Program-made: the position numbers and the translations under genes
Source of the DNA: an uncultured Planctomycetota bacterium
Lineage (GTDB): Bacteria > JAJVIF01 > JAPKYR01
Assembly: GCA_964354375.1 (NCBI GenBank)
Contig: CAYGZQ010000006.1
Coordinates: 42,109-106,108, forward strand
DNA length: 64,000 nt
Reading direction: 5' to 3'
Part shown: positions 1 to 64,000 of the stretch, one piece after another
Layout: every line of letters begins with the position of its first letter
How positions within the stretch are numbered: the stretch's first letter is position 1
The notes under the pieces: model-generated
The model's input: the letters and a program-made list of their open reading frames with translations, nothing else
Told to the model about the DNA's origin: nothing
Database searches by the model: none

Positions 1-2
1 GC

Positions 3-1100
3 CTCACAAGTCTCGGACCGAGCGGCAAAGGGACGCTGCTCGCCGGGATACAGGTCAGGCATCCGTTCACCAACCCGAACCTGACGGGCTTCGATGTCCG
101 GGCGATCGCCATGTTCAACGGCAGCAAGACCTTCCCGGTCAGCGGGCTTTCGACGTCGGATCGGAACCTTGGGGATCCTGCGCTGGTGAACGCGGACGGA
201 TACACGACGCTGTACAATCCGTCCACCGTCGGCTCGGGCCCGAACGGTCTGCAGGGCTACCTGCAGGGTAAACTGGCGGCCAAGTCCGCGCCGTCCGCGA
301 AGCTGAACGGGTACAAGAGGCTCATTTCGACGGGCGCGACCAACACGCGGAACGCGCTATTTGCGGGCGACACGGTCGGAACATCATTCGAGATCGACAA
401 ACCATCCGGGCCTTTCATGTTCGGCTATGCGGTCGATGCGTCCTGGGCGCCGCCGCTGGTCAAGCCGGTGAGCGATCCGTTGAACGATTTCGGACCGGAG
501 GCCAACTGTCCCGAGCCGTGGAAGATGGTTGTCACGGAGCAGAAGACCGGGGACGGTTTGACGGACCAGGGCGGACAGACGTCTTTCCAGATCGACGTAT
601 ACGATTGGCAAGGCAAGGCGAGCCATGGCCTGCCGGTAATCGAGGCGCCGGAGCTGTTCAGCGGGATTGTTGCGGCATCGTGGACCGGGGATTTCGCCGG
701 CTACTCGAGATACCAGGCCACGATCAACAATCAGAAACTCGCCGGCGAAGGCACCTATCTTGTGCTTGTGAAGGTCGAGGACTTCGACAACTCAGGGTCG
801 CCGTCCTGGCTCAATCTCACGGCTTACCAGATCATCAAGGTGAGCGTTACCGCGTCGGTTACGTGGACGAACACGATCAAGGACATACTGAATGCGAACT
901 GCGGGTCGTGCCATGTGCAGGGCACGTCCGGCGGCGTGAGTTTCAAGACGTACCAGACGACTATGCAGGTGGTTGTGGCGGAGCAGCCGATGCAGAGCCT
1001 GATCTACACGACGATCTACCAGGGCGACCATTTCGGTCACCTGTCGGCGAGCGAGCTCGACACGTTGTTCAACTGGATCACAGACGGCGCGCCTGAATAA
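3..1100 (+). CDS. 5'-truncated member of the window's conserved lipoprotein family, with a C-terminal monoheme cytochrome c domain
   Basis: Frame is open from base 3 (LTSLGPSGKGTLLAGIQVRHPFTNPNLTGFDVRAIAMFNG). Family motifs LVNADGYTT, GYAVDASWAPP and PEANCPEPW are present. The C-terminus has NCGSCH (CxxCH). Confidence 0.8.
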   Translation, partial: LTSLGPSGKGTLLAGIQVRHPFTNPNLTGFDVRAIAMFNGSKTFPVSGLSTSDRNLGDPALVNADGYTTLYNPSTVGSGPNGLQGYLQGKLAAKSAPSAKLNGYKRLISTGATNTRNALFAGDTVGTSFEIDKPSGPFMFGYAVDASWAPPLVKPVSDPLNDFGPEANCPEPWKMVVTEQKTGDGLTDQGGQTSFQIDVYDWQGKASHGLPVIEAPELFSGIVAASWTGDFAGYSRYQATINNQKLAGEGTYLVLVKVEDFDNSGSPSWLNLTAYQIIKVSVTASVTWTNTIKDILNANCGSCHVQGTSGGVSFKTYQTTMQVVVAEQPMQSLIYTTIYQGDHFGHLSASELDTLFNWITDGAPE

Positions 1101-1137
1101 TGACTCGCGCGCATTTGTCAGTACAGCTTCACAAACC

Positions 1138-1171
1138 GACCCGGCCTCACGTGGGGCCGGGTCGCGTCTTT
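1138..1171 (+). terminator. Probable intrinsic terminator / stem-loop
   Basis: GACCCGGCCTC-ACGT-GGGGCCGGGTC hairpin followed by GCGTCTTT, just after the stop at 1100. Confidence 0.45.
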
Positions 1172-1175
1172 GGCA

Positions 1176-1243
1176 GCAGGGGCACGGCATGCCGTGCCCC
1201 TACGTGATGCCGCATGAATGGCAGGCTGGAAAGCCTGCCCCAC
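1176..1243. repeat. Two REP-like palindromes (GxAGGGGCACGGCATGCCGTGCCCCTAC and GGCAGGCTGGAAAGCCTGCCCCAC)
   Basis: The first type recurs at about 5159, 39544 and 40979; the second recurs at 50211-50279. Confidence 0.75.
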
Positions 1244-1491
1244 ATGCCCCCCCTATAATCCCCCCCGGAGGACCGGGTGGGATGGTAAGTTTGAAACATG
1301 CATGAATACGGGATTCACAAGGGACCCTCCCCCCTGCGAAGCGGGGAGGATTGAGCGTGAACCCCGGCTTCTTGAACAGTCCTCTACGCGCGGGGTCCTG
1401 ACCACGATGGAAAAAATGCTATAATATCATATCATCAAACACGGGTGTTCCCATGTTGAATTCCGATCCAGGTACCCCGGGAGTGTCTGCC

Positions 1492-4344
1492 ATGAAAACC
1501 AGATTCCAGGCCCGACTGGCCGCCGTGCCGGTCGTTATCGTCATCCTTCTGTCGTGGGTGGTGCTGAGCTGCTCGTCAGGATCGCAGGGACCGCTGAGTC
1601 CCGACATAACGGGAAAGGCGCAATCGTCAGCCGCAAGCGTCCCGGATCGTGTGCTGTGGGGAATATGGAACGTGAGTATCGATCCTGAAAGCATGACGGC
1701 GGGCGTCACGCCGCTGAGGACGGGCGAGTTCACGGCCAACGTGACCCGATTCATGCAGCCGCCGTTAAGCCCGGTCCACATGGTGAGCATAAAGGTCGAT
1801 GGATCGAGCGATCCGTCCAGCGGCCACTTCGTGGTCGATGTGACGCTAAGGCACCCGTTCCCCGGCTTGAACATGTACAACGGGTTCGACGTCCGGGGCA
1901 TCCTCTTTTCGAACGGCTCGATCACCGGGTCTTATGACAGCACCGTTCTTCGGGCCGGGCCCGACGACACGCGCCTTGTCAACGCGGACGGGTACACGCG
2001 ATGGTGGAACTGGGAGGAGTTCAAATCGTACGAGACCATCTTCGGCGCGACCCAGGGGAAACTCGCACCGCCGGTGCATCCCACGGGCACGGTGAACGGG
2101 TACAAGTACTTCGCGCAGGGACTGGATCTTGAGGATCCGGTGACCGCGCTTGACCCGGCATCGAGAGGATTCTTCCCCACCAATCCGGGCGCTTTTGCGA
2201 GGCGGTACGATATCCAGTTCAGAATGGACGGGGGGACGCCGGCGTTCGATTTCAACTATGCGGTAGACGCGAGCTGGGATCAGCCCGACCCGTCATTCGC
2301 TCCCGAGTACCCGCAGGAGGCGTTTTCGCTTTATGCGAACTGCCAGGAAGCGTTTAATATCGTTCTGACCGACGCAGGATCGAACGCTTACTATATCGAC
2401 GATTCGCAGAAAGGCGGGAAATTCGTTCTGGACATAGAGGTTTTCGACTGGCAGGGCGGCGACAATGGCGATGTGCCCGGCGAGATCAGCGGGATATGGC
2501 TTGAGGGCGACGTGCTCGGAGGAGCGGTGGATGTCAAGGCGAGCGCAACAGTGCTCCCGGGAACCACCATCAACTCATCGATTTTCGAGATAGAGATCGC
2601 TTCGCTTAACCTCACCGGATCGGGCGATTTCGAGGTATTCGGGACGGTTGAGAGCGCCGATCCCGCCACGTATGAACCGCAGGTTCCGGGCGGCGACCTG
2701 TTCAAGTACCCGGATGCCCCCCTGGCTGCGTACTTCGTGAGCACGGTCAAGGTCAGCGGGGAACTGCCCAATCCGGCGCCGACGGTGACGAGCATCGATC
2801 CCGACGAAGGGATACCGGACTGCACGGAGGAGCATGTCACGGTGGGGGGCGCGAATTTCATGGACGGAGCGACCTTCCGGCTGGAGAAGACCGGCCAGAC
2901 GCCGATCGAGGCGATTGATGCAGTGTATGTTGATGCCAACACTCTGGAGGGAGACCTCGATCTTCTGGGCGCGGCTGTGGGGGCGTGGAACGTGGTTGTC
3001 GAGAATCCGGACAGCCAGACGGGGTCACTGCCCAACGGTTTCACGGTGCTGGATGTGCTGTACGTCGACGGCGACAATGCGGGCGATCCGTCCATGAACG
3101 GAAGCTCAAGCCATCCGTTCGACACGATTCAGAAGGGGATCGATGCGGCGGCAGCGCAGGGCAACAAGCCGGTCCTGGTAGACCAATGCGCCGCCAATTA
3201 CGCGCCGTTCGCGCTGAAGAACAACAGCCACGTGATCGGCTGCAACTGGAACGACGGAGTGGGCTGGCCGACGGTCATGCAGACCAATGCCAACACGTAC
3301 GGGACCTCAATCAGCAACGCGACGGTGGAAGGCCTGTTTTTCAACATGACCATTTCCTCCGGGGACACGGCCATGTACTTCAACCAGGGCAGCAACCTGA
3401 CACTCAGAGGATGCAAGTTCTCCGGGGTTACGTCGACGATCTACGGATATTTCCTGAGGTTCTATCAGTCGTCTTACGTGGAGATCGACTACTGCGAATT
3501 CACAAAGATCTACCATCGGGGTTCGGACACGGCATGGAGAGCTCTGTATCCGTTGTATTTCGGCGGGACGAATTACATCAACGTTCATAACAGCGAGTTC
3601 CACGACATCGGCTTTGACATTCCGGACGCGGGAGCGTTCGGGAACTCTCTGACCGTGATACGCGCAGGCTATGACAACGTCAGTCCGCACAATGTAGATC
3701 TCCATAATCTCCTTATCTACAACATTTTCGACAAGACCAACTGCATCCGACCTTCGCCGAACCCGGATCCTCAGAACTGGCTCACTGTTCTCAGTCTAAG
3801 CAACATCAACTCGTTCGACTGGGTCGGGTACTTCAAGCTCTACAACATCACGGTCGACGACATTCGCCATGCGGATCCGCCGTCGACGACGATTGTCCAT
3901 GCGGGCCATGTCAACGCGTCGTACATGGCGATGGTCGGCGGCGATCCGCGAGTGTGGAAGAACAACATCGCGTCCAACATAGAACCCACCGATGAGAACA
4001 TGGTGTCCGGGAACAGCTCATACTATGGATGGTGGGTCGACAACTATGTTCAGCCGCCGCCAACGCCTCAGCCGATGGATTACTCCCTGTGCTTCAATAT
4101 CGGCTATCCGCTTCCGCAGGGAGCGAACTCGTGGCAATGGGCGAGCGGTTTCGTGAACCAGTGTTCGGCGGGAACCGGGAGCTATCAGAACTACCAGCAG
4201 ATCGATCCGCAGTACGACATGACTCCGGGGTCGGATTTCTACCATCCCACGAACACGCTGATCTCAGAGGGTGGGGATGACGGGGGCGAGATGGGCGCAT
4301 TCGGAGGTCCGGAGGGGGAGTGGATTCCGCCGAGCCAGTTATGA
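1492..4344 (+). CDS. Conserved-family lipoprotein with an IPT/TIG Ig-like domain and a C-terminal parallel beta-helix (pectate-lyase-like) domain
   Basis: Lipobox VVLSC. Family motifs LWGIW, HPFPGLNMYNGFDVRGI, LVNADGYTRWW and NYAVDASW. PAPTVTSIDP...VTVGGANF is IPT-like; LYVDG...GSSSHPFDTIQKGIDAA is a beta-helix cap. Start moved to ATG 1492, after GGGAG. Confidence 0.75.
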   Translation: MKTRFQARLAAVPVVIVILLSWVVLSCSSGSQGPLSPDITGKAQSSAASVPDRVLWGIWNVSIDPESMTAGVTPLRTGEFTANVTRFMQPPLSPVHMVSIKVDGSSDPSSGHFVVDVTLRHPFPGLNMYNGFDVRGILFSNGSITGSYDSTVLRAGPDDTRLVNADGYTRWWNWEEFKSYETIFGATQGKLAPPVHPTGTVNGYKYFAQGLDLEDPVTALDPASRGFFPTNPGAFARRYDIQFRMDGGTPAFDFNYAVDASWDQPDPSFAPEYPQEAFSLYANCQEAFNIVLTDAGSNAYYIDDSQKGGKFVLDIEVFDWQGGDNGDVPGEISGIWLEGDVLGGAVDVKASATVLPGTTINSSIFEIEIASLNLTGSGDFEVFGTVESADPATYEPQVPGGDLFKYPDAPLAAYFVSTVKVSGELPNPAPTVTSIDPDEGIPDCTEEHVTVGGANFMDGATFRLEKTGQTPIEAIDAVYVDANTLEGDLDLLGAAVGAWNVVVENPDSQTGSLPNGFTVLDVLYVDGDNAGDPSMNGSSSHPFDTIQKGIDAAAAQGNKPVLVDQCAANYAPFALKNNSHVIGCNWNDGVGWPTVMQTNANTYGTSISNATVEGLFFNMTISSGDTAMYFNQGSNLTLRGCKFSGVTSTIYGYFLRFYQSSYVEIDYCEFTKIYHRGSDTAWRALYPLYFGGTNYINVHNSEFHDIGFDIPDAGAFGNSLTVIRAGYDNVSPHNVDLHNLLIYNIFDKTNCIRPSPNPDPQNWLTVLSLSNINSFDWVGYFKLYNITVDDIRHADPPSTTIVHAGHVNASYMAMVGGDPRVWKNNIASNIEPTDENMVSGNSSYYGWWVDNYVQPPPTPQPMDYSLCFNIGYPLPQGANSWQWASGFVNQCSAGTGSYQNYQQIDPQYDMTPGSDFYHPTNTLISEGGDDGGEMGAFGGPEGEWIPPSQL

Positions 4345-5158
4345 GCAAACAGTGGATAGGAGGCCGACAATGATAAGAAACATGGTCGTACTCACTTCAC
4401 TATCATCTCTGATGGTGATCGCATTGGCGGGATGTCCCCATTGGGCGACCAGGACGCAGGTTCCGCAGGGAATCTCGCAAGCGTCGGGAAACCAGACAGT
4501 CGACCCGACATCGGAGTCGGAGAATCCGTGGTCGCGCTTATCTTACGAGCCATTGACGGCCGATAAGCTTGCCGACATCGAGGATATCACCTGGCACTTC
4601 AACTTCCGGACATACGACGACTCAACGCCGCCAGAGGCCATGTGGGCCATGTTCCGTACTCCCTATTTCAAGGGTTTCAGAGAGACCCAGGGAGCGGAGA
4701 GTACAGGATTCGATATCCTGCCAGGGACGCATGAATACGAGTGGGAATTCGCTGACGAGGAGCCATTCCTTGATCTGCTTGAATACGTCCGGACTCACCC
4801 CGATGTGCTGCTGGACGGCTCCGAGTGGACGGGGCCTGATCCTCACTGGTGGCACCTGCCCGATGGCGTGGATGAGTTCTTTGTGTTGTCGATAAACGTA
4901 CCGAACGATACAAATCTGTACGGCTGTGCAAAGGGCATCGTTCCGGGTGAGGCCGTGGATGAGGATATCCAGTACGTCATGGATCAACTAGCGCTCTTCA
5001 GGGACGAGCTTCTTCTTCATCCGATTGTTACTCCGTTGCGCTAAGCCGGGCTGTCAGCGCAACCGCAGTCTTTCCCCTAAGCTCTAACCAGCGTCTGAGA
5101 GCGGTTTCCAGTTGCTCCTGCGAAACCTGTTGGGCTGTGTCCCGTTATGAGCAAACAG
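4338..5158 (+). repeat. 15-bp direct repeat GTTATGAGCAAACAG (4338-4352 and 5144-5158) bracketing the 4370-5044 gene
   Basis: Exact match read from the sequence. Confidence 0.8.
4370..5044 (+). CDS. Hypothetical lipoprotein
   Basis: AGGAGG SD before ATG 4370; hydrophobic signal with LAGC lipobox. Confidence 0.7.
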   Translation: MIRNMVVLTSLSSLMVIALAGCPHWATRTQVPQGISQASGNQTVDPTSESENPWSRLSYEPLTADKLADIEDITWHFNFRTYDDSTPPEAMWAMFRTPYFKGFRETQGAESTGFDILPGTHEYEWEFADEEPFLDLLEYVRTHPDVLLDGSEWTGPDPHWWHLPDGVDEFFVLSINVPNDTNLYGCAKGIVPGEAVDEDIQYVMDQLALFRDELLLHPIVTPLR

Positions 5159-5231
5159 CGGGGGCACGGCATGCGAAAGGTCCGATGGCTGACGCCATCG
5201 GGTACGCGCTCGCTGACGCTCGCGCTTCAGA
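5159..5231. repeat. Truncated GTAG-type REP plus a CGATGGCTGACGCC...CGCGCTTC REP-like element
   Basis: The second element matches the inverted/tandem units at 58304-58470. Confidence 0.6.
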
Positions 5232-5255
5232 CCCGGACTTGAGAGAGTTCGAGCA

Positions 5256-8084
5256 TCAATCCTGCGGTTGAGTCTTGTCTGTGGTGATCACGATCTCGCG
5301 TTGCGACGGTCCGACCTGGAAGTCCAGATCATGGAGAGAATCGCCGGGCGCGACGTCGATTTCGTAGAGGTCCGGGGGAAGGATCTCAAAGCCCCGGGGG
5401 AGGCGATCGGGCAGGAGAACGACGGTGTAGGTGCCGGGCAGCAAGTCGGAGAAAACGAAGCGGCCGTTGGAGTCGGTGAACCTGTAGACACTTGCGTCCT
5501 TTCCGCGGAGCTCGACGACCAGGTCGGTGAGGGGGAGCATAGAAGCGGCCTGTCCGGGAGACGCGGGGACCGCGATGAAGACCCGACCCTGCACTGAGGC
5601 GGTACGAATGACGGGGATCTCGAGATCGGTGGTATCGCCGGCCCCGATGGTGAAAACGAGGGGCAGGTCGATGACGGGCGCTATGCCGACGCCCAGGGTG
5701 GCTGAATCGATCGTGAGTTGATACCGGCCGGGATCGAGAACGGGGAAAGCGAAGTAGCCGTAGTCGTCGGTGATCACATCGATTCCGTCGACGCTGATCC
5801 TGACATTTCGCAGACCCAGGTCGGGATTATCGGCCATGAAGACCTTTCCGTCGGCGCTGCCCATGCGAGGGAACATACCCATGGGGATGCTGATGGGCTG
5901 AGAGAATTCGAGGGCCACCTCGGTATCGTCGCCGAAGGCGCCGCTGTAGGACCTGACGCGCAGGCTCACGTCACGATTCCTCAGAGCTTTCCAGTTCAGC
6001 GACCCGTAGATGTCCGTTCGTCCGCCGAGAAAGCCGCCGGTGCTTCTCTGGGCATTCAATGAGAATCGAAGGTCTTCAGCGAGTCGGAGCTGGGTGCCGA
6101 GCGTGAAATTGGAGGTAGGATCGCTCTCCTCGCCGCTGTTAAGGGAGAGCCGACCGAGAGAGCAACCCATTCTCAGGGAAGCGTCGCGGCTCAAACGCAT
6201 GGCGAAATCAAGCATCAGGGACCTGGTCACTTCGTGGTCGCCGCTGATCCTGTAAACATCGGTCTGGTGTTCGAACCCGCCCGTGGCGGAGAAATCATCC
6301 CATGTCCTGGTGAGGGAATAGACGGTGGTGCGTGTCGCGTGATCGTAGGAATTCAGCGTATCATCGCGGTCGCGGGAAACTCTGTGGGACAAACTCAGGC
6401 GTCCGAGGTCACCGAGAGTCCAGGAGGCCCCGAACCCTGCGTCCTTGGCGCAGCGTCCCTCGATGTCGGGGTCGTTTGTCACATTTCCCTGGGATTCGCT
6501 GAAGTGCGCCCAGATTCCGACCTCGTCGATGGGGCTGATCCGCAGGTTCAGACGCTTCAGCTCGGTGTCGCGCCAGCCGCCGCGAAACCATCGGCCCGCC
6601 CGCAGCCATTCGCAGTTGGCGGAGAAATACTCCTCCCTGTAGTCGCCGCTGAAGCGCCAGGCGGTATCGGCGTCATGCAGGTTGGAGTGCGACCAGGCGA
6701 ATTCGCCGGTCAACTCGGCGCCTTCGCACGGAACATATCCAGCCATGATGCCGATGTTCGTGGATTTTTCCTTTTGCGCCGGGGGAAGGCCTGATGGAGT
6801 AGTCTCGGAATCAGTCAAGGCTGTCAGACGCATGACGCCCGAGTCATCGTCTCCAAAGACCAGCTGAATCCCCGCGTTTTCCCTGGGCGCGCTGGTTCGA
6901 GTTCGCGCGAAGAAGAGCCTGAGATCGCTCGGGTCGCCAAGCAGGAAAACGTCGCCTCCGCGACCGGACACATAGCGCTCCATCAACGGCGACTCGAGGT
7001 TCAAGAGAAGGTCGCCGGCCCGGACATAGCCCACGTTCTCATCGGTGAACGCAGCCCAGACCCTCTGGCTTTGGACAAAGGTCCCGGAAGAGTCCCCACC
7101 GAGAAGGAGGTTACGAAGGCCGAGGCTCAGCGTTCTGTCATCGCCGAGGTCGGCTTCGAGAGGGCAGAGCGAAAACATATAGGAGAGATCGCGATTGTCC
7201 TGGAGAGATGTGGTAACCTGCATCTCGCCTTCCAGGCTCGCGTAGATGGATCCCGGGAGCCGTTGCGGGATGACGCGGGTGGATGTGCTCGCCTGCGCTT
7301 CCAACTCTGATTCCGGGGCACCAAAGGGGCGGGCGACAACGCACAGGCGGTAGGTCACCGATCCGGGCAAATCGTCCGGAATCGCGGTCTGCACAACGAC
7401 ATCGCCGCTCCGACCCGGGTCCAGCGCCAGAGCGAAGTCCGGCGGGCTTACGGACACGGGCCACACCGGGTCGGACTCGATGTCAACTTGGACATTGGCC
7501 GCAGCGTTGCCGAGGTTGAAGACAGTGAAGGTCTGAGTGAGAATATCGCCGGTGGTGGCTTCGGCGCGACCGGGGCGACCGGCAATCACCTGCAGTCGAA
7601 CGACAGGCAAGACGGCGACGGTGATGTCGGCGGTCAAGGAATCCGACGGCATCCATCCTGCAGGGGAGGCTCTGAGCGTGAGCAAGTAGTCGCCGGCGAG
7701 GGCATCGGCAGGTATGGTGACGCACACGAAAACGACGCCGGATTCGCCATGGCCAAGCTCAAGTGTGTCGGGCACTGCGGAATATTGCCAGCCTGGAGGG
7801 GTATCCGCGGAGATGTTGCATGTACCGGGCGCCCGAGCGGAATTGGTGAGCCGGATAGAGGCGGTGAGCATCTGGCGCGGCGCGATCTCGACAAGGGAAG
7901 GGGAGAGAAGCTCAATGCGCATGCCGCCTGGGTCGGCGAAAGCGAGGGAAGGGAGAAAGAGAGTCGAGAGGAAGAACAAGAGGATGAAAAAGCGGACACA
8001 CCCGGACAGATCGCCCTTCTTCGACAATCCGAATGCGTCAATCACCAACAGTGTCGCCAACCCCATCCTCTTACCTATTGTCAT
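5256..8084 (-). CDS. Usher-like outer-membrane protein: N-terminal Ig-like (NEW3/COG1470-like) domains, central beta-barrel-like region, C-terminal carboxypeptidase-regulatory/SdrD-B-like domains
   Basis: Signal peptide (…LFLPSLAFA). Ig-like TFTVFNLGN…LALDPGRSGDVVV. Amphipathic beta-strands in the middle. TDDYGYFAFPVLDPGRYQLTID and TDSNGRFVFSDLLPGTYTV repeats. Last gene of the operon. Confidence 0.6.
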   Translation of the reverse strand: MTIGKRMGLATLLVIDAFGLSKKGDLSGCVRFFILLFFLSTLFLPSLAFADPGGMRIELLSPSLVEIAPRQMLTASIRLTNSARAPGTCNISADTPPGWQYSAVPDTLELGHGESGVVFVCVTIPADALAGDYLLTLRASPAGWMPSDSLTADITVAVLPVVRLQVIAGRPGRAEATTGDILTQTFTVFNLGNAAANVQVDIESDPVWPVSVSPPDFALALDPGRSGDVVVQTAIPDDLPGSVTYRLCVVARPFGAPESELEAQASTSTRVIPQRLPGSIYASLEGEMQVTTSLQDNRDLSYMFSLCPLEADLGDDRTLSLGLRNLLLGGDSSGTFVQSQRVWAAFTDENVGYVRAGDLLLNLESPLMERYVSGRGGDVFLLGDPSDLRLFFARTRTSAPRENAGIQLVFGDDDSGVMRLTALTDSETTPSGLPPAQKEKSTNIGIMAGYVPCEGAELTGEFAWSHSNLHDADTAWRFSGDYREEYFSANCEWLRAGRWFRGGWRDTELKRLNLRISPIDEVGIWAHFSESQGNVTNDPDIEGRCAKDAGFGASWTLGDLGRLSLSHRVSRDRDDTLNSYDHATRTTVYSLTRTWDDFSATGGFEHQTDVYRISGDHEVTRSLMLDFAMRLSRDASLRMGCSLGRLSLNSGEESDPTSNFTLGTQLRLAEDLRFSLNAQRSTGGFLGGRTDIYGSLNWKALRNRDVSLRVRSYSGAFGDDTEVALEFSQPISIPMGMFPRMGSADGKVFMADNPDLGLRNVRISVDGIDVITDDYGYFAFPVLDPGRYQLTIDSATLGVGIAPVIDLPLVFTIGAGDTTDLEIPVIRTASVQGRVFIAVPASPGQAASMLPLTDLVVELRGKDASVYRFTDSNGRFVFSDLLPGTYTVVLLPDRLPRGFEILPPDLYEIDVAPGDSLHDLDFQVGPSQREIVITTDKTQPQD

Positions 8085-8093
8085 TCCCCCTTA

Positions 8094-8975
8094 TCACTCG
8101 GCAGGCGGAGTCTCTGCAGGCTTCAACTCCATTGTTCCCTGGGCTGCCACGAGTTTCGGAGCACCGTAGTCGGAGATTACCATCACAAGGTAGGTGCCCG
8201 GACCCAGCGACAGATCCCTCAGCCCGAAAACATAGTTGCGTGAGCTTTCGGGAAGCACGGTTTGCCGAACATAGTCCTGTCTGTAAATGACTTCGCCTGT
8301 AGAATCGTGGATCTCAAGCCATGTCTGGGGCCTCATGTAGACGTTGCCCTTGTTCTCAAAGGCGGCGGTAACATCGAAACCGCCCTCGACCTGCTCGATC
8401 AGCAAGTCGGTAAAGCTCGCGTCAAGCACCTCGGTGTACTGAAAGGTCGCGAAGATTTTGACGGCATATCGGAAGATAGTGGTGATGCCGACGTGCATAC
8501 CTTCATCGCGCGGCGCCTCAACGCCCGGCTCAGGCAGGGGAATTTCCTCGACGAAGACGACGCCCCAATAGCTTCCCTCCAGCGTCGGGTCGTCGGGCAA
8601 GTTGACCTCGCAGTTCACTTCCCGCGTTTCGTCCGGCGCGAGCTCCATCTGGTCGGGGCTGAAGGTCATCCATTTCAGGAGGGAGCGGACCTCCTGATCG
8701 CCCTTTTCGTCGTACACGTAGTCAGGAGTATCCCCCCGAACACGGACCCAGTCGCCGGTATAGACCCTGAGCACTTTGGTCTCTTCGGACAGATTGGTGA
8801 CACTGAAGGTGGCGGTAATCCTTTCGCCGGGCAGGACGACGAAATCCAGGTTGCCGTACGCAACCGAGAATCCCTGGGTGCTTGCCGGCGATGCAGCGAG
8901 GAAGAGGAGGATGAGCGCGACCGCGACCGGGATGATAATTCTTGGTCGGGAGCAGGCAATTGATGTGACGGTCAT
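8094..8975 (-). CDS. PapD/DUF916-like periplasmic pilus chaperone
   Basis: GAGGA SD, ATG at 8975, signal peptide. PGERITATFSVTN…KWMTFSPDQMELAPDETREV…GSYWGVVFVE and ENKGNVY pattern of two Ig domains. Confidence 0.6.
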   Translation of the reverse strand: MTVTSIACSRPRIIIPVAVALILLFLAASPASTQGFSVAYGNLDFVVLPGERITATFSVTNLSEETKVLRVYTGDWVRVRGDTPDYVYDEKGDQEVRSLLKWMTFSPDQMELAPDETREVNCEVNLPDDPTLEGSYWGVVFVEEIPLPEPGVEAPRDEGMHVGITTIFRYAVKIFATFQYTEVLDASFTDLLIEQVEGGFDVTAAFENKGNVYMRPQTWLEIHDSTGEVIYRQDYVRQTVLPESSRNYVFGLRDLSLGPGTYLVMVISDYGAPKLVAAQGTMELKPAETPPAE

Positions 8976-9022
8976 GCGGATTTCCTCAAAGCGAGCGGGG
9001 GACGGCGATGCAGGCCCCACCG

Positions 9023-9487
9023 CTAAATTGGCTCGATCGTGAAAACGAGGCTGGTGCGGTACTCGCCGGGCGCGTCGGTGAGCCAGTCGAGCAGCACCAT
9101 AACATCGATATAGATAACGCCGGAGCCGGTGTCTGCGCCCCATGCGACTTCTGCCGAATCCTGCCTGACGGGCAGCCAAACCTGCTCGTCCGACGGCTTC
9201 CAACGAAGGTCGTCCAGTGGCTTGACGCTGCGAGTGTCATCGCTCATACCCAGGTCGGGATCGATGGAGCTTACCGTGAGGCGCCACGGGACATCGCTCT
9301 CCCAGTACACCGGGAGCTTCGTGATCATAACGTATCCGTTGGTGAACTCCTCTTCGCCGACGATGCCGAGGTTGATGCGATCGGCACTGATCGTCTGGTC
9401 GGCGAGCGCAGGAGCAGACCAGATCGAGAAAGCCAGAATCGCAGCCAGGAAAGCAGGGATAGATTGTCTGGGGGAGATTCTTTTCAT
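9023..9487 (-). CDS. Secreted pilin/WxL-like subunit
   Basis: Signal peptide (APALA); SDVPWRLTV and C-terminal PGEYRTSLVFTI strand. Confidence 0.55.
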   Translation of the reverse strand: MKRISPRQSIPAFLAAILAFSIWSAPALADQTISADRINLGIVGEEEFTNGYVMITKLPVYWESDVPWRLTVSSIDPDLGMSDDTRSVKPLDDLRWKPSDEQVWLPVRQDSAEVAWGADTGSGVIYIDVMVLLDWLTDAPGEYRTSLVFTIEPI

Positions 9488-9987
9488 GGTGCTGTGAGTT
9501 CGAGAACGATGTAGCCGTAGCGGTACTCGCCCGGGACATCTTCGAGAGGATCGAGGGCGACCCTGAAGGCGATGGGATACGATTGGTGGTCGACGGGTCC
9601 GCCGACGCAGACCTCGACGGGAAGTGTGTCCAGCGGGACAAACTCGCTACCATCGTATGACCAATATATATCGCTTACCGGCTTCGGCCACGGACCTTCC
9701 CAGGTGGGATCGGTTCCGCGAATGCTGAGCACCCAGTCGACGTTGGCGCAGACGGTAGCGTTCCAGGACTGCTCCACGGTCCAGCCGGCGATGAGCTCGG
9801 ACCCGCCCGGGTCGAGGTAGACGCTCTCGGCATCGAGAGTCAGCGATCGCACTTCGGAGATGACGATGGAGAAATCGGATTCGGATTCCCCGACAGCAAG
9901 AGAGGGCAAGGGCACTGCCAGCAGGAAGAAACCTGCGAGGATTACTTGCGCGAAGGCAGCCGTATGTCTACTGCTCAAATGTCTCAC
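9484..9987 (-). CDS. Secreted pilin/WxL-like subunit
   Basis: Signal peptide; ANVDWVLSI and C-terminal PGEYRYGYIVLELTAP; overlaps the next gene by ATGA. Confidence 0.55.
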   Translation of the reverse strand: MRHLSSRHTAAFAQVILAGFFLLAVPLPSLAVGESESDFSIVISEVRSLTLDAESVYLDPGGSELIAGWTVEQSWNATVCANVDWVLSIRGTDPTWEGPWPKPVSDIYWSYDGSEFVPLDTLPVEVCVGGPVDHQSYPIAFRVALDPLEDVPGEYRYGYIVLELTAP

Positions 9988-10258
9988 TGGCGGCTCCTCG
10001 CCCCGGTCCGGATGTTACCGGACCCGTTCAAAGACCAGCACACAAAGCCTAGACCGCAAGACCTGACGGTCTGCGGTCCCGCAGTCACCAAATCCTGAAA
10101 ACCTGGTCTTCAGACCATGAAGAAAGATCAGAACGCGTATCCCAGCGGCTGAGATATCGCGCTGTTCTTACATGGCCTTCTCCTCTGCGCGAAAAGAGCC
10201 GAACTGCCCCCCCTTATGTGAGAGAAGTATATCACAAGGTTTAGCGCAATGCATTCCG

Positions 10259-10753
10259 TCAAAGGGTTTCCGCAGTCAACACGATCTGACAATCAGGACT
10301 AGAGGCGCTCTGGGGCCACGGGATCGTGAGAAGGACCTGCCACAGGGCATCGTCCCTGTTGACGGGGTTCGGATCGGTGTCAATCACCGTGGCGACGGAT
10401 TCGTCAACAACCGCGCCGTTGACGGAGAGGGTCCAGTTGGTGTCGTCCCAATCGTCTGCGGTCTGTCCACCGCCCGTGTCATCTGCGATCTGCGCCCTCA
10501 CGACCCACCCCACGTTGGATATCAGGTCGTAGTTCACATCGCCGATATCCTGTGCGACGCCGAAATCGGAATACTGGTCGAACGTGAAGGATAAAGGGCC
10601 GACGTTGTTGACGGTGAAAAGCTGGACGGGACCGAGGATAATTCCCAGGGCAGTACCTTCCGACGGGCTCGCCTCCGCGGGCATTGCAGGTAAGAGGAGG
10701 ACTGAGATGAAAAAGAGCAGCTTGCGCGTGGCAAGCCTCCTTTTCCGGGCCAT
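10259..10753 (-). CDS. Secreted pilin-like subunit, paralog 3 (start is either the SD-less ATG at 10753 or the SD-linked ACG at 10729)
   Basis: Near-identical to the 10829 gene (ASPSEGTALGIIL, NNVGPL.FTFDQYSDFG, LLTIPWP, PDC). Confidence 0.7.
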   Translation of the reverse strand: MARKRRLATRKLLFFISVLLLPAMPAEASPSEGTALGIILGPVQLFTVNNVGPLSFTFDQYSDFGVAQDIGDVNYDLISNVGWVVRAQIADDTGGGQTADDWDDTNWTLSVNGAVVDESVATVIDTDPNPVNRDDALWQVLLTIPWPQSASSPDCQIVLTAETL

Positions 10754-10828
10754 AGGAGAACAATGATGTAGTGTAACAGCCGGGAGGTTGTGATGCAAGG
10801 GCCACGCGAGCGGCTGGAAAGCGCCTCG

Positions 10829-11299
10829 TCAGACTGTGGAAGCGGTCAGCCGTATCCGACAATCGGGGTTGGATGAGCCTTCGGGCCATGGGATCGTGAG
10901 GAGGACCTCCCACACGGCGTCGTTCCTGTTGACGGGGTTCGGATCGGTGTCGATCACCGCGGCGAGGGACTCGTCAACGACCACGCCGTTGACGGAGACG
11001 GTCCAGTTGGGGTCGTCCCAGTCACCGGCGGTTTGCCCCCCTGCCGTGAAGTCCCTGATCTGCGCCGTCACCTGCCAGCCTACGTTGGAAATCAGGTCGT
11101 AGTTGACATCGCCGATATCCTGTACGACGCCGAAATCGGAATACTGGTCGAACGTAAAGGTCAGAGGACCGACGTTGTTGACGGTGAAGAGTTGGACGGG
11201 AGCGAGGATGATCCCCAGGGCAGTGCCTTCCGACGGGCTCGCCTCCGCGGGCGCTGCAGACAACAGGAAGACTAAAAGGGAAAAGAGTAACTTGCGCAC
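10829..11299 (-). CDS. Secreted pilin-like subunit, paralog 2
   Basis: AGGAGG-6nt-GTG start (MRKLLFSLL), signal peptide AEA; paralog of the flanking genes. Confidence 0.7.
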   Translation of the reverse strand: MRKLLFSLLVFLLSAAPAEASPSEGTALGIILAPVQLFTVNNVGPLTFTFDQYSDFGVVQDIGDVNYDLISNVGWQVTAQIRDFTAGGQTAGDWDDPNWTVSVNGVVVDESLAAVIDTDPNPVNRNDAVWEVLLTIPWPEGSSNPDCRIRLTASTV

Positions 11300-11385
11300 G
11301 GCAAGCCTCCTTTTTCTTTCCGGCACACAGAATCTTGCGGCAGAAATAACCGCGGGGCGGTGCCCAAATCAAGGGCCGCGCCTTA

Positions 11386-11850
11386 TCAGACTTCGGAAGC
11401 GGTCATCTCAATGGTGCAGTCAGGCGTGGAGTTGGACTCGGGCCATGGGATGGTCAGGAGGACCTGCCACATAGAGTTGACCCGGTGAACTGCAGCGCCA
11501 CCGCTGTCGATGACGTCCGCCGCGACCTCATCAAGAGTGACCGCATTGACCGAGAGCGTCCAGCCGACGCCGTTCCAATCGGCGGCGGTCTGACCGTTCT
11601 GAGTGCCGTCCAGTATAATGGCTACAACCTGCCAGGCCTGGTTAACGGACAGGGTGTAGTCCACGTCCCCGATGTCCTGGGCGACACCGAAGTCCGAATA
11701 CTGGTCGTACGTGAAGGTAAGCGGTCCGGCGTTGTTGGCTGTAAACTCGACGATCGTCTGGATCGTGATCTCGACATCGACCGTTTCCTGTGCCATAGCA
11801 GGGACTGCCAGGAGGAGGAAGGCCGCAACACAGATAAAGAGCTTTCTCAT
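11386..11850 (-). CDS. Secreted pilin-like subunit, paralog 1 (candidate major subunit)
   Basis: GAGGTG SD, ATG start (MRKLFIC), signal peptide AMA; first gene of the operon; N-terminal alternating strand ETVDVEITIQ. Confidence 0.7.
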   Translation of the reverse strand: MRKLFICVAAFLLLAVPAMAQETVDVEITIQTIVEFTANNAGPLTFTYDQYSDFGVAQDIGDVDYTLSVNQAWQVVAIILDGTQNGQTAADWNGVGWTLSVNAVTLDEVAADVIDSGGAAVHRVNSMWQVLLTIPWPESNSTPDCTIEMTASEV

Positions 11851-12023
11851 GTTTTTCACCTCAGACAGGTGGTCCTAACCCGTCACATATACTATCCCGC
11901 GAGTATGCCTAGTTTTGTCAAAATGATTTGATCAAGGAAGGGATTTTCGGAGAGCGAGAAAACGAGCCAATACCGATCCCTGCACATGGGAGTCGCCCCT
12001 GGCGCCCGAGCCTGCTTGCATTC

Positions 12024-12998
12024 CTATTCCTTCTTATCTATCTCGCCCTCGATGTCGTAGTTCAGCGCAGTCACCATCTGCCTGATCGGATCGTAGTCGG
12101 TGTCCTGGGCGGGCACAAGCTCCTCGATCTCGTAGATGCCGTACAGGGGGCTGTCCTTGCCCTTCTTGCTGATTTCGATCAACGCCTGGACCAGCCTATC
12201 GTAGAACGGACCCTCGAGACCCGCTCGAAAGCTCACAGTATCGGCCGGGATGTCCGGCGTATAGGCGACCACCCTTGTTTCCTCCATGACCCTGGGCTCG
12301 GTCTCGAGCAGAGTGGTGCGCGCGTCGTCGAAACACGCGCCCGCGTCCAGCCGTCCGTTCAGAACCGCCTCGATTACTGCGGGATGGCTGCCCACGAACG
12401 TGTATTCCTTAAGATCTTCCTCCGGATCGATCCCGCTCGACATCAGCAGGGTTTTCGGATACAGATACCCGGAAGCCGACGATGCATCCACGAAACACAT
12501 CGTTTTGCCCCGAAGGTCCTCAAGGGTCTCGATCCCGCTGTCGGCGCGGGTGATTATTTCTCCCCGATAAGTCGCTGATCCCCTTCGCACCGCCTTGAGC
12601 ACCACGCGGACATCGTAACGGTCGTTCGCCAGCACGTAGGCCAGGGCCGGCAGAAACGCGGCTTCGAGGCGCTCGGCTCCCATCTGCTCCACGCAGGCGG
12701 TGTAGCTGAGCACCACAATTGATTCGACCGGATGCCCGATCAGCTCGCTTAGCTCATTGTTGAACTCGTCGAGCTGGGTGGCGATCTTGCCGGACTCGAC
12801 GGACGGCACAAACGCGATCCGCACGGGACCTTCCGGCGCACCCGCGGGCACTGGGTTCTCCGTCTGAACGGCGGGTTTGGTGTCATCCTTTGTTCCTCCG
12901 GACGAGGGGCATCCGGTCATCAGGAAAGTGAAGAAGGCAAGACAGATGACCAGCCAACAAGTCGGCAGCGTTGATTTTCGATTGAAGATGTCATGCAT
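12024..12998 (-). CDS. phnD: Phosphate/phosphite/phosphonate ABC transporter substrate-binding lipoprotein (PhnD family)
   Basis: Lipobox MTGC; FVDASSASGYLYP, GSHPAVIEAVLNGRLDAGA, TPDIPAD. Confidence 0.8.
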   Translation of the reverse strand: MHDIFNRKSTLPTCWLVICLAFFTFLMTGCPSSGGTKDDTKPAVQTENPVPAGAPEGPVRIAFVPSVESGKIATQLDEFNNELSELIGHPVESIVVLSYTACVEQMGAERLEAAFLPALAYVLANDRYDVRVVLKAVRRGSATYRGEIITRADSGIETLEDLRGKTMCFVDASSASGYLYPKTLLMSSGIDPEEDLKEYTFVGSHPAVIEAVLNGRLDAGACFDDARTTLLETEPRVMEETRVVAYTPDIPADTVSFRAGLEGPFYDRLVQALIEISKKGKDSPLYGIYEIEELVPAQDTDYDPIRQMVTALNYDIEGEIDKKE

Positions 12999-13093
12999 CG
13001 CGTGTCCCCTTTCGCGCATTCCCAAGGGTTATGACTATACTGCACCGGGGGGCATTGCGCCACAGCGGGTGAATGGCCCGGGGGAAAGTGTAT

Positions 13094-13264
13094 GCCCCCC
13101 TGTAGTCCCCCCCAAGTCAAGAGCCCCCCTGTGGTCCCCCCCAAGGGGGGGACGGTTAATATATGAACTTCCCGTCAGACCTGCAATTGATGCGGATCCC
13201 GGCACACCCCATCCTCCCCTTGGGGGGGATCATAGGGGGGCCCTGGGGGGAATCACGGGAGGGC
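13094..13264. repeat. C/G-tract REP-like cluster (CCCCCCTGTAGTCCCCCC…GGGGGGAC and inverted copies)
   Basis: Direct and inverted poly-C/poly-G units between divergent genes. Confidence 0.5.
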
Positions 13265-13348
13265 GATATTTGTCCAAAGAGGACTCATTTCAGGCCCATC
13301 TACGGTTGTGACGGGCACCCATCTGCAGTTGTGACGGCCAACCGTCAC

Positions 13349-13378
13349 TTGCAAACAGAGCCGTTCGCCGGATAGTAT
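13349..13378 (+). promoter_or_regulatory. sigma70-like promoter TTGCAA-18-TAGTAT upstream of the rimK-like gene
   Basis: Near-consensus hexamers; the -10 ends 7 nt before the TTG start. Confidence 0.45.
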
Positions 13379-13385
13379 TCTCCCG

Positions 13386-14285
13386 TTGAGCAAGGCCAAA
13401 CCCTATCTGCTTCTTCTCACCGCCCGATCGACCGGATGGGCCGCAGGGCGTTTCCGCCGTGCCGCAAAAGATCGGGGAATCGCGATTCGCACGCTCGATC
13501 CAACCGACGTTCTGCTCGAGGCCGGGAGCGACGCGGGGTCGGTCATGATTGCGGGGCGACGGCTGAGCAATCCGATCGCCGTGATTCCCCGGTTCGGACC
13601 GGGCAACTACGAAAACGGCCTGGCACTTCTTTCTCAACTTGAGGCGAGCGGAATCCCCACGAGCAATCCCGGCTACGCCATCGCGCTCGCCCGCGACACC
13701 TACCGCACGCTGCTCGAGCTGAGGAACGCCGGGCTTCGAATTCCGAAAACGGCGCGGGTTCTGTCGATCAGGGACCTGAAGCCGGCGCGCCGGATTGTGC
13801 CGGGGCCGCCGTGGATTCTCAAGACCTTCACCGGCGCGATGGGAATCGGGACCATGCTCGTGCGCGATGTGGATCAGCTCGAAGCGCTCGCCGCAACGCT
13901 GTGGGCGCTCGGGCAGCCGATCCTCATGCAGGAGTATGTCTATTCTTCGTCGGGGAAATCGGATGACATCCGCGCCCTTGTCATCGGCGGAAAGGTCCTC
14001 GGGGCGATCCAGAGACTGGCCCCGTCGGGCGGCTACAGGGCCAATGTGCATCAGGGCGGGACACCCCAGGAGATCAGGCTCTCGAGGCGGGAGAAGACGA
14101 TCGCGCTGAAAGCTGCGGTAGCGGTCGGACTCAGCATCGCGGGAGTGGACTGGATCGAGACAGTGAACGGGCCGGTGCTTCTCGAGGTGAATGCGACTCC
14201 GGGCTTCCAGGGTTTCGAATCCGCGACGGGAATCGACGCCGCGGGCGCTATGGTAGACTATTCTCTGAGGCTGGCGGGTCGCTGA
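13386..14285 (+). CDS. rimK: RimK-family ATP-grasp alpha-L-glutamate ligase
   Basis: VIPRFG, GAMGIG, DIRALVIGGKV, YRANVHQGG, AGVD, LEVNATPGFQGFE. Confidence 0.8.
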   Translation: MSKAKPYLLLLTARSTGWAAGRFRRAAKDRGIAIRTLDPTDVLLEAGSDAGSVMIAGRRLSNPIAVIPRFGPGNYENGLALLSQLEASGIPTSNPGYAIALARDTYRTLLELRNAGLRIPKTARVLSIRDLKPARRIVPGPPWILKTFTGAMGIGTMLVRDVDQLEALAATLWALGQPILMQEYVYSSSGKSDDIRALVIGGKVLGAIQRLAPSGGYRANVHQGGTPQEIRLSRREKTIALKAAVAVGLSIAGVDWIETVNGPVLLEVNATPGFQGFESATGIDAAGAMVDYSLRLAGR

Positions 14286-14343
14286 TGTCGGTGACCCGTC
14301 CCGCCCGGGCAGTGCCATGGAATCCCTCATCGGGGAGGACCGA

Positions 14344-14919
14344 ATGCAATCAAAAACCTGTCTGAAAGTAGTCCTGGTCGGATGCATCATGCTCGCCGTG
14401 CTCGGCATTCTTGTTGCGGCAGGCTGCCTGTGGTGCGGCTTCAACCTGTTCGGAGGGCTCTTCCGGACTCTGGCGAGCACAGCCAAGATCAAGACCTACT
14501 TCACAGGCCTTGAATCCCAGGGCTGGGAGGTCGACGATTCCGAGTCGAGGCAACCCGAGGGCTACGGGGCGGAAGTGGAGATCGGCGACATAATGATCTG
14601 GCGCGCTCGCGAGAAGCCCGAGGACGAATGGACCTACTACGTGTGGGAAGCCGCCATACCTGAGGTTGAGAAGGCCGACGAGGATGTCACGAAACTTCTG
14701 GACTTCATGCTCCTCCCTCGAACCCAGGCGGCTCTGGACGTGCATCACGAACTCAAGCTTCCACTCCCCGAGAATTTCGAGCTCCGCGAATGGAAGCCGG
14801 TATCAGACAAGTACGACGGGTCGGACGAGAACTCGGGGCTGAACAAGAAGAACAAGAAGCTCAAGGAGAAAGGCGAGGGGGACGATTCGGAAACAACGCC
14901 CGTACAGGGCGAAGCATGA
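14344..14919 (+). CDS. Hypothetical membrane-anchored protein
   Basis: GGGGAGG SD; N-terminal hydrophobic/Cys-rich anchor (GCIMLAVLGILVAAGC). Confidence 0.6.
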   Translation: MQSKTCLKVVLVGCIMLAVLGILVAAGCLWCGFNLFGGLFRTLASTAKIKTYFTGLESQGWEVDDSESRQPEGYGAEVEIGDIMIWRAREKPEDEWTYYVWEAAIPEVEKADEDVTKLLDFMLLPRTQAALDVHHELKLPLPENFELREWKPVSDKYDGSDENSGLNKKNKKLKEKGEGDDSETTPVQGEA

Positions 14920-14939
14920 GGCTACGGGACGACCAGGAA

Positions 14940-15695
14940 CTAGTAGCGCCACTCGGTCGGGCGGCGTTGAACCACATACGCCCCGTCGAGAGTTTTCCAG
15001 CGCCAATCGACGTCCAGCAGGCCAGTGAATCCAAGCGCCTGGGCGAGCGCGTACGAAAGATCGATTCCTCCCCGGTTGGTCCTCCTGCCCCTCGCATCTA
15101 TGCCGGACTCGGCGTCTGGACGGGAATAGTCCTCCCAGTACGGATCCTCGGTGCACCAGGGTCCCACATCCGCTACATATGCCTCCAGAACGGGACCGTC
15201 TTTCCCTGAGGGTTTGATCTCAATCACCCTGAAAAGGCCTTCGCCCTCTTCGCCATCGATGATCCATCCATACAGCTCTCCGAGGCTGGGACCCTCTCCG
15301 GGCCAGTATTCGAACGGAAGAGTGGCCGGATCACCAGCGTCGATGCCGCTCTGAAGAAGCTCATCCAGCTCAGGCTTGGCTTCATCGCACCTCGACATTC
15401 TGCACGCCATCAGACCTCCCAGGCAGTCCAGGCCATCGGTTCTTGACGGAAGCGCACAGAAGAAGTCCTTACCGGGGTAGAGCTTGTTCCCGTAGGCGCC
15501 CCACATGAACTCATGACCGTCGCCGTAATGGCCGGCCACGACCTGCTCGTTCCACGGGAGCCCATCGCTAAGGGGGGAATTCGCTGCGGTCGCGGTTCCC
15601 TGGGCCTTGGTGTCATGCTGAAACGGCACCATGAATGCCAGGGTTAAAAGGGCACAAACAGACACAATCAGATGCGATTTAAGGCGCCGGTTCAC
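14940..15695 (-). CDS. Secreted protein with an RlpA-like double-psi beta-barrel (possible lytic transglycosylase)
   Basis: Signal peptide; FCALPS, VADVGPW…DPYW, TNRGGIDLSYALAQALG. Confidence 0.5.
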   Translation of the reverse strand: MNRRLKSHLIVSVCALLTLAFMVPFQHDTKAQGTATAANSPLSDGLPWNEQVVAGHYGDGHEFMWGAYGNKLYPGKDFFCALPSRTDGLDCLGGLMACRMSRCDEAKPELDELLQSGIDAGDPATLPFEYWPGEGPSLGELYGWIIDGEEGEGLFRVIEIKPSGKDGPVLEAYVADVGPWCTEDPYWEDYSRPDAESGIDARGRRTNRGGIDLSYALAQALGFTGLLDVDWRWKTLDGAYVVQRRPTEWRY

Positions 15696-15812
15696 AGGTA
15701 ACCGCCATGTCGCAACGGCATAGAAAGGATAGATATTATAGTGGCAAATGACGAGCAGGTCATGTCAAGCTGAAGGTCTGCTTGAGTGCGAATAGCCTCG
15801 CAAGGTGTCAAC

Positions 15813-17108
15813 ATGTCACAAGGGAGTCGTAGTGCACGACCCATAAACCCAGATCCCCGCGCGTCGCGAGAGGGTCCGAGGGAGCTGTCGGGAATCGACC
15901 GCATCGCAGAAGCGTGTGATCGACTGAACGGCGGTTTGAGCGGCGAAGCTCTGAAGACCGAGACTCGAAGAATCCAGGAGATCGCCTCCAACCTCCACTC
16001 TCTCGCCTATCGCACACGGCTGCTGGCGCAAAAGGCTCTAAGGCTGGTCGATTCCGATCTGCCGCTTGAAACCCTTCAGAATGTCCTGACCGACGCGATC
16101 AGTCTTCTGGGTGCCAGGCGGGGGCAGATATTGATACGCGTCGAGGAATCCGAGACGTTCGACAGGCTTCCGTCGATAGGTTCCCAGACCGAGCCCGACG
16201 AGATGGAAGGCCTGTTCATCGACGCGGTGGCCAGAAGAGCGTACGAAACCAACCAGCCGGTCCTTTATCCCGACCCGAACGATTTCCCTGAGCTGGAGTC
16301 CCTTCCAGATCTCGATCGCTTTGCCGATGCAGGCGTTCTTGCGGTGCCCTTATCGACCGAAACGGACGGAAGGCACGAGAGAATCGGGGTACTGTATCTC
16401 GAGACACCTCCCGAGAAGGGAGCCATCCCGGAGACCGACATCTGGATCGTGCAGTTCCTGGGTTCCCTGACAGCCCTTTCGATCCGGAACATACGGCTGA
16501 CCGCCGCTCTCAGGATGGCGTACCAGGAGACCGTACACGCGCTGGTAAAAGCACTCGAAGCGAAGGACCCATATACGCGCGGTCACTCCGAGCGAGTCGC
16601 CGAATACTCCGAGCGGTGCGGCAAACGTTTCGAGCTCGGGCAGGCCCGGCTCAAGACTGTCTACTCCGCCGCGCTCCTGCACGACATCGGCAAGATCGGA
16701 ATACGCGAGAGTGTCCTCAACAAGCCGTCGAAACTCACACCGGACGAATACGACCACATCAAGAAGCACCCGTTGATCTCCGAGGCGATCCTGCACGGTC
16801 TCACGTTCCTCACGGAGGAAAACGAGATCCTCAAGCAGCACCATGAGCGATACGACGGCAAGGGGTATCCTTACGGGCTGAAGGGCGACGAGATCAGCCT
16901 CGAAGGCGCCATCATCCAGGTCGCCGACGCATGGGACGCGATGACATCCCGGCGCGTATACCGCAAGGAGCTCGACCTGAAGATAGCGCTGGAGGAACTC
17001 AGGGAACACTCCGGCTCCCAGTTCAGCCCGAGGGTTGTGGAGATGTTCGTGCGGATGGTCCGGGAGGACGGGCTTGTGGCGGTCGAGGAAATCGACGGGG
17101 AGCAGTAG
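15813..17108 (+). CDS. GAF + HD-GYP cyclic-dinucleotide phosphodiesterase
   Basis: KDPYTRGHSERV, LLHDIGKIG, HHERYDGKGYPYG; GAF-like LAVPL…IGVLYL. Confidence 0.9.
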   Translation: MSQGSRSARPINPDPRASREGPRELSGIDRIAEACDRLNGGLSGEALKTETRRIQEIASNLHSLAYRTRLLAQKALRLVDSDLPLETLQNVLTDAISLLGARRGQILIRVEESETFDRLPSIGSQTEPDEMEGLFIDAVARRAYETNQPVLYPDPNDFPELESLPDLDRFADAGVLAVPLSTETDGRHERIGVLYLETPPEKGAIPETDIWIVQFLGSLTALSIRNIRLTAALRMAYQETVHALVKALEAKDPYTRGHSERVAEYSERCGKRFELGQARLKTVYSAALLHDIGKIGIRESVLNKPSKLTPDEYDHIKKHPLISEAILHGLTFLTEENEILKQHHERYDGKGYPYGLKGDEISLEGAIIQVADAWDAMTSRRVYRKELDLKIALEELREHSGSQFSPRVVEMFVRMVREDGLVAVEEIDGEQ

Positions 17109-17239
17109 AAGTCGCCGGACGAATCGCAAACGGGCTCCTCACATGCATTCCCCTTAAGCCTGTTTAAATCCTGCCCAAGTGTTTCTCAGAAACTAATGTT
17201 GACGGGAACCGGGCTCCTGTGAGCGCGGGAGGAGACAAC

Positions 17240-19255
17240 ATGCACGATTTTTCCAGAACCTGCGGACCGGTCCTGATGATGAGCCTGGCACTAATCCTGG
17301 GGTGCGGAGAAGGAACGCAGGAACCGACGGTCACGCCGCTGGAGTCCGGTCGCGAGTTTCAGACTCCCCGGATCGCAGCCGATACCGCCACAAGCATAAG
17401 GCAATGGGGGACATGGATTCTTCACTGCGAGGAAGCGACCGACAAGACTCCTGCGTCGGTGAAAGCGATTCCCCTTCGCTCGGGAGAAATCCATGTGAAT
17501 GTCACGGGCATGCTGCTCCCCCCGACCTGTGTGAACTGCATGGATGTCTCGCTGATGGGAGTGATCGGACTGGACTGGACCATCTACGTCAGCCTGACCA
17601 ACCCAACCGTACAGACGGCGTACGATGTAACGGGGATTTTTCCGGGTTCGGACGGACCTACTATTCTTGAGCCCGACAGCTACACCGACATGTGCGACAT
17701 GGACGGGGACTCCTCGACGCACAATCCATTCATCAGGTTCGAGACCGGCGATCCGGGCGAGGAATGGGGTCCGGGGGAAACGCACGGGCAGACGCTGACT
17801 TTCCGGCGCTATCCCGGCGAGAAATTCACCGACCTGGTTTATGTCGTGACGGCAAGCTGGCCCTCAAACCAGGGGGAGATCGTTGAGCTCAGGAACCCGC
17901 TGGCGACCGGCCCGCTATACACCGATGCGTCCAAGCCCGCCAACCTTACCGTCGAGGTCCCTGACTGGCAGAACGACATCGAGTATGTGTTGATAGACCT
18001 CGAACCCGTCAATGGAAGTGCGTTCACGCACATGGAACCGTCCGGCAACGGCACGTACCAGGTTTACAGCTACGCCGCATACGGGCTCTCACCGGGAAGC
18101 GTCGATCTGCTCATGGCGGCGAAGAGCTTCGGGTCGGACTACATCACGTACAACTACCTCACCGTCGAGATAATGGATCCGCTGCCGCCTCCCACGTATT
18201 TTCAGCTCCTGAGCGGTCCGACAGCCCTGACCGGAGACGGCACGCCGTACGGGGAACTCGACCTGGCTATGATCGGCAAACCCGGCGGCTCCTCCACTAC
18301 CCTCGTGTACGCTTCCCCGACCGAGATCTACGCCTGGGACGAGGACTACTCCGAATCCGGCTTGTTCGCGACATTGATCGACACCACGGGCGGCGATCCC
18401 GACTTCCCGATCGACCCGATCTCCAGAATCGCAGCACCCGTACCCGCGCTTCCCGAGAGTCCCGACACCTATTCGTTTCTGCAGACGAATCTCGACACGG
18501 CGGTCTTCGATGACACTACGGATCCGCCGATCCTGTTTGAAAATACCCTCAGGATTCTGGATCTTGAGAACCTGCAGGTCGTCGACTTCAGGCTGATCGC
18601 GGACAAAGAGGATACCCCCGAGGTCGATGCGATACTAAGACCGGCGGATGTCTCGGGCGGGGTGAAGGGCGACAAGCGCGGATACGCGATATGGGTCCCC
18701 GACGACGGCGCTTATCAGGGGTATTATCCCTTTGTCGCTCTTGTCATGTATGAGGCGCCGTACAAGGATGCATCGCAGGAGTTCGACACACTGATCGGGG
18801 GCGTGCCGAAAGGCACCGGAGCGGGCATGCTGAATCCGGAGGATGTCGACGGTCTTGCCGTGTGGGACGGGGGAAGCTCCGGGGAAATCATGGCGATCGT
18901 AAGTGAAGGGGGAAGCTCGAACGAGGTCGAGATTTTTTCGGGGAACTACCTGACGAATCCGGGCGGCGAGCTTACGTCGGTGGCAACCCTGGGGGGTTTT
19001 TCGGGGACGCCGCTCGACGTGGCGGTGCTGCCGGTCGGCGACGCAGGTAAAGAGGATGAGAATTGGATTTGCATCCTTACGGACGCCCAGACGATCGAGG
19101 TGTACTCGTTCACCGGCGATTTCATCGAGTCGATCTACGATCTCGACGCGGTCCAGGGAGAGCCGAGACACATCGACACCGATACCGTGAACATGCGCAT
19201 TCATCTGATGATGGACGGCCCGCTGGCGGCGGTGTTCGAGTACACCGGGATGTGA
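17240..19255 (+). CDS. Divergent member of the conserved lipoprotein family with an unknown acidic C-terminal region
   Basis: GGAGGAG SD; lipobox LILGC; WGTW, IPLRSGEIHVNVT..L.PPTCVNC, AYDVTGIF, VTASWP. Confidence 0.65.
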   Translation: MHDFSRTCGPVLMMSLALILGCGEGTQEPTVTPLESGREFQTPRIAADTATSIRQWGTWILHCEEATDKTPASVKAIPLRSGEIHVNVTGMLLPPTCVNCMDVSLMGVIGLDWTIYVSLTNPTVQTAYDVTGIFPGSDGPTILEPDSYTDMCDMDGDSSTHNPFIRFETGDPGEEWGPGETHGQTLTFRRYPGEKFTDLVYVVTASWPSNQGEIVELRNPLATGPLYTDASKPANLTVEVPDWQNDIEYVLIDLEPVNGSAFTHMEPSGNGTYQVYSYAAYGLSPGSVDLLMAAKSFGSDYITYNYLTVEIMDPLPPPTYFQLLSGPTALTGDGTPYGELDLAMIGKPGGSSTTLVYASPTEIYAWDEDYSESGLFATLIDTTGGDPDFPIDPISRIAAPVPALPESPDTYSFLQTNLDTAVFDDTTDPPILFENTLRILDLENLQVVDFRLIADKEDTPEVDAILRPADVSGGVKGDKRGYAIWVPDDGAYQGYYPFVALVMYEAPYKDASQEFDTLIGGVPKGTGAGMLNPEDVDGLAVWDGGSSGEIMAIVSEGGSSNEVEIFSGNYLTNPGGELTSVATLGGFSGTPLDVAVLPVGDAGKEDENWICILTDAQTIEVYSFTGDFIESIYDLDAVQGEPRHIDTDTVNMRIHLMMDGPLAAVFEYTGM

Positions 19256-19281
19256 AATCTCCGGCATCCTAAGGGAAAAGC

Positions 19282-19309
19282 GAACCTTTGCCGGTAGAGA
19301 ATAGTCTGT
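19282..19309 (+). promoter_or_regulatory. Candidate sigmaE-type promoter GAACCT-16-GTCTGT
   Basis: Resembles the promoter upstream of rpoE (shared AAC(C)TTTGCCG…AATnGTC). Confidence 0.45.
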
Positions 19310-19312
19310 AAA

Positions 19313-19381
19313 GGTGCAGCCTCCTTAGACATATGCTTCGAAGCGAAAAACGGAAGCGCCTCCCCGGCGCTTCCTTGATTT
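19313..19381 (+). ncRNA. Putative small RNA with an anti-SD seed (GCAGCCUCCUUA)
   Basis: ECF-type promoter, about 65 nt without an ORF, then the GGAAGCGCC-TCCCC-GGCGCTTCC hairpin and TTGATTT. Confidence 0.35.
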
Positions 19382-19436
19382 GCAGGCGGGCCGGACGATA
19401 TGGTTTTTCAAGGGTCTCTTGGGCTACAATTCATTC

Positions 19437-20867
19437 ATGCGCTCCAATCGAGTCGATCGCTTCACGATATCGGCCGCACTGTTTCTAATGGCCGGTCTGT
19501 GCCTCGTCCTCATCCAGTCGGGCTGCGACTTCCGCCCCAAGGCCCCGACCCGCCTCAGGATTCTTTTCACGAGCGACACGCAGGGCAATTTCACACCCTG
19601 CGGATGCGCGGGAGGTCCCCGCGGCGGCATGGAGCGGAGATCGACCGCGATTCGCCAGGCCCGCGAGACGGCGCCGGGGGCTGTGATTCTCCTGGACACC
19701 GGGAATTTCACAACGGGCCTGGGGAGCGAGGCCGAGCGCGTCAAGGCGGATTATGTCGCCCGCGCGATGGCGGAGATGAGATACGATGCGGTGAATGTGG
19801 GACGCATGGACGCGCGTCGCGCAAGGCTCGGAGTGCATGCCTACGATCGGGAAGGCTTCCCGCTCACTTCCGCAGGATACACGTACAACGACGAACAGAC
19901 CGCAGAGAGACGGTTCTCCTATCCCACGAGAATCGTCGTCGATGAGCAGGGCTTCAAGATCGGTATCGTGGGCAGCCCTCTCGACGAGCTGGACAAAAGC
20001 GACCTGGGATTCGAAAACGAGCCCACTGTCAGATGGGATGAACTGGCGGAGGTCATCGACAATGTGAGCGTCAAGGACGCTACCGGATTGATCATCCTGA
20101 TCTCGGACGTCTCGGTTCCGCTGCAGCAGGCGGCCATCGCGGCTTCGCGGTTCCCGCTCGCGGGCATCGTGATCGCGGGCGAGTCCGCCCCCAGCGAGTA
20201 CGTCGAGGAAAGAAGCGGCGCGGACATCAGTCGACCGATACTCATTCCGCGTGCGGCTAGCTGGGGACGGTCGCTGGGCGTTCTGGACCTCACCCTCTCC
20301 CTGCAGGGAGGGATCACGAGCTATCACATCGAGTACGTGGACCTGAACGAGAGCATCGAGAAGGACCCCGCATTTGCAGCGATGACCGAGGAGTACCTGG
20401 CCGCACTGGAAAAAGCGGGCTTGAGCAAGGTGCCGGAGGTCAGGGAGGCGGGCTACACAGGCTCGAAATCCTGCCAGCCGTGCCATCCCGCGGAGTTCGA
20501 CTCATGGCAGGCCACCCGTCACGCGGGCGCATGGGTGACGCTGGAGGGATCGGGGAGAATACGCGAGACAACCTGCGTTCCGTGCCATGCGACCGGCTAC
20601 GCCGGGACTGACTCCATGCCTGAGCGACTGGTGCCTTACGAGCTCAGGGGAGTGGGCTGCGAATCATGCCACGGTCCGGGCGAGGTCCATATGGCATATC
20701 AGAAATGGAAAATCTACGGTGAGCTTACGGGCGAGGTCCGCGGAGAGGACCTGACCGACCCAATTGTGCGGACTCCCCCTGAGAAGACCTGTACCGCCTG
20801 TCACACCCCGCCATACGACGAAGGATGGGTGTACAGGGTCAAGCTCGATCGAGTTTTCCATGACTGA
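19437..20867 (+). CDS. Tetraheme cytochrome c (c554-like) fused to an N-terminal degenerate 5'-nucleotidase/UshA-like domain; probable lipoprotein
   Basis: QSGC lipobox-like; SDTQGNFTPCGC…GGMERR, LLDTGN; four CxxCH motifs (CQPCH, CVPCH, CESCH, CTACH). Confidence 0.8.
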   Translation: MRSNRVDRFTISAALFLMAGLCLVLIQSGCDFRPKAPTRLRILFTSDTQGNFTPCGCAGGPRGGMERRSTAIRQARETAPGAVILLDTGNFTTGLGSEAERVKADYVARAMAEMRYDAVNVGRMDARRARLGVHAYDREGFPLTSAGYTYNDEQTAERRFSYPTRIVVDEQGFKIGIVGSPLDELDKSDLGFENEPTVRWDELAEVIDNVSVKDATGLIILISDVSVPLQQAAIAASRFPLAGIVIAGESAPSEYVEERSGADISRPILIPRAASWGRSLGVLDLTLSLQGGITSYHIEYVDLNESIEKDPAFAAMTEEYLAALEKAGLSKVPEVREAGYTGSKSCQPCHPAEFDSWQATRHAGAWVTLEGSGRIRETTCVPCHATGYAGTDSMPERLVPYELRGVGCESCHGPGEVHMAYQKWKIYGELTGEVRGEDLTDPIVRTPPEKTCTACHTPPYDEGWVYRVKLDRVFHD

Positions 20868-21768
20868 GAAACCCGAACAGACCGGTGCTCCCGACGGCTG
20901 GGTTCCGAGCCCGCTCGTCGCCATCCCGATCACCCTGCTGATCATTGTCGTGTGGTTCGTGGGATTCGTACTCATCGAACTCGCTTTCATATTACTGAGA
21001 GGTCAAGGGGCGGAACAGGGTCTCGATCTCGCCCTGACCCTGTTCGTATACAGCCTGGTTTTCTGCATTCTCTTCTGGAAACTTCTCGGAGTCGGAGACG
21101 TGTTCAAGGAAATCGGCCTCAAACTGACCCGGTCTCTCCCTGTTCACTGGCTCGGTGGGGCGTTGATCGGAGGTGTCGGCTGCGGTCTTGCGTTTGCTTT
21201 GGTCGCCGTCTTCGGGGGGATTTCGCTTGAGATGTCGCCGCCGCCGGTTACCGAGCGGGCGGAAATCGGGACCTTCTCGTGGCTCGCAGGCATTATTTTT
21301 TTCATACTTTATGCCGGTGAAGAGGAAGTATTTTCGAGGGGACTCATTTACCCGTTTCTGAAGCGCTCCGCGGGGGTCGCGTGGGCTGTTATTGCTTCCT
21401 CCATCGTTTTCAGCCTGTTTCATCTTCTCAACAACGAGTTTTCGCTGCTCGCGTTTCTCGACATCATCCTTGCCGGCGCTTTTCTGGCCCTGATGAGGGA
21501 GCTGACCGGGAATCTGTGGCTCGCATGGGGAGCGCATTTCGGCTGGAATTTCTCGCTTGTGGCGGCGGGGGTGCCGGTAAGCGGAATGATAGCGCGGCTG
21601 AATCCTCAGAACTGGCACACGGCGATGTCGGGACCCGACCGGCTCACCGGCGGAGCGTTCGGACCAGAGGGCGGTCTGAGCGGGATAGTCGCGGACACGG
21701 TGCTCGTGATGATAATGATTCTGCTGATCGTTGAGAGAGACAGACGTGCACGGGTACGAAGATCGTGA
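20860..21768 (+). CDS. CPBP-family (CAAX/Abi) intramembrane metalloprotease
   Basis: EEEVFSRG, FSLFH, AHFGWN, GGAFGPEGG; multiple TM helices. Confidence 0.85.
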   Translation: MTEKPEQTGAPDGWVPSPLVAIPITLLIIVVWFVGFVLIELAFILLRGQGAEQGLDLALTLFVYSLVFCILFWKLLGVGDVFKEIGLKLTRSLPVHWLGGALIGGVGCGLAFALVAVFGGISLEMSPPPVTERAEIGTFSWLAGIIFFILYAGEEEVFSRGLIYPFLKRSAGVAWAVIASSIVFSLFHLLNNEFSLLAFLDIILAGAFLALMRELTGNLWLAWGAHFGWNFSLVAAGVPVSGMIARLNPQNWHTAMSGPDRLTGGAFGPEGGLSGIVADTVLVMIMILLIVERDRRARVRRS

Positions 21769-21786
21769 GAACGGCCGATTCCCTTC

Positions 21787-22980
21787 TCAGTAGCCCTGAT
21801 CGGGAGGAGGCTGGTCGCCGCCGCGGAAGCGCCCTCGCCACTCATCGCCTCCGGGTGGACGGTCGAGCGGCCGGTCGCCGTTACCCATCGGCGGAGGAGG
21901 CATGATCCCCGGCCCTGCATCCTCGGGAGGCTTGGGGATACTGTCGGCAACACGTCGGACAAGCTCGGGGGCGACCTCACCAAGCACCATCACTATCGAA
22001 TTCGGGAAGGCTCTTATCGCCATCGAAGTGTGAAAAATCGATTCGACCTGCTTTGATTTCGATTTCAGCGCCTGGTCAATCGCGCCCGGATCGAAGCCGG
22101 CTTCAGTAAGCCTTTGCCGGGGGAACTGGATTACGGAGATAGTGTTCAGTCCGTCCGAATAGACGACCTGGAAATGTCCGGCTCCCGCCATCGGACCCTG
22201 GGGACCTTTGCGCATCCCGCCCAATCCCGTGCCCGGCAACATGCCCTCGAAATCCATGGACGGCACTAACCCGCCGGACATCCGACCCCCAGCCATTTTG
22301 AAACCGTCCGGCAGCCATTCGGGTAGAACCATGACCGGATTCGTGTCAATGAAATCTTTCACTTCCTCCACAGACATAAGCTTGCGGTCCGCGAGAAACG
22401 GCGGAACCCGAAAGGGCTCTTCCGACCGGCCCGGCCGATCAGAGCTTTCGAAACCGGTTACCCTCTTGTACCGATAGCCGCGGATCAGGCGTCCCCTAAG
22501 ATCCAGCCGTCTCCATCCGAGCGTGTAACCTTCTTTGGGATCCACCCACAGCTCCAGGGAATCGCCCTTGTAGCCGGTGGGCGAGAGCCTCACTCTTTCG
22601 GCCGATCTCCCTGCGACACGTATTCTGCCCATGCCGCGGATCGACAGCCGGTCCAGAAACGCATCGTTGAGCTCCGTCTGCGGGAACATGGTTTCCAGGT
22701 AGCTCTTGAGGAGAGGGTACCTGGGATAATCGGACAGGTCGACCCTGACTCGATACTCGCGCGATCCGAGGCGGTACTCGAGCATTCGCTCTCCGGACGG
22801 AGTGCCCTTCTGAGCGCGATTCCATGCAAGGCGCACGAGGTCCCTGCATTGAGCATTCGAGAGACGTCCGGGTCTCTGCCACCAGAGGAAGGCGGCGAGC
22901 AGGATGACCCCTACGGCAACAATCGCCAGGCCGACAGAGAGGACTATTTTCACCGGTTTCGTCATTTTCGATTCCGTCAA
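21787..22980 (-). CDS. RseB/MucB-like periplasmic sigma-E regulator
   Basis: TM anchor; RVAGRSA..VRL.P, LWVDPKEG, PEWLPDGF, VYSDGLNTISV; follows the anti-sigma gene. Confidence 0.7.
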   Translation of the reverse strand: MTESKMTKPVKIVLSVGLAIVAVGVILLAAFLWWQRPGRLSNAQCRDLVRLAWNRAQKGTPSGERMLEYRLGSREYRVRVDLSDYPRYPLLKSYLETMFPQTELNDAFLDRLSIRGMGRIRVAGRSAERVRLSPTGYKGDSLELWVDPKEGYTLGWRRLDLRGRLIRGYRYKRVTGFESSDRPGRSEEPFRVPPFLADRKLMSVEEVKDFIDTNPVMVLPEWLPDGFKMAGGRMSGGLVPSMDFEGMLPGTGLGGMRKGPQGPMAGAGHFQVVYSDGLNTISVIQFPRQRLTEAGFDPGAIDQALKSKSKQVESIFHTSMAIRAFPNSIVMVLGEVAPELVRRVADSIPKPPEDAGPGIMPPPPMGNGDRPLDRPPGGDEWRGRFRGGDQPPPDQGY

Positions 22981-22983
22981 CCT

Positions 22984-23529
22984 CTATTTTCCAGCAGGCT
23001 CGAAGATGTCGTTGGGGGTGTTTCGAACAACCCTCCAGACGGCGATCGCCTGCCCTCCGGTGGCGGCCGGGTCGGCCATGAAGTCGCCCGACGTCGCCAG
23101 TATGTGATTATCAAGCGCTCCGACGATCATCGCGTCGAACGCGGCATTCTGAAAATTGTCGAGACCGGGAGCAGGCGCGATCTTCGGGGCCTGGTCCCCC
23201 CTCGGCAGGGAAACCAGCAGAACGAGAGCGAGGACGAAGGCGATAGCCGCGACCATCGCAGGGCGGGGATCTCTTTTCCGCGCCGGGCTCGGTATGCCTT
23301 CGGCCTCGAGACGTTCTCTCAGCGCATTTATGAAAGCCTCTCTTTCTCCTTCGGGGACCTCGACAGCCTTCAGATCCCTGAGAAGATCGCGCATCCTGAC
23401 AAGCCGATCGAGCTCCGCGGTGCAATCCGGACATCTCTCGAGGTGATGCTCGATCTCGGCGAACTCGGAGCCCTCGAGCTCGCCGTCAAGATAGGGGTTC
23501 AGAAGCAGTTTGCACTTTTCGCAGTCCAT
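22984..23529 (-). CDS. Zinc-finger (zf-HC2/ZAS) transmembrane anti-sigma factor
   Basis: MDCEKC…YLDGEL…HLERCPDC; single TM segment. Confidence 0.85.
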   Translation of the reverse strand: MDCEKCKLLLNPYLDGELEGSEFAEIEHHLERCPDCTAELDRLVRMRDLLRDLKAVEVPEGEREAFINALRERLEAEGIPSPARKRDPRPAMVAAIAFVLALVLLVSLPRGDQAPKIAPAPGLDNFQNAAFDAMIVGALDNHILATSGDFMADPAATGGQAIAVWRVVRNTPNDIFEPAGK

Positions 23530-23557
23530 GGTTTTCCCGTTCGATTCCGCTCTGATG

Positions 23558-24178
23558 CTATATGGCGTCCATCTCCTCAAGGATTCGCTTCAATTCCGCC
23601 CTGGCGCGCGCGAGTCGGCTTTTCACAGTGCCCATGTTGATGTTCAGGCTCTCCGCGATCTCCTCGTAGGTGAGGCCCTCAAGCTCTCGAAGGACGAGAA
23701 TGTTCTGGAAGATCGGATCGAGTTTCCCCAGCGCGATCCGGACCATCCTGACTCTCTCCGACCGCCCGAGGACGTCCTCAGGCGAGTCCGGGCCGTCGGG
23801 AAGCCTGGCCTCGATCGAGTCCCGCTCCTCCGCACCGTCGAGGCTGACCAGTTCGAGCCGCTTCTTTCGGAGCCTGTCGATGCAGTAATTGGAGGCGATC
23901 CTGAACAGCCATGTATAGAAATTCGAGCGCTTCCCGAACTGTGGGAGAGCCTGGTAGGCCTTGATGAAAATCTCCTGGAGCGCATCATCCAGATCGTCCT
24001 CCCGATGAAGATGATGAAAAACCAGCGCCCGGACGCGCCCGTAGTAGACTCTCACGAGATCCTCGAACGCCTGATTGTCGCCGGAAAGGACACGGGAGAC
24101 GAGGCGGCTGTCGCGCGCCCGCACCGCCATTACACTGTCGGCGGCCTCGCGGGGGGTTATGCGAGTCTCCTCTTTCAC
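23558..24178 (-). CDS. rpoE: ECF sigma factor (RpoE-like); exact start uncertain (GTG 24178 or ATG 24130)
   Basis: AFEDLVRVY, DALQEIFIKAY, FYTWLFRIASN, LRELEGLTYEEIA, GTVKSRLARAR. Confidence 0.85.
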   Translation of the reverse strand: MKEETRITPREAADSVMAVRARDSRLVSRVLSGDNQAFEDLVRVYYGRVRALVFHHLHREDDLDDALQEIFIKAYQALPQFGKRSNFYTWLFRIASNYCIDRLRKKRLELVSLDGAEERDSIEARLPDGPDSPEDVLGRSERVRMVRIALGKLDPIFQNILVLRELEGLTYEEIAESLNINMGTVKSRLARARAELKRILEEMDAI

Positions 24179-24236
24179 GCTCTCGCCGTATCCCTTTTCT
24201 GCGGGACAATCGGCTTCTCCATACCGGGTCGAAAGG

Positions 24237-24264
24237 TTGGACGAATTAGGAACGGCAAAGTTCC
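24237..24264 (-). promoter_or_regulatory. sigmaE-type autoregulatory promoter GGAACTT-15-GTCCAA
   Basis: Matches the RpoE/ECF consensus GAACTT-N16-TCnAA directly upstream of the ECF sigma gene. Confidence 0.7.
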
Positions 24265-24305
24265 CACCGCTCGTGGACAGGACATTCCTGGCGAATCGGG
24301 CATCC

Positions 24306-24701
24306 TCATTGGGTTTTGCTGGGCAGCACGAAATCAATCTCGGTCCCGCCGGAGGACCCCATCGGAAGAAGGATCACGGTGAAGTCGGCGGTATCGAATG
24401 CAAGGGCCTCTTTTCGTTCGTCGCGGGTGACCGGCTGGACGCCCAGAAGCCTGGTGTAGTAGTCCCTGACCTTCTCAATGGAGTCCTGAGTTTCGTAGAC
24501 GTGGGTGGCGCGTCTCACCGAGCCGGGATAGATGGGAAGCCCCTCGTCTTTCACGTCGGAGGCGGTTCCCTCCTCCACGATTCCCCTGGGAAGGCCGCCG
24601 GGTCCGGGCTGGTTGACCTCAACTCGTTTCGGGCAGCCGACAACCAAAGCTAAGCATGCCGCGGTCAGAACAAGCGCCGACAGGCGGGAAAAGCGTCCCA
24701 T
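24306..24701 (-). CDS. Small lipoprotein
   Basis: GGAGG SD; lipobox VVGC; LPIYPGS…YETQDSIEKVRDYY. Confidence 0.7.
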   Translation of the reverse strand: MGRFSRLSALVLTAACLALVVGCPKRVEVNQPGPGGLPRGIVEEGTASDVKDEGLPIYPGSVRRATHVYETQDSIEKVRDYYTRLLGVQPVTRDERKEALAFDTADFTVILLPMGSSGGTEIDFVLPSKTQ

Positions 24702-24725
24702 TGCAGTCCTCCGTTACGACGACCG

Positions 24726-24938
24726 TCAGCCACCCGTATTCTCTGTCGCGGGCGGTGTCGTTGTCTCCCCGCCCGTCGGTTGCTGGCCTGGCTGCTCCTG
24801 CTTGAGCTTCTCCACGTCAACCTGCTGCTCCTTCGAACGATTCGGGTTCTCACCCTCGTATCCTCCGGGCACGCAGGATGACATTGCCGGAACGACAAAC
24901 AGCGCTGCCAGAAGAAGGATTGTGATGAGTCGTCTCAT
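24726..24938 (-). CDS. Small lipoprotein with a low-complexity tail
   Basis: GGAG SD; lipobox MSSC. Confidence 0.6.
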   Translation of the reverse strand: MRRLITILLLAALFVVPAMSSCVPGGYEGENPNRSKEQQVDVEKLKQEQPGQQPTGGETTTPPATENTGG

Positions 24939-25012
24939 AGAACTTGGTCTCCCTGGTCTATAGTCGACATTCTGTCGGTAGGATACGGGCCCATGCTCCC
25001 GTTCTTAAACGG

Positions 25013-25042
25013 ATTATATGAACGTTTAGCCCCGTGTGTCAA
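25013..25042 (-). promoter_or_regulatory. Consensus sigma70 promoter TTGACA-18-TATAAT
   Basis: Both hexamers are perfect; lies upstream of the 24938 lipoprotein and the rpoE region. Confidence 0.7.
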
Positions 25043-25100
25043 GAAAACGGGCTCCGATGTCGGAGCCCGAAGGAGGAAGGAGGAAAAGAGAACAAGAGAA

Positions 25101-26297
25101 TCAGTCCTGGACTTCGATTTCGAAGACGAAGTCGAGCCCATCGCCGTAACAGTCATCGCAGCCGTCCATTACCACGGAGATCGCGTATGGGTAAATCCCC
25201 GGTGGGCCCTTGTACTCATCGTCAGGCCACCGCATCAGGGTCAGAATGTACTCGTATACCCCGTTGTCTTCAGACACCAGCTCGATGTCCTTCCAAATGG
25301 CGCCCCCGTTCCCATACAGGTACGTATACAACCCGAAGTCAAGCCCTGGATGGTGGTATGGATTGCACTCCGCGCAAGGATGCTGGTACAGCTTGAAGTG
25401 AACATATGCGTCCTGTGTTGGACTGACCGGGCCAGAGACGTCAAGAAGCTCGCACCTATAGGGGCCGTGCTGGTTAGCTCGCCGGTCGAAATCTGTTGCC
25501 GGATCAGTCACGGGAGTAACCACAGGCGGCTCCCAATGAGCAATAACCACGTATCCGAACCTAATCTCTTTCCCCTCGGGAAGCCACAATTCATAAGTCC
25601 TTGAGGCAGCGCCGGTTGTGTGGAACATGTTTCTCTGAGAATCCGTATAGTACAGTCGATAGGGCCAGATAAGCACGGTCCCAGGGTACTCGTCCCAGAA
25701 CGACTCGCCCCCGAGCTTGCCCTCGATGAACCACTTCCAGTCCGGCTCATCAGGCCAAAAATTCGGCCAGTTGAAACCGCCTGAATATCCATCTGGATTA
25801 AGCATCTGCGAGCCGCCCTCGTATCTCCATGAGATGCCCCATGGTGCCTTCCCGTATTCCGACGGCCTGACCAGACTCGTGGTGAAGGGAAATTGGATGC
25901 CGCCCTGAACATCGAAGCCGGTATACTCTTTGTGTCCGGGCCAGGGGTGGCGAAGCTGAACCGTGACATCCAGCCTGTTCGGCCCTACGATATTCTTGCT
26001 GACCAACTGCAGGCAGCTTGTGCATGGATTCTGCTCCAGAAATCCCACCACATTCAACTGAAAAGCCACGGATCTCAAGGGGACGAAGCTGACTTCCGAT
26101 CGGTCCGCAGAGATACATCCATCCCAGACTCCCCAAAGGACTTGATTCTCTGGGGGTTGCAATGCAGTCGGGGTCCCCAACGCTGCAGGGAATTGACCGG
26201 AGGCGGAGTTCGCAGGTACAACCGGATCGGCACCGGCACACGAAAGCGCAACAGCGGCAACGAGAAGAACAATTGCAGACAAGATCAAGTGTTTCAC
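25101..26297 (-). CDS. Conserved-family lipoprotein (short form)
   Basis: GGAGGGAGG SD, GTG start; lipobox ALSC; LWGVW, VPLRS…FLEQNPCTSCL, HPWPG..YTGFDVQG, NPDGY, FGYVVIAHWEPP. Confidence 0.75.
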   Translation of the reverse strand: MKHLILSAIVLLVAAVALSCAGADPVVPANSASGQFPAALGTPTALQPPENQVLWGVWDGCISADRSEVSFVPLRSVAFQLNVVGFLEQNPCTSCLQLVSKNIVGPNRLDVTVQLRHPWPGHKEYTGFDVQGGIQFPFTTSLVRPSEYGKAPWGISWRYEGGSQMLNPDGYSGGFNWPNFWPDEPDWKWFIEGKLGGESFWDEYPGTVLIWPYRLYYTDSQRNMFHTTGAASRTYELWLPEGKEIRFGYVVIAHWEPPVVTPVTDPATDFDRRANQHGPYRCELLDVSGPVSPTQDAYVHFKLYQHPCAECNPYHHPGLDFGLYTYLYGNGGAIWKDIELVSEDNGVYEYILTLMRWPDDEYKGPPGIYPYAISVVMDGCDDCYGDGLDFVFEIEVQD

Positions 26298-26339
26298 TGT
26301 AAGCCTCCCTCCATGATTTTACCACGAAATAGCGCCGAC

Positions 26340-26370
26340 AAAAGAAAAACGCCCGGACGGAGCCGGGCGT
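26340..26370 (-). terminator. Intrinsic terminator of lgt
   Basis: ACGCCCGG-6nt-CCGGGCGT hairpin followed by a T-tract on the minus strand. Confidence 0.65.
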
Positions 26371-26402
26371 AGCTGTTCAGTTTTTTGTCGACCGGAGGCG
26401 GC

Positions 26403-27725
26403 CTATAGATCCTTGTCCTCCTCCTCGTCTTCCTCTTCATCGTACGCCAGGTCCTCGTCGGGCTCTCCTTCCCCAGCTTCCTCCTTGCCTTCTTCATCCA
26501 CATGCTCCGCGGCCGCTTCTTCCGCCGGTGCTTCGACCGCTTCCTCTTCGGGCTCCTCTTCCTCCTCCTCCTCTTCCTCAGGTTCGGCCTTGGGTTTGAC
26601 CGCCGGAGCCTTTCCTTCCCTGAGCAGCCTGGTGAGCATCGCCCTGCGCTTCAGGTCCTGCATGAGGAAGAGCGCGACAATGCCCAGAATCAGGCTGGCA
26701 AGCTGAGCCACGGTGATGAACTGCCAGAGGACGATCGATGAGCCGATTTTCTCGAGCTCGGGAGCATCCGGGTTGCCGAATCGGAAGTTCTCGACGAGGA
26801 AACGAAGGACGGAATACAGCCAGACAAACATCAGGAACACGTGTCCCTTGAACGCCTTGTGCTTCCGGAAATTGATCAGGTACCAGAAGATAAGGATGGC
26901 GCCTACGGCCTCGTAGAGCTGAGCGGGATGCCGGGCGTACTGGCCGATCGCCGCGTGACCGGCGTCGTACAGCGCCGCTTTCCAGGCCGGCATGTCGCGC
27001 GCTCCCCACGTCTCCGCGTTCGGGAAGATGAACCAGTTCCTGAAGGGGAAATTGGCGTTGTTGTCGACGGCGTAGCACTTGATGCCGTAGCAGCAGCCGT
27101 TCAGGAAGCAGCCGATGCGTCCGAAGAACATGCCCAGCGGGACACCCGGGATCGCGAAGTCGACAATTCTCCAGTAATCGAGACCCTTGATCCAGCAGTA
27201 AATCCAACCGAAAGCCAGCGCGCCCATGATACCGCCGTGAATCGAGAGCCCGCCTTCGGTGATTTTCAGAACGTTCTTCAGATGCTCGCCGGCGTACTGA
27301 CTCGGCTGCGTGGCGACATAGATGAGCCTCGCACCGATGATCGAGCCGACGATTATGAACACCATGAGGTCCAGGATGGTGTCCGCCTCCACCTGCGGAT
27401 CCTCGCGCTTCCCCTGGACAATCAGCCATATCGTGCCGATCACGAACGACAGCATGAGCATGAAACCGTAGCTGTAGATCGAGATATGCTCGAAGGTATA
27501 GTTGGGCGGATAGTCTTTCGCGAACCACGCCTGGAAAACGAAATACGCGATCGCGTTCCCCACGACCAGGAAACCGAGGCTCAGAACCAGAGCGGCGGTG
27601 AACCGCATCTTCCTCGCGCTGGCGTAGGACTGGGCCAGAGCCAGAAGGAGTAGGCTCACGATGATGAGAAGCAGCCAGAGGGGATTGAGCTGCCTGGAGC
27701 CGAAGTATATTAGAATCTTATACAC
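26403..27725 (-). CDS. lgt: Prolipoprotein diacylglyceryl transferase with extra N-terminal TM segments and a long acidic C-terminal tail
   Basis: IYSYG, GARLIYV, GGLSIHGG, FGRIGCFLNGCCYG, HPAQLYE, RFLVENFR; GGAGG SD and GTG at 27725. Confidence 0.9.
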   Translation of the reverse strand: MYKILIYFGSRQLNPLWLLLIIVSLLLLALAQSYASARKMRFTAALVLSLGFLVVGNAIAYFVFQAWFAKDYPPNYTFEHISIYSYGFMLMLSFVIGTIWLIVQGKREDPQVEADTILDLMVFIIVGSIIGARLIYVATQPSQYAGEHLKNVLKITEGGLSIHGGIMGALAFGWIYCWIKGLDYWRIVDFAIPGVPLGMFFGRIGCFLNGCCYGIKCYAVDNNANFPFRNWFIFPNAETWGARDMPAWKAALYDAGHAAIGQYARHPAQLYEAVGAILIFWYLINFRKHKAFKGHVFLMFVWLYSVLRFLVENFRFGNPDAPELEKIGSSIVLWQFITVAQLASLILGIVALFLMQDLKRRAMLTRLLREGKAPAVKPKAEPEEEEEEEEEPEEEAVEAPAEEAAAEHVDEEGKEEAGEGEPDEDLAYDEEEDEEEDKDL

Positions 27726-27920
27726 ATACGCCTCCGCGTGCGTCCATGCCGGGCGCGCGCTTTTTGGGCACACGTATTATCATCCGGCCGAGTGCCCGGT
27801 TCAACGAATCAGGAAGCATATCAGTATAACTTCGGGATAGTCAACCCCGTGGGGGGTAACCGGCGACAGGAATCCACTGCAGACCGCCCCGGGGGGAAGT
27901 CCACATTCCTGAACGGCTGG

Positions 27921-28370
27921 TCAAAACTCATGCGCCAGGTCTTCAAGGATCGGGACAGCTGCAACGCCTGCGATCAGGATGATGAGGAGAAACAGCACAC
28001 CGAGGATGAGAAGGATGATGTTGATCCAGAACGTCACGACGAGGAATCCGACGCCGGGAAGGGACTGTCCGGCCAGTTTTTCCATCCTTCTTCCCTCGCT
28101 CATGACGACGATATTGACGATAAACCCGGGCAGCCAAAAGAGGCCGTAGAGGAAAAGTATGAGGACGTAGGCGATCTCGTAGCTGTGCATTCTGGCCATA
28201 GCCTGCTCGGGACCGCCGCCGGAGTAATATGCCGGCTGAGCTGGCTGCCGGGGATACTGGGGCGGCGGATACTGAGGCTGCTGAAGCCTCTGCTGGGGAT
28301 ACTGCTGCTGATACTGGTCAGGCTGATTTGTCTCAGGCTGATCGTACTGGGGCTCGACTGGATAAGACAT
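27921..28370 (-). CDS. Membrane protein with a Q/P/Y-rich N-terminus; paralog of the 28551 gene
   Basis: AAGGAGGAG SD; MARMHSY…FWLPGFIVNI…MEKLAGQSLPG. Confidence 0.7.
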   Translation of the reverse strand: MSYPVEPQYDQPETNQPDQYQQQYPQQRLQQPQYPPPQYPRQPAQPAYYSGGGPEQAMARMHSYEIAYVLILFLYGLFWLPGFIVNIVVMSEGRRMEKLAGQSLPGVGFLVVTFWINIILLILGVLFLLIILIAGVAAVPILEDLAHEF

Positions 28371-28550
28371 TTGGACGGCTCCTCCTTGATGTCCCGGGGT
28401 CGAGAGCGCCCGGGTATGAGTGGACAAGACACAGACTGATTTTCATGGCAAACGCCGAAATGAGACTTCCATCTCTCCGACGCGGCGGACATATAGGCGG
28501 CACGAGGACCAAGCAGGAGTTACTCACCCCTGAAATCGCGCCGTTGGGTT

Positions 28551-28856
28551 CTAGTTGCCGCTGGTCAACCCGAGAATCGCGAGTCCTCCAAAAGCGGCGA
28601 GCCACAGGATAAACCCGATGATTATCCCGACAATGTTGAACCAGAACAGAAAGACGAGACAACCCGTTCCCGGCAGGCCCTGGCCTGCGACCTTTTCCAT
28701 TTTCTTGGCTTCATTCATGAATATGATATTCACGATGAAGCCCGGCAACCAGAAAACGAGGTAGAGAATCAGGACGAGTACTGCCGAACCGGTGTAGCTT
28801 TTCATCCGAGCCATGTCGCGCTGGCTGTCGGAAGGGGGCGGTTCCGGGTAGGTCAT
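28551..28856 (-). CDS. Small membrane protein; paralog of the 27921 gene
   Basis: AAGGAGGAG SD; MARMKSY…FWLPGFIVNI…MEKVAGQGLPG. Confidence 0.7.
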   Translation of the reverse strand: MTYPEPPPSDSQRDMARMKSYTGSAVLVLILYLVFWLPGFIVNIIFMNEAKKMEKVAGQGLPGTGCLVFLFWFNIVGIIIGFILWLAAFGGLAILGLTSGN

Positions 28857-29174
28857 TTCTATGCTCCTCCTTGATGCCTCTCCACGGGCAGTCAAAAGGT
28901 TTGCGGCAGTATAGCACATCGGCTTTAGGTGGGCCACGGGCTATGCGTGGCGGATTGAGGGCATGTATCCATTCCGTGCGCCCTACCGGAGGGACCCCGC
29001 CTTTCCCCCGGATTAAACGCGATAAACCGGCGCCGGGGTGTTCATATTTTCGACCTTACATGATATAGTTGCGCGAACTGTTTTCGGAACGCATTGTCAC
29101 CAGTGCGAAGGGGGGGTATGTCTCTTCGGCGCAGAGGCTGTCCGATCTGAGCCGGTTATGCGGAAGGAGGCAAA

Positions 29175-29705
29175 ATGGCCGACAAATCCTGCACACACGA
29201 ATGGACAATAGTAAACCTCCGCAACGGCTATCTGGTCACCGAGGGCTGCACGCATTGCGGCGGACGCGCTTCTTTCTTCACCCTCGAGGATCGCCACCAC
29301 ATGGACAGCTACATTGACGGTCCGCACAAATGGCGCTTCCTCGGAAGCTCCCAGGCGGTCAAGTTCGATCTGCAGTGCTCGAAGTGCGGCAAGAAGGTCA
29401 CGCTGGACAGAACGCAGGCGCTGGGCATGTGCGTGGACTGCAAGGAGGACTGCAAGGCGTCGCAGAAAGGCAAGAGCGCCGGGGGCGAGAACACGTGGGT
29501 GTATCTCGCGCTGTGCGCGCAGTCGATCCATGAGAAAGGTGAATGTGTCCCTGGGGAGGAATGCCGGGCGCTGACCGAGTACTACCAGAGCCGCATCAAG
29601 TCCCCCGGGAAGAAAGTGGTATTCGTACCGTGCATACTGAGGGACAGCATCGATTTCTGCCAGGCTGAGATAATCGCCGACATCGGCTTGAAGGACATAG
29701 ATTGA
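29175..29705 (+). CDS. Cys-rich hypothetical protein, first gene of the redox operon
   Basis: GGAGG SD; CTHC, CSKC, CVDCKEDC and further Cys residues. Confidence 0.7.
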   Translation: MADKSCTHEWTIVNLRNGYLVTEGCTHCGGRASFFTLEDRHHMDSYIDGPHKWRFLGSSQAVKFDLQCSKCGKKVTLDRTQALGMCVDCKEDCKASQKGKSAGGENTWVYLALCAQSIHEKGECVPGEECRALTEYYQSRIKSPGKKVVFVPCILRDSIDFCQAEIIADIGLKDID

Positions 29706-29765
29706 CGAACACCGGATGCAGGGACGGGAGCCCTGCGCCGCAGCCTTGTGAAAGGAAGAGCAAAC

Positions 29766-30095
29766 ATGAAGGTCTCAGAACTCTCCGGAAAAGCGAATCT
29801 CACACTTGCCAACAAGATCCACGAGAAGGATGTCGACGGGGTTTTCATATCCGATATGGTGAGCGACATTGTGGCCGGGGCGCAGCCCGGCAACCTGCTC
29901 GTCACGGTGCAGACACACAAGAATCTCATTGCCACGGCGAACCTGGTGGACATATCGGCGGTCGTATTTGTCCGGGGCAAGCAGCCAGCACAGGATGTCA
30001 TCGATCTGGCCGAGCGGGCAAGGATTTCCCTCTTCACGACCGATCTCGACGCATGGAAACTAGCCCTGAAGCTTCATGAACTAGGGCTTCAATAA
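29766..30095 (+). CDS. DRTGG-domain protein
   Basis: GVFISDMVSDIVA…LLVTVQTHKNLIATA…VFVRGK. Confidence 0.75.
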   Translation: MKVSELSGKANLTLANKIHEKDVDGVFISDMVSDIVAGAQPGNLLVTVQTHKNLIATANLVDISAVVFVRGKQPAQDVIDLAERARISLFTTDLDAWKLALKLHELGLQ

Positions 30096-30196
30096 CCTGG
30101 GGGGTTTGCTCTTTACCGTCGGTCCGGCTCAAATTTCCTGCCGGCTCAAAACCCAGTCTTTTGGTACGAGACGCCAGCCCGATAGGGAGGTTGAGG

Positions 30197-30655
30197 ATGG
30201 CAAGAGACGACGTGTGTTCAGTTCTGGAGAAGGCCTCGGGGCTTCGGGAGGACCTGATCCCTATTCTCCAGCAGGTGCAGGAAGTCGAGGGTTTCATCTC
30301 ACCGGAGTCGATAGCCCTTATTTCACGGAGACTCAGGATCTCGGAAAACGAAATCTACGGGGTGGCGACGTTTTACGCGCAGTTCCGCTTCCACCCGCCG
30401 GGTGAGCACCACATAGCCATCTGCATGGGCACAGCATGTCATGTACGCGGCGGCGCGCAGCTTTCCGCGGCACTCGAACACCGTATCGGCATCACCAGAG
30501 GCGAAACCACACCGGACGGGAAGTACGATTACGAGACGGTCGCGTGTCTCGGCTGCTGCGCCCTCGCCCCCGTTGTGCGAATCGACGACAAAATCTACAG
30601 CCAGATGTCGGTCCTGAAGCTCAGGAAGGTGCTGGATGAATACGAGCAGACTTGA
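30197..30655 (+). CDS. NuoE/HydC(BfuC)-like [2Fe-2S] subunit
   Basis: LIPILQ.VQ, YGVATFY, ICMGTACHVRG, VACLGCCALAP. Confidence 0.9.
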   Translation: MARDDVCSVLEKASGLREDLIPILQQVQEVEGFISPESIALISRRLRISENEIYGVATFYAQFRFHPPGEHHIAICMGTACHVRGGAQLSAALEHRIGITRGETTPDGKYDYETVACLGCCALAPVVRIDDKIYSQMSVLKLRKVLDEYEQT

Positions 30656-32510
30656 GAAGAGACGCGAAGCCGCGGCAAGAGAATGGCGGGATTTCGAGAA
30701 CAACGCGGAGCCGATTATTTTCTTCGGAGCGGGGTCGTGCGGTCGGGCGGCCGGAGCAGTCGAGAGTCGTCAGGCTGCGGAGGAGACCCTGAAAGAGCTG
30801 GAGGTCAAGGCGAACATTGTCGAGGTCGGATGCATCGGGCCCTGCTACCTGGAACCTCTCATGGACGTCAAGCTGCCGGGCAAGCCCCGGGTCAGCTATT
30901 CGAACGTCAGTCCGAGCAAGGCCAAGACTATCCTGAAGGCTTTTTTCCAGGAGGGTGTAATTCCGGTCAAGGAGGCGGTCGGACATTTCGGAGAGGCCGG
31001 CGCTCTGGACGGGATTCCGGGCTTCTACGAGCATCCCATGTTGAAAGGGCAGGTTCGTCTCGTCCTCAGGAACTGCGGAATCATCGATCCGACGAACATA
31101 AATCACTATCTGGCGAGGGACGGGTATCGTGCGCTGGAATACGCGCTTGGCCACACGCCGGAGGAAATCCTTGAGATCGTGAAGGAAGCGGGGATACGGG
31201 GACGGGGCGGCGCAGGCTTCCCGACGGCGGTGAAATGGAAATTCTGTCGGGACGCTCCCGGCGATCAGAAGTACATGATATGCAACGCGGACGAGGGCGA
31301 CCCCGGGGCATTCATGAATCGGTCGCTGATCGAGGGCGACCCGCACGCGGTTCTGGAAGGGCTTGTCATCGCGGCGTACACCATCGGCGCAACAAAAGGC
31401 TTTATCTACATTCGCGCCGAGTATCCCCTCGCGATCCAGCGGCTGAAGAACGCGATCGGTCAGATGGAAGAGCTTGGTCTTCTCGGCAAGAACATACTCG
31501 ATTCCGGTTTTGATTTCGACATCAAGATCAAGCAGGGAGCGGGGGCGTTCGTATGCGGGGAGGAGACCGCGCTGATGGCGTCAATCGAAGGTCAGCGCGG
31601 GATGCCGAGGAGCCGTCCGCCGTTCCCGGCGCAGAAGGGTCTGTGGGGGAAGCCGACGACGATAAACAACGTCGAGACGCTGGGTACCCTTGCGAACATC
31701 ATTCGCAACGGGGCCGCGTGGTACAAGACGTTCGGAACCGAGACGAGCAAGGGCACGAAGACGTTCTCCCTGACGGGCCGAGTGCGTCGCACCGGGCTGA
31801 TCGAAGTACCGATGGGCACGACGCTGCGCAAGATCATCTTCGACATCGGAGGCGGTCTTTTCAAGGAGTTCAAAGCGGTGCAAAGCGGCGGTCCGTCGGG
31901 CGGATGCCTTTCGGCTGAATTCCTCGACACGCCCATCGATTACGAATCGCTCGCCAGAGCGGGCTCGATCATGGGCTCGGGCGGTCTGATCGTGCTGGAC
32001 GAGGACACGTGCATCGTCGATCTGGCCAGGTACTTCCTGAATTTCACTCAGTCCGAATCATGCGGGAAGTGCGTGCCTTGCAGGGTGGGAACGCGACATC
32101 TCTACGAAATTCTCGACAAGATCACTCGCGGAAAGGGCACTGTCGACGACCTGGGAAAGCTCGAGGAACTGGGGAATGTCATAAAGGGCTCGGCGCTTTG
32201 CGGGCTCGGCAACACGGCGCCGAACCCGGTACTGTCGACGCTGAAGTACTTCCGCGACGAGTACCTGGCGCATGCGAAGGATCATCGGTGCCCCGCTGCG
32301 GTGTGCCGCGACCTTGTTGTCTACCGCATCATCCGAGGAAAATGCACCGGCTGCCAGTCGTGCGTAAGAGTGTGCCCTACCGGCGCGATCACCGGACCGA
32401 GATCGGAGCCTCACAATCTCGACGAATCGAAATGCATCAAGTGTCGAGCCTGCTACGAGATTTGTCGATTCGACGCCATCGCAGGCGACGCCATCATTAT
32501 TACGTCGTGA
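30636..32510 (+). CDS. NuoF/HydB(BfuB)-like FMN/NADH-binding subunit, bifurcating-type signatures
   Basis: GRGGAGFP, CNADEGDPGAFM, GAFVCGEETAL, GGPSGGC, ESCGKCVPCR; N-terminal thioredoxin-like domain and C-terminal 2x[4Fe-4S]. Confidence 0.9.
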   Translation: MNTSRLEKRREAAAREWRDFENNAEPIIFFGAGSCGRAAGAVESRQAAEETLKELEVKANIVEVGCIGPCYLEPLMDVKLPGKPRVSYSNVSPSKAKTILKAFFQEGVIPVKEAVGHFGEAGALDGIPGFYEHPMLKGQVRLVLRNCGIIDPTNINHYLARDGYRALEYALGHTPEEILEIVKEAGIRGRGGAGFPTAVKWKFCRDAPGDQKYMICNADEGDPGAFMNRSLIEGDPHAVLEGLVIAAYTIGATKGFIYIRAEYPLAIQRLKNAIGQMEELGLLGKNILDSGFDFDIKIKQGAGAFVCGEETALMASIEGQRGMPRSRPPFPAQKGLWGKPTTINNVETLGTLANIIRNGAAWYKTFGTETSKGTKTFSLTGRVRRTGLIEVPMGTTLRKIIFDIGGGLFKEFKAVQSGGPSGGCLSAEFLDTPIDYESLARAGSIMGSGGLIVLDEDTCIVDLARYFLNFTQSESCGKCVPCRVGTRHLYEILDKITRGKGTVDDLGKLEELGNVIKGSALCGLGNTAPNPVLSTLKYFRDEYLAHAKDHRCPAAVCRDLVVYRIIRGKCTGCQSCVRVCPTGAITGPRSEPHNLDESKCIKCRACYEICRFDAIAGDAIIITS

Positions 32511-32557
32511 CGCGATGGTCCGATTGAGATGAGCTCGGATTCAGAAAAGAAAGAGCT

Positions 32558-35107
32558 ATGGAAGAGACCATAAAACTCCAATTCAACGGGCGGGAAGCCA
32601 CGGCTCCGAGGGGAGTCACGGTGCTCAGGGCCGCGGAGCTGAACGGCGTTTATATTCCGACGCTGTGCTCGCACAAGGACCTGTCGCCGTACGGGGGATG
32701 CCGTCTATGTCTTGTCGAGATCGAGGGCATGAGGGGCTATCCCCTGTCGTGCAACACGTTGGCAGCCGATGGGATGAAGGTTCTCACGGACACAGTCGCG
32801 ATAAAGCAGATAAGAAGCGAGCTTCTGCAGTTGATCTTAAGCGAGCATCCATCGAGCTGCCTGATCTGCTCCGAGGCCGACGAATGCCGGAATTTCATGG
32901 GCACGGTCCGGAAGTCGGGAATCACAACGGGCTGCCGCTACTGCCCGAACGACAATCAGTGCGAGCTCCAGGAGCTGGTCAAGAAGCTCGAGATAACGGA
33001 GATCACCTACCCTACCCTGTACCGGGGTTTCGAGAACGAGAGAAACGATCCGTTCTACGATCGCGACTACAACCTGTGCATTCTGTGCGGGCGATGCGTG
33101 AGGATGTGCCAGGAGATGCGCGGGACAGCGGTGCTGGCATTCAAATATCGCGGACCCAGGGCCATCGTCGGACCGGCGTTCGGTCGAAGCCACATGGAGG
33201 CCGGGTGCGAGTTCTGCGGCGCATGTGTCTCCGTTTGTCCGACCGGAGCGCTCGCGGAGAAGGCCAGCAAATGGGACGGCAAGCCCGATGCATCGGTTAC
33301 ATCCACCTGCCCCTACTGCGCGATCGGCTGCCAACTCGATCTCTGGACCAAGGACGGCAGATTCACCATGGCGCTGCCCGTTCTCGATCCGGAAGTCAAC
33401 GACGGCCAGGCGTGTGTCAAGGGCCGTTTCTGCCTCGGCGAAGTGTCGCACCATTTTTCGCGAGCGCGCAAGCCGATGATGAGGGACGGGAAATACTGGA
33501 AGGAGATAACATGGGACGAGGCGGTCGAGAAAGCCTCGAAAGAGCTGACAGGTCTGAAGCCCGGCGACTTCGCCATGATTGTCTCTCCGGACCTTACGAA
33601 CGAAGCACTCTATACGGCGCAGAAGTTCACGCGCATGGCCCTGGGGACGAACGCGATCGACTCAACCGCTCGAAAGGCCCTGTCAGGGAGGCTCGGGCTG
33701 TGGGCCGAGCTGTTCAGCCGCCCCATCTCAATCCAGAGCATCAAGAAGGCTTCGCGGATACTGGCGGTCGGACTCGACACCCGGTTCAACTTCTCCATCG
33801 TGGGAGTGGAAGTTCGCAAGGCTATGCAGAAAGGTGCCAAGCTTGTCACGATCGATCCGCGGGATTCCAACCTGGCGAGGTACGCGGATGTCTGGCTGCA
33901 GCCGCCTCCGGGATTCGAGGGCACTCTTCTCAAGGCGCTCGCGTCGGGCGATAAGAAGGCTCTCTCCAAGGCGGCGAAAATCGCCTGCGTCGATCTGAAA
34001 TCGCTGGGCAAGGCCGCCGAGATCATCGGGCTGGAGGGCGACCTGTTCGTGCTGATCGGGCCATGCGTTTTCCATTACTCCCATGTCGCCGAGCTGGTCG
34101 AGGCGATTACCGAGTTCGCCGACAAGGAAAATACGACAGTGCTGCCGCTGTACAGCGGAGCCAATACTCGCGGCGCTCTGGAGATGGGAGCGTTCCCCGA
34201 GCTTCTTCCGGGCTGCGCGGGACGGTCCAGCGAGGACACGGTGAAGGAGCTCGAGAAAGCGTGGGGCGGAAAACTGCCTGGCGATGCGGGCATCACGGTG
34301 GACGATGTGGTTTTTGAGAGGAAGAGGCCGAAGGTGATTTATCTCGTCGGATCGGTCCCGTTCTTCCGGCGTCCCGACTGCGATTTTCTTGTCGTGCAGG
34401 ACATCTTCGAGCCGGATTTCCCCTGCGACCTGTATCTTCCGGCGGCGAGCTTCCTCGAAACGTCGGGTACGCTGGTTAACGTGGAAGGTCGGGTGCAGGA
34501 GTTGCCGCGGACCGAAGTGCTCCCCGACAGCGTCAAGTTCGGTCGAGCGCGTCCGGACTGGTGGATTTTCTCGAAAATCGCTCGGAAGCTGAAAGCAAAA
34601 GGATTCGAGTACGGGGATATCGCCGACGTGCGGAAGGAAATGGCTTCGACGATCCCGGATTATCCCGCTCCGGGCGAGAACGATCGAGGCAGGCGGGTGC
34701 TGAGGACTCCGGGGACAGTGCCTGTGCCTGTCGGGACGAGCGCCAGTGTATCTCCAGCGGAGGGCAATTTCCTGCTTGTCCTGCATCCGGAGGGCTACAC
34801 GCACCGAGGAATCTCAATCACATCAAAAGTGGAGGGTCTCGGCATTCTGAATCCTGAGAACGGCTTTTTCCTGAATCCGGAAGATGCATGCGCTCTTGAT
34901 GTGAGCGCCGGCGATCTGATCGAGGTGAGGGCAGGAGATGCGAGCGGAGTAGCGCCGGCGAGGATTGCATCCGAGCTGCCCAGAGGGGTGATCTATCTTT
35001 TCGTTCCGGATGCTTTCGGCGGTCTGGCGTCGAGGAAGGACCTTGAGCAGCTGTATCGGCTCGAGGGGAACCCGGTCGCGGTGGAGGTGAGAAAGCATGC
35101 CGTATAG
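32558..35107 (+). CDS. NuoG/FdhA/SfrA-like Fe-S subunit with a degenerate molybdopterin domain
   Basis: IPTLC…GGCRLCLVE, CILCGRCVRMC, CEFCGACVSVCPTGAL, CPYCAIGC…CVKG; the FDH Mo-ligand loop reads AIDSTARKA. Confidence 0.8.
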   Translation: MEETIKLQFNGREATAPRGVTVLRAAELNGVYIPTLCSHKDLSPYGGCRLCLVEIEGMRGYPLSCNTLAADGMKVLTDTVAIKQIRSELLQLILSEHPSSCLICSEADECRNFMGTVRKSGITTGCRYCPNDNQCELQELVKKLEITEITYPTLYRGFENERNDPFYDRDYNLCILCGRCVRMCQEMRGTAVLAFKYRGPRAIVGPAFGRSHMEAGCEFCGACVSVCPTGALAEKASKWDGKPDASVTSTCPYCAIGCQLDLWTKDGRFTMALPVLDPEVNDGQACVKGRFCLGEVSHHFSRARKPMMRDGKYWKEITWDEAVEKASKELTGLKPGDFAMIVSPDLTNEALYTAQKFTRMALGTNAIDSTARKALSGRLGLWAELFSRPISIQSIKKASRILAVGLDTRFNFSIVGVEVRKAMQKGAKLVTIDPRDSNLARYADVWLQPPPGFEGTLLKALASGDKKALSKAAKIACVDLKSLGKAAEIIGLEGDLFVLIGPCVFHYSHVAELVEAITEFADKENTTVLPLYSGANTRGALEMGAFPELLPGCAGRSSEDTVKELEKAWGGKLPGDAGITVDDVVFERKRPKVIYLVGSVPFFRRPDCDFLVVQDIFEPDFPCDLYLPAASFLETSGTLVNVEGRVQELPRTEVLPDSVKFGRARPDWWIFSKIARKLKAKGFEYGDIADVRKEMASTIPDYPAPGENDRGRRVLRTPGTVPVPVGTSASVSPAEGNFLLVLHPEGYTHRGISITSKVEGLGILNPENGFFLNPEDACALDVSAGDLIEVRAGDASGVAPARIASELPRGVIYLFVPDAFGGLASRKDLEQLYRLEGNPVAVEVRKHAV

Positions 35108-35948
35108 AATCATCGAGAGAAGGATGACGGTGCCCAACATTCACGAGTTTGTCGTGGAGGCACCCAACGTTGCCGCGTCGATAAGACCGGGACAATTCGT
35201 CATAGTCCGCCCGACCGACCGGGGCGAGAGAGTGCCGCTATCGGTCGCGGATTTCGATCGAGAGAAGGGCACGGTGACCTCGTTCTTCCAGGAAGTGGGC
35301 GAGTCCACATCCAAGCTTGCGCTGCTGAAGCCGGGCGACACGATTCCCACGTACGCGGGTCCGCTGGGGGGAGCTTCCGAGATCGCGAATTTCGGATCGG
35401 TCATGCTGGTGGGAGGTTGTTTCGGGATCGGGAGCATTTTTCCGCTCGCGCGTGCACTAAAAGAAGTTGGGAACACGGTCTGGGTGGTCCTGGAGGCCCG
35501 CGGACAGCACCTTATCTATTGGGAAGAGAAGCTGAAGGAATATGCCGACAAGCTGTGGGTGATCACGCGGGACGGGACGAGGGGATTCAGAGGACATGTC
35601 AGCAGGCTGCCCGACATCCTGAGCGCTGAAGGGCTGAAGCCGGACCGGGTGATCGCGAACGGCTGCACGTTCATGATGAAGCGGGTCACCGACATGACCC
35701 GTCCGCTCGGGATCATGACCATTGTCAGCATGAACCCGATAATGATCGACGGCACGGGCATGTGCGGCGTGTGCAGACTGACTGTCGGAGGCGAGACAAA
35801 GTTCGCGTGTGTCGACGGTCCCGATTTCAACGGGCACCTTATCGACTGGAACGAGTTTCTCCAGCGAAGAAAGACCTATTACGAGGAGGAAGTGGAGCCG
35901 CTCAGGAGGAGCGGAAGCGGCACTGTTCATCACTGCCGAACGTGCTGA
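35097..35948 (+). CDS. nfnA: NfnA/SudB FAD/NAD-binding [2Fe-2S] subunit
   Basis: PGQFVIVR…GERVPLSVAD, GPLG, MIDGTGMCGVCRLTVGG.TKFACVDGPDF. Confidence 0.85.
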   Translation: MPYRIIERRMTVPNIHEFVVEAPNVAASIRPGQFVIVRPTDRGERVPLSVADFDREKGTVTSFFQEVGESTSKLALLKPGDTIPTYAGPLGGASEIANFGSVMLVGGCFGIGSIFPLARALKEVGNTVWVVLEARGQHLIYWEEKLKEYADKLWVITRDGTRGFRGHVSRLPDILSAEGLKPDRVIANGCTFMMKRVTDMTRPLGIMTIVSMNPIMIDGTGMCGVCRLTVGGETKFACVDGPDFNGHLIDWNEFLQRRKTYYEEEVEPLRRSGSGTVHHCRTC

Positions 35949-35978
35949 GGGGCGCGAGCTTCACAGAGGACATGACCC

Positions 35979-37415
35979 ATGGCTGATGAAGTAAAGAAGA
36001 AAAAAGAGATAAACCCGACCCGGCTGCCGATGCCGAAGCAGACGCCGGAGGAGCGCATCCGCAATTTCGACGAGGTGGCATTGGGATTCACGGGCGAGCT
36101 GGCCATTGCAGAGGCGCAGCGATGTCTGCAGTGCAAGAAGCCGCAGTGCATAGCGGGCTGCCCGGTGGAAGTGAACATTCCGGGCTTTATCAGTCGGATC
36201 GCGGAAGGCGATTTCGCGGGAGGCATCAAGGTACTCAAGGAAAAAAATGCGCTGCCTGCGGTGTGCGGGAGGGTATGTCCGCAGGAGGAGCAATGCGAGA
36301 AGGTATGCGTGCTTGGCAAGAAAATGCAGCCCGTGGCCGTCGGACGTCTTGAGCGATTCGCCGCCGACTTTGAGGCGAGCGAGGGCAAGCAGGAGTTCCC
36401 GGACATCGCTCCGAAAACCGGGAGGAGGGTCGCGATCGTTGGCTCCGGACCTGCCGGTATTACCGTGGCTGCGGACCTCGCCGTCCTCGGACACGAGGTG
36501 ATCGTGTTCGAGGCTCTCCACGATGTCGGAGGGGTGCTGATGTACGGGATCCCGGAGTTCCGGCTGCCCAAGGCGATTGTGCAGCGCGAGGTGGATTATG
36601 TCCGGAAGCTTGGGGCGGAAGTCATCCTCGACTACGTTGTGGGCAAAACAAAGACGATGGAAAGTCTCCTCGAGGAGTTCGACGCGGTTTTTGTGGGCTC
36701 GGGCGCAGGGCTTCCGTGGTTCCTGGGAATCCCGGGCGAGAATCTGAACGGGGTGTTCTCCGCCAACGAATACCTGACCCGCGTGAACCTGATGAAAGGC
36801 TACCTGTTTCCGCAGTTCGATACGCCGATCAAGCGGCCTCACAGGGTCGCGGTGGTGGGCGGAGGGAATGTGGCGATGGACTCCGCGCGGACCGCGCTGC
36901 GTCTCGGGGCCGACGAGTCGCACATAGTGTACCGTCGGTCGCGGGATGAGTTGCCCGCGCGGCTCGAGGAGGTGGAGAACGCGGAGGAAGAGGGAGTGAT
37001 TTTCGATTTTCTCACGCTGCCGACGAAGTGCCTGGGGAACGAGAGGGGCTGGCTGGTGGGGATGGAATGTCTTCGAATGGAATTGGGCGAGCCGGATGCG
37101 TCCGGGCGGCGAAAACCGGTGCCTATCGAGGGATCTGAGTTTATAATGGAAGTGGACGCGATGGTGGCCGCGATAGGCAACAGTCCGAATCCTCTGATTC
37201 CCCGGACGACGAAGGGTCTGACTATCGGTCGAAAGGGGAATATCGAGGCCGACGAGGAGACCGGGAAGACATCGCTAGCGGGGGTGTGGGCCGGGGGGGA
37301 TGTGGTAACCGGAGCGGCAACGGTCATCAACGCAATGGGCGCGGGCAGAAAAGCCGCGCGGTCGATGCATGAATATCTCGTGAGCCTGGAGTCCGACAAA
37401 AAGGCTGGAAAATGA
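35979..37415 (+). CDS. nfnB: NfnB/SudA (GltD-like) NADPH-binding bifurcating subunit
   Basis: EAQRCLQC..P.CIAGCPV, CGRVCPQEEQCE, GSGPAG, GGGNVAMDSAR, GGDVVTGAATVI.AMGAG. Confidence 0.88.
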   Translation: MADEVKKKKEINPTRLPMPKQTPEERIRNFDEVALGFTGELAIAEAQRCLQCKKPQCIAGCPVEVNIPGFISRIAEGDFAGGIKVLKEKNALPAVCGRVCPQEEQCEKVCVLGKKMQPVAVGRLERFAADFEASEGKQEFPDIAPKTGRRVAIVGSGPAGITVAADLAVLGHEVIVFEALHDVGGVLMYGIPEFRLPKAIVQREVDYVRKLGAEVILDYVVGKTKTMESLLEEFDAVFVGSGAGLPWFLGIPGENLNGVFSANEYLTRVNLMKGYLFPQFDTPIKRPHRVAVVGGGNVAMDSARTALRLGADESHIVYRRSRDELPARLEEVENAEEEGVIFDFLTLPTKCLGNERGWLVGMECLRMELGEPDASGRRKPVPIEGSEFIMEVDAMVAAIGNSPNPLIPRTTKGLTIGRKGNIEADEETGKTSLAGVWAGGDVVTGAATVINAMGAGRKAARSMHEYLVSLESDKKAGK

Positions 37416-37753
37416 AACTCTCAAAAGTAGTCGAACTGATCAAAGGTCAATACCTGTGCCGGCATCAGAACGATCCGGAGATCACGTGCTGCATGGCCTC
37501 GGACATGATGAGCGATGTGCTGGCGTTCGCCGAGGCCGGCTCTCTTCTGATCACGGGATTGACCAACTCGCAGTCGGTCAGGACCGTTGATATCGCCGAC
37601 ATTGCCGGGATAATCTACATCAGGGGCAAGAAGCCCGACGAGCAGACGGTCGAGCTCGCCGGGGAATTGTCCATAACACTGATCTCGACAGAGCTCGGCA
37701 TGTTCGAAACCTGCGGGATTCTGCGAGCGGGAGGCCTCAGGGGAGTGTGCTGA
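37412..37753 (+). CDS. DRTGG-domain protein
   Basis: ASDMMSDVLAF…LLITGLTNSQSVRT…IRGKKP. Confidence 0.8.
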   Translation: MKLSKVVELIKGQYLCRHQNDPEITCCMASDMMSDVLAFAEAGSLLITGLTNSQSVRTVDIADIAGIIYIRGKKPDEQTVELAGELSITLISTELGMFETCGILRAGGLRGVC

Positions 37754-37754
37754 T

Positions 37755-38198
37755 ATGGGGAACGAGGTCCTGTATCAGAAGGTGTTTCCAGTGACCGGCG
37801 GCGATTTCGATAAAGCCGGCGAGGTCTCGACGCAGATCAAGGCCATATTGAAAGGGGCCGGTATCGACAGCACGGTCATCCGGAGAGTTGCGATCGCGAG
37901 CTTCGAAGCCGAGATGAACGTGGTGATACACGCGGACGAGGGCGAGGTCGATTTCATACTGACTCCGTGCGACATCTGCCTGGTGGTGTCCGACCGGGGT
38001 CCGGGAATCGAGGACATCGAGCTGGCCATGCAGGAAGGCTGGTCGACAGCGTCCGACGACATGCGCGAGATGGGGTTCGGGGCAGGCATGGGCCTTCCGA
38101 ACATCAAGAAATCCTGCGACGTGTTTGAGATCGAATCCGACGTGGGCAAGGGCACGACCCTCCACCTGGTCATAAATCATAATCGACGTCAGCCATGA
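37755..38198 (+). CDS. RsbT/RsbW-like ATP-binding Ser/Thr kinase (anti-sigma regulatory factor)
   Basis: FEAEMNVVIHA, DRGPGIEDIELAMQEGWSTA, GFGAGMGLPNI. Confidence 0.85.
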   Translation: MGNEVLYQKVFPVTGGDFDKAGEVSTQIKAILKGAGIDSTVIRRVAIASFEAEMNVVIHADEGEVDFILTPCDICLVVSDRGPGIEDIELAMQEGWSTASDDMREMGFGAGMGLPNIKKSCDVFEIESDVGKGTTLHLVINHNRRQP

Positions 38199-39547
38199 GC
38201 ACGTTTCTGCATGTTCTGGAAGTAGTCTCCGATAAGTGCAAGGGGAGGCTGGCCTGCGTGCGAGCCTGCCCGACCGAGGCCATCCGCTTCCGGAACGGGA
38301 AGGTGTCGATTAATCCGATGAAGTGCATCGATTGCGGCGATTGCATAGTGGCGTGCCCGGAGGGGGCGATCCAGGCCCGCACCGACCCCTGGGAGAGCGT
38401 GAAGGACTTCGAATTCAAGGTGGCCGTGGTCTCCCCTTCGCTGTTCGGCCAGTTCCCGAGGTCGATCACTCCGTTCGATATCGTCAAAGGTCTTCTCACG
38501 ATCGGATTCGACGCGGTCTACGACCTGTCGCTCGAATCGGAGATTTACAACAGGGCGGTCCAGGATTATCTGGAGGAATACTCCGGGCCTCTTCCCCTGA
38601 TCTCCTCGCTGTGCCCGGTGGTCGTGCGACTCATACAGGTTTCCTACCCCGAGATGGTGGATCAGATCATCCCCATCCAGCCTTCAAGGGAAATCGGCGG
38701 CAGGGAAGCCAAGAGAAAATATTCTCAGAGGCTCGGAGTCCCGGAGAGTGAGGTGGGGGCGATCTACATCACCCCGTGTCCGGCAAAGGCGGCTTCCATA
38801 AAACAGCCGGCGGAAGGTGTCAAGAGCCATCTCGACCTGGGCTTGTCGATCCGAGATATCTATAACCCGCTTCTGTCCGCGATCACCAAGAACAAGAAAT
38901 CGAGCGGCGTGACAAGCCCGGTACTGCCCGAATCCGAGCTCAGAAGCATGCTCTATCTCGGCCTGGCTCTCACCGGGGGACTCAGCAACGCTCTGAAGCA
39001 GGGGCGCTTTATCACGGTTGCCCAGCTGCCCAACATCATCAAGGTCATAGAGGACATCGAGAAGGGCAAGATCAGGAGCATCGATTTTCTTGAATGCTAC
39101 TCGTGCACGGGCGGCTGCATCGGGGGACCGCTTACCGTCGACGACCTGTTTGTCGCTCGCAGCAAGCTGCAGAAGGTCATAGAGATAATGGGCAGGGAAA
39201 ACAGGAATATGGACGATGTCCTTGACCAGGTCTACGTCAAGGGCGACTACTTCCTGGAGCAGCCTCTTAAGCCGAGGCACATCGAGCCTGAAGGCCTATC
39301 GATCGTGGAGCAGGTCCAGAGAGTCAAGACGCGGGAGAAGTTCATCGGCTTGCTTCCGGGTATCGACTGCGCTCTGTGCGGATGCCCGTCGTGCTCGGTA
39401 TTCGCGAACGATGTCGCGGCGGGCGAGGCGAGTCCGAAGGATTGCCCTCTTCTGTCCTCGGAACGCCTGGAATCGCTCAGGAAGATCTACAAGATCAGCG
39501 CGGAATCCGGGAAGACGGACGCACGGAACTCCCCCCAGGAACCGTAG
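38195..39547 (+). CDS. Atypical [FeFe]-hydrogenase-like Fe-S protein (putative sensory type)
   Basis: N-terminal ferredoxin motifs; H-cluster-like motifs SSLCP, TPCPAK, ECYSCTGGCIGG; C-terminal LPGIDCALCGCPSC. Confidence 0.75.
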   Translation: MSTFLHVLEVVSDKCKGRLACVRACPTEAIRFRNGKVSINPMKCIDCGDCIVACPEGAIQARTDPWESVKDFEFKVAVVSPSLFGQFPRSITPFDIVKGLLTIGFDAVYDLSLESEIYNRAVQDYLEEYSGPLPLISSLCPVVVRLIQVSYPEMVDQIIPIQPSREIGGREAKRKYSQRLGVPESEVGAIYITPCPAKAASIKQPAEGVKSHLDLGLSIRDIYNPLLSAITKNKKSSGVTSPVLPESELRSMLYLGLALTGGLSNALKQGRFITVAQLPNIIKVIEDIEKGKIRSIDFLECYSCTGGCIGGPLTVDDLFVARSKLQKVIEIMGRENRNMDDVLDQVYVKGDYFLEQPLKPRHIEPEGLSIVEQVQRVKTREKFIGLLPGIDCALCGCPSCSVFANDVAAGEASPKDCPLLSSERLESLRKIYKISAESGKTDARNSPQEP

Positions 39548-39669
39548 AGTCACGGCATGCCGCGACCATACGCCATGAGGGTGCCCTACACAAGCGGAGT
39601 CTTCGGAGCTTGTGGAGGTCTCATAACGAAGAAGAGACTGTTTGAAACCTCCACAAACTCGCGGACTCG
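39544..39669. repeat. Degenerate GTAG REP plus a long inverted repeat (GAG…TTGTGGAGGT / ACCTCCACAA…CTC)
   Basis: Lies between convergent genes. Confidence 0.55.
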
Positions 39670-39695
39670 TTTGTGGAGGGCACCGGCCTTGCACG

Positions 39696-40874
39696 TCAGG
39701 CGGGACCCCAGACGAACCTGCCCGTCTTGTCGATATAGACCCACTTGACTGCCTTGTCGTCCCCCACCCAAACGCACATCGCAAGACCCTGGGAGAACTC
39801 AAACGCCTGATAAAATTGCGGCTCTATGACAAACTTGCCCGTATTGTCGATATAGCCCCACTCGCCTGTTAGAACATCACCGATCCTGGCAGCCGCGAGA
39901 CCCTCGGAGAAGCGAGATGTCTCATCGAATTGGGGGGGTACGACAAGCTTGCCAGTCTTGTCGACATACCCCCACTTCCCATGCTCACCCCCCAGAATTA
40001 TTGCTGCGCGACCCTCGGAGAACTCCGCGCTCCCGCCGATCCTAACGGCCGCAAGACCCTCGGAGAACTCCCGCGCCCAGTCGAAGTGCGGGCTTATGAC
40101 AAACTCGCCCGTATTGTCGACAAAACCCCACTTGCCTGACTCCCAGTTCTCCACCTCGATCATCACGCGCGCAAGACCCTCGGAGAAGTCGCCCGCAAAG
40201 CCGAACTGCGGGTTTATCGCAAACTTGCCTGTCTTGTCGACATAGCCCCATTTGCTTTCTCCCGCGCTTCCCTTCCCCCCGATCCTCACGCGCGCAAGAC
40301 CCTCGGAGAAGTCGAAGGCCTGATCGAATTGCGGGTTTGCGACAAACTTGCCTGTCTTGTCGATATATCCCCACTTGCCCGTCTCTTCGTCTCCGATCCT
40401 AACGGCAGCAAGACCATCGGAGAAGTCAAACGCCTCATTGAATTGCGGGTCAACGACAAGCTTGCCTGTATTGTCGATGTAGCCGTACTCGGCCCCGATC
40501 CTCACACGCGCAAGACCATCGGAGAAGTTGAAGGCCTCATCGAACTGCAGGTTTACGACAAACCTACCTGCCTTGTCGATATAACCGCACTTGCCCCCGC
40601 TGCGCACAATCGCGAGACCCTCGGAGAAGCGCCCTACTCCGTCGGGGTATGTGACCAGTTTGCCTGTAACGTCGATATAACCCGTTTTGTCACCCAGGGG
40701 GACCGGAAACAAGGGCTCGACCAGGGGCACATCAACGACCTGATCTTGGGGTGATTCGGGCTTGACGCCCTCGTCTTGTTCAGGCTGCGACTCAGATGCG
40801 CCCCTGCGGGCAGGGCAGCCGAGCAGCAACGGAATAGCGAGCACCAATGCCGCTGCGATGATTTTCACTCTCAT
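39696..40874 (-). CDS. WG-repeat (KWG) lipoprotein
   Basis: Lipobox LLGC; tandem KWGYIDKTGKFVxxPQFDxAxxFSEGLAxV repeats, also visible as DNA repeats. Confidence 0.9.
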   Translation of the reverse strand: MRVKIIAAALVLAIPLLLGCPARRGASESQPEQDEGVKPESPQDQVVDVPLVEPLFPVPLGDKTGYIDVTGKLVTYPDGVGRFSEGLAIVRSGGKCGYIDKAGRFVVNLQFDEAFNFSDGLARVRIGAEYGYIDNTGKLVVDPQFNEAFDFSDGLAAVRIGDEETGKWGYIDKTGKFVANPQFDQAFDFSEGLARVRIGGKGSAGESKWGYVDKTGKFAINPQFGFAGDFSEGLARVMIEVENWESGKWGFVDNTGEFVISPHFDWAREFSEGLAAVRIGGSAEFSEGRAAIILGGEHGKWGYVDKTGKLVVPPQFDETSRFSEGLAAARIGDVLTGEWGYIDNTGKFVIEPQFYQAFEFSQGLAMCVWVGDDKAVKWVYIDKTGRFVWGPA

Positions 40875-40978
40875 TCGGTCTTTCCTCCTGGTGAGGCAGG
40901 CCCTTGGGCAAGGGTGAACAGCCTTTCATTGGAACGTATCATAGCATGCATCGGCTGTCCGCGACCAGCGTAGGCACA

Positions 40979-41218
40979 GTAGGGGCACGGCATGCCGTGA
41001 CCATACAGCTTATGCAGGTCGACAGGTCGCGGGGACTGGCACCGATTTCGCTCCAGCGCATCACATCACTCCGCGGCACCGGCGGCCGGGCGAAATCGGG
41101 GCCTGTCACCGCGCATTTATATACGAATCCATGTGGGGACAGGCACCCAGCTTTGCCCCTTGAGCCGTGTCGAGTGAGTGACGCATGTGGCGGGGCAAAG
41201 CTGTGTGCCAGTCCCCGT
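40979..41218. repeat. REP cluster: one GTAG REP plus two GGGGAC(A/T)GGCACC-type inverted-repeat pairs
   Basis: GGGGACAGGCACCCAGCTTTGCCCC / GGGGCAAAGCTGTGTGCCAGTCCCC and GGGGACTGGCACCGATTTCGC / GCGAAATCGGGGCCTGTCACC. Confidence 0.65.
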
Positions 41219-41247
41219 GTTCTATTCGATGACGAATCCCGACCGGG

Positions 41248-43422
41248 CTACGGCCAGGGATAATTCGACTGGTGGGTGTGGACCCAGTCGTGCAGGTAGA
41301 CGTACTGAGTGTCGGTGAGATTGTAGTTGGCGATCGATTTTCCTGGGGCGGAGTACCACATCAGATTCCAGGGATTCTTGTTGAACGCGTCCGGATTCTG
41401 CTGGTATGCGGCGGCGACATGGCAGAAGAGGGGATCGTCGTAGGGGGCCTCTGTGCACCAGGTGTTGGTCGTAACGCAGGAGGTCCCGTCATCCAGGACA
41501 AGGTTCCAGTTCGAGTCAAGAAGGTAGATGTCCCAGAAGTGCCCGACGGCGTGACCGAGCTCGTGCGCGAGCACGACCGGGGTCTCATTGGGCGGCACGC
41601 CTCGCGAGTCCCGGGAAATGACGATGTAAACGTTCTCGGTATCGTAGAACTCACCGGGGCAGACGGCTTTGCAGTACGCCCTGGCGGGGTCTCCATTCGC
41701 GGAGCCTACGTAGTAGACGTTGACGCAGTCCGGCTGCAGGACCAGCCCGTACGCGGTATGCATCGCGTCGGCTTCCTGCTCGTTGATGCTCTTGTACTGC
41801 GGGTCTCCGACCCAGAGAAATCCGCCGGGATTCTTGAGGACGAAAACCATGCCGTAGGGATTCCAGAACGTATTGGCGTCGTTGAAATCAGCCGTAGCAC
41901 GCTCCCAGCTCGTCACGGGATTGCCGCCGGACGCATCGTCCGCGACGCACCACAGCGCCAGCCCGAATTGTCGGGGCTTCGGGTAACCGGTATCCGTGCC
42001 GTAGCCAGGCGAGCTCCCCGCGGCGTTTCTCGCGCTGATCCGATACTGTATCGGATTCAGGGGGCCGCAGTAGCGCGGATTCCCGTCGATCCAGCTTGTC
42101 TCGGGATGGGGAGCCGACTTGACCTGTTTCCATGTCCAACCGGCGGGCCATTCGAAATCGAGGCGCTCGATATCGTACCACTCGACCTGGTCGCTGCCCG
42201 CTTCCCAGGTGAGCTCCACCTTTCGGTTGGGCAGATCGGGATCGCCGTCCGACACGCTGAAACCCTCGACATTGGGAGGCGCCTGCGCCCCCACGCCAAG
42301 CTCATGAATCCGGTAAGCGGTCAGGTCCAGCCAGTCCGGCGATCCATCGTTCTCAGTGTCCTCGACACTGATGAGGCATTTGTACATTCCGTCCGGGGCG
42401 AGCTTCTCATTCTCCACCGTCGCCTCGAACGTGGCGTAGCCGGTCGCGCTCGACTTGTAGGCGGCGAAAAACTGGCCGTTGAATAACTCGGGGCATTCGA
42501 GCGAGGGCGCGTAGTGACTCAGCTTCCCCTGGTAGTCGTAGACATCGATAGTGAGAACAACCTGTCCGCCCTGGCTGGTCAGGCCGAATCCGACAGGCGT
42601 CTCCGTGACATCGATCTTCCACGGTTCGGGGCAGTTGGCCTCGGGAGGGAAGTCGAGCATGGGATCTGTGACCGGTTTTTTTGTGGGCGGCGCCCAGGAT
42701 GCGTCGACGGCGTAGCCCACTATGAACGATCCGATCGGCTTGTAGATTTCGTAGATGCGGGTCACGGTCGATCCAGCGTACATGGCGTTCCGAGTGTTCG
42801 CGGCGCCGGGAGAAATATGCCTGAGATAGCCGTTCAGCGTGGAGTTGGGGTACGGGATCGTGGCGCGCTTGCCCTGGATGTATCCCTGCAGACCTCCGGG
42901 ACCCGATCCAATGGTGCCGGGATTATACAGGGTCGTATGACCGTCCGCGTTCACAAGCTCGGTTTCCTGAGCCTTTCTGTCAGTCGCCACAAGCCCCGAA
43001 ACGGGGAAGGTATGCGTGCCCCAGCCCATCGCGATGCCTCTGACATCGAATCCCGTGAGATTGGGGGACCCAAACGGGTGCCTGATTTCGATGGACAACT
43101 GCAGGGTGCCCTTGGGGGTCACGCTGAGGCCGGTCAGCCTGAAGCAGTTGGTGCACGGGCCGTTCTCCAGCCAGGAGAGCACATTCCAGTGAGTGGTCGC
43201 CTGCCGTATGGGGGTCACTTCGTACGAGTTGTCCTCGCGGATGAGAATCTCGGTGTACATCCAGAGGAAATGATTGCGACCGTCGGCGCCGAGGATGGTG
43301 GACATCGACTGCGGATGCAACGTCTGGGGCGAGATCGACGGCGATGCGGGAATGTCTTTGCCTGAGCATCCGATGCTCAACAGCAGCAGAGCGAAGATCA
43401 AAGCCGCGAGCTTGGACTTCAT
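41248..43422 (-). CDS. Conserved-family lipoprotein with an FN3-like domain and a C-terminal zinc metalloprotease
   Basis: Lipobox SIGC; WLENGPCTNC, HPFGSPNLTGFDVRGI, LVNADGHTTLYNP, GYAVDASWAPP; VELTW…YRISARN; VLAHELGHAVGH…WNLM. Confidence 0.8.
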   Translation of the reverse strand: MKSKLAALIFALLLLSIGCSGKDIPASPSISPQTLHPQSMSTILGADGRNHFLWMYTEILIREDNSYEVTPIRQATTHWNVLSWLENGPCTNCFRLTGLSVTPKGTLQLSIEIRHPFGSPNLTGFDVRGIAMGWGTHTFPVSGLVATDRKAQETELVNADGHTTLYNPGTIGSGPGGLQGYIQGKRATIPYPNSTLNGYLRHISPGAANTRNAMYAGSTVTRIYEIYKPIGSFIVGYAVDASWAPPTKKPVTDPMLDFPPEANCPEPWKIDVTETPVGFGLTSQGGQVVLTIDVYDYQGKLSHYAPSLECPELFNGQFFAAYKSSATGYATFEATVENEKLAPDGMYKCLISVEDTENDGSPDWLDLTAYRIHELGVGAQAPPNVEGFSVSDGDPDLPNRKVELTWEAGSDQVEWYDIERLDFEWPAGWTWKQVKSAPHPETSWIDGNPRYCGPLNPIQYRISARNAAGSSPGYGTDTGYPKPRQFGLALWCVADDASGGNPVTSWERATADFNDANTFWNPYGMVFVLKNPGGFLWVGDPQYKSINEQEADAMHTAYGLVLQPDCVNVYYVGSANGDPARAYCKAVCPGEFYDTENVYIVISRDSRGVPPNETPVVLAHELGHAVGHFWDIYLLDSNWNLVLDDGTSCVTTNTWCTEAPYDDPLFCHVAAAYQQNPDAFNKNPWNLMWYSAPGKSIANYNLTDTQYVYLHDWVHTHQSNYPWP

Positions 43423-43680
43423 TCCAGGGTTCCCGCTCCTTTTGATCGCCGAAGGGGAAAGATTGCTATCGGGTTCTGTCATGACAAACACTGCCAGGTT
43501 GCCGGACTTCTCCCTGCACGCGTCACCACAGCCCCGGATTGGGGCCGCAAGAGTGTAAGTTACATCAAATGGAGGGGCATGTCCAGTGGTCGGGGGCGGG
43601 CAGTTCATGTGCGATGGCCTCGGAATGCAGAAACGCCGCCCTTAGGTCAGGCGGCGTAAGAATGTAGTGGCAGTGATTAT

Positions 43681-45243
43681 CTACTGAGTAGTGTTTCCCC
43701 AGGCGACATAGACTTTGGTGGGGATCCGGTCAGTAGTGATCGAGTCCGCGAAGCCGAGGTAGTACCAGTTGTTTTCCGTGAGGACAATGCCGGTCGCTAC
43801 CCCGCAGTCCATGAAGGCTACATCAAGTGGGTGCCATGGGCCATAAATCCCGTCATAGCCGCCCTGGACAATCTGATGCGGACCGAAGCTCTGTGATCCG
43901 ACATCAAACGGTCGCGCCATCGGCTGATAGTCTCCGGTTGGAACTCCAATCGCTTTGTTCTCGTAAGCTGAGACGCTGACAAAGGGGGATCCAATGCCGG
44001 TGTAGTGGCAGGCAACCGACGGTAAGATCAACTGGCGGATTTCTTCGTCAGTGCTGGGCATTTTCGTGAAGTCCCAATTCCGGCTGTCGAACAACCAGAC
44101 AAAGTACTCCCAGGTAGTTTCCGGATCATTTTCCTCCTGCACGAAAGCGAACGCGAAGTAAGGAGGAACGGAGTTGTTTGGGGCGATGTCAAGGCGCGGC
44201 AGACCGGCGTCGAGACCGTCCGCAACGTACGGATTGTCGACGACTTCCGTGTTTGCGGTCTGGTCCCCGTATCCGTCCAGTTCGGGCACCCAGTAGTTGT
44301 ATGCAGCGCAGAACGGGGTAGCAGGATCAGGAGGGGCGGGATCGGGAGGATCCAGGGTGAAAGCCACACCGACGTATATGTATGCGTGATCCGGATAGCT
44401 CGAATGTTCATGCATGTTGAGCATTCCGACATCGATGCTCGGCAGCCACATGTTCCCGATGAGATTGGGAGCAACAGCCCACCAGAACCCCGTGTCGGTC
44501 CATACGAATACGTCCGGATCGGGCTTACTGAGAACTGTGTACCTGAGACGATACGGACATGGTATCTGCCTGTCCTGTGCGAACACGAGATACGCCTGGC
44601 CCGTATAGTGATTGAAGGCGATATCATGCCCCCACTCAGTCACGGGAGTCGGGTAGAGAACCACGAAACTTGGATAGGGGGGAGGTATCGGGTTAAGCGC
44701 GAACTGAGCGGTAGTCCATTGAAGGAAAATAACGCCTATGTTCCAGGTGTTCCCCGGGGGCGGAGCCTGCACAAGTCGCCACATGAAGCTGACGGCCACC
44801 TGGATCGTGTCGTCTGCAGGCTCAAAATACGCGTCTACCTTCGGGAACTTGTAGTCAACGGCTCCCCCGCTGGGAAAGCCGAAGAGGGTCTCAGGGCACG
44901 CCGCAATGTGGTTCTCAACAAACCATCTGTACATCGGCATCTTTCCCGCAGGTGTCTGGTGCAGACTGACGACGATGCTGAAGCTGTGTTGCTGACCACC
45001 ATGCATTAGAATTGCGGGCCGGCACGATGCGGGCGTCTGCCCTTTCTCGATGAGTGTCGCCAGGTCAAAGTCTCTGTAAGGCTCCTCGGGCGTCCCATCG
45101 AATGCGGGAGTGCTGTCACAGAAAAACTCGGCGGTTCTACCGGAGCCTGTGGGGATTGCCGGGCTGGAGCTCTCGGAGCAGCCGGCGATCAGGCAGGTCA
45201 TCAGACCTGCGAGCAGTGCATTGATTGTGATGATGTGTCTCAT
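43681..45243 (-). CDS. Hypothetical lipoprotein (beta-rich)
   Basis: GAGGAG SD; lipobox IAGC. Confidence 0.65.
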   Translation of the reverse strand: MRHIITINALLAGLMTCLIAGCSESSSPAIPTGSGRTAEFFCDSTPAFDGTPEEPYRDFDLATLIEKGQTPASCRPAILMHGGQQHSFSIVVSLHQTPAGKMPMYRWFVENHIAACPETLFGFPSGGAVDYKFPKVDAYFEPADDTIQVAVSFMWRLVQAPPPGNTWNIGVIFLQWTTAQFALNPIPPPYPSFVVLYPTPVTEWGHDIAFNHYTGQAYLVFAQDRQIPCPYRLRYTVLSKPDPDVFVWTDTGFWWAVAPNLIGNMWLPSIDVGMLNMHEHSSYPDHAYIYVGVAFTLDPPDPAPPDPATPFCAAYNYWVPELDGYGDQTANTEVVDNPYVADGLDAGLPRLDIAPNNSVPPYFAFAFVQEENDPETTWEYFVWLFDSRNWDFTKMPSTDEEIRQLILPSVACHYTGIGSPFVSVSAYENKAIGVPTGDYQPMARPFDVGSQSFGPHQIVQGGYDGIYGPWHPLDVAFMDCGVATGIVLTENNWYYLGFADSITTDRIPTKVYVAWGNTTQ

Positions 45244-45290
45244 TTCATCTCCTCACTCCTTTTACCGTACTAGACCCTTCCCTCCCCTCC

Positions 45291-46460
45291 TCATTCCGGC
45301 ACGACCGTGTAATCGGCAAAATCGAATACTTGATCGAAGTGTCCTCCCTGCAGGGTGCCTCTGAAGTACCGGACCATAGCCCTGTGGTTGCCGACAGGTC
45401 TCGCGGACACTTGCCTACTTGTCCAATACGAATCCGGATACTCGTCTCCGCAGGGCGATCCGGCTATGTATATGGTGCCCCCGTCCGTGGAGAACTCCGG
45501 ATCCCACCAGCTAATGTGCGTGTTGTGATCGTCGTCCCACTCCTTATCCACAATCCTGAGGGTGTCGCACTCGGCTCCCTCATCCAAGCCGCAACATATA
45601 TTGGGGCCATGGAGTATCGGCTCGCCGTTGTTAATGACCACATCATAGAAATAGGGCTCAGACGTGTTCGCGGACAAGGGGAAATCGGTGAGGGGGTTCT
45701 TCACCGGCATGACGGTTGGCGGCTCCCAGCACGCCTCCACTGCGTATCCCGCGACCACCGGCTCTCCCGGCGGAAGCCATATCCTGTAGGTCCGCTGCAC
45801 CTGGCTGTCAGTGAAAAACACATGACGTTCCGGCATCGAATAGAAGTTCAGGTACGCATTCAGTCCCGCGTTCGGCAGACCCTTCGAATACTTCCCCGGC
45901 CAGTAGTTGTAGATCGGCATGTCGCTTCCCGATTCGTATACCGGGCTCCACCTGTACTCGTAACCGTCCGGGTTCACGACCTCCGGGTCACCCATCTCCC
46001 GCCACGAAATCATGCAGGGGTTAGGTAGCGGCATCTCGTAGCCCGAAGAATAGTAGCTCCACTCAAAAGTGCCGTTGAACATGATTATTCCACGCACATC
46101 GAACGCCGTGTACTGCGGAAATCCCTTGAAGGGGTGCGCGATCTTGACGGTCAGATCGATAGTGCCGTCGCCGTTGTTTGTGATTTTGGTGATCTGAAGA
46201 CAGTCCTCGCAGTAATCCTCGAGGAACTTAAGCGCGTTGAGATGCAGTCGGGCCTGCCTTCGCGGGACGACATCCACCCGGTCATGGGTCGCGGGAATGT
46301 AGAACGTCCATTCGCCCCAGAGTTGATACGGGCTGCCGTCGAAGGCACCGCTGATTTCGGGTGCTCTGACATCGATTCCCGGCGCCGTCGGCCCTTCCCG
46401 CAAATGGGCACACCCCGCCAGTATCATCAGGGCGATGACCATAAATCCCATCGATCGCAT
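45291..46460 (-). CDS. Conserved-family lipoprotein (short form)
   Basis: GGAGG SD; lipobox LAGC; LWGEW, VPRRQARLHLNALKFLEDYCEDCL, HPFKG..YTAFDVRGI, NPDGY, GYAVEACWEPP. Confidence 0.75.
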   Translation of the reverse strand: MRSMGFMVIALMILAGCAHLREGPTAPGIDVRAPEISGAFDGSPYQLWGEWTFYIPATHDRVDVVPRRQARLHLNALKFLEDYCEDCLQITKITNNGDGTIDLTVKIAHPFKGFPQYTAFDVRGIIMFNGTFEWSYYSSGYEMPLPNPCMISWREMGDPEVVNPDGYEYRWSPVYESGSDMPIYNYWPGKYSKGLPNAGLNAYLNFYSMPERHVFFTDSQVQRTYRIWLPPGEPVVAGYAVEACWEPPTVMPVKNPLTDFPLSANTSEPYFYDVVINNGEPILHGPNICCGLDEGAECDTLRIVDKEWDDDHNTHISWWDPEFSTDGGTIYIAGSPCGDEYPDSYWTSRQVSARPVGNHRAMVRYFRGTLQGGHFDQVFDFADYTVVPE

Positions 46461-46670
46461 AGGATTCCTCCCTCCTCGGCGTATGTTAATAATAGCTCTT
46501 AACGAATACTTCCTACTCTTTCCGCATACCACATAGGTGGGGCAATGTCAAGAGCTGCGTATTAGATTCCGTGAAAGAAAACCCGCTTCGCTGAATAAGT
46601 AAGCGTTTGCTGAACAGTCGGTGAAGGGGGGGCGTTGGCGAAACAGGACGGTCGCCGCTATCGCGACGGC

Positions 46671-46698
46671 AAAAGAAAAGCCCCCCTTTGCAGGGGGG
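46671..46698 (-). terminator. Intrinsic terminator of the outer-membrane protein gene
   Basis: CCCCCCT-4nt-AGGGGGG hairpin followed by CTTTTCTTTT on the minus strand. Confidence 0.7.
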
Positions 46699-46743
46699 CC
46701 CTTCCGTTTCCAAAATGGAAACCTTTCGGTTTACCTTTGGCCG

Positions 46744-47475
46744 TCACTCCGGATCAGACACTTCAGCGGTAAGATCGCGCATGTCTGCACGGGTGGTGAG
46801 CTGCAGGACGAAGACGTTCTCTTCGGTCTCGCTGTTTCGCTCAACCCAGCCCTGGAATCCGATGTGCTTGGCCCAGTTGTAGTCAAGGCCTCCGGCAAGA
46901 GTGTACTCTCCGTTGTCCGAGTAGCCCCAGTAATCACCGTTGAACTGAATGTCATCGTTGATCCAGTACTTGAAGCCTCCGAACAAGGAGTTATCCTCGT
47001 CGTCGTATCCGGCAGGATTGTGGGCAACGCCCACGTACCAATCCCACCAGCCGCCGAGGTGTACATCGTGAAAGCCGACTACACCGTAGTACGTGGGGTC
47101 CATGTTCGTGCGCTGGTAGTTGCCGGTGATGCCCTCAACACCGACAGCCAACGACACTGGGAATCGACCCTCGTACTCGTCGAGGACCTTGTACTTGAGT
47201 GCGAACTCAACCGGGCCAGCCTTGCGGCTGATGCCCCAGCTCATCCCGAACTCGCAGTTATCGAACAGCGCACCGAACAGACGGTTGCCGATTCGACGAC
47301 CGCGCGGGAAATCCTCGTTGTATCGAGCCCAAACGTCCCACTCAAACGTACCTTGCTCAAGCGTATCGGTCACGGGGATTATGTTGAGATCGGTAGTATT
47401 GGCCGCAAACGCGGCAGGGATCACGATGAAGCTCACGAGGATGGCCAAGGTAAATATCAGGGCGAGTCTCTTCAC
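46744..47475 (-). CDS. Outer-membrane beta-barrel protein (YjbH-like)
   Basis: TAAGGAGG SD and GTG at 47475; signal peptide AAFA; aromatic-rich amphipathic strands (LKYKVL, PVSLAVGVEGI, FGGFKYWI). Confidence 0.6.
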   Translation of the reverse strand: MKRLALIFTLAILVSFIVIPAAFAANTTDLNIIPVTDTLEQGTFEWDVWARYNEDFPRGRRIGNRLFGALFDNCEFGMSWGISRKAGPVEFALKYKVLDEYEGRFPVSLAVGVEGITGNYQRTNMDPTYYGVVGFHDVHLGGWWDWYVGVAHNPAGYDDEDNSLFGGFKYWINDDIQFNGDYWGYSDNGEYTLAGGLDYNWAKHIGFQGWVERNSETEENVFVLQLTTRADMRDLTAEVSDPE

Positions 47476-47799
47476 GTGGCTCCTCCTTATCGTGGTAGCT
47501 GTGATGAAGATGCCTGTGCCCTTGGATCGAACTTTAACCAACAGGCTCGCCCAAATCCCCATGGGTTTGCCTGATTAGTTCTGCCAGGGACCAGAATTAA
47601 ATCACATAAAACCGGGTTTCGCAACTCTTTGCTCACCGGTAGTGGGTATTTGTATCGCATAAACACAGCACATGTCAAGCCCTGACGCCCCGGTATGCCG
47701 ACTTTTGCTCCCGGGGTCCTGAAGCTGACTTAATATTATCAAGGCCGAGGACGCGTTTTTTGCCCGTGCGCCCGCGGGTTCGGCTCGACTGTTAGACCT

Positions 47800-48606
47800 T
47801 CAGAAGGCTTTCCGGAGGACTTTGAGCGACTGTCTTCTGGCATCGTCGATAAGCGATGCGCATTCGTGAACGTTTGTAGGCCTCGCGCCGTGACTCTCGT
47901 AGTCAATGAGGATGAGTTCCTCCCCGTCTCGACCCTGCCAGCCGTCCGGACCCGTTCTCATGGCCGACAGGTGCATCGATCTGATCAGGTAGGCCTGGTA
48001 GATGACATCCTGCGCGGTTCGCGGATGCTTCATCAGGCCGTGCCGTCCGATCGTGTTCCCGGCGATTATGCGCTTGACGCCTTCGCCGGCGAAGAGCTCC
48101 AGGGGCAGATTGAAAACGCCCCCGGCGTCGTAATAGGCTCCATCACCTATCTCCACCGGCGTAAAGACACCCGGAACCGCGCTGGCGGCGGCCAGGCATT
48201 TATCGAGCTTTCCCTTCGTGAATACGGCCAGCGACCCGTCGAAGAGGTTGAGCGCGGCTATCTTCAACCGGATCGGCAGGTCGGCGATGTCGATATCGCC
48301 CAGGTTCTTGCGCAGAAAACTCTCCATACGGCTTGTGGTGAATATCCCCCGTCGCTGGATTATGGAAGGCGCGATGATCCTGATCCATTTGAAGCCTTCG
48401 ATGATTTCCCGGGTTTCCCGGGCGCTTTTTCCGGACGCCCAGAAAGCGCCCATGACCGCGCCGGAAGATGTCCCGGCAATCACTCCGGGCCGAATCCCGA
48501 GCTCTTCAAGGGTCTGGAACAGACCTATGTGCAGAAACCCCAGCCCGCCGCCGCCGGCGAGACACAATCCCAGTTCCGGGTCCGCTTTCAGGTCCTCAAA
48601 CGCCAT
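47800..48606 (-). CDS. Patatin-like phospholipase
   Basis: LAGGGGLGFLHIG, AGTSSG (GxSxG), ASAVPGVF.PV, YDAGG. Confidence 0.85.
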   Translation of the reverse strand: MAFEDLKADPELGLCLAGGGGLGFLHIGLFQTLEELGIRPGVIAGTSSGAVMGAFWASGKSARETREIIEGFKWIRIIAPSIIQRRGIFTTSRMESFLRKNLGDIDIADLPIRLKIAALNLFDGSLAVFTKGKLDKCLAAASAVPGVFTPVEIGDGAYYDAGGVFNLPLELFAGEGVKRIIAGNTIGRHGLMKHPRTAQDVIYQAYLIRSMHLSAMRTGPDGWQGRDGEELILIDYESHGARPTNVHECASLIDDARRQSLKVLRKAF

Positions 48607-48638
48607 TTCTCGATGTCCTCCGTGCGCCCGTACGGCTT

Positions 48639-50108
48639 TCAATTCGGCGGGCGATAGTTGGCGAGGAAGGTCTCCAGACGTCTCAGGGTGGCTTCCTTGC
48701 CGACATAGTACAGGGTCTCGAACATCCCGGGAGTGGCAAGCACTCCGGTGATTACAAGCCTCAGAGGCTGTACAACCTGACCCAGCTTCAGGCTCCTGGA
48801 TTCGATGTAGGCCCGGACCGCTCTGTCGAGTTCCTGAGGGGACCACTCTGCGTCGGCCAGCAGCTTTTTCAGCTCCCTGAGCGCATTGAACGCCTCGCCC
48901 GTCACCTTGGCTTTCCTCAGGTCCTCCTCACGATAGTGCTTCGGATCGACGAAGTAGAACTGGATCATCTGGGGGATTTCGCTCAGGACGGTAATCCTTT
49001 CGCGGTACAGGCCGATCAGACCCTTCAGCCATTCCCGGGTGCTTGGGTTGATGTCGGAAGGGTCGACGAACTCGCTGAGGAAGGGAAGGCAGACGTCATA
49101 CAGGTCCTCATCGGTTTTCGCGCGTATGTATTTCCCGTTGAACCAGAGAAGCTTGTCCCTGTCGAAGCTCGCGGGGGAGCTGGAGACCTGCTCGAGGCTG
49201 AACAACTCCTCGAGCTCCTTGAGGGAGTATATCTCTCTGTCGGTGGCATCGTTCCAGCCGAGCCTGGCGAGGTAATTGACGAATGCGTCGGGCAGGAAGC
49301 CTTCCTCCTGGTAAGCCTTCACGCTGACTGCGCCGTGACGTTTGCTCATCCGGGTTCCGTCGGAGCCGTGGATGAGCGGTATGTGCGCGAAGTGCGGCGC
49401 CTTCAATCCCAGCGCCTCGTAGATGAGAATCTGTTTGGGCGTGTTCGATAGATGATCGTCGCCGCGGATCACATGCGTGATCTCCATGGTGGAGTCATCG
49501 ACCACCACGACGAAGTTGTAGGTGGGATAGCCGTCTGCGCGGACGATTATGAAATCCTGCAGATCGTCGCGCCGGAACATGACCTCTCCCCGAATCAGGT
49601 CGCGCACAATGACAGGGGGGCCCGGCGAGATGCGGAATTTCAGGCTCTTCCCCTCGGGCGGAACGTCTTTCAGCTCCGACTGTCTGGCGGCGCAATGGCA
49701 CTTGCCGGTTCCCACTTCGTCGCGCGGAGGGCACACGCAGTGATATGCCATTCCGGCCTCCAGCAGTTTTGTGGCAGCGTTGCGGTGGAGGTCGCGACGT
49801 GCGCTCTGGAGATAAGGGCCGTGATCGCCTCTCTCGCGAGAGAGGTCGGTGGGATGCTCCTCGTCCGGACCCTCGTCCCAGTGGATCCCCAGCCAGTTGA
49901 GGCCCTCCACGAGGTGGCGAAGGCTTTCCTCGGTGCTCCGGACCTGGTCGGTGTCTTCGATTCTCAGGATGAACCTGCCGCCGTATCTTCTGGCGAACAG
50001 GTAGTTGAAGAGAGCGGTACGTGCGCTGCCGATGTGGAGCTCGCCGGTCGGAGACGGGGCGAATCGCACCCTGGGCGCTGCTTGCGGCTTTTCCGGGTCA
50101 ATAGCCAT
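48639..50108 (-). CDS. gltX: Glutamate--tRNA ligase
   Basis: RFAPSPTGELHIG, LRIEDTD, VIRGDDHLSNT, MSKRHG. Confidence 0.95.
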   Translation of the reverse strand: MAIDPEKPQAAPRVRFAPSPTGELHIGSARTALFNYLFARRYGGRFILRIEDTDQVRSTEESLRHLVEGLNWLGIHWDEGPDEEHPTDLSRERGDHGPYLQSARRDLHRNAATKLLEAGMAYHCVCPPRDEVGTGKCHCAARQSELKDVPPEGKSLKFRISPGPPVIVRDLIRGEVMFRRDDLQDFIIVRADGYPTYNFVVVVDDSTMEITHVIRGDDHLSNTPKQILIYEALGLKAPHFAHIPLIHGSDGTRMSKRHGAVSVKAYQEEGFLPDAFVNYLARLGWNDATDREIYSLKELEELFSLEQVSSSPASFDRDKLLWFNGKYIRAKTDEDLYDVCLPFLSEFVDPSDINPSTREWLKGLIGLYRERITVLSEIPQMIQFYFVDPKHYREEDLRKAKVTGEAFNALRELKKLLADAEWSPQELDRAVRAYIESRSLKLGQVVQPLRLVITGVLATPGMFETLYYVGKEATLRRLETFLANYRPPN

Positions 50109-50210
50109 GTGGCCTGCTCGAATCCCCCGCCATGAAAGGCTTGCCGGATCGTATCACACGCGGTCCGATCGCGGCAATGCGCTTTTAAGGTCTGTTGAAC
50201 AATCCCCTTT

Positions 50211-50279
50211 GTGGGGCGGGCTTTCCAGCCTGCCACCTCTCGGGACCGCACGAATAGCAGGCTGGAAAGCCTGCCCCAC
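50211..50279. repeat. Inverted pair of GTGGGGC(A/G)GGCTTTCCAGCCTGC REP-like units
   Basis: Same unit as 1220-1243. Confidence 0.7.
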
Positions 50280-50434
50280 ATGCGGGTACTCACCATTCGA
50301 GATTCACTCAACAGCCCCTTTTTAACTCGCCCGCCCATTGCATTTTCAACGTTCTCAAAGTATATAGCAAGCGTGTGCTTTTAGCGGCACACAATTCTGA
50401 AAAGCGGCGAAAAGGTCTTTCTGGGGGCTGACAA

Positions 50435-51607
50435 TTGATCTACCTCGACTATGCTGCGACAAGCTGGCCGAAGCCTGCAGCCTGCATCCGAGCAATGGAG
50501 CATTTCATCACGGAGATCGGGTCGAACCCGGCCTACTCTCTTCACAGGCGCGCGCGTGTGGGTGACGACATTATCGAGCACGCGCGTCAGGACGTGGCCT
50601 GGATTCTTGGAGTCGAAAGATCGGATCACATCGCGTTCACGCTCAACGCGACGGAGGCCCTGAATCGAATCCTGTGGGGCCATGTGGAAAAGGGTTTCAG
50701 GATTCTTGCCAGCAATTTTGAACACGCATCGGTGACGCGACCACTCGCTGCGCTCAAGAAGATGCACGGGATAAGCGTGGAGCGAATCGGTCATCCGAAG
50801 ACGGGCATCATCTCGGCAAACGACATCCACGAGGCATGTGAGAAGAAACCGGCGAACCTCCTCGTTTTCACGCATGCGTCCAACGTGACCGGGGCCATCC
50901 AGCCGGTCAGGGAGCTGGTCAAGGCTGCTCATGAGGACAATTGCGCGGTGCTTCTGGACACGGCCCAGACCGCGGGCGTTCTTCCGATAGAAGCGGACAA
51001 GTGGGGCGTCGATTACCTCGCGTTTTCCGGCCATAAACACTTATTGGGCCCGATGGGGGTGGGTGGATTCTATGTAGCGGACCCCGATCGACTGAAGCCG
51101 GTCGTAGTCGGATCGACAGGTTATTTCGACGACTGCGACGACATGCCGAGCACGATGCCGCATCGATTCGAGCCCGGTACACCGAACGCGCCCGGCATAG
51201 CGGGCTTGGGCGCAAGCTGCAAAGCATTGCGCGAAAAGGGGATCGCCAATATCCGTCACGAGCAGCAGGAGCTGACGAGGCGAGTGCTCGGCGCCTTCAG
51301 AGACACCCCTGCGGTGAGAGTGTACGGATCGGGCGACGCACGTAAGCGCGTCGGGGTGATCGGTTTCAACGTAGGCAAGCTGCATCCCGCGGAGGTCGGC
51401 GACCGACTCGATCAGAAATTCGACATAATGGTGCGGACCGGGGTGTGCTCGTGTCACTGGGCGAACGAGTTTACGGGGACGATGCCGGACGGGATGGTGA
51501 GGGCGAGCATGGGTTATTTCACGAAGGAAGAGGACGTGGATCTGCTGATCGAGGCGGTGGGGATGATCGCCGAGGAAGCGTGCAATCACGAATACGTGGA
51601 TGCGTAG
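50435..51607 (+). CDS. Cysteine desulfurase-like PLP enzyme (aminotransferase class V)
   Basis: IYLDYAATSWPKP, NATEALN, HASNVTG, DTAQTAG, FSGHK, FEPGTPN. Confidence 0.85.
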   Translation: MIYLDYAATSWPKPAACIRAMEHFITEIGSNPAYSLHRRARVGDDIIEHARQDVAWILGVERSDHIAFTLNATEALNRILWGHVEKGFRILASNFEHASVTRPLAALKKMHGISVERIGHPKTGIISANDIHEACEKKPANLLVFTHASNVTGAIQPVRELVKAAHEDNCAVLLDTAQTAGVLPIEADKWGVDYLAFSGHKHLLGPMGVGGFYVADPDRLKPVVVGSTGYFDDCDDMPSTMPHRFEPGTPNAPGIAGLGASCKALREKGIANIRHEQQELTRRVLGAFRDTPAVRVYGSGDARKRVGVIGFNVGKLHPAEVGDRLDQKFDIMVRTGVCSCHWANEFTGTMPDGMVRASMGYFTKEEDVDLLIEAVGMIAEEACNHEYVDA

Positions 51608-51695
51608 GAATCGAGCTGCTCCTCCGGGTGCGCCGCTTTTCCAAGCGGCATCATAAAGAAAAGAGCCGGCTGGAAAGCCGGCGGACCCGGCACTC

Positions 51696-51724
51696 TTGCC
51701 TTTCCGGTTTTTCTGGTGTATAAA
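51696..51724 (+). promoter_or_regulatory. sigma70 promoter of the metG leader, TTGCCT-17-TATAAA
   Basis: Near-consensus hexamers with a 17-nt spacer. Confidence 0.65.
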
Positions 51725-51771
51725 AACCACAAGTGCCCCGAAAATATTGATGGCGGCGAACAGACAGGAAA

Positions 51772-51822
51772 ATGCTCGCGTACACGCACAATATGGCTAT
51801 GGAAATGCTCCATCCCGGCTGA
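51772..51822 (+). CDS. Putative Met-rich attenuator leader peptide MLAYTHNMAMEMLHPG
   Basis: ATG CTC GCG TAC ACG CAC AAT ATG GCT ATG GAA ATG CTC CAT CCC GGC TGA TAA, between the promoter and the terminator upstream of metG. Confidence 0.7.
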   Translation: MLAYTHNMAMEMLHPG

Positions 51823-51851
51823 TAACGGGGCATACCGTGCTGTGCGTGCGC

Positions 51852-51882
51852 GCCCCGAATGTCGGGGCTTTCGTTTTTTTTT
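51852..51882 (+). terminator. Attenuator terminator in the metG leader
   Basis: GCCCCGA-ATG-TCGGGGC followed by TTTCGTTTTTTTTT; an alternative partner CGGGGC lies at 51826-51831. Confidence 0.8.
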
Positions 51883-51920
51883 GATGACCTTTGAATCCCG
51901 GGAAGCGGGAGGTGTCTGCA

Positions 51921-53993
51921 ATGACAGACGAACAAGGGATATTTGCGACCACCACTCCACTCTACTACGCCAACGCGCCGTTTCATCTGGGACACGCGTA
52001 CTCCACCTATGTGTGCGACACGCTCACCCGCTTTCACAAGATGCTGGGAGACAGGACCTATTTCATCACGGGCTCGGACGAGCACGGGGAGAAGATCAAG
52101 CTGGCCGCCGAATCGCACGGCCTGACGCCGCTCGAGTGGACCGATCGCGTCGTCGACGCCGGCAAGGCCCTCTGGAAGCGCTGCGGCATCGAGTACGACT
52201 ACTTCGTCCGCACGTCGCAGCATCAGCCGGACGATCATTACCGCGACGTGCAGCGATTCTTCAAGCGCATCTACGACCGGGGCGATATCTATCTCGGGGA
52301 GTACGAAGGGCTGTATTGCGTAGGCTGCGAGAAATACCTCACGGACAGGGATCTGGTCGGGGGCAAGTGCCCTGAGCACGACCAGGAGCCGGTCACGATG
52401 AAGGAGCCCTGTCTTTTCTTCAGGCTCAGCAAATGGGCTCCCGTTGTTCTCGCGATGATCGAGAAGGAGCCCCAGAGGGTCCGACCTGACAGCCGTCGCA
52501 ACGAGATCCTCTCCAAGCTCAAGTCAGGAGTGGAAGACCTTGCTGTGAGCCGGACGAGGCTCGACTGGGGCATCCCGCTCGATGAGATCGCGGCGGGACA
52601 TGTCTGCTACGTCTGGTTCGACGCGCTGCTGGGATACGCCACAGCCGCGGGTCTGGGGGCATACCTTGATGAGGTCGACGAGAAGGAGAAGAACGCTTCA
52701 TACGAGATCCAGCCGACGAAATTCGGGACTTTCTGGCCGCACTGCGTTCACGTCACCGCGAAGGACATATTGTGGTTTCATACGGTGATCTGGCCGGCGA
52801 TGCTGCTTGCAGCCGACCTGGTTCCCGGCGGAGATCCGAGCGCGCTCGTCACTTCCGGCACGTTCTCGCACGGCTATCTTCTCGAGCGCGGCAGGAAGAT
52901 GAGCAAATCGGTCGGAAACATCCTCGATCCGTACCCATATCTTGAATTGCTCGGCAGCGACGCACTGAGGTTTTATCTGCTGAGAGAGGTCTCGTTCGGG
53001 GAGGACGGCAGCATCAGTCATGAATCCATCGCGGAGCGCACGAACGCGGACCTTGCGAACGACCTGGGGAATCTCGTGAATCGGACGCTGGCGATGATCG
53101 ACAAGGACTGCGGGGGGTTGATTCCGCCGGAAGGGCCTCACAACTCGGAGCTGGTGGAGACGGCGAAGAACGCGCACGACGGGGCGGTGCAGGCGTTGAA
53201 GGAATTCGCGCCGCATCGCGCGCTCGACGCGATATGGGACCTCGTACGCCTGGCGAATCGAACCATCGAAGAGACCCGACCCTGGGAGCTGAGGAAGGCA
53301 GGCAATATCGACGCGCTCAATTCTTTCCTGTACGACCAGGCGCAGGTGCTTCACAATCTCGCCATACTTCTGCATCCGTTTCTCCCTGAGCTGACGCGGA
53401 AGATCTGGGATCAGCTCGGGCTTCCCGGTGAGGTAGCCAGGCATCGGTATCAAGACGGCGGCGGATGGGGCACAATCGATCCCGGCACGTGCATCAACCA
53501 CGGCGAGCCGATTTTCCCCAGGATCGACATTGCACGATTCCTTGAGGAGGTCGCGAAATTGTCAGCAAAACGCGATATCGAACGGGAGGAGCTGGGGCAA
53601 AAACCTGTCGCAGCTCCGCGGGAGACATCCAAGCCATCAGCGAAGGTCCCCGAGATTCCCCAGCTCAAGGGCGAGATCACTTTCGAGGAGTTTCTTAAGC
53701 TCGACCTGAGGGTTGCGAAAGTGCTGTCCTGCGAACCGGTCAAGGGGACGGACAAGCTTCTGAAAATGCAGATCGATCTCGGGAGCGAGCAGAGGCAGAT
53801 AGTCGCCGGGATCGCGAAGGTCTACAAACCCCAGGAACTGGTCGGCAAACTGATCGTGGTGGTCGTGAATCTGAAACCGGTGAAGCTGAAGGGCGAGGAA
53901 TCGCGCGGAATGCTTCTTGCTACCGGCGACGACGGGGACATCACGCTGCTTGTGCCGGAAAAACCGGTGGATCCGGGCGAGACGGTGCATTAG
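51921..53993 (+). CDS. metG: Methionine--tRNA ligase with a C-terminal tRNA-binding domain
   Basis: TTPLYYAN.PFHLGHAY, GSDEHG, YVWFDAL, KMSKS, DLRVAKV; GGGAGG SD before ATG 51921. Confidence 0.95.
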   Translation: MTDEQGIFATTTPLYYANAPFHLGHAYSTYVCDTLTRFHKMLGDRTYFITGSDEHGEKIKLAAESHGLTPLEWTDRVVDAGKALWKRCGIEYDYFVRTSQHQPDDHYRDVQRFFKRIYDRGDIYLGEYEGLYCVGCEKYLTDRDLVGGKCPEHDQEPVTMKEPCLFFRLSKWAPVVLAMIEKEPQRVRPDSRRNEILSKLKSGVEDLAVSRTRLDWGIPLDEIAAGHVCYVWFDALLGYATAAGLGAYLDEVDEKEKNASYEIQPTKFGTFWPHCVHVTAKDILWFHTVIWPAMLLAADLVPGGDPSALVTSGTFSHGYLLERGRKMSKSVGNILDPYPYLELLGSDALRFYLLREVSFGEDGSISHESIAERTNADLANDLGNLVNRTLAMIDKDCGGLIPPEGPHNSELVETAKNAHDGAVQALKEFAPHRALDAIWDLVRLANRTIEETRPWELRKAGNIDALNSFLYDQAQVLHNLAILLHPFLPELTRKIWDQLGLPGEVARHRYQDGGGWGTIDPGTCINHGEPIFPRIDIARFLEEVAKLSAKRDIEREELGQKPVAAPRETSKPSAKVPEIPQLKGEITFEEFLKLDLRVAKVLSCEPVKGTDKLLKMQIDLGSEQRQIVAGIAKVYKPQELVGKLIVVVVNLKPVKLKGEESRGMLLATGDDGDITLLVPEKPVDPGETVH

Positions 53994-54008
53994 GCGTGCG
54001 GGCGTCCG

Positions 54009-55604
54009 CTATCCGTTGCCCTGTTCATCCAGGGGTCCGAACCATTTCTGCAATTGCTGGGGATCGCCGAGCTCGTTTCTGAACAGGCGAAGCAGCCTTA
54101 TAAAATCCTCTTCCGTAACTATGGAATTCTCGAAGGTGGTAGTCGTCTCCCAGTCATCGTGAAGGTCGACGAGGGTCTGGTAATAGCGTCTGAACTCCGC
54201 GTGCACGACCATGAAATCGGGCTGCATCACACCCCACAAGAGCAGGTCGAGTGCGCTCGCACGCTCGTCCGCGGTCTTCAACCGGGGCGCAAGGGTCATG
54301 AATGCGCCGTTTATCACGACCATTTCCTCGTCGGCAAGCTCAGGCTCGAGTTTGTCTCCCGCCGAAAAGACGAACACATTGAGAGTCGCGCGATAGAGGG
54401 CCAGAAGGTCGAGGGTCGCGCACTCGATTTTGCCCGAGCCGATCGCGCCGACCGCAGCAGCCCTGACCCTTGCCGCGGACTCTTTGTCGTTAAGCCATGT
54501 CGACAGTGGGGTATTGAGCATTGCTGCAAGTGCGGTGTAGCCAAGCTGCTTGCGCTCGCAGGTCATGTCGCCCGCGAGAGCTTCGGCCAACTGGACGGCG
54601 AACCGCTCGGACGGAGCGCGTCCGAGAGCGTCGGCGATCACCCAGGCCTCCTCGCCCTCTCCCATCGGACCCTGGGTGAAGCCGGTCATTATGAGCTTGT
54701 CTATCCCATCCATCTGGTCTGCTTTATATGGGAACATCCCTCCCCCGGCGAAAGCCCTCCAGGCGATGTCCCAGTACATCCATGAATGAAGCCCGGACAC
54801 CTCTCCTCCCGCGCGGTACCCGGAGAGCGTCTCCATGATCGGGTCGTACGCCTCTGCCCGTCCGAGCTGGATGCTTCTGAGAGTGTACGCATGGGTGAGC
54901 CTTCCGTCCCAGAAAGACTGGTCGGGAACGAGGTCCTGCAGGTCCTCTATCCGGTCGTCCCAGTCGATGACCTCCTGAACGCCCGGCTTGCCCGAGGCGG
55001 CGACGGCCATATGAAGCCAGTCGCGCCATTCGGTGTCCTCGTCCACAGGAGCGCTTCCCACGGGGAACTCGCATATTTCGGGTCGATCGGTGTAGGCCTT
55101 TCCCAGGAGAATCAGGATCATCCCCGGAGCTTCGGGCCATTTCCCCAGGACATCCGACATGAACGCCCTGACGTACGCGTTCAGGGGACTGATGCCGTCA
55201 ACAACGAGCACCGCGGCTGCGTCCCGCACGGGGGTGTCGGATATCAATGCGAGGAACTGATCGCGGTCGGGTTGAGTGACGCCCGAGGTCGCCTGCTCGG
55301 CGGCGAACGCCTTGAGGACGGCAAATTGTTCCGCTCCTTCCTTGAGACGCTTTTCGAAGTCGCGATCCACGTTCTGTTTTCCCTGCCAGACCCATGCCGC
55401 GTGAATCATGGGATGATACGAATAGGTCCAGGTCGATGCATCGGGATTGGCGGGATCGTATGGTCCGTACTTCTTGAGGAGGTCCTGGTAGATCGCCTGG
55501 ACCTGGCTGCGGAAGTCGGGCTTGATCTCTTCCCTTGGGGGGCAACCTGTCGCGGACAGAAGCAGGATCAGACCGGAGGCGAATATCAACGCTCTATGCA
55601 TCAT
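54009..55604 (-). CDS. Hypothetical helical lipoprotein
   Basis: GGAG SD; lipobox ATGC. Confidence 0.65.
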   Translation of the reverse strand: MMHRALIFASGLILLLSATGCPPREEIKPDFRSQVQAIYQDLLKKYGPYDPANPDASTWTYSYHPMIHAAWVWQGKQNVDRDFEKRLKEGAEQFAVLKAFAAEQATSGVTQPDRDQFLALISDTPVRDAAAVLVVDGISPLNAYVRAFMSDVLGKWPEAPGMILILLGKAYTDRPEICEFPVGSAPVDEDTEWRDWLHMAVAASGKPGVQEVIDWDDRIEDLQDLVPDQSFWDGRLTHAYTLRSIQLGRAEAYDPIMETLSGYRAGGEVSGLHSWMYWDIAWRAFAGGGMFPYKADQMDGIDKLIMTGFTQGPMGEGEEAWVIADALGRAPSERFAVQLAEALAGDMTCERKQLGYTALAAMLNTPLSTWLNDKESAARVRAAAVGAIGSGKIECATLDLLALYRATLNVFVFSAGDKLEPELADEEMVVINGAFMTLAPRLKTADERASALDLLLWGVMQPDFMVVHAEFRRYYQTLVDLHDDWETTTTFENSIVTEEDFIRLLRLFRNELGDPQQLQKWFGPLDEQGNG

Positions 55605-55697
55605 AGGATTTTCTCCGTGGAAAAGCCTGGCGATTGGCACTAGGGTATCACATCCTTTTCTTACGATACACAGGGGCTTTGAAAGGCTCGCGTCAGA

Positions 55698-55814
55698 CCT
55701 CACCCCCTGGCCCCCCTCTCCACAATCCAGACCTCACCCCCCTTCCCCCCTCTCCATCCGCCGTGGCGGATGGAGAGGGGGGCTAGGGGGTGAGGGGGGG
55801 AACGGGGGGTGAGG
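55698..55814. repeat. CCCCCCTCTCCATCCGCCGxGGCGGATGGAGAGGGGGG palindromic element with CCTCACCCCC flanks
   Basis: Near-identical copy at 61805-61895. Confidence 0.75.
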
Positions 55815-55985
55815 TGGAGAGTCAAATGCCGGATGCACCCCGATGGTCGCGTGCTTGATTTTTGGACCCCATTTGTGTATCCATTGCGCGTTGTGCATGA
55901 TCCGGGGCAGTTTTTCCCCGGCAATTGGTGTTTGCATTCCTCAAAGCTGCACCTTTTACGAATCACGATCTCGAGGGGAGTACCG

Positions 55986-58286
55986 ATGCCACCAACAGAA
56001 GTCATCTCAGAGCCTATGAACTGGACCTACATGTGGATCATCCTGGGCTGCTCGGTCCTTGGACTGGCAATAGCCTGGATGCTCAAGGGCTGGGTCATGA
56101 AGCAGGAGATGGGCCAGGAAAGCATGAAGAAGATCTCGGATGCGATCCGGGAAGGGGCGGAGGCTTTTCTGAAGAGGCAGAACGCGACGATCATATGGCT
56201 GGCCGCGGTTTTGACCGCGGTGCTGTTCGTGATGTACGCGTTTGTCCGGACGCCGAGGCCTGATTTCGACCCGGTTAAGGACCCGATCATGCTGGGGGCC
56301 GCGATCGCGGGGTCATTTATCTTCGGGGCGCTGTGCTCGGTGTTCGCAGGATACATCGGCATGTACGTGAGTATCCGGGCGAACATCCGGGTGGCCACGG
56401 CGGCCCTGACAAGCCTCAACAGGGCGTTGCAGATCGCGCTGAGGGGCGGGGCGGTCTCGGGGATATTCGTGGTGGCGGTAAGCCTCCTCGGAGTGGGACT
56501 CCTCTACACGCTGGTCGAGCTGTCCGGGATCACGAAGGCGCAGCACATACCGTTCCTGATTGTCGGTTACGGATTCGGCGCAAGCTTCGTCGCGCTTTTC
56601 GCGCAGCTCGGCGGTGGAATCTACACGAAGGCTGCCGATGTGGGCGCGGACCTGGTGGGCAAAGTTGAGGCGGGAATTCCTGAGGATGACCCGAGGAACC
56701 CCGCGGTAATAGCGGACCTGGTTGGGGACAATGTCGGCGACTGCGCGGGCCGCGGCGCCGACCTGTTCGAATCGACGGCGGCGGAGAACATAGGCGCCAT
56801 GATCCTCGGCGCATCGCTGGCGGTTTCGGCGCACGAGCAGGGCTACGCGTTCGCGGCCGGGATGATCGGCGTGATGATGTTCCCTCTCATCGCCCGAGCG
56901 TTCGGAATCATCGCCGCGATCATCGGAGTCGTAGTAGTGAGCACGCCGGAAGACGGTGATCCCATGGCGGCCCTCAATAAGGGCTACGCAGTCGCGGTTG
57001 TCCTTGCGATGGTCGCGTTCGGCGTAATCACATACTGGCTCCTGAGCGTAAAAGACTACCCACAGGCGTGGTGGCATTTCTTCCTCTGCGGGATCATCGG
57101 AGTGCTGACCAGCGTCGCCTTTGTCTGGATCACGCAGTATTACACGGAGCACAAGTACCGACCGGTGAAAGAGATCGCGGAATCATCCACGACTGGTCCT
57201 GCGACGAACATAATTTCGGGTATCGCGGTGGGATTCGAGTGCACGGCCATCCCGACGGTGGTGATGGGTGTCGCCATCCTCACGAGCTATTATCTCGGGC
57301 GCTCCGCGTTCCCGGCTGAAGCGATTGAGAAAGGTGTGAACGCCGGGCTGTTCGGGACCGGGGTCGCGACGATGGGAATGCTGGCGACGGCGGCCTACAT
57401 CCTGGCCATGGACACGTTCGGACCGATCGCCGACAACGCAGGCGGCATAATCGAGATGAGCAAGCAGCCCATGGAAATCCGCAAGAAGACGGACCGGCTC
57501 GACGCGGTGGGCAACACGACCAAGGCCCTGACGAAGGGATACGCGATCGGGTCCGCGGCGCTTGCGGCTTTCCTTCTGTTCTCCGCCTACATGGAGGAAG
57601 TCGGAAATTACGCGAAAGGCCAGATCCAGCAGCAGCACCTGGCCTGGCCCGTTGTCGATCTGAGCAAGCCGGAGGTTTTCGTCGGAGGATTGCTTGGCGC
57701 AATGCTTGTGTTCCTTTTCTCGTCACTGGCAATCCGTGCGGTCGGCAGGACCGCCAAATCGGTTATCGAGGAAGTGCGGCGGCAGTTCGCGAAGCTCCCG
57801 CGTGTAAACGACATCATCCAGTTCACCGACGATTTCAAGCCGGATTACGGCACCTGCGTGGATCTGGTGACCCGGAATGCTCTCAAGGCGATGATCGCGC
57901 CGGGGCTTCTTGCGGTCCTTATGCCCATCACTGTCGGACTTGTCTTCCGCATTTTCATCGTACTCAAGGGCGATCCCCTGATCGCCGCGGAATCGGTCGC
58001 GGCGCTGCTAATGGTCGGGACCATCACGGGAATCCTCATGGCGACCTTCCTGAACAACGGCGGCGGGGCATGGGACAACGCGAAGAAGTACATCGAGGCG
58101 GGCGCGTACGGCGGCAAGTATCTGAAGGACGCACAGGGCAACGAGATCAAGAACCCCACTCACGCTGCCGCGGTAGTGGGAGACACCGTCGGGGATCCGT
58201 TCAAGGACACCGCGGGTCCGAGTCTGCACGTGCTGATCAAGTTGCTCAGCACGGTGACTCTGGTACTCGCGCCATTGTTCATATAG
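55986..58286 (+). CDS. hppA: Membrane-bound H+-translocating pyrophosphatase, K+-independent type
   Basis: [54 protein letters not shown]; GNTTKA (Lys) signature. Confidence 0.93.
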
Positions 58287-58303
58287 TTTCTATGTCAGAA
58301 TGC

Positions 58304-58470
58304 ACGATGGCTGACGCCCTCGGTTACACCCTTGCTTACGCGCGGGTTTCGGATCGGGGGGTCCATGTCCGAAGCGCGACCGTGAGGGAGCGCGTACCCG
58401 ACGGCGTCAGCCCTCGGCGATCCGAAGCGCGACCGTGAGGGAGCGCGTACCCGACGGCGTCAGCCCTCGG
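58304..58470. repeat. REP-like cluster: one inverted degenerate unit plus two identical 50-bp tandem units (58368-58417, 58421-58470)
   Basis: TCCGAAGCGCGACCGTGAGGGAGCGCGTACCCGACGGCGTCAGCCCTCGG occurs twice; a related unit is at 5181. Confidence 0.8.
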
Positions 58471-58537
58471 AGCAATCGATGAAAAAGCCCACCATCTCAG
58501 GTGAGCTTGTTGTTGTCATAATGATGACCGAAAAGGG

Positions 58538-58867
58538 CTAGTTCGACGCGGTGTACGGGTGACCGCTGCGGGTGACCCTGTACCCGCGCTCCACGGTGTC
58601 GACGTGGTAGTAGTCGAAAGTGCCGAGCTCGAAATAGTCGATCTTGCCGGTGAATTCATTCCTCTTTGCCTTGTAGTGGCATCCGTAGCTGCATGAGAAA
58701 CCGACGATCTTGCCGTCCTTGCTTTCCACACGGACCTGCCCGCACTTGCAGCCGGGGGTCGGGCAGTGGTCGATAAGGAAAAGCTCCCTGAGCTCGGACT
58801 TCTCTTCCTTTCGTGTAATGTCGGCCTTCAGATTCTGTACTGATTCCTTTGAATTCGGCTTCTCCAT
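58538..58867 (-). CDS. Small Cys-rich (zinc-ribbon-like) protein; paralog of the 59136 gene
   Basis: GGGAGG SD; CPTPGCKCG…DGKIVGFSCSYGC.YKAKRNEFTG. Confidence 0.7.
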   Translation of the reverse strand: MEKPNSKESVQNLKADITRKEEKSELRELFLIDHCPTPGCKCGQVRVESKDGKIVGFSCSYGCHYKAKRNEFTGKIDYFELGTFDYYHVDTVERGYRVTRSGHPYTASN

Positions 58868-59135
58868 CTCGATTGCCTCCCTTCCGAAAAACACTCCGGG
58901 TTACCTCTCGTTTCCTCTTCGTCAGTTCTAAACTAAACTTACACTGTCGACACAGATTCAGAAACATCCACTTGGCGGCGTATTCTTGGGTACCAGTTCA
59001 CCGGGGGCTGCCATGCCCACTCGATTCAACCGACACCGGTCGATTTGCCGGTGACGGCCTGTTACCACTTGTTGCCTGCTGGAAGCGTTCCGGGATACCC
59101 GGTTGTTGAGTTTCAGCCCTGCTGACAGCCCTTTT

Positions 59136-59468
59136 TCAGTACCAATCCGTGTAGATTTCCCCCACCGGGTTGAACTTCATGTCACGCACGCTCTCGGGGT
59201 CCTCAAAGCGCGGTTCGAGGAATTTCTCGAGCTTGTAGTAGACGACATCGCCTGTAAACACGTTGCGCTTGGCGGAGAACTCGCAGCCCAACTGACATGA
59301 GAAACCGACAATGAGCCCATCCTCATACCGGGGGGTCAGTCTTCCGCACTTGCATCCCGGTGTCGGACACATCTCCAATGTGAACTCCTCAAGCTCGCCG
59401 GCATCGAGACCATCCGCGGTGGTCTGCTTCTTTTTCATGAACTCATCGAAAGTCGGATACTCCTTCAT
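59136..59468 (-). CDS. Small Cys-rich (zinc-ribbon-like) protein; paralog of the 58538 gene
   Basis: CPTPGCKCG…DGLIVGFSCQLGC.FSAKRNVFTG. Confidence 0.7.
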   Translation of the reverse strand: MKEYPTFDEFMKKKQTTADGLDAGELEEFTLEMCPTPGCKCGRLTPRYEDGLIVGFSCQLGCEFSAKRNVFTGDVVYYKLEKFLEPRFEDPESVRDMKFNPVGEIYTDWY

Positions 59469-59661
59469 CCTAATCCCCCACAAGGTGGCGATTCTCACGC
59501 CCCACCGTCCTGAGCCTGTCAGGCTATAACCAATCCGCTGACCCTGTTCTCGGGCTGTTTCCTATACTCAATGTATCAGTAATCTCTGATTTGTCAAGAC
59601 CCCGGACACAGAATCCCTTAATCGTAATCAAGTGTCCGGGACACTCCATCGGAAAGTCCCT

Positions 59662-61716
59662 TCACCAGTTCCACCCCCACGACGGCGATCCGTCCCACGT
59701 GTCATCATCGGTAAGTTGAACCGAGTCTTCAGTCTTCCAGGAGAACACAAACAGCTCCGTGTCTCCCGCGGAATCGGCGCTGTAGACAAAGGAGAGACCA
59801 TCAGGAGAGAACGAGGGATGCGATTCCGACACGCCGGTGTCCAGGCGGTAGAGAATCTCCTCGGTATCGGGATTCGCGACATAGATGTCGGTTTCGTACT
59901 CGGGATTATGGTCCCTGCTGGACGCGTACACTATCAGGTAGGAGCCGTCGATTTTCACTGGGCTCCAGCTGGGGTTCTCGTCGACGCCGGGAGCATCCAG
60001 GATCTTGGTGAACTCGCCGGAATCGACATTGTAAATCCAGAGCGATGTCTGCGGGGGGTCGACGATCCACTTTCCGAGGGTCATGGCTATTCGCTTGCCG
60101 TCGGGACTCCATCGGGGATTGCTGACGGTGTCGGGAGCAGTGGCGATGAAGGTTCGGTCGGAGCCGTCATATTTCATCGAGTACAGATCGAAGGTCTGGC
60201 CCCACTGAGCACCGGAGGCCACGAGCAGATGCTCCCCGTCGGGATGGAAATCCGCCGTGCCGTCGTACACACCTGCCGGCGAGGCGGTCCACGACCCGCC
60301 TCCGATCTCATAGACATCGACCTTGCTGGCGTACGGCGTGGGGCAGAAAGTCAGAAGCATGTGCGTGCCCGCAGGATTTATCCGGGGCTCCATGAAGATC
60401 GCGCCGACACCGACGAACGGTGTAAGCTGCGTTTCCTGCATTGTGTCAAGGTCCAGGAGGAAGACATTCAAGGCGCCGGGAAAGCCATCCGGGTCCGGTG
60501 GTCCGGGCGCGGTGAAAACCATCTCGCCGACAAGCTGGGGCTCCTGGGTGTCCGCGACGGGTATCCAAACAAGCTGGTACATGTGATTGATGTCGCCGAG
60601 CCAGTAGTCATAGGCGGTGTCAACAACCCTGAGGAGAGCCGGATAAGAGCCATGAGCGGTGCCGAGCTCGTTCGTGAGAGGGAACTCGACTGACAAGTAG
60701 TATCCGTCGGTCCCGATGCTTTCGCAGTCAATCTTGCTTGCGCTCACGGTCCCGTTCCAGAGATCGGGACATTCGAGTAGAGCCGACTCGATATCGGTAC
60801 AGGCCTGCATGTCGATCAGGCCAGCCTTTCCGGTGTCGGCACTGCCCACAGTCTCGGTGAGCGTGCCCATTAAACTCCAGCCGATAGAGATCGGCTCGAG
60901 AGCGTTGGCGCTGACGGGAAAATCGGTCAGGATATCGAGCGGTGGATCAACGAGTGGCGGCTCCCAGCTCGCGTCTATCGCGTATCCGAACCTTATCGGT
61001 CCGGGAATGAGCTTGAAATGAAGGACCTGAGAAATCGACCCTCCCGCCGGGAAGTGACGTCTGGGATACTCGGAATATTCGATATAGGGATTCACCGTTG
61101 AGGTGAAATCGCCCGGGGACGCCAGGTTTCCCTGGGAATACTCCAGTATTTTGAATGGGCCGCTTCCGGGGGGAAATTCGAGCGTGTTCCAGAGGCGCGT
61201 ATAGCCGTCCGGGACGGCCAGGGTGAAATCGCCCGTCGCCGGATCGGTCAAGCCGGGCGGCACAGGGACACGGGCGTCGAGACTGGGGAAGTAGAGGCTT
61301 CCATCGCTTATCACGATCGCTCGGACGTCGAATCCTGTGAACCTTTCCAATCCCGGGAAAGGATGCTTCAGGACAATCTCCACCTTGAGCGTCTGGTTCA
61401 CCTGGTCGACCTCCAGACCTTGCAGCGTCACACAGTCCTTGCAGGGGTTGACCTCGAGGAACCGTCTGGCGTTCAGGTGGATTTCCGCGCCTCTCATGGG
61501 GACAAGCTCGAGGGAATCGTGGGTTGCGGGGATGAAACCCAGCCAGAATCCCCACAATTGGTGACCGCCCGATGAGTCGATATGGCGGCTCGCGACATCC
61601 GTCGCCGGAGGAGACGCTGGAACGACCGCATCGTGCGGTCCCGCGCACGCATTGATCATCAGCAACGCAAGTACGATGAACGGCGTCAACCGAACCCTGG
61701 TTTTCAGAAGGACCAT
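59662..61716 (-). CDS. Conserved-family lipoprotein with a C-terminal TolB/PD40 beta-propeller
   Basis: Lipobox INAC; LWGFW, HLNARRFLEVNPCKDC, HPFPG…TGFDVRAI, FGYAIDASWEPP; PRWSPDGKRI, PSWSP, PSFSPDG repeats. Confidence 0.8.
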   Translation of the reverse strand: MVLLKTRVRLTPFIVLALLMINACAGPHDAVVPASPPATDVASRHIDSSGGHQLWGFWLGFIPATHDSLELVPMRGAEIHLNARRFLEVNPCKDCVTLQGLEVDQVNQTLKVEIVLKHPFPGLERFTGFDVRAIVISDGSLYFPSLDARVPVPPGLTDPATGDFTLAVPDGYTRLWNTLEFPPGSGPFKILEYSQGNLASPGDFTSTVNPYIEYSEYPRRHFPAGGSISQVLHFKLIPGPIRFGYAIDASWEPPLVDPPLDILTDFPVSANALEPISIGWSLMGTLTETVGSADTGKAGLIDMQACTDIESALLECPDLWNGTVSASKIDCESIGTDGYYLSVEFPLTNELGTAHGSYPALLRVVDTAYDYWLGDINHMYQLVWIPVADTQEPQLVGEMVFTAPGPPDPDGFPGALNVFLLDLDTMQETQLTPFVGVGAIFMEPRINPAGTHMLLTFCPTPYASKVDVYEIGGGSWTASPAGVYDGTADFHPDGEHLLVASGAQWGQTFDLYSMKYDGSDRTFIATAPDTVSNPRWSPDGKRIAMTLGKWIVDPPQTSLWIYNVDSGEFTKILDAPGVDENPSWSPVKIDGSYLIVYASSRDHNPEYETDIYVANPDTEEILYRLDTGVSESHPSFSPDGLSFVYSADSAGDTELFVFSWKTEDSVQLTDDDTWDGSPSWGWNW

Positions 61717-61804
61717 TCCGCGACCTCCGATGCCTTTCTCAGCGCCGAAATCCCCGACAAAGGCACTCGATGTACAGTTTACATCATAAATCACGAAAGG
61801 TGAA

Positions 61805-62054
61805 CCTCACCCCTGCGCCCCTCTCCACCTCACCCCCCCTTCCCCCCCTCTCCATCCGCCGCGGCGGATGGAGAGGGGGGGAAGGGGGGGTGAGGTCTTG
61901 GGTTTCAGGTCACCAGTTGCCATCTTCGCTGGGGTAGCATGCGCCTCCGGCGCATGGTTCTTCTCCGGTTTCCGATCAAGAAAGAACCACGCGCAGGATG
62001 CGCGTGCTACAGTTGCGACGAAGAGCCTGGATTGCAGGTCACCAGTTGCCATCT
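61805..62054. repeat. Palindromic element (copy of 55698), an inverted GTAGCA-type REP pair and the direct repeat CAGGTCACCAGTTGCCATCT
   Basis: GTAGCATGCGCCTCCGGCGCATGGTTCTT / AAGAACCACGCGCAGGATGCGCGTGCTAC. Confidence 0.65.
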
Positions 62055-62104
62055 GGGCTGGGGCAAAGTACTATCATGTTCGGTCAATTCCCCCGTAAGG
62101 AAGG

Positions 62105-62464
62105 ATGAGCAAGATGAACAATGAGAACGAAATCATGGAAGAGGAGAGCGAATCTCCGGGCGATCTGACGGTGCTTGTCAAGGACGCGGCGGTGAGGACG
62201 GTCGCGGGCGACCTGGTGATGCTGAAAGACTCCGCAGCATTGAGTGCATCCGCGGACTGGGTGCAGATGGAGAGCTCGGCTGCGCTGGTGGTCCAGGCCG
62301 AGATGGTGGATGCCAACAACTCAACGATTTTCCTTGCCCTGACGCAGAAGCTGGGCGGAGAATGCAGGCCGGTTTTCACGCCTCTGACCGCAGCGGCCTT
62401 CGGAGCCGCTTTCGGCGGGGCTATCATCCTGTTCTCGCTCTTTTTCCGCAGAGGTCGAGGCTAG
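62105..62464 (+). CDS. Small protein with a C-terminal TM anchor; paralog of the 62538 gene
   Basis: VxMxxSAA..V.A repeats; PVFTPLTAA plus TM segment plus RR. Confidence 0.65.
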   Translation: MSKMNNENEIMEEESESPGDLTVLVKDAAVRTVAGDLVMLKDSAALSASADWVQMESSAALVVQAEMVDANNSTIFLALTQKLGGECRPVFTPLTAAAFGAAFGGAIILFSLFFRRGRG

Positions 62465-62537
62465 CGACGCGGTTGCGATTGCGACCCGCGCCGTGTAAAA
62501 TTCAATTCCCCATCAGGCGGATTGGAGTTGATGAGCG

Positions 62538-62909
62538 ATGACGGGAAGTCCAAACGAATCCGAGGAGAAATGGGCTCCGCCGGTGGAGCCAACCAAATCG
62601 GTCCCGGCCGACATCCCGTCGGCCGATCCCGTGGCGATGGCCCAGGAATGCACGCAGATAGTCGAGGGCGAATTCGTGAAGATGCACCAGTCGGCTGCGT
62701 TCAGCGTGCTTGCGGACGATGCGGAGATGAACGAATCTGCAGCGTTTATCGTAAGGGCCGAGGAAGTCCGGATAGTGGACTCGGTCACATTCATCCTGTC
62801 CGCGGGAGAGGTAAAGGGGAACGTCACAACGATTTTCACACCGCTGACCGCGGCAATTGTGGGCGTCGCGATCATCGCCGGCATGTGGCTGATCCGTCCG
62901 CGAAGGTGA
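62538..62909 (+). CDS. Small protein with a C-terminal TM anchor; paralog of the 62105 gene
   Basis: VKMHQSAA, AEMNESAA repeats; TIFTPLTAA plus TM segment plus RPRR. Confidence 0.65.
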   Translation: MTGSPNESEEKWAPPVEPTKSVPADIPSADPVAMAQECTQIVEGEFVKMHQSAAFSVLADDAEMNESAAFIVRAEEVRIVDSVTFILSAGEVKGNVTTIFTPLTAAIVGVAIIAGMWLIRPRR

Positions 62910-63006
62910 TTCCCGGCGGCGACTGGTCAGTGTTCCAGCTGGGGAAAAGAAGCCATAATATGCGCTGGAATCCGGAGTTCGCTTGGACTCCGGAGAGGAG
63001 GAACCC

Positions 63007-64000
63007 ATGGACTCAGGACGATCTCTGATCAAACTGTTCAGGGCTGCAGGTCTGACTCTTGCCCTGATCGCAATAGCGGTCGCCTGGCCGGCTTCCGCAC
63101 AGGCCCAGGGGGAGGCGGATCACGACTCGGCATACTACACGGCCATGTCCGGCAGTTATCTTATGTCGGGGCAATACGAGCTGGCCATAGAGATGTGCAA
63201 CAATGCAATCGAGCTCGATCCGAACAACGCCGACGCCTACATCAACAGGGGAGCAGCCTACTCTCTCCTGGACAAGTGGGACGAAGCCATAAGCGACTGC
63301 AGCAGGGCCATCGAGCTCGATCCGGACATCGCCTTAGCTTACGTCAACCGAGGGAACGCCTACCTGAATCTGGACGAATACGAACGGGCTCTCGAGGACT
63401 GCAACAAAGCCATCGAGCTCGATGGGCAGTGCGCGGACGCCTACCACAACCGGGGTGTCGCCTATGCCGGACTGGACGAGTATGCCCTGGCCGTGGAGGA
63501 CTACAGCAGGGCTCTGCAGATCAACCCTGGTTACGCCGACACATGGGCAAGCCGTGGGGACGCCTACTTGCGGCAGGGCAAGTACGACGAAGCCATAAGC
63601 GATTACAGCAGGTCTATTGAGGTGGATCCGAGCTACGCCGGAGCCTATCTCAACAGGGGAGCCACCTACCTGGCTTTGGACAAGTACGCTGAAGCCATAA
63701 GCGATTTTGAGAAGCTGATCGAGCTCGATCCGGACTTTGCCCCGGCGTACAGCAACCGGGGTAACGTGTTTTACGAGCAAGGCGACTACGATCGAGCGAT
63801 AGAGGACTGCAGCAAGGCGATCGAACTCGATCCGCTGTGTATCGAGGCATACAACAACCGTGGGATCGCCTACGAGGGTAGAGGCGAGGACGACGCGGCC
63901 ATAGGCGATTACAACAGGGCTATCGAAATCGAACCCGGCTATGCCAAGGCCTATGTCAACCGCGGGACGGTGTACGGGAAGCAGGGGCGGTGGGACGAAG
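63007..64000 (+). CDS. Secreted TPR-repeat protein, 3'-truncated by the window edge (missing from the ORF track)
   Basis: GAGGAGG SD, ATG at 63007 (MDSGRSLIKLFRAAGLTLALIAIAVAWPASAQA), then repeated AIELDP..A.AY.NRG.AY. Confidence 0.9.
   Translation, partial: MDSGRSLIKLFRAAGLTLALIAIAVAWPASAQAQGEADHDSAYYTAMSGSYLMSGQYELAIEMCNNAIELDPNNADAYINRGAAYSLLDKWDEAISDCSRAIELDPDIALAYVNRGNAYLNLDEYERALEDCNKAIELDGQCADAYHNRGVAYAGLDEYALAVEDYSRALQINPGYADTWASRGDAYLRQGKYDEAISDYSRSIEVDPSYAGAYLNRGATYLALDKYAEAISDFEKLIELDPDFAPAYSNRGNVFYEQGDYDRAIEDCSKAIELDPLCIEAYNNRGIAYEGRGEDDAAIGDYNRAIEIEPGYAKAYVNRGTVYGKQGRWDE

What the first reader, a model, noticed from the sequence alone, without database searches (positions are those of the whole stretch)
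51696..51923. Methionine-codon leader-peptide transcription attenuator upstream of metG
Seen in sequence: a promoter (TTGCCT-17-TATAAA) is followed by a 16-codon ORF, MLAYTHN-M-A-M-E-M-LHPG* (51772-51822), with three clustered internal Met codons. An intrinsic terminator (GCCCCGA/TCGGGGC plus U-tract, 51852-51882) follows, then metG. All mutually exclusive pairings are present. 1:2 is ATGCTCC (third internal Met codon, 51805-11) with GGGGCAT (51827-33), extended by 51778-96 pairing with 51835-53 (with GU pairs and two mismatches). The 2:3 antiterminator is CGGGGC (51826-31) with GCCCCG (51852-57). 3:4 is the terminator. Inference: a ribosome stalled on the Met codons frees segment 2 and allows readthrough, while one reaching the stop covers segment 2 and allows termination, which is the trp/pheM geometry. 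Established: such attenuators are known for Trp, His, Phe (pheST), Thr and branched-chain amino acids, whereas Met genes typically use T-boxes, SAM riboswitches or MetJ. I know of no described Met-codon attenuator. It is also mechanistically odd, because the same MetRS charges the initiator tRNA needed to start the leader. Caveat: the leader SD (AGGA) sits very close to the ATG.
Basis: partly seen in the sequence, partly recalled or inferred. Interest (0 to 1): 0.88.

Follow-up and report, generated by a model that had tools for sequence, protein, structure and literature searches.

The report
Methionine-codon leader attenuator before metG
A short upstream reading frame with three clustered methionine codons, followed by a switchable terminator, sits in front of the methionyl-tRNA synthetase gene and is kept in every visible relative, which points to a trp-style attenuator tuned to methionine, a specificity I found described nowhere.

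Summary

The element is conserved. A covariance model finds one strong copy per genome in 8 of 9 genomes of the family. The ninth assembly lacks the metG locus. It also finds it in 7 of 7 close metagenomic metG relatives that have upstream DNA, always directly before metG.

The three internal ATG codons are invariant in 15 of 15 sequences. By contrast, 0 of 94 more distant metG upstream regions carry a Met-rich uORF.

The helix joining the uORF 5' part to the stretch before the terminator covaries. Ribosome-masked folding reproduces the three-state trp logic.

The same genome carries cognate-codon leaders before ileS (III), valS (VVVV), leuS (Leu-rich), trpS (WWW) and probably cysS. It has no T-box.

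Eight full-text searches found no described Met leader.

Verdict: a real leader-peptide attenuator, most likely Met-tRNA-sensing. It is a new variant of a known kind. No expression or functional data exist.

The parts
51696..51724 (+). Promoter-like block: TTGCCT, 17-nt spacer, TATAAA.
   Evidence: Read. TTGNNN-17-TATA(A/T)(A/G) is kept in all 14 loci that reach this far. The consensus scan did not flag it.
51734..51758 (+). 5' hairpin of the leader transcript with an AU-rich loop (GAAAATATTGAT here, GATTATATT in relatives). Role unknown.
   Evidence: MFE fold. Read by eye, the stems differ between relatives while staying complementary. This was not counted formally.
51772..51822 (+). Leader uORF of 16 codons, MLAYTHNMAMEMLHPG, ending in TGA. 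A second in-frame stop TAA follows at 51823-25.
   Evidence: The frame, start and stop are kept in relatives: 16 codons in 12 of 15 and 15 codons in 2 of 15, with G003 cut by its contig end. The third codon position is the most variable.
51793..51807 (+). Regulatory Met codons 8, 10 and 12, starting at 51793, 51799 and 51805.
   Evidence: Invariant in 15 of 15 sequences. The middle ATG lies in no predicted helix.
51777..51789 (+). Segment 1, 5' strand of helix P1 (uORF codons 2-6). It pairs with 51842-51852.
   Evidence: cognate duplex -20.3 kcal/mol, matched by 0 of 300 shuffles; 4 of 6 pairs change on both sides.
51826..51833 (+). Segment 2, CGGGGCAT. In the untranslated state it pairs with the end of the uORF (ATGC 51805-08 and CCCG 51814-17). 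When freed it pairs with GCCCCG 51852-57 as the antiterminator.
   Evidence: helices 2 and 3 are 95% and 85% paired; the antiterminator is 97.8% paired and invariant. One search gives the state-dependent folds.
51842..51852 (+). 3' strand of helix P1 (GTGCGTGCGCG), abutting the terminator arm.
51852..51882 (+). Intrinsic terminator: GCCCCG(A), loop, (T)CGGGGC, then a T-tract at 51869-51882.
   Evidence: The helix is 98.9% paired across 15 sequences.
51921..53993 (+). metG, methionine--tRNA ligase of 690 aa with a C-terminal tRNA-binding domain. GGAGG lies at 51908-51912.
   Evidence: Pfam tRNA-synt_1g and tRNA_bind. NCBIfam NF008900 scores 697 bits, above its cut-off.

Best explanation
This is a classical ribosome-mediated (leader-peptide) transcription attenuator that sets metG transcription according to the supply of charged elongator tRNA-Met.

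Transcription starts at the conserved promoter. A ribosome then translates the 16-codon leader.

- Plenty of Met-tRNA(Met): the ribosome runs to the stop codon and covers CGGGGC (segment 2, 6 nt after the stop). The terminator forms and RNA polymerase stops at the T-tract.
- Scarce Met-tRNA(Met): the ribosome stalls at Met codon 8, 10 or 12. It melts the uORF strand that normally sequesters segment 2. Segment 2 pairs with GCCCCG (segment 3) before the terminator 3' arm is made, and polymerase reads into metG.
- No translation at all: segment 1 holds segment 2 and the terminator forms.

Shown here: the parts, their conservation, the covariation of helix P1, and the folding logic.

Inferred: that the uORF is translated, that stalling is Met-specific, and that readthrough rises when charging falls.
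For: 1. Anatomy at the stated coordinates.

2. Conservation with the gene.
- The model R1 finds exactly one strong hit per genome in 8 of 9 family genomes (E from 5e-20 to 6e-29).
- It finds it in 7 of 7 close metagenomic relatives with upstream DNA, and in 0 of 72 distant ones.
- The hit is always directly 5' of metG. The upstream neighbour differs: the class-V aminotransferase is upstream only in G000, G005, G006, L069 and L075.

3. Regulatory codons.
- Three ATGs are invariant in 15 of 15 sequences. The residues between them vary (A, E, D, G, M, V).
- The third ATG sits 17-18 nt from CGGGGC in all 15, even where the stop codon moved (L070).

4. Coding signature.
- Start and stop are kept, and the one length change inside the frame is a whole codon (L069).
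- Mean pairwise identity is 0.65, 0.56 and 0.45 at codon positions 1, 2 and 3.

5. Structure.
- The P1 duplex beats shuffles (at most 4 of 300) in 12 of 14 sequences. Fully replaced but still complementary strands occur in L069, L074 and L073.
- 90% of cells are paired, against 25-56% when partners are slid. 5 pairs change on both sides, a value reached by 10 of 500 shuffles.

6. State logic with RNA folded up to the terminator loop.
- The antiterminator is absent in 13 of 15 sequences when untranslated.
- It is present in 15 of 15 with a ribosome at Met12, 14 of 15 at Met8, and 12 of 15 at Met10.

7. System context. The same genome has uORF-plus-terminator leaders whose enriched residue matches the synthetase downstream.
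- The leaders are ileS MSSIVRIEGIIIESP, valS ..TVTVVVVAV.., trpS ..TWWWSGG, and leuS ..FLFVLDLDLL...
- They are conserved across the family in 8 of 9, 6 of 6, 6 of 8 and 9 of 9 loci respectively.

8. No T-box occurs in any of the 14 genomes of the phylum, so another tRNA-charging sensor is expected.
Against: - There is no expression, 3'-end or ribosome data. No RNA run holds the region.
- The single-sequence fold is not unusual (z = -1.56).
- The antiterminator and terminator never vary, so they give no covariation for or against.
- At equilibrium the terminator beats the antiterminator in 14 of 15 sequences even with the Met12 stall mask. Antitermination therefore has to be kinetic.
- The result for a ribosome at the stop codon is forced by my mask.
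- Two sequences (G005, L072) have a weak P1. G005 forms the antiterminator even when untranslated.
- Two of the three ATGs also sit in predicted helices, so part of their invariance could be structural.
- The leader SD in this genome is only 2 nt from the ATG, and G001 has no obvious SD.
- Starting the leader itself needs Met-tRNA(fMet). Severe MetRS shortage could in principle give superattenuation rather than induction.
- Relatives are kin, so the counts are not independent.
Confidence: 0.74

Rival explanations
1. The terminator/antiterminator switch is real, but a trans factor binding the leader RNA sets it. An example would be MetRS recognising an anticodon-like CAU, as ThrRS does on the E. 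coli thrS operator (recalled). On this view the uORF is incidental.
For: CGGGGCAU follows the stop codon in 11 of 15 sequences. MetRS has an extra tRNA-binding domain. The antiterminator loop is 18-22 nt and could present a motif.
Against: CAU is absent at that site in 4 of 15 sequences (G007, G005, L073, and L070 in part). Where present it is explained by pairing with the third ATG (helix 2). No anticodon-loop-like CUCAUAA is present. This rival explains neither the invariant middle ATG outside any helix, nor the kept frame, start and stop. It also does not explain the parallel Ile, Val, Leu and Trp leaders.
Confidence: 0.08
2. The uORF is translated and couples transcription to translation. 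It reports general translation capacity, or initiation at any of its four AUGs, and not Met-tRNA(Met) in particular. Alternatively the peptide acts on its own.
For: Any slowing of the leader ribosome before codon 13 would free segment 2. The three internal AUGs could also act as start codons; in G003 the frame may begin there. The Pro-Gly-stop ending is kept in 10 of 15 sequences.
Against: Only the Met codons are invariant in the peptide. The other positions vary freely. In five synthetase genes the enriched residue matches the enzyme in each case, which a general sensor would not need. CCCGG of the Pro-Gly codons is also explained by pairing with CGGGG.
Confidence: 0.12
3. The feature is a chance or constitutive one: a terminator of an upstream transcript or a small RNA, next to a meaningless short ORF.
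For: The z-score of the single fold is -1.56. Short ORFs and terminators are common; 250 raw combinations were found genome-wide.
Against: A conserved promoter lies directly upstream in 14 of 14 loci. The element travels with metG while the upstream gene changes. It scores 42-118 bits in 15 distinct sequences. 0 of 94 other metG upstream regions have a Met-rich uORF.
Confidence: 0.03

Closest known systems
E. coli pheST attenuator with the pheM leader peptide (recalled textbook knowledge, not read here)
   Same: An aminoacyl-tRNA synthetase gene is controlled by a short leader ORF rich in the cognate codons, with alternative hairpins and an intrinsic terminator. This gives negative feedback on tRNA charging.
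   Different: The amino acid is Met instead of Phe. The regulatory codons alternate (M-x-M-x-M) instead of running consecutively. The sensed synthetase also charges the initiator tRNA that starts the leader. There is no sequence relation.
E. coli trp operon attenuator (trpL) (recalled; cited as the model in PMC4117421, passages read)
   Same: The four-segment 1:2 / 2:3 / 3:4 geometry. The regulatory codons lie a few codons before the stop. The stop codon lies close enough to segment 2 for a terminating ribosome to mask it.
   Different: It controls a synthetase gene and not a biosynthetic operon. Segment 2 is held by three short helices (P1, P3, P4) spread over the whole uORF and not by one hairpin.
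Leader peptides before synthetase genes in other phyla: trpS and leuS in Streptomyces (PMC1262725, passages); trpS and ileS leader CDSs in Caulobacter (PMC4117421, passages); His leader before hisS paralogues in Bacillus (PMC2965389, passages)
   Same: Cognate-codon uORFs upstream of aaRS genes, predicted or seen by ribosome profiling.
   Different: None of the passages read concerns Met or metG. The present lineage combines at least five such leaders (Ile, Val, Leu, Trp, Met) in one genome.
T-box riboswitch (RF00230), the usual sensor on methionyl-tRNA synthetase genes of Firmicutes (that usage is recalled)
   Same: It senses tRNA charging and acts through a terminator/antiterminator choice upstream of synthetase genes.
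   Different: A T-box binds uncharged tRNA directly and needs no translation. No T-box is detectable at this locus or in any of the 14 genomes of the phylum.

Membership tests
Classical ribosome-mediated (leader-peptide) transcription attenuator | Short ORF with its own start and stop between the promoter and the regulated gene | tested here: met
   The uORF is at 51772-51822. The frame is kept in 14 of 15 relatives, with G003 cut at its contig end. This is a coding-like pattern only; translation itself was not tested.
Classical ribosome-mediated (leader-peptide) transcription attenuator | Cluster of codons for the amino acid linked to the regulated gene | tested here: met
   Three internal Met codons are invariant in 15 of 15 sequences. 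The gene is metG. 0 of 94 unrelated metG upstream regions show such a uORF.
Classical ribosome-mediated (leader-peptide) transcription attenuator | Intrinsic terminator between the uORF and the gene | tested here: met
   The helix is 98.9% paired in 15 sequences and followed by a T-tract.
Classical ribosome-mediated (leader-peptide) transcription attenuator | Antiterminator that shares a strand with the terminator | tested here: met
   CGGGGC 51826-31 pairs with GCCCCG 51852-57. It is 97.8% paired across 15 sequences but invariant, so there is no covariation.
Classical ribosome-mediated (leader-peptide) transcription attenuator | Anti-antiterminator (1:2) overlapping the translated region | tested here: met
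   Helices P1, P3 and P4. P1 covaries, with 4 of 6 pairs changing on both sides, and beats shuffles in 12 of 14 sequences.
Classical ribosome-mediated (leader-peptide) transcription attenuator | Geometry: a stall at the regulatory codons frees segment 2, and a ribosome at the stop masks it | tested here: met
   Masked folding: the antiterminator forms in 15 of 15 with a Met12 stall and is absent in 13 of 15 when untranslated. The stop-codon state is forced by the mask. The stop lies 5-9 nt from segment 2.
Classical ribosome-mediated (leader-peptide) transcription attenuator | Readthrough rises when the cognate charged tRNA is scarce | not testable with these tools
   No RNA run holds the region. 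The organisms are known only from assemblies.
T-box riboswitch (RF00230) | Match to the T-box covariance model (specifier loop, T-box sequence) | tested here: not met
   No T-box hit at E up to 10 in 51300-52300. 0 of 14 genomes of the phylum have one, and the controls ring.
SAM-I riboswitch (RF00162) | Match to the SAM-I model at this locus | tested here: not met
   No hit at the locus. The single SAM-I copy of the genome lies before metK on another contig.
Curated Rfam leader families (such as the His, Leu, Thr and Trp leaders) | Match to any Rfam 15 model | tested here: not met
   Only four chance-level hits (E 0.84-5.1) to unrelated families. Nothing in the whole window reaches a gathering score.

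The most novel reading that the evidence does not exclude
A little-known bacterial lineage (14 species genomes in its phylum) has no T-boxes. Instead it controls at least five, perhaps six, class-I aminoacyl-tRNA synthetase genes (ileS, valS, leuS, trpS, metG, perhaps cysS), each with its own cognate-codon leader peptide.

The metG member would be the first attenuator specific for methionine. It would have to tell elongator Met-tRNA charging apart from the initiator Met-tRNA that starts the leader. The alternating spacing of the sensing codons (MxMxM, WxW, CxCxCxC) may be part of how it does so.
Probability: 0.6. Interest if true: 0.75.

Novelty: new variant of a known kind. Interest (0 to 1): 0.64.

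Why it matters
Leader-peptide attenuation is a textbook mechanism. Its known specificities are Trp, His, Phe, Thr, Leu, Ile/Val and, more recently, Cys. In the literature I could search, methionine genes are described as controlled by SAM riboswitches, T-boxes or repressors.

A Met-specific leader would show that the mechanism works for the one amino acid whose charged tRNA is also needed to start the sensor peptide. That raises a clear, testable question: how are initiator and elongator charging separated?

The wider picture is that one genome uses matching leaders on five class-I synthetase genes and has no T-box. This offers a natural example of one tRNA-charging sensor family standing in for another. 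It also gives compact parts (about 190 nt) for amino-acid-specific reporters.

Tried and rejected
- Rfam. A scan of the locus at E up to 10 gave four chance-level hits. The whole window at gathering score gave none.
- Weak model hits. Three hits elsewhere (L048, L049, L050; E 0.0016-0.03) are plain terminators without a Met uORF. Two weak hits in G012 and G013 (E 0.05 and 0.09) lie on contigs other than those with metG. I did not inspect them.
- Pattern scan of genome contigs. Only 6 of those 80 match the model, all at the same contig positions as family genomes already found. The scan is therefore not exhaustive and missed G005.
- Genome-wide uORF/terminator scan. It is noisy; most of the 250 raw hits are ends of upstream genes with their terminators. 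I used it only as a lead.
- Sequencing runs. No RNA holder is listed. Only small-share DNA holders appeared, and I did not lay them.
- Lopatovskaya et al. 2010, on attenuation of amino-acid and aminoacyl-tRNA operons (pmid 20198868), is not held. Vitreschak et al. 2004 was not read either. Either could list a Met leader.
- Supplementary files were not opened.
- The MAFFT columns misplace helix P2 (ATGGC with GYCGT) between sequences, so I left P2 out of the pair counts.
- No structure or complex prediction was attempted, because the finding is an RNA element.
Full report
**What is in the sequence**

- TTGCCT (51696-51701), 17 nt, then TATAAA (51719-51724).
- A 16-codon frame MLAYTHNMAMEMLHPG from ATG 51772 to TGA 51820-22. 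A second in-frame stop, TAA, follows.
- CGGGGC at 51826-31.
- GCCCCG (51852-57), a loop, CGGGGC (51863-68), and a T-tract to 51882.
- The metG ATG at 51921, preceded by GGAGG.

The downstream gene is methionine--tRNA ligase. Pfam gives tRNA-synt_1g plus a C-terminal tRNA_bind domain. NCBIfam NF008900 scores 697 bits, above its cut-off.

The terminator scan finds the hairpin. The promoter scan does not flag the promoter, because TATAAA ends in A.

The MFE fold pairs the 5' part of the uORF with the stretch before the terminator and forms the terminator. Its energy is only 1.56 sd below shuffles. On one sequence alone the case would be weak.

Rfam has no T-box, SAM or leader family here, and nothing in the whole window.

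**Conservation**

The window lies in a 99%-complete assembly, G000. Its phylum holds only 14 species genomes, 9 of them in its family.

I built a covariance model from seven upstream regions and searched with it.
- It finds one strong hit per genome in 8 of 9 family genomes.
- The ninth genome, G004, is 79% complete and its metG locus was not recovered.
- No strong hit occurs in the other five genomes of the phylum.
- In G002 the leader and metG sit on two contigs that both end in the same repeats.

An unbiased search of metagenome contigs with the MetRS N-terminus returned 80 loci.
- Eight loci are 76-98% identical to the query. The rest are at most 47% identical.
- The model hits 7 of the 7 close loci that have upstream DNA. 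L071 is cut at the gene start. It hits 0 of the 72 distant loci.
- L068 is 98% identical to the window and is not independent.

A simple test asked for a uORF with at least three Met in seven codons within 350 nt of metG. It is positive in those 7 close loci and in 0 of 94 other metG upstream regions, from 101 scanned.

The element stays with metG while the upstream gene changes. The class-V aminotransferase is upstream only in G000, G005, G006, L069 and L075.

**The uORF**

In the 15-sequence alignment the three internal ATGs are invariant. The residues between them vary (A, E, D, G, M, V).

Examples of the peptides:
- MFAYTKHMAMGMLKPG
- MYAYTLTMEMMMRPPE
- MYGNLRNMDMDMHRPG
- MARRQSMAMVMLDPG
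- MTGFFRTMGMMMYRPG

Features that point to a translated frame:
- The frame is 16 codons in 12 of 15 sequences and 15 codons in two. G003 is cut by its contig end, or starts at TTG.
- The only length change inside the frame is one whole codon (L069).
- Mean pairwise identity falls from 0.65 and 0.56 at codon positions 1 and 2 to 0.45 at position 3. Thr, Ala and Pro codons show synonymous series.
- The middle ATG is in no predicted helix, so pairing does not explain it.
- The third ATG is 17-18 nt from CGGGGC in all 15 sequences, including L070, where the stop codon lies one codon earlier.

**Structure**

I counted pairs on the MAFFT alignment, which was not fitted to any structure.

For the terminated state (P1, P3, P4 and the terminator):
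- 90% of cells are paired, against 25-56% when the partners are slid.
- Five pairs change on both sides, a value reached by 10 of 500 shuffles. Four of the six P1 pairs are among them.

P1 joins uORF codons 2-6 to the bases just 5' of the terminator arm.
- Its cognate duplex energy beats shuffles (at most 4 of 300) in 12 of 14 sequences.
- Three diverged members carry replaced but complementary strands: GAAGGCA/TGCCTTC, GCGCAC/GTGCGC and GTATAC/GTATAC.
- G005 and L072 have a weak P1.

The antiterminator (CGGGGC with GCCCCG) is 97.8% paired but invariant. It therefore gives no covariation either way. Invariance is expected for a strand that must pair with two partners.

**State logic**

I folded each leader with the part inside a ribosome forced single-stranded. 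The mask ran from the 5' end to 13 nt past the A-site codon. The RNA was cut just before the terminator 3' arm.

| Ribosome position | Sequences forming the antiterminator |
|---|---|
| None (untranslated) | 2 of 15 (truncated G003, and G005) |
| Met8 | 14 of 15 |
| Met10 | 12 of 15 |
| Met12 | 15 of 15 |
| Stop codon | 0 of 15 (forced by the mask) |

With the full-length RNA at equilibrium, the terminator wins in 14 of 15 sequences even under the Met12 mask. Readthrough must therefore depend on the antiterminator forming first, as in the classical model.

**Context in the genome**

- No T-box exists in any of the 14 genomes of the phylum.
- A single SAM-I riboswitch per genome occurs in 12 of 14 genomes. 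In G000 it precedes metK.
- Three tRNA genes with anticodon CAT are present. One has features I recall as typical of initiator tRNA.
- A genome-wide scan and a look at synthetase upstream regions found further leaders whose enriched residue matches the enzyme.

| Gene | Leader peptide in G000 | Terminator seen | Family conservation |
|---|---|---|---|
| ileS | MSSIVRIEGIIIESP | yes | 8 of 9 |
| valS | MRSLPQIFTVTVVVVAVPRAGP | yes | 6 of 6 |
| trpS | MRLNANSIFSSFRTWWWSGG | yes | 6 of 8 (WxW or WWW) |
| leuS | MSYSKFLFVLDLDLLRPTSR | hairpin, no clear T-tract | 9 of 9 |

- Enzyme identities rest on NCBIfam equivalogs above cut-off.
- cysS has a uORF with CECRCYC. I did not check it in relatives.
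- No cognate leader was seen before the 535-aa tRNA-synt_1b gene, the four tRNA-synt_2b genes, argS, pheS or three gltX/glnS-type genes.
- Five cognate matches in five class-I synthetase genes argue strongly that the Met codons are read as Met codons.

**Comparison with what is known**

The geometry is that of the trp and pheST attenuators (recalled). Leader peptides before synthetase genes have been reported in other phyla:
- trpS and leuS in Streptomyces (PMC1262725, passages).
- trpS and ileS in Caulobacter (PMC4117421, passages).
- hisS paralogues in Bacillus (PMC2965389, passages).

None of the passages read concerns Met. PMC1262725 states that no conserved RNA structures were seen upstream of methionine operons in Actinobacteria.

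Eight full-text searches found no Met-codon leader or metG attenuator. Two relevant comparative papers could not be read. Supplements were not opened.

I file the element as a new variant of a known kind. It has a new amino-acid specificity and a new regulated gene, inside a lineage that uses the mechanism unusually widely.

**Open points**

- Nothing shows that the uORF is translated or that termination responds to Met. No RNA run was listed.
- The initiator problem is real. Without Met-tRNA(fMet) the leader is not started, and the untranslated state terminates. One protein uses one initiator Met but several elongator Met. I therefore infer that elongator charging falls first, but this is untested.
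- The 5' hairpin with its conserved AU-rich loop is unexplained.

**Scores**

- Confidence that this is a functional Met-tRNA-sensing attenuator: 0.74.
- Interest: 0.64.

Noticed in passing
G000:C29:42453-46166 (L271), G000:C3:11088-14327 (L272), G000:C86:8518-11526 (L273), G000:C49:29446-30894 (L274): ileS, valS, leuS and trpS each carry an upstream uORF rich in the cognate codons (III, VVVV, Leu-rich, WWW). ileS, valS and trpS also have a terminator with a T-tract. The leuS leader (..LDLLRPASR) has a hairpin but no clear T-tract and may work differently. All four are conserved across the family.
   Followed up: partly
G000:C33, about 180-300 nt upstream of the tRNA-synt_1e match at 36821: A 41-codon uORF before cysS contains CECRCYC, four Cys at alternating positions. 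This echoes MxMxM and WxW. My scan saw no terminator, and relatives were not checked.
   Followed up: no
window 51734-51758: A hairpin lies between the promoter and the uORF. Its stems differ between relatives but stay complementary, and its loop is a conserved AU-rich GATTATATT-like sequence resembling a -10 element. It might be a 5' stabiliser or a promoter-proximal pause site.
   Followed up: partly
L006 (G008), L041 and L004 (G002), between the leader terminator and metG: In one genus, 300 to more than 800 nt of G/C-run repeats are inserted between the intact leader terminator and metG. The units contain CCCCCCTATAATCCCCCC and GGTTTGTTTTGGTTGGGGTTTAAG. They could bring their own promoters and bypass the attenuator.
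   Followed up: no
L016 (G013) and L018 (G012), upstream of metG: Long arrays of GTTAGCAAGTTAGAAG-like tandem units are followed by their inverted copies directly before metG in two genomes of the same class. No Met uORF is present there.
   Followed up: no
window 51633-51650 and 51665-51682: Two GC-rich hairpins follow the class-V aminotransferase gene (50435-51607). The second has an A-run before it, and the scan reads it as a terminator on the minus strand.
   Followed up: no
window 51896-51912: A small hairpin, CCCGGGAAGCGGG, overlaps the metG Shine-Dalgarno GGAGG. CCCGG(N4)CGGGAGGTG-like sequences recur in relatives. It may add control of translation.
   Followed up: no
window 48639-50108 (-): A 489-aa ORF on the minus strand matches tRNA-synt_1c (Glu/Gln-tRNA ligase type). 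It is one of three such genes in the genome (contig positions converted to window positions). No cognate leader was seen before it.
   Followed up: partly
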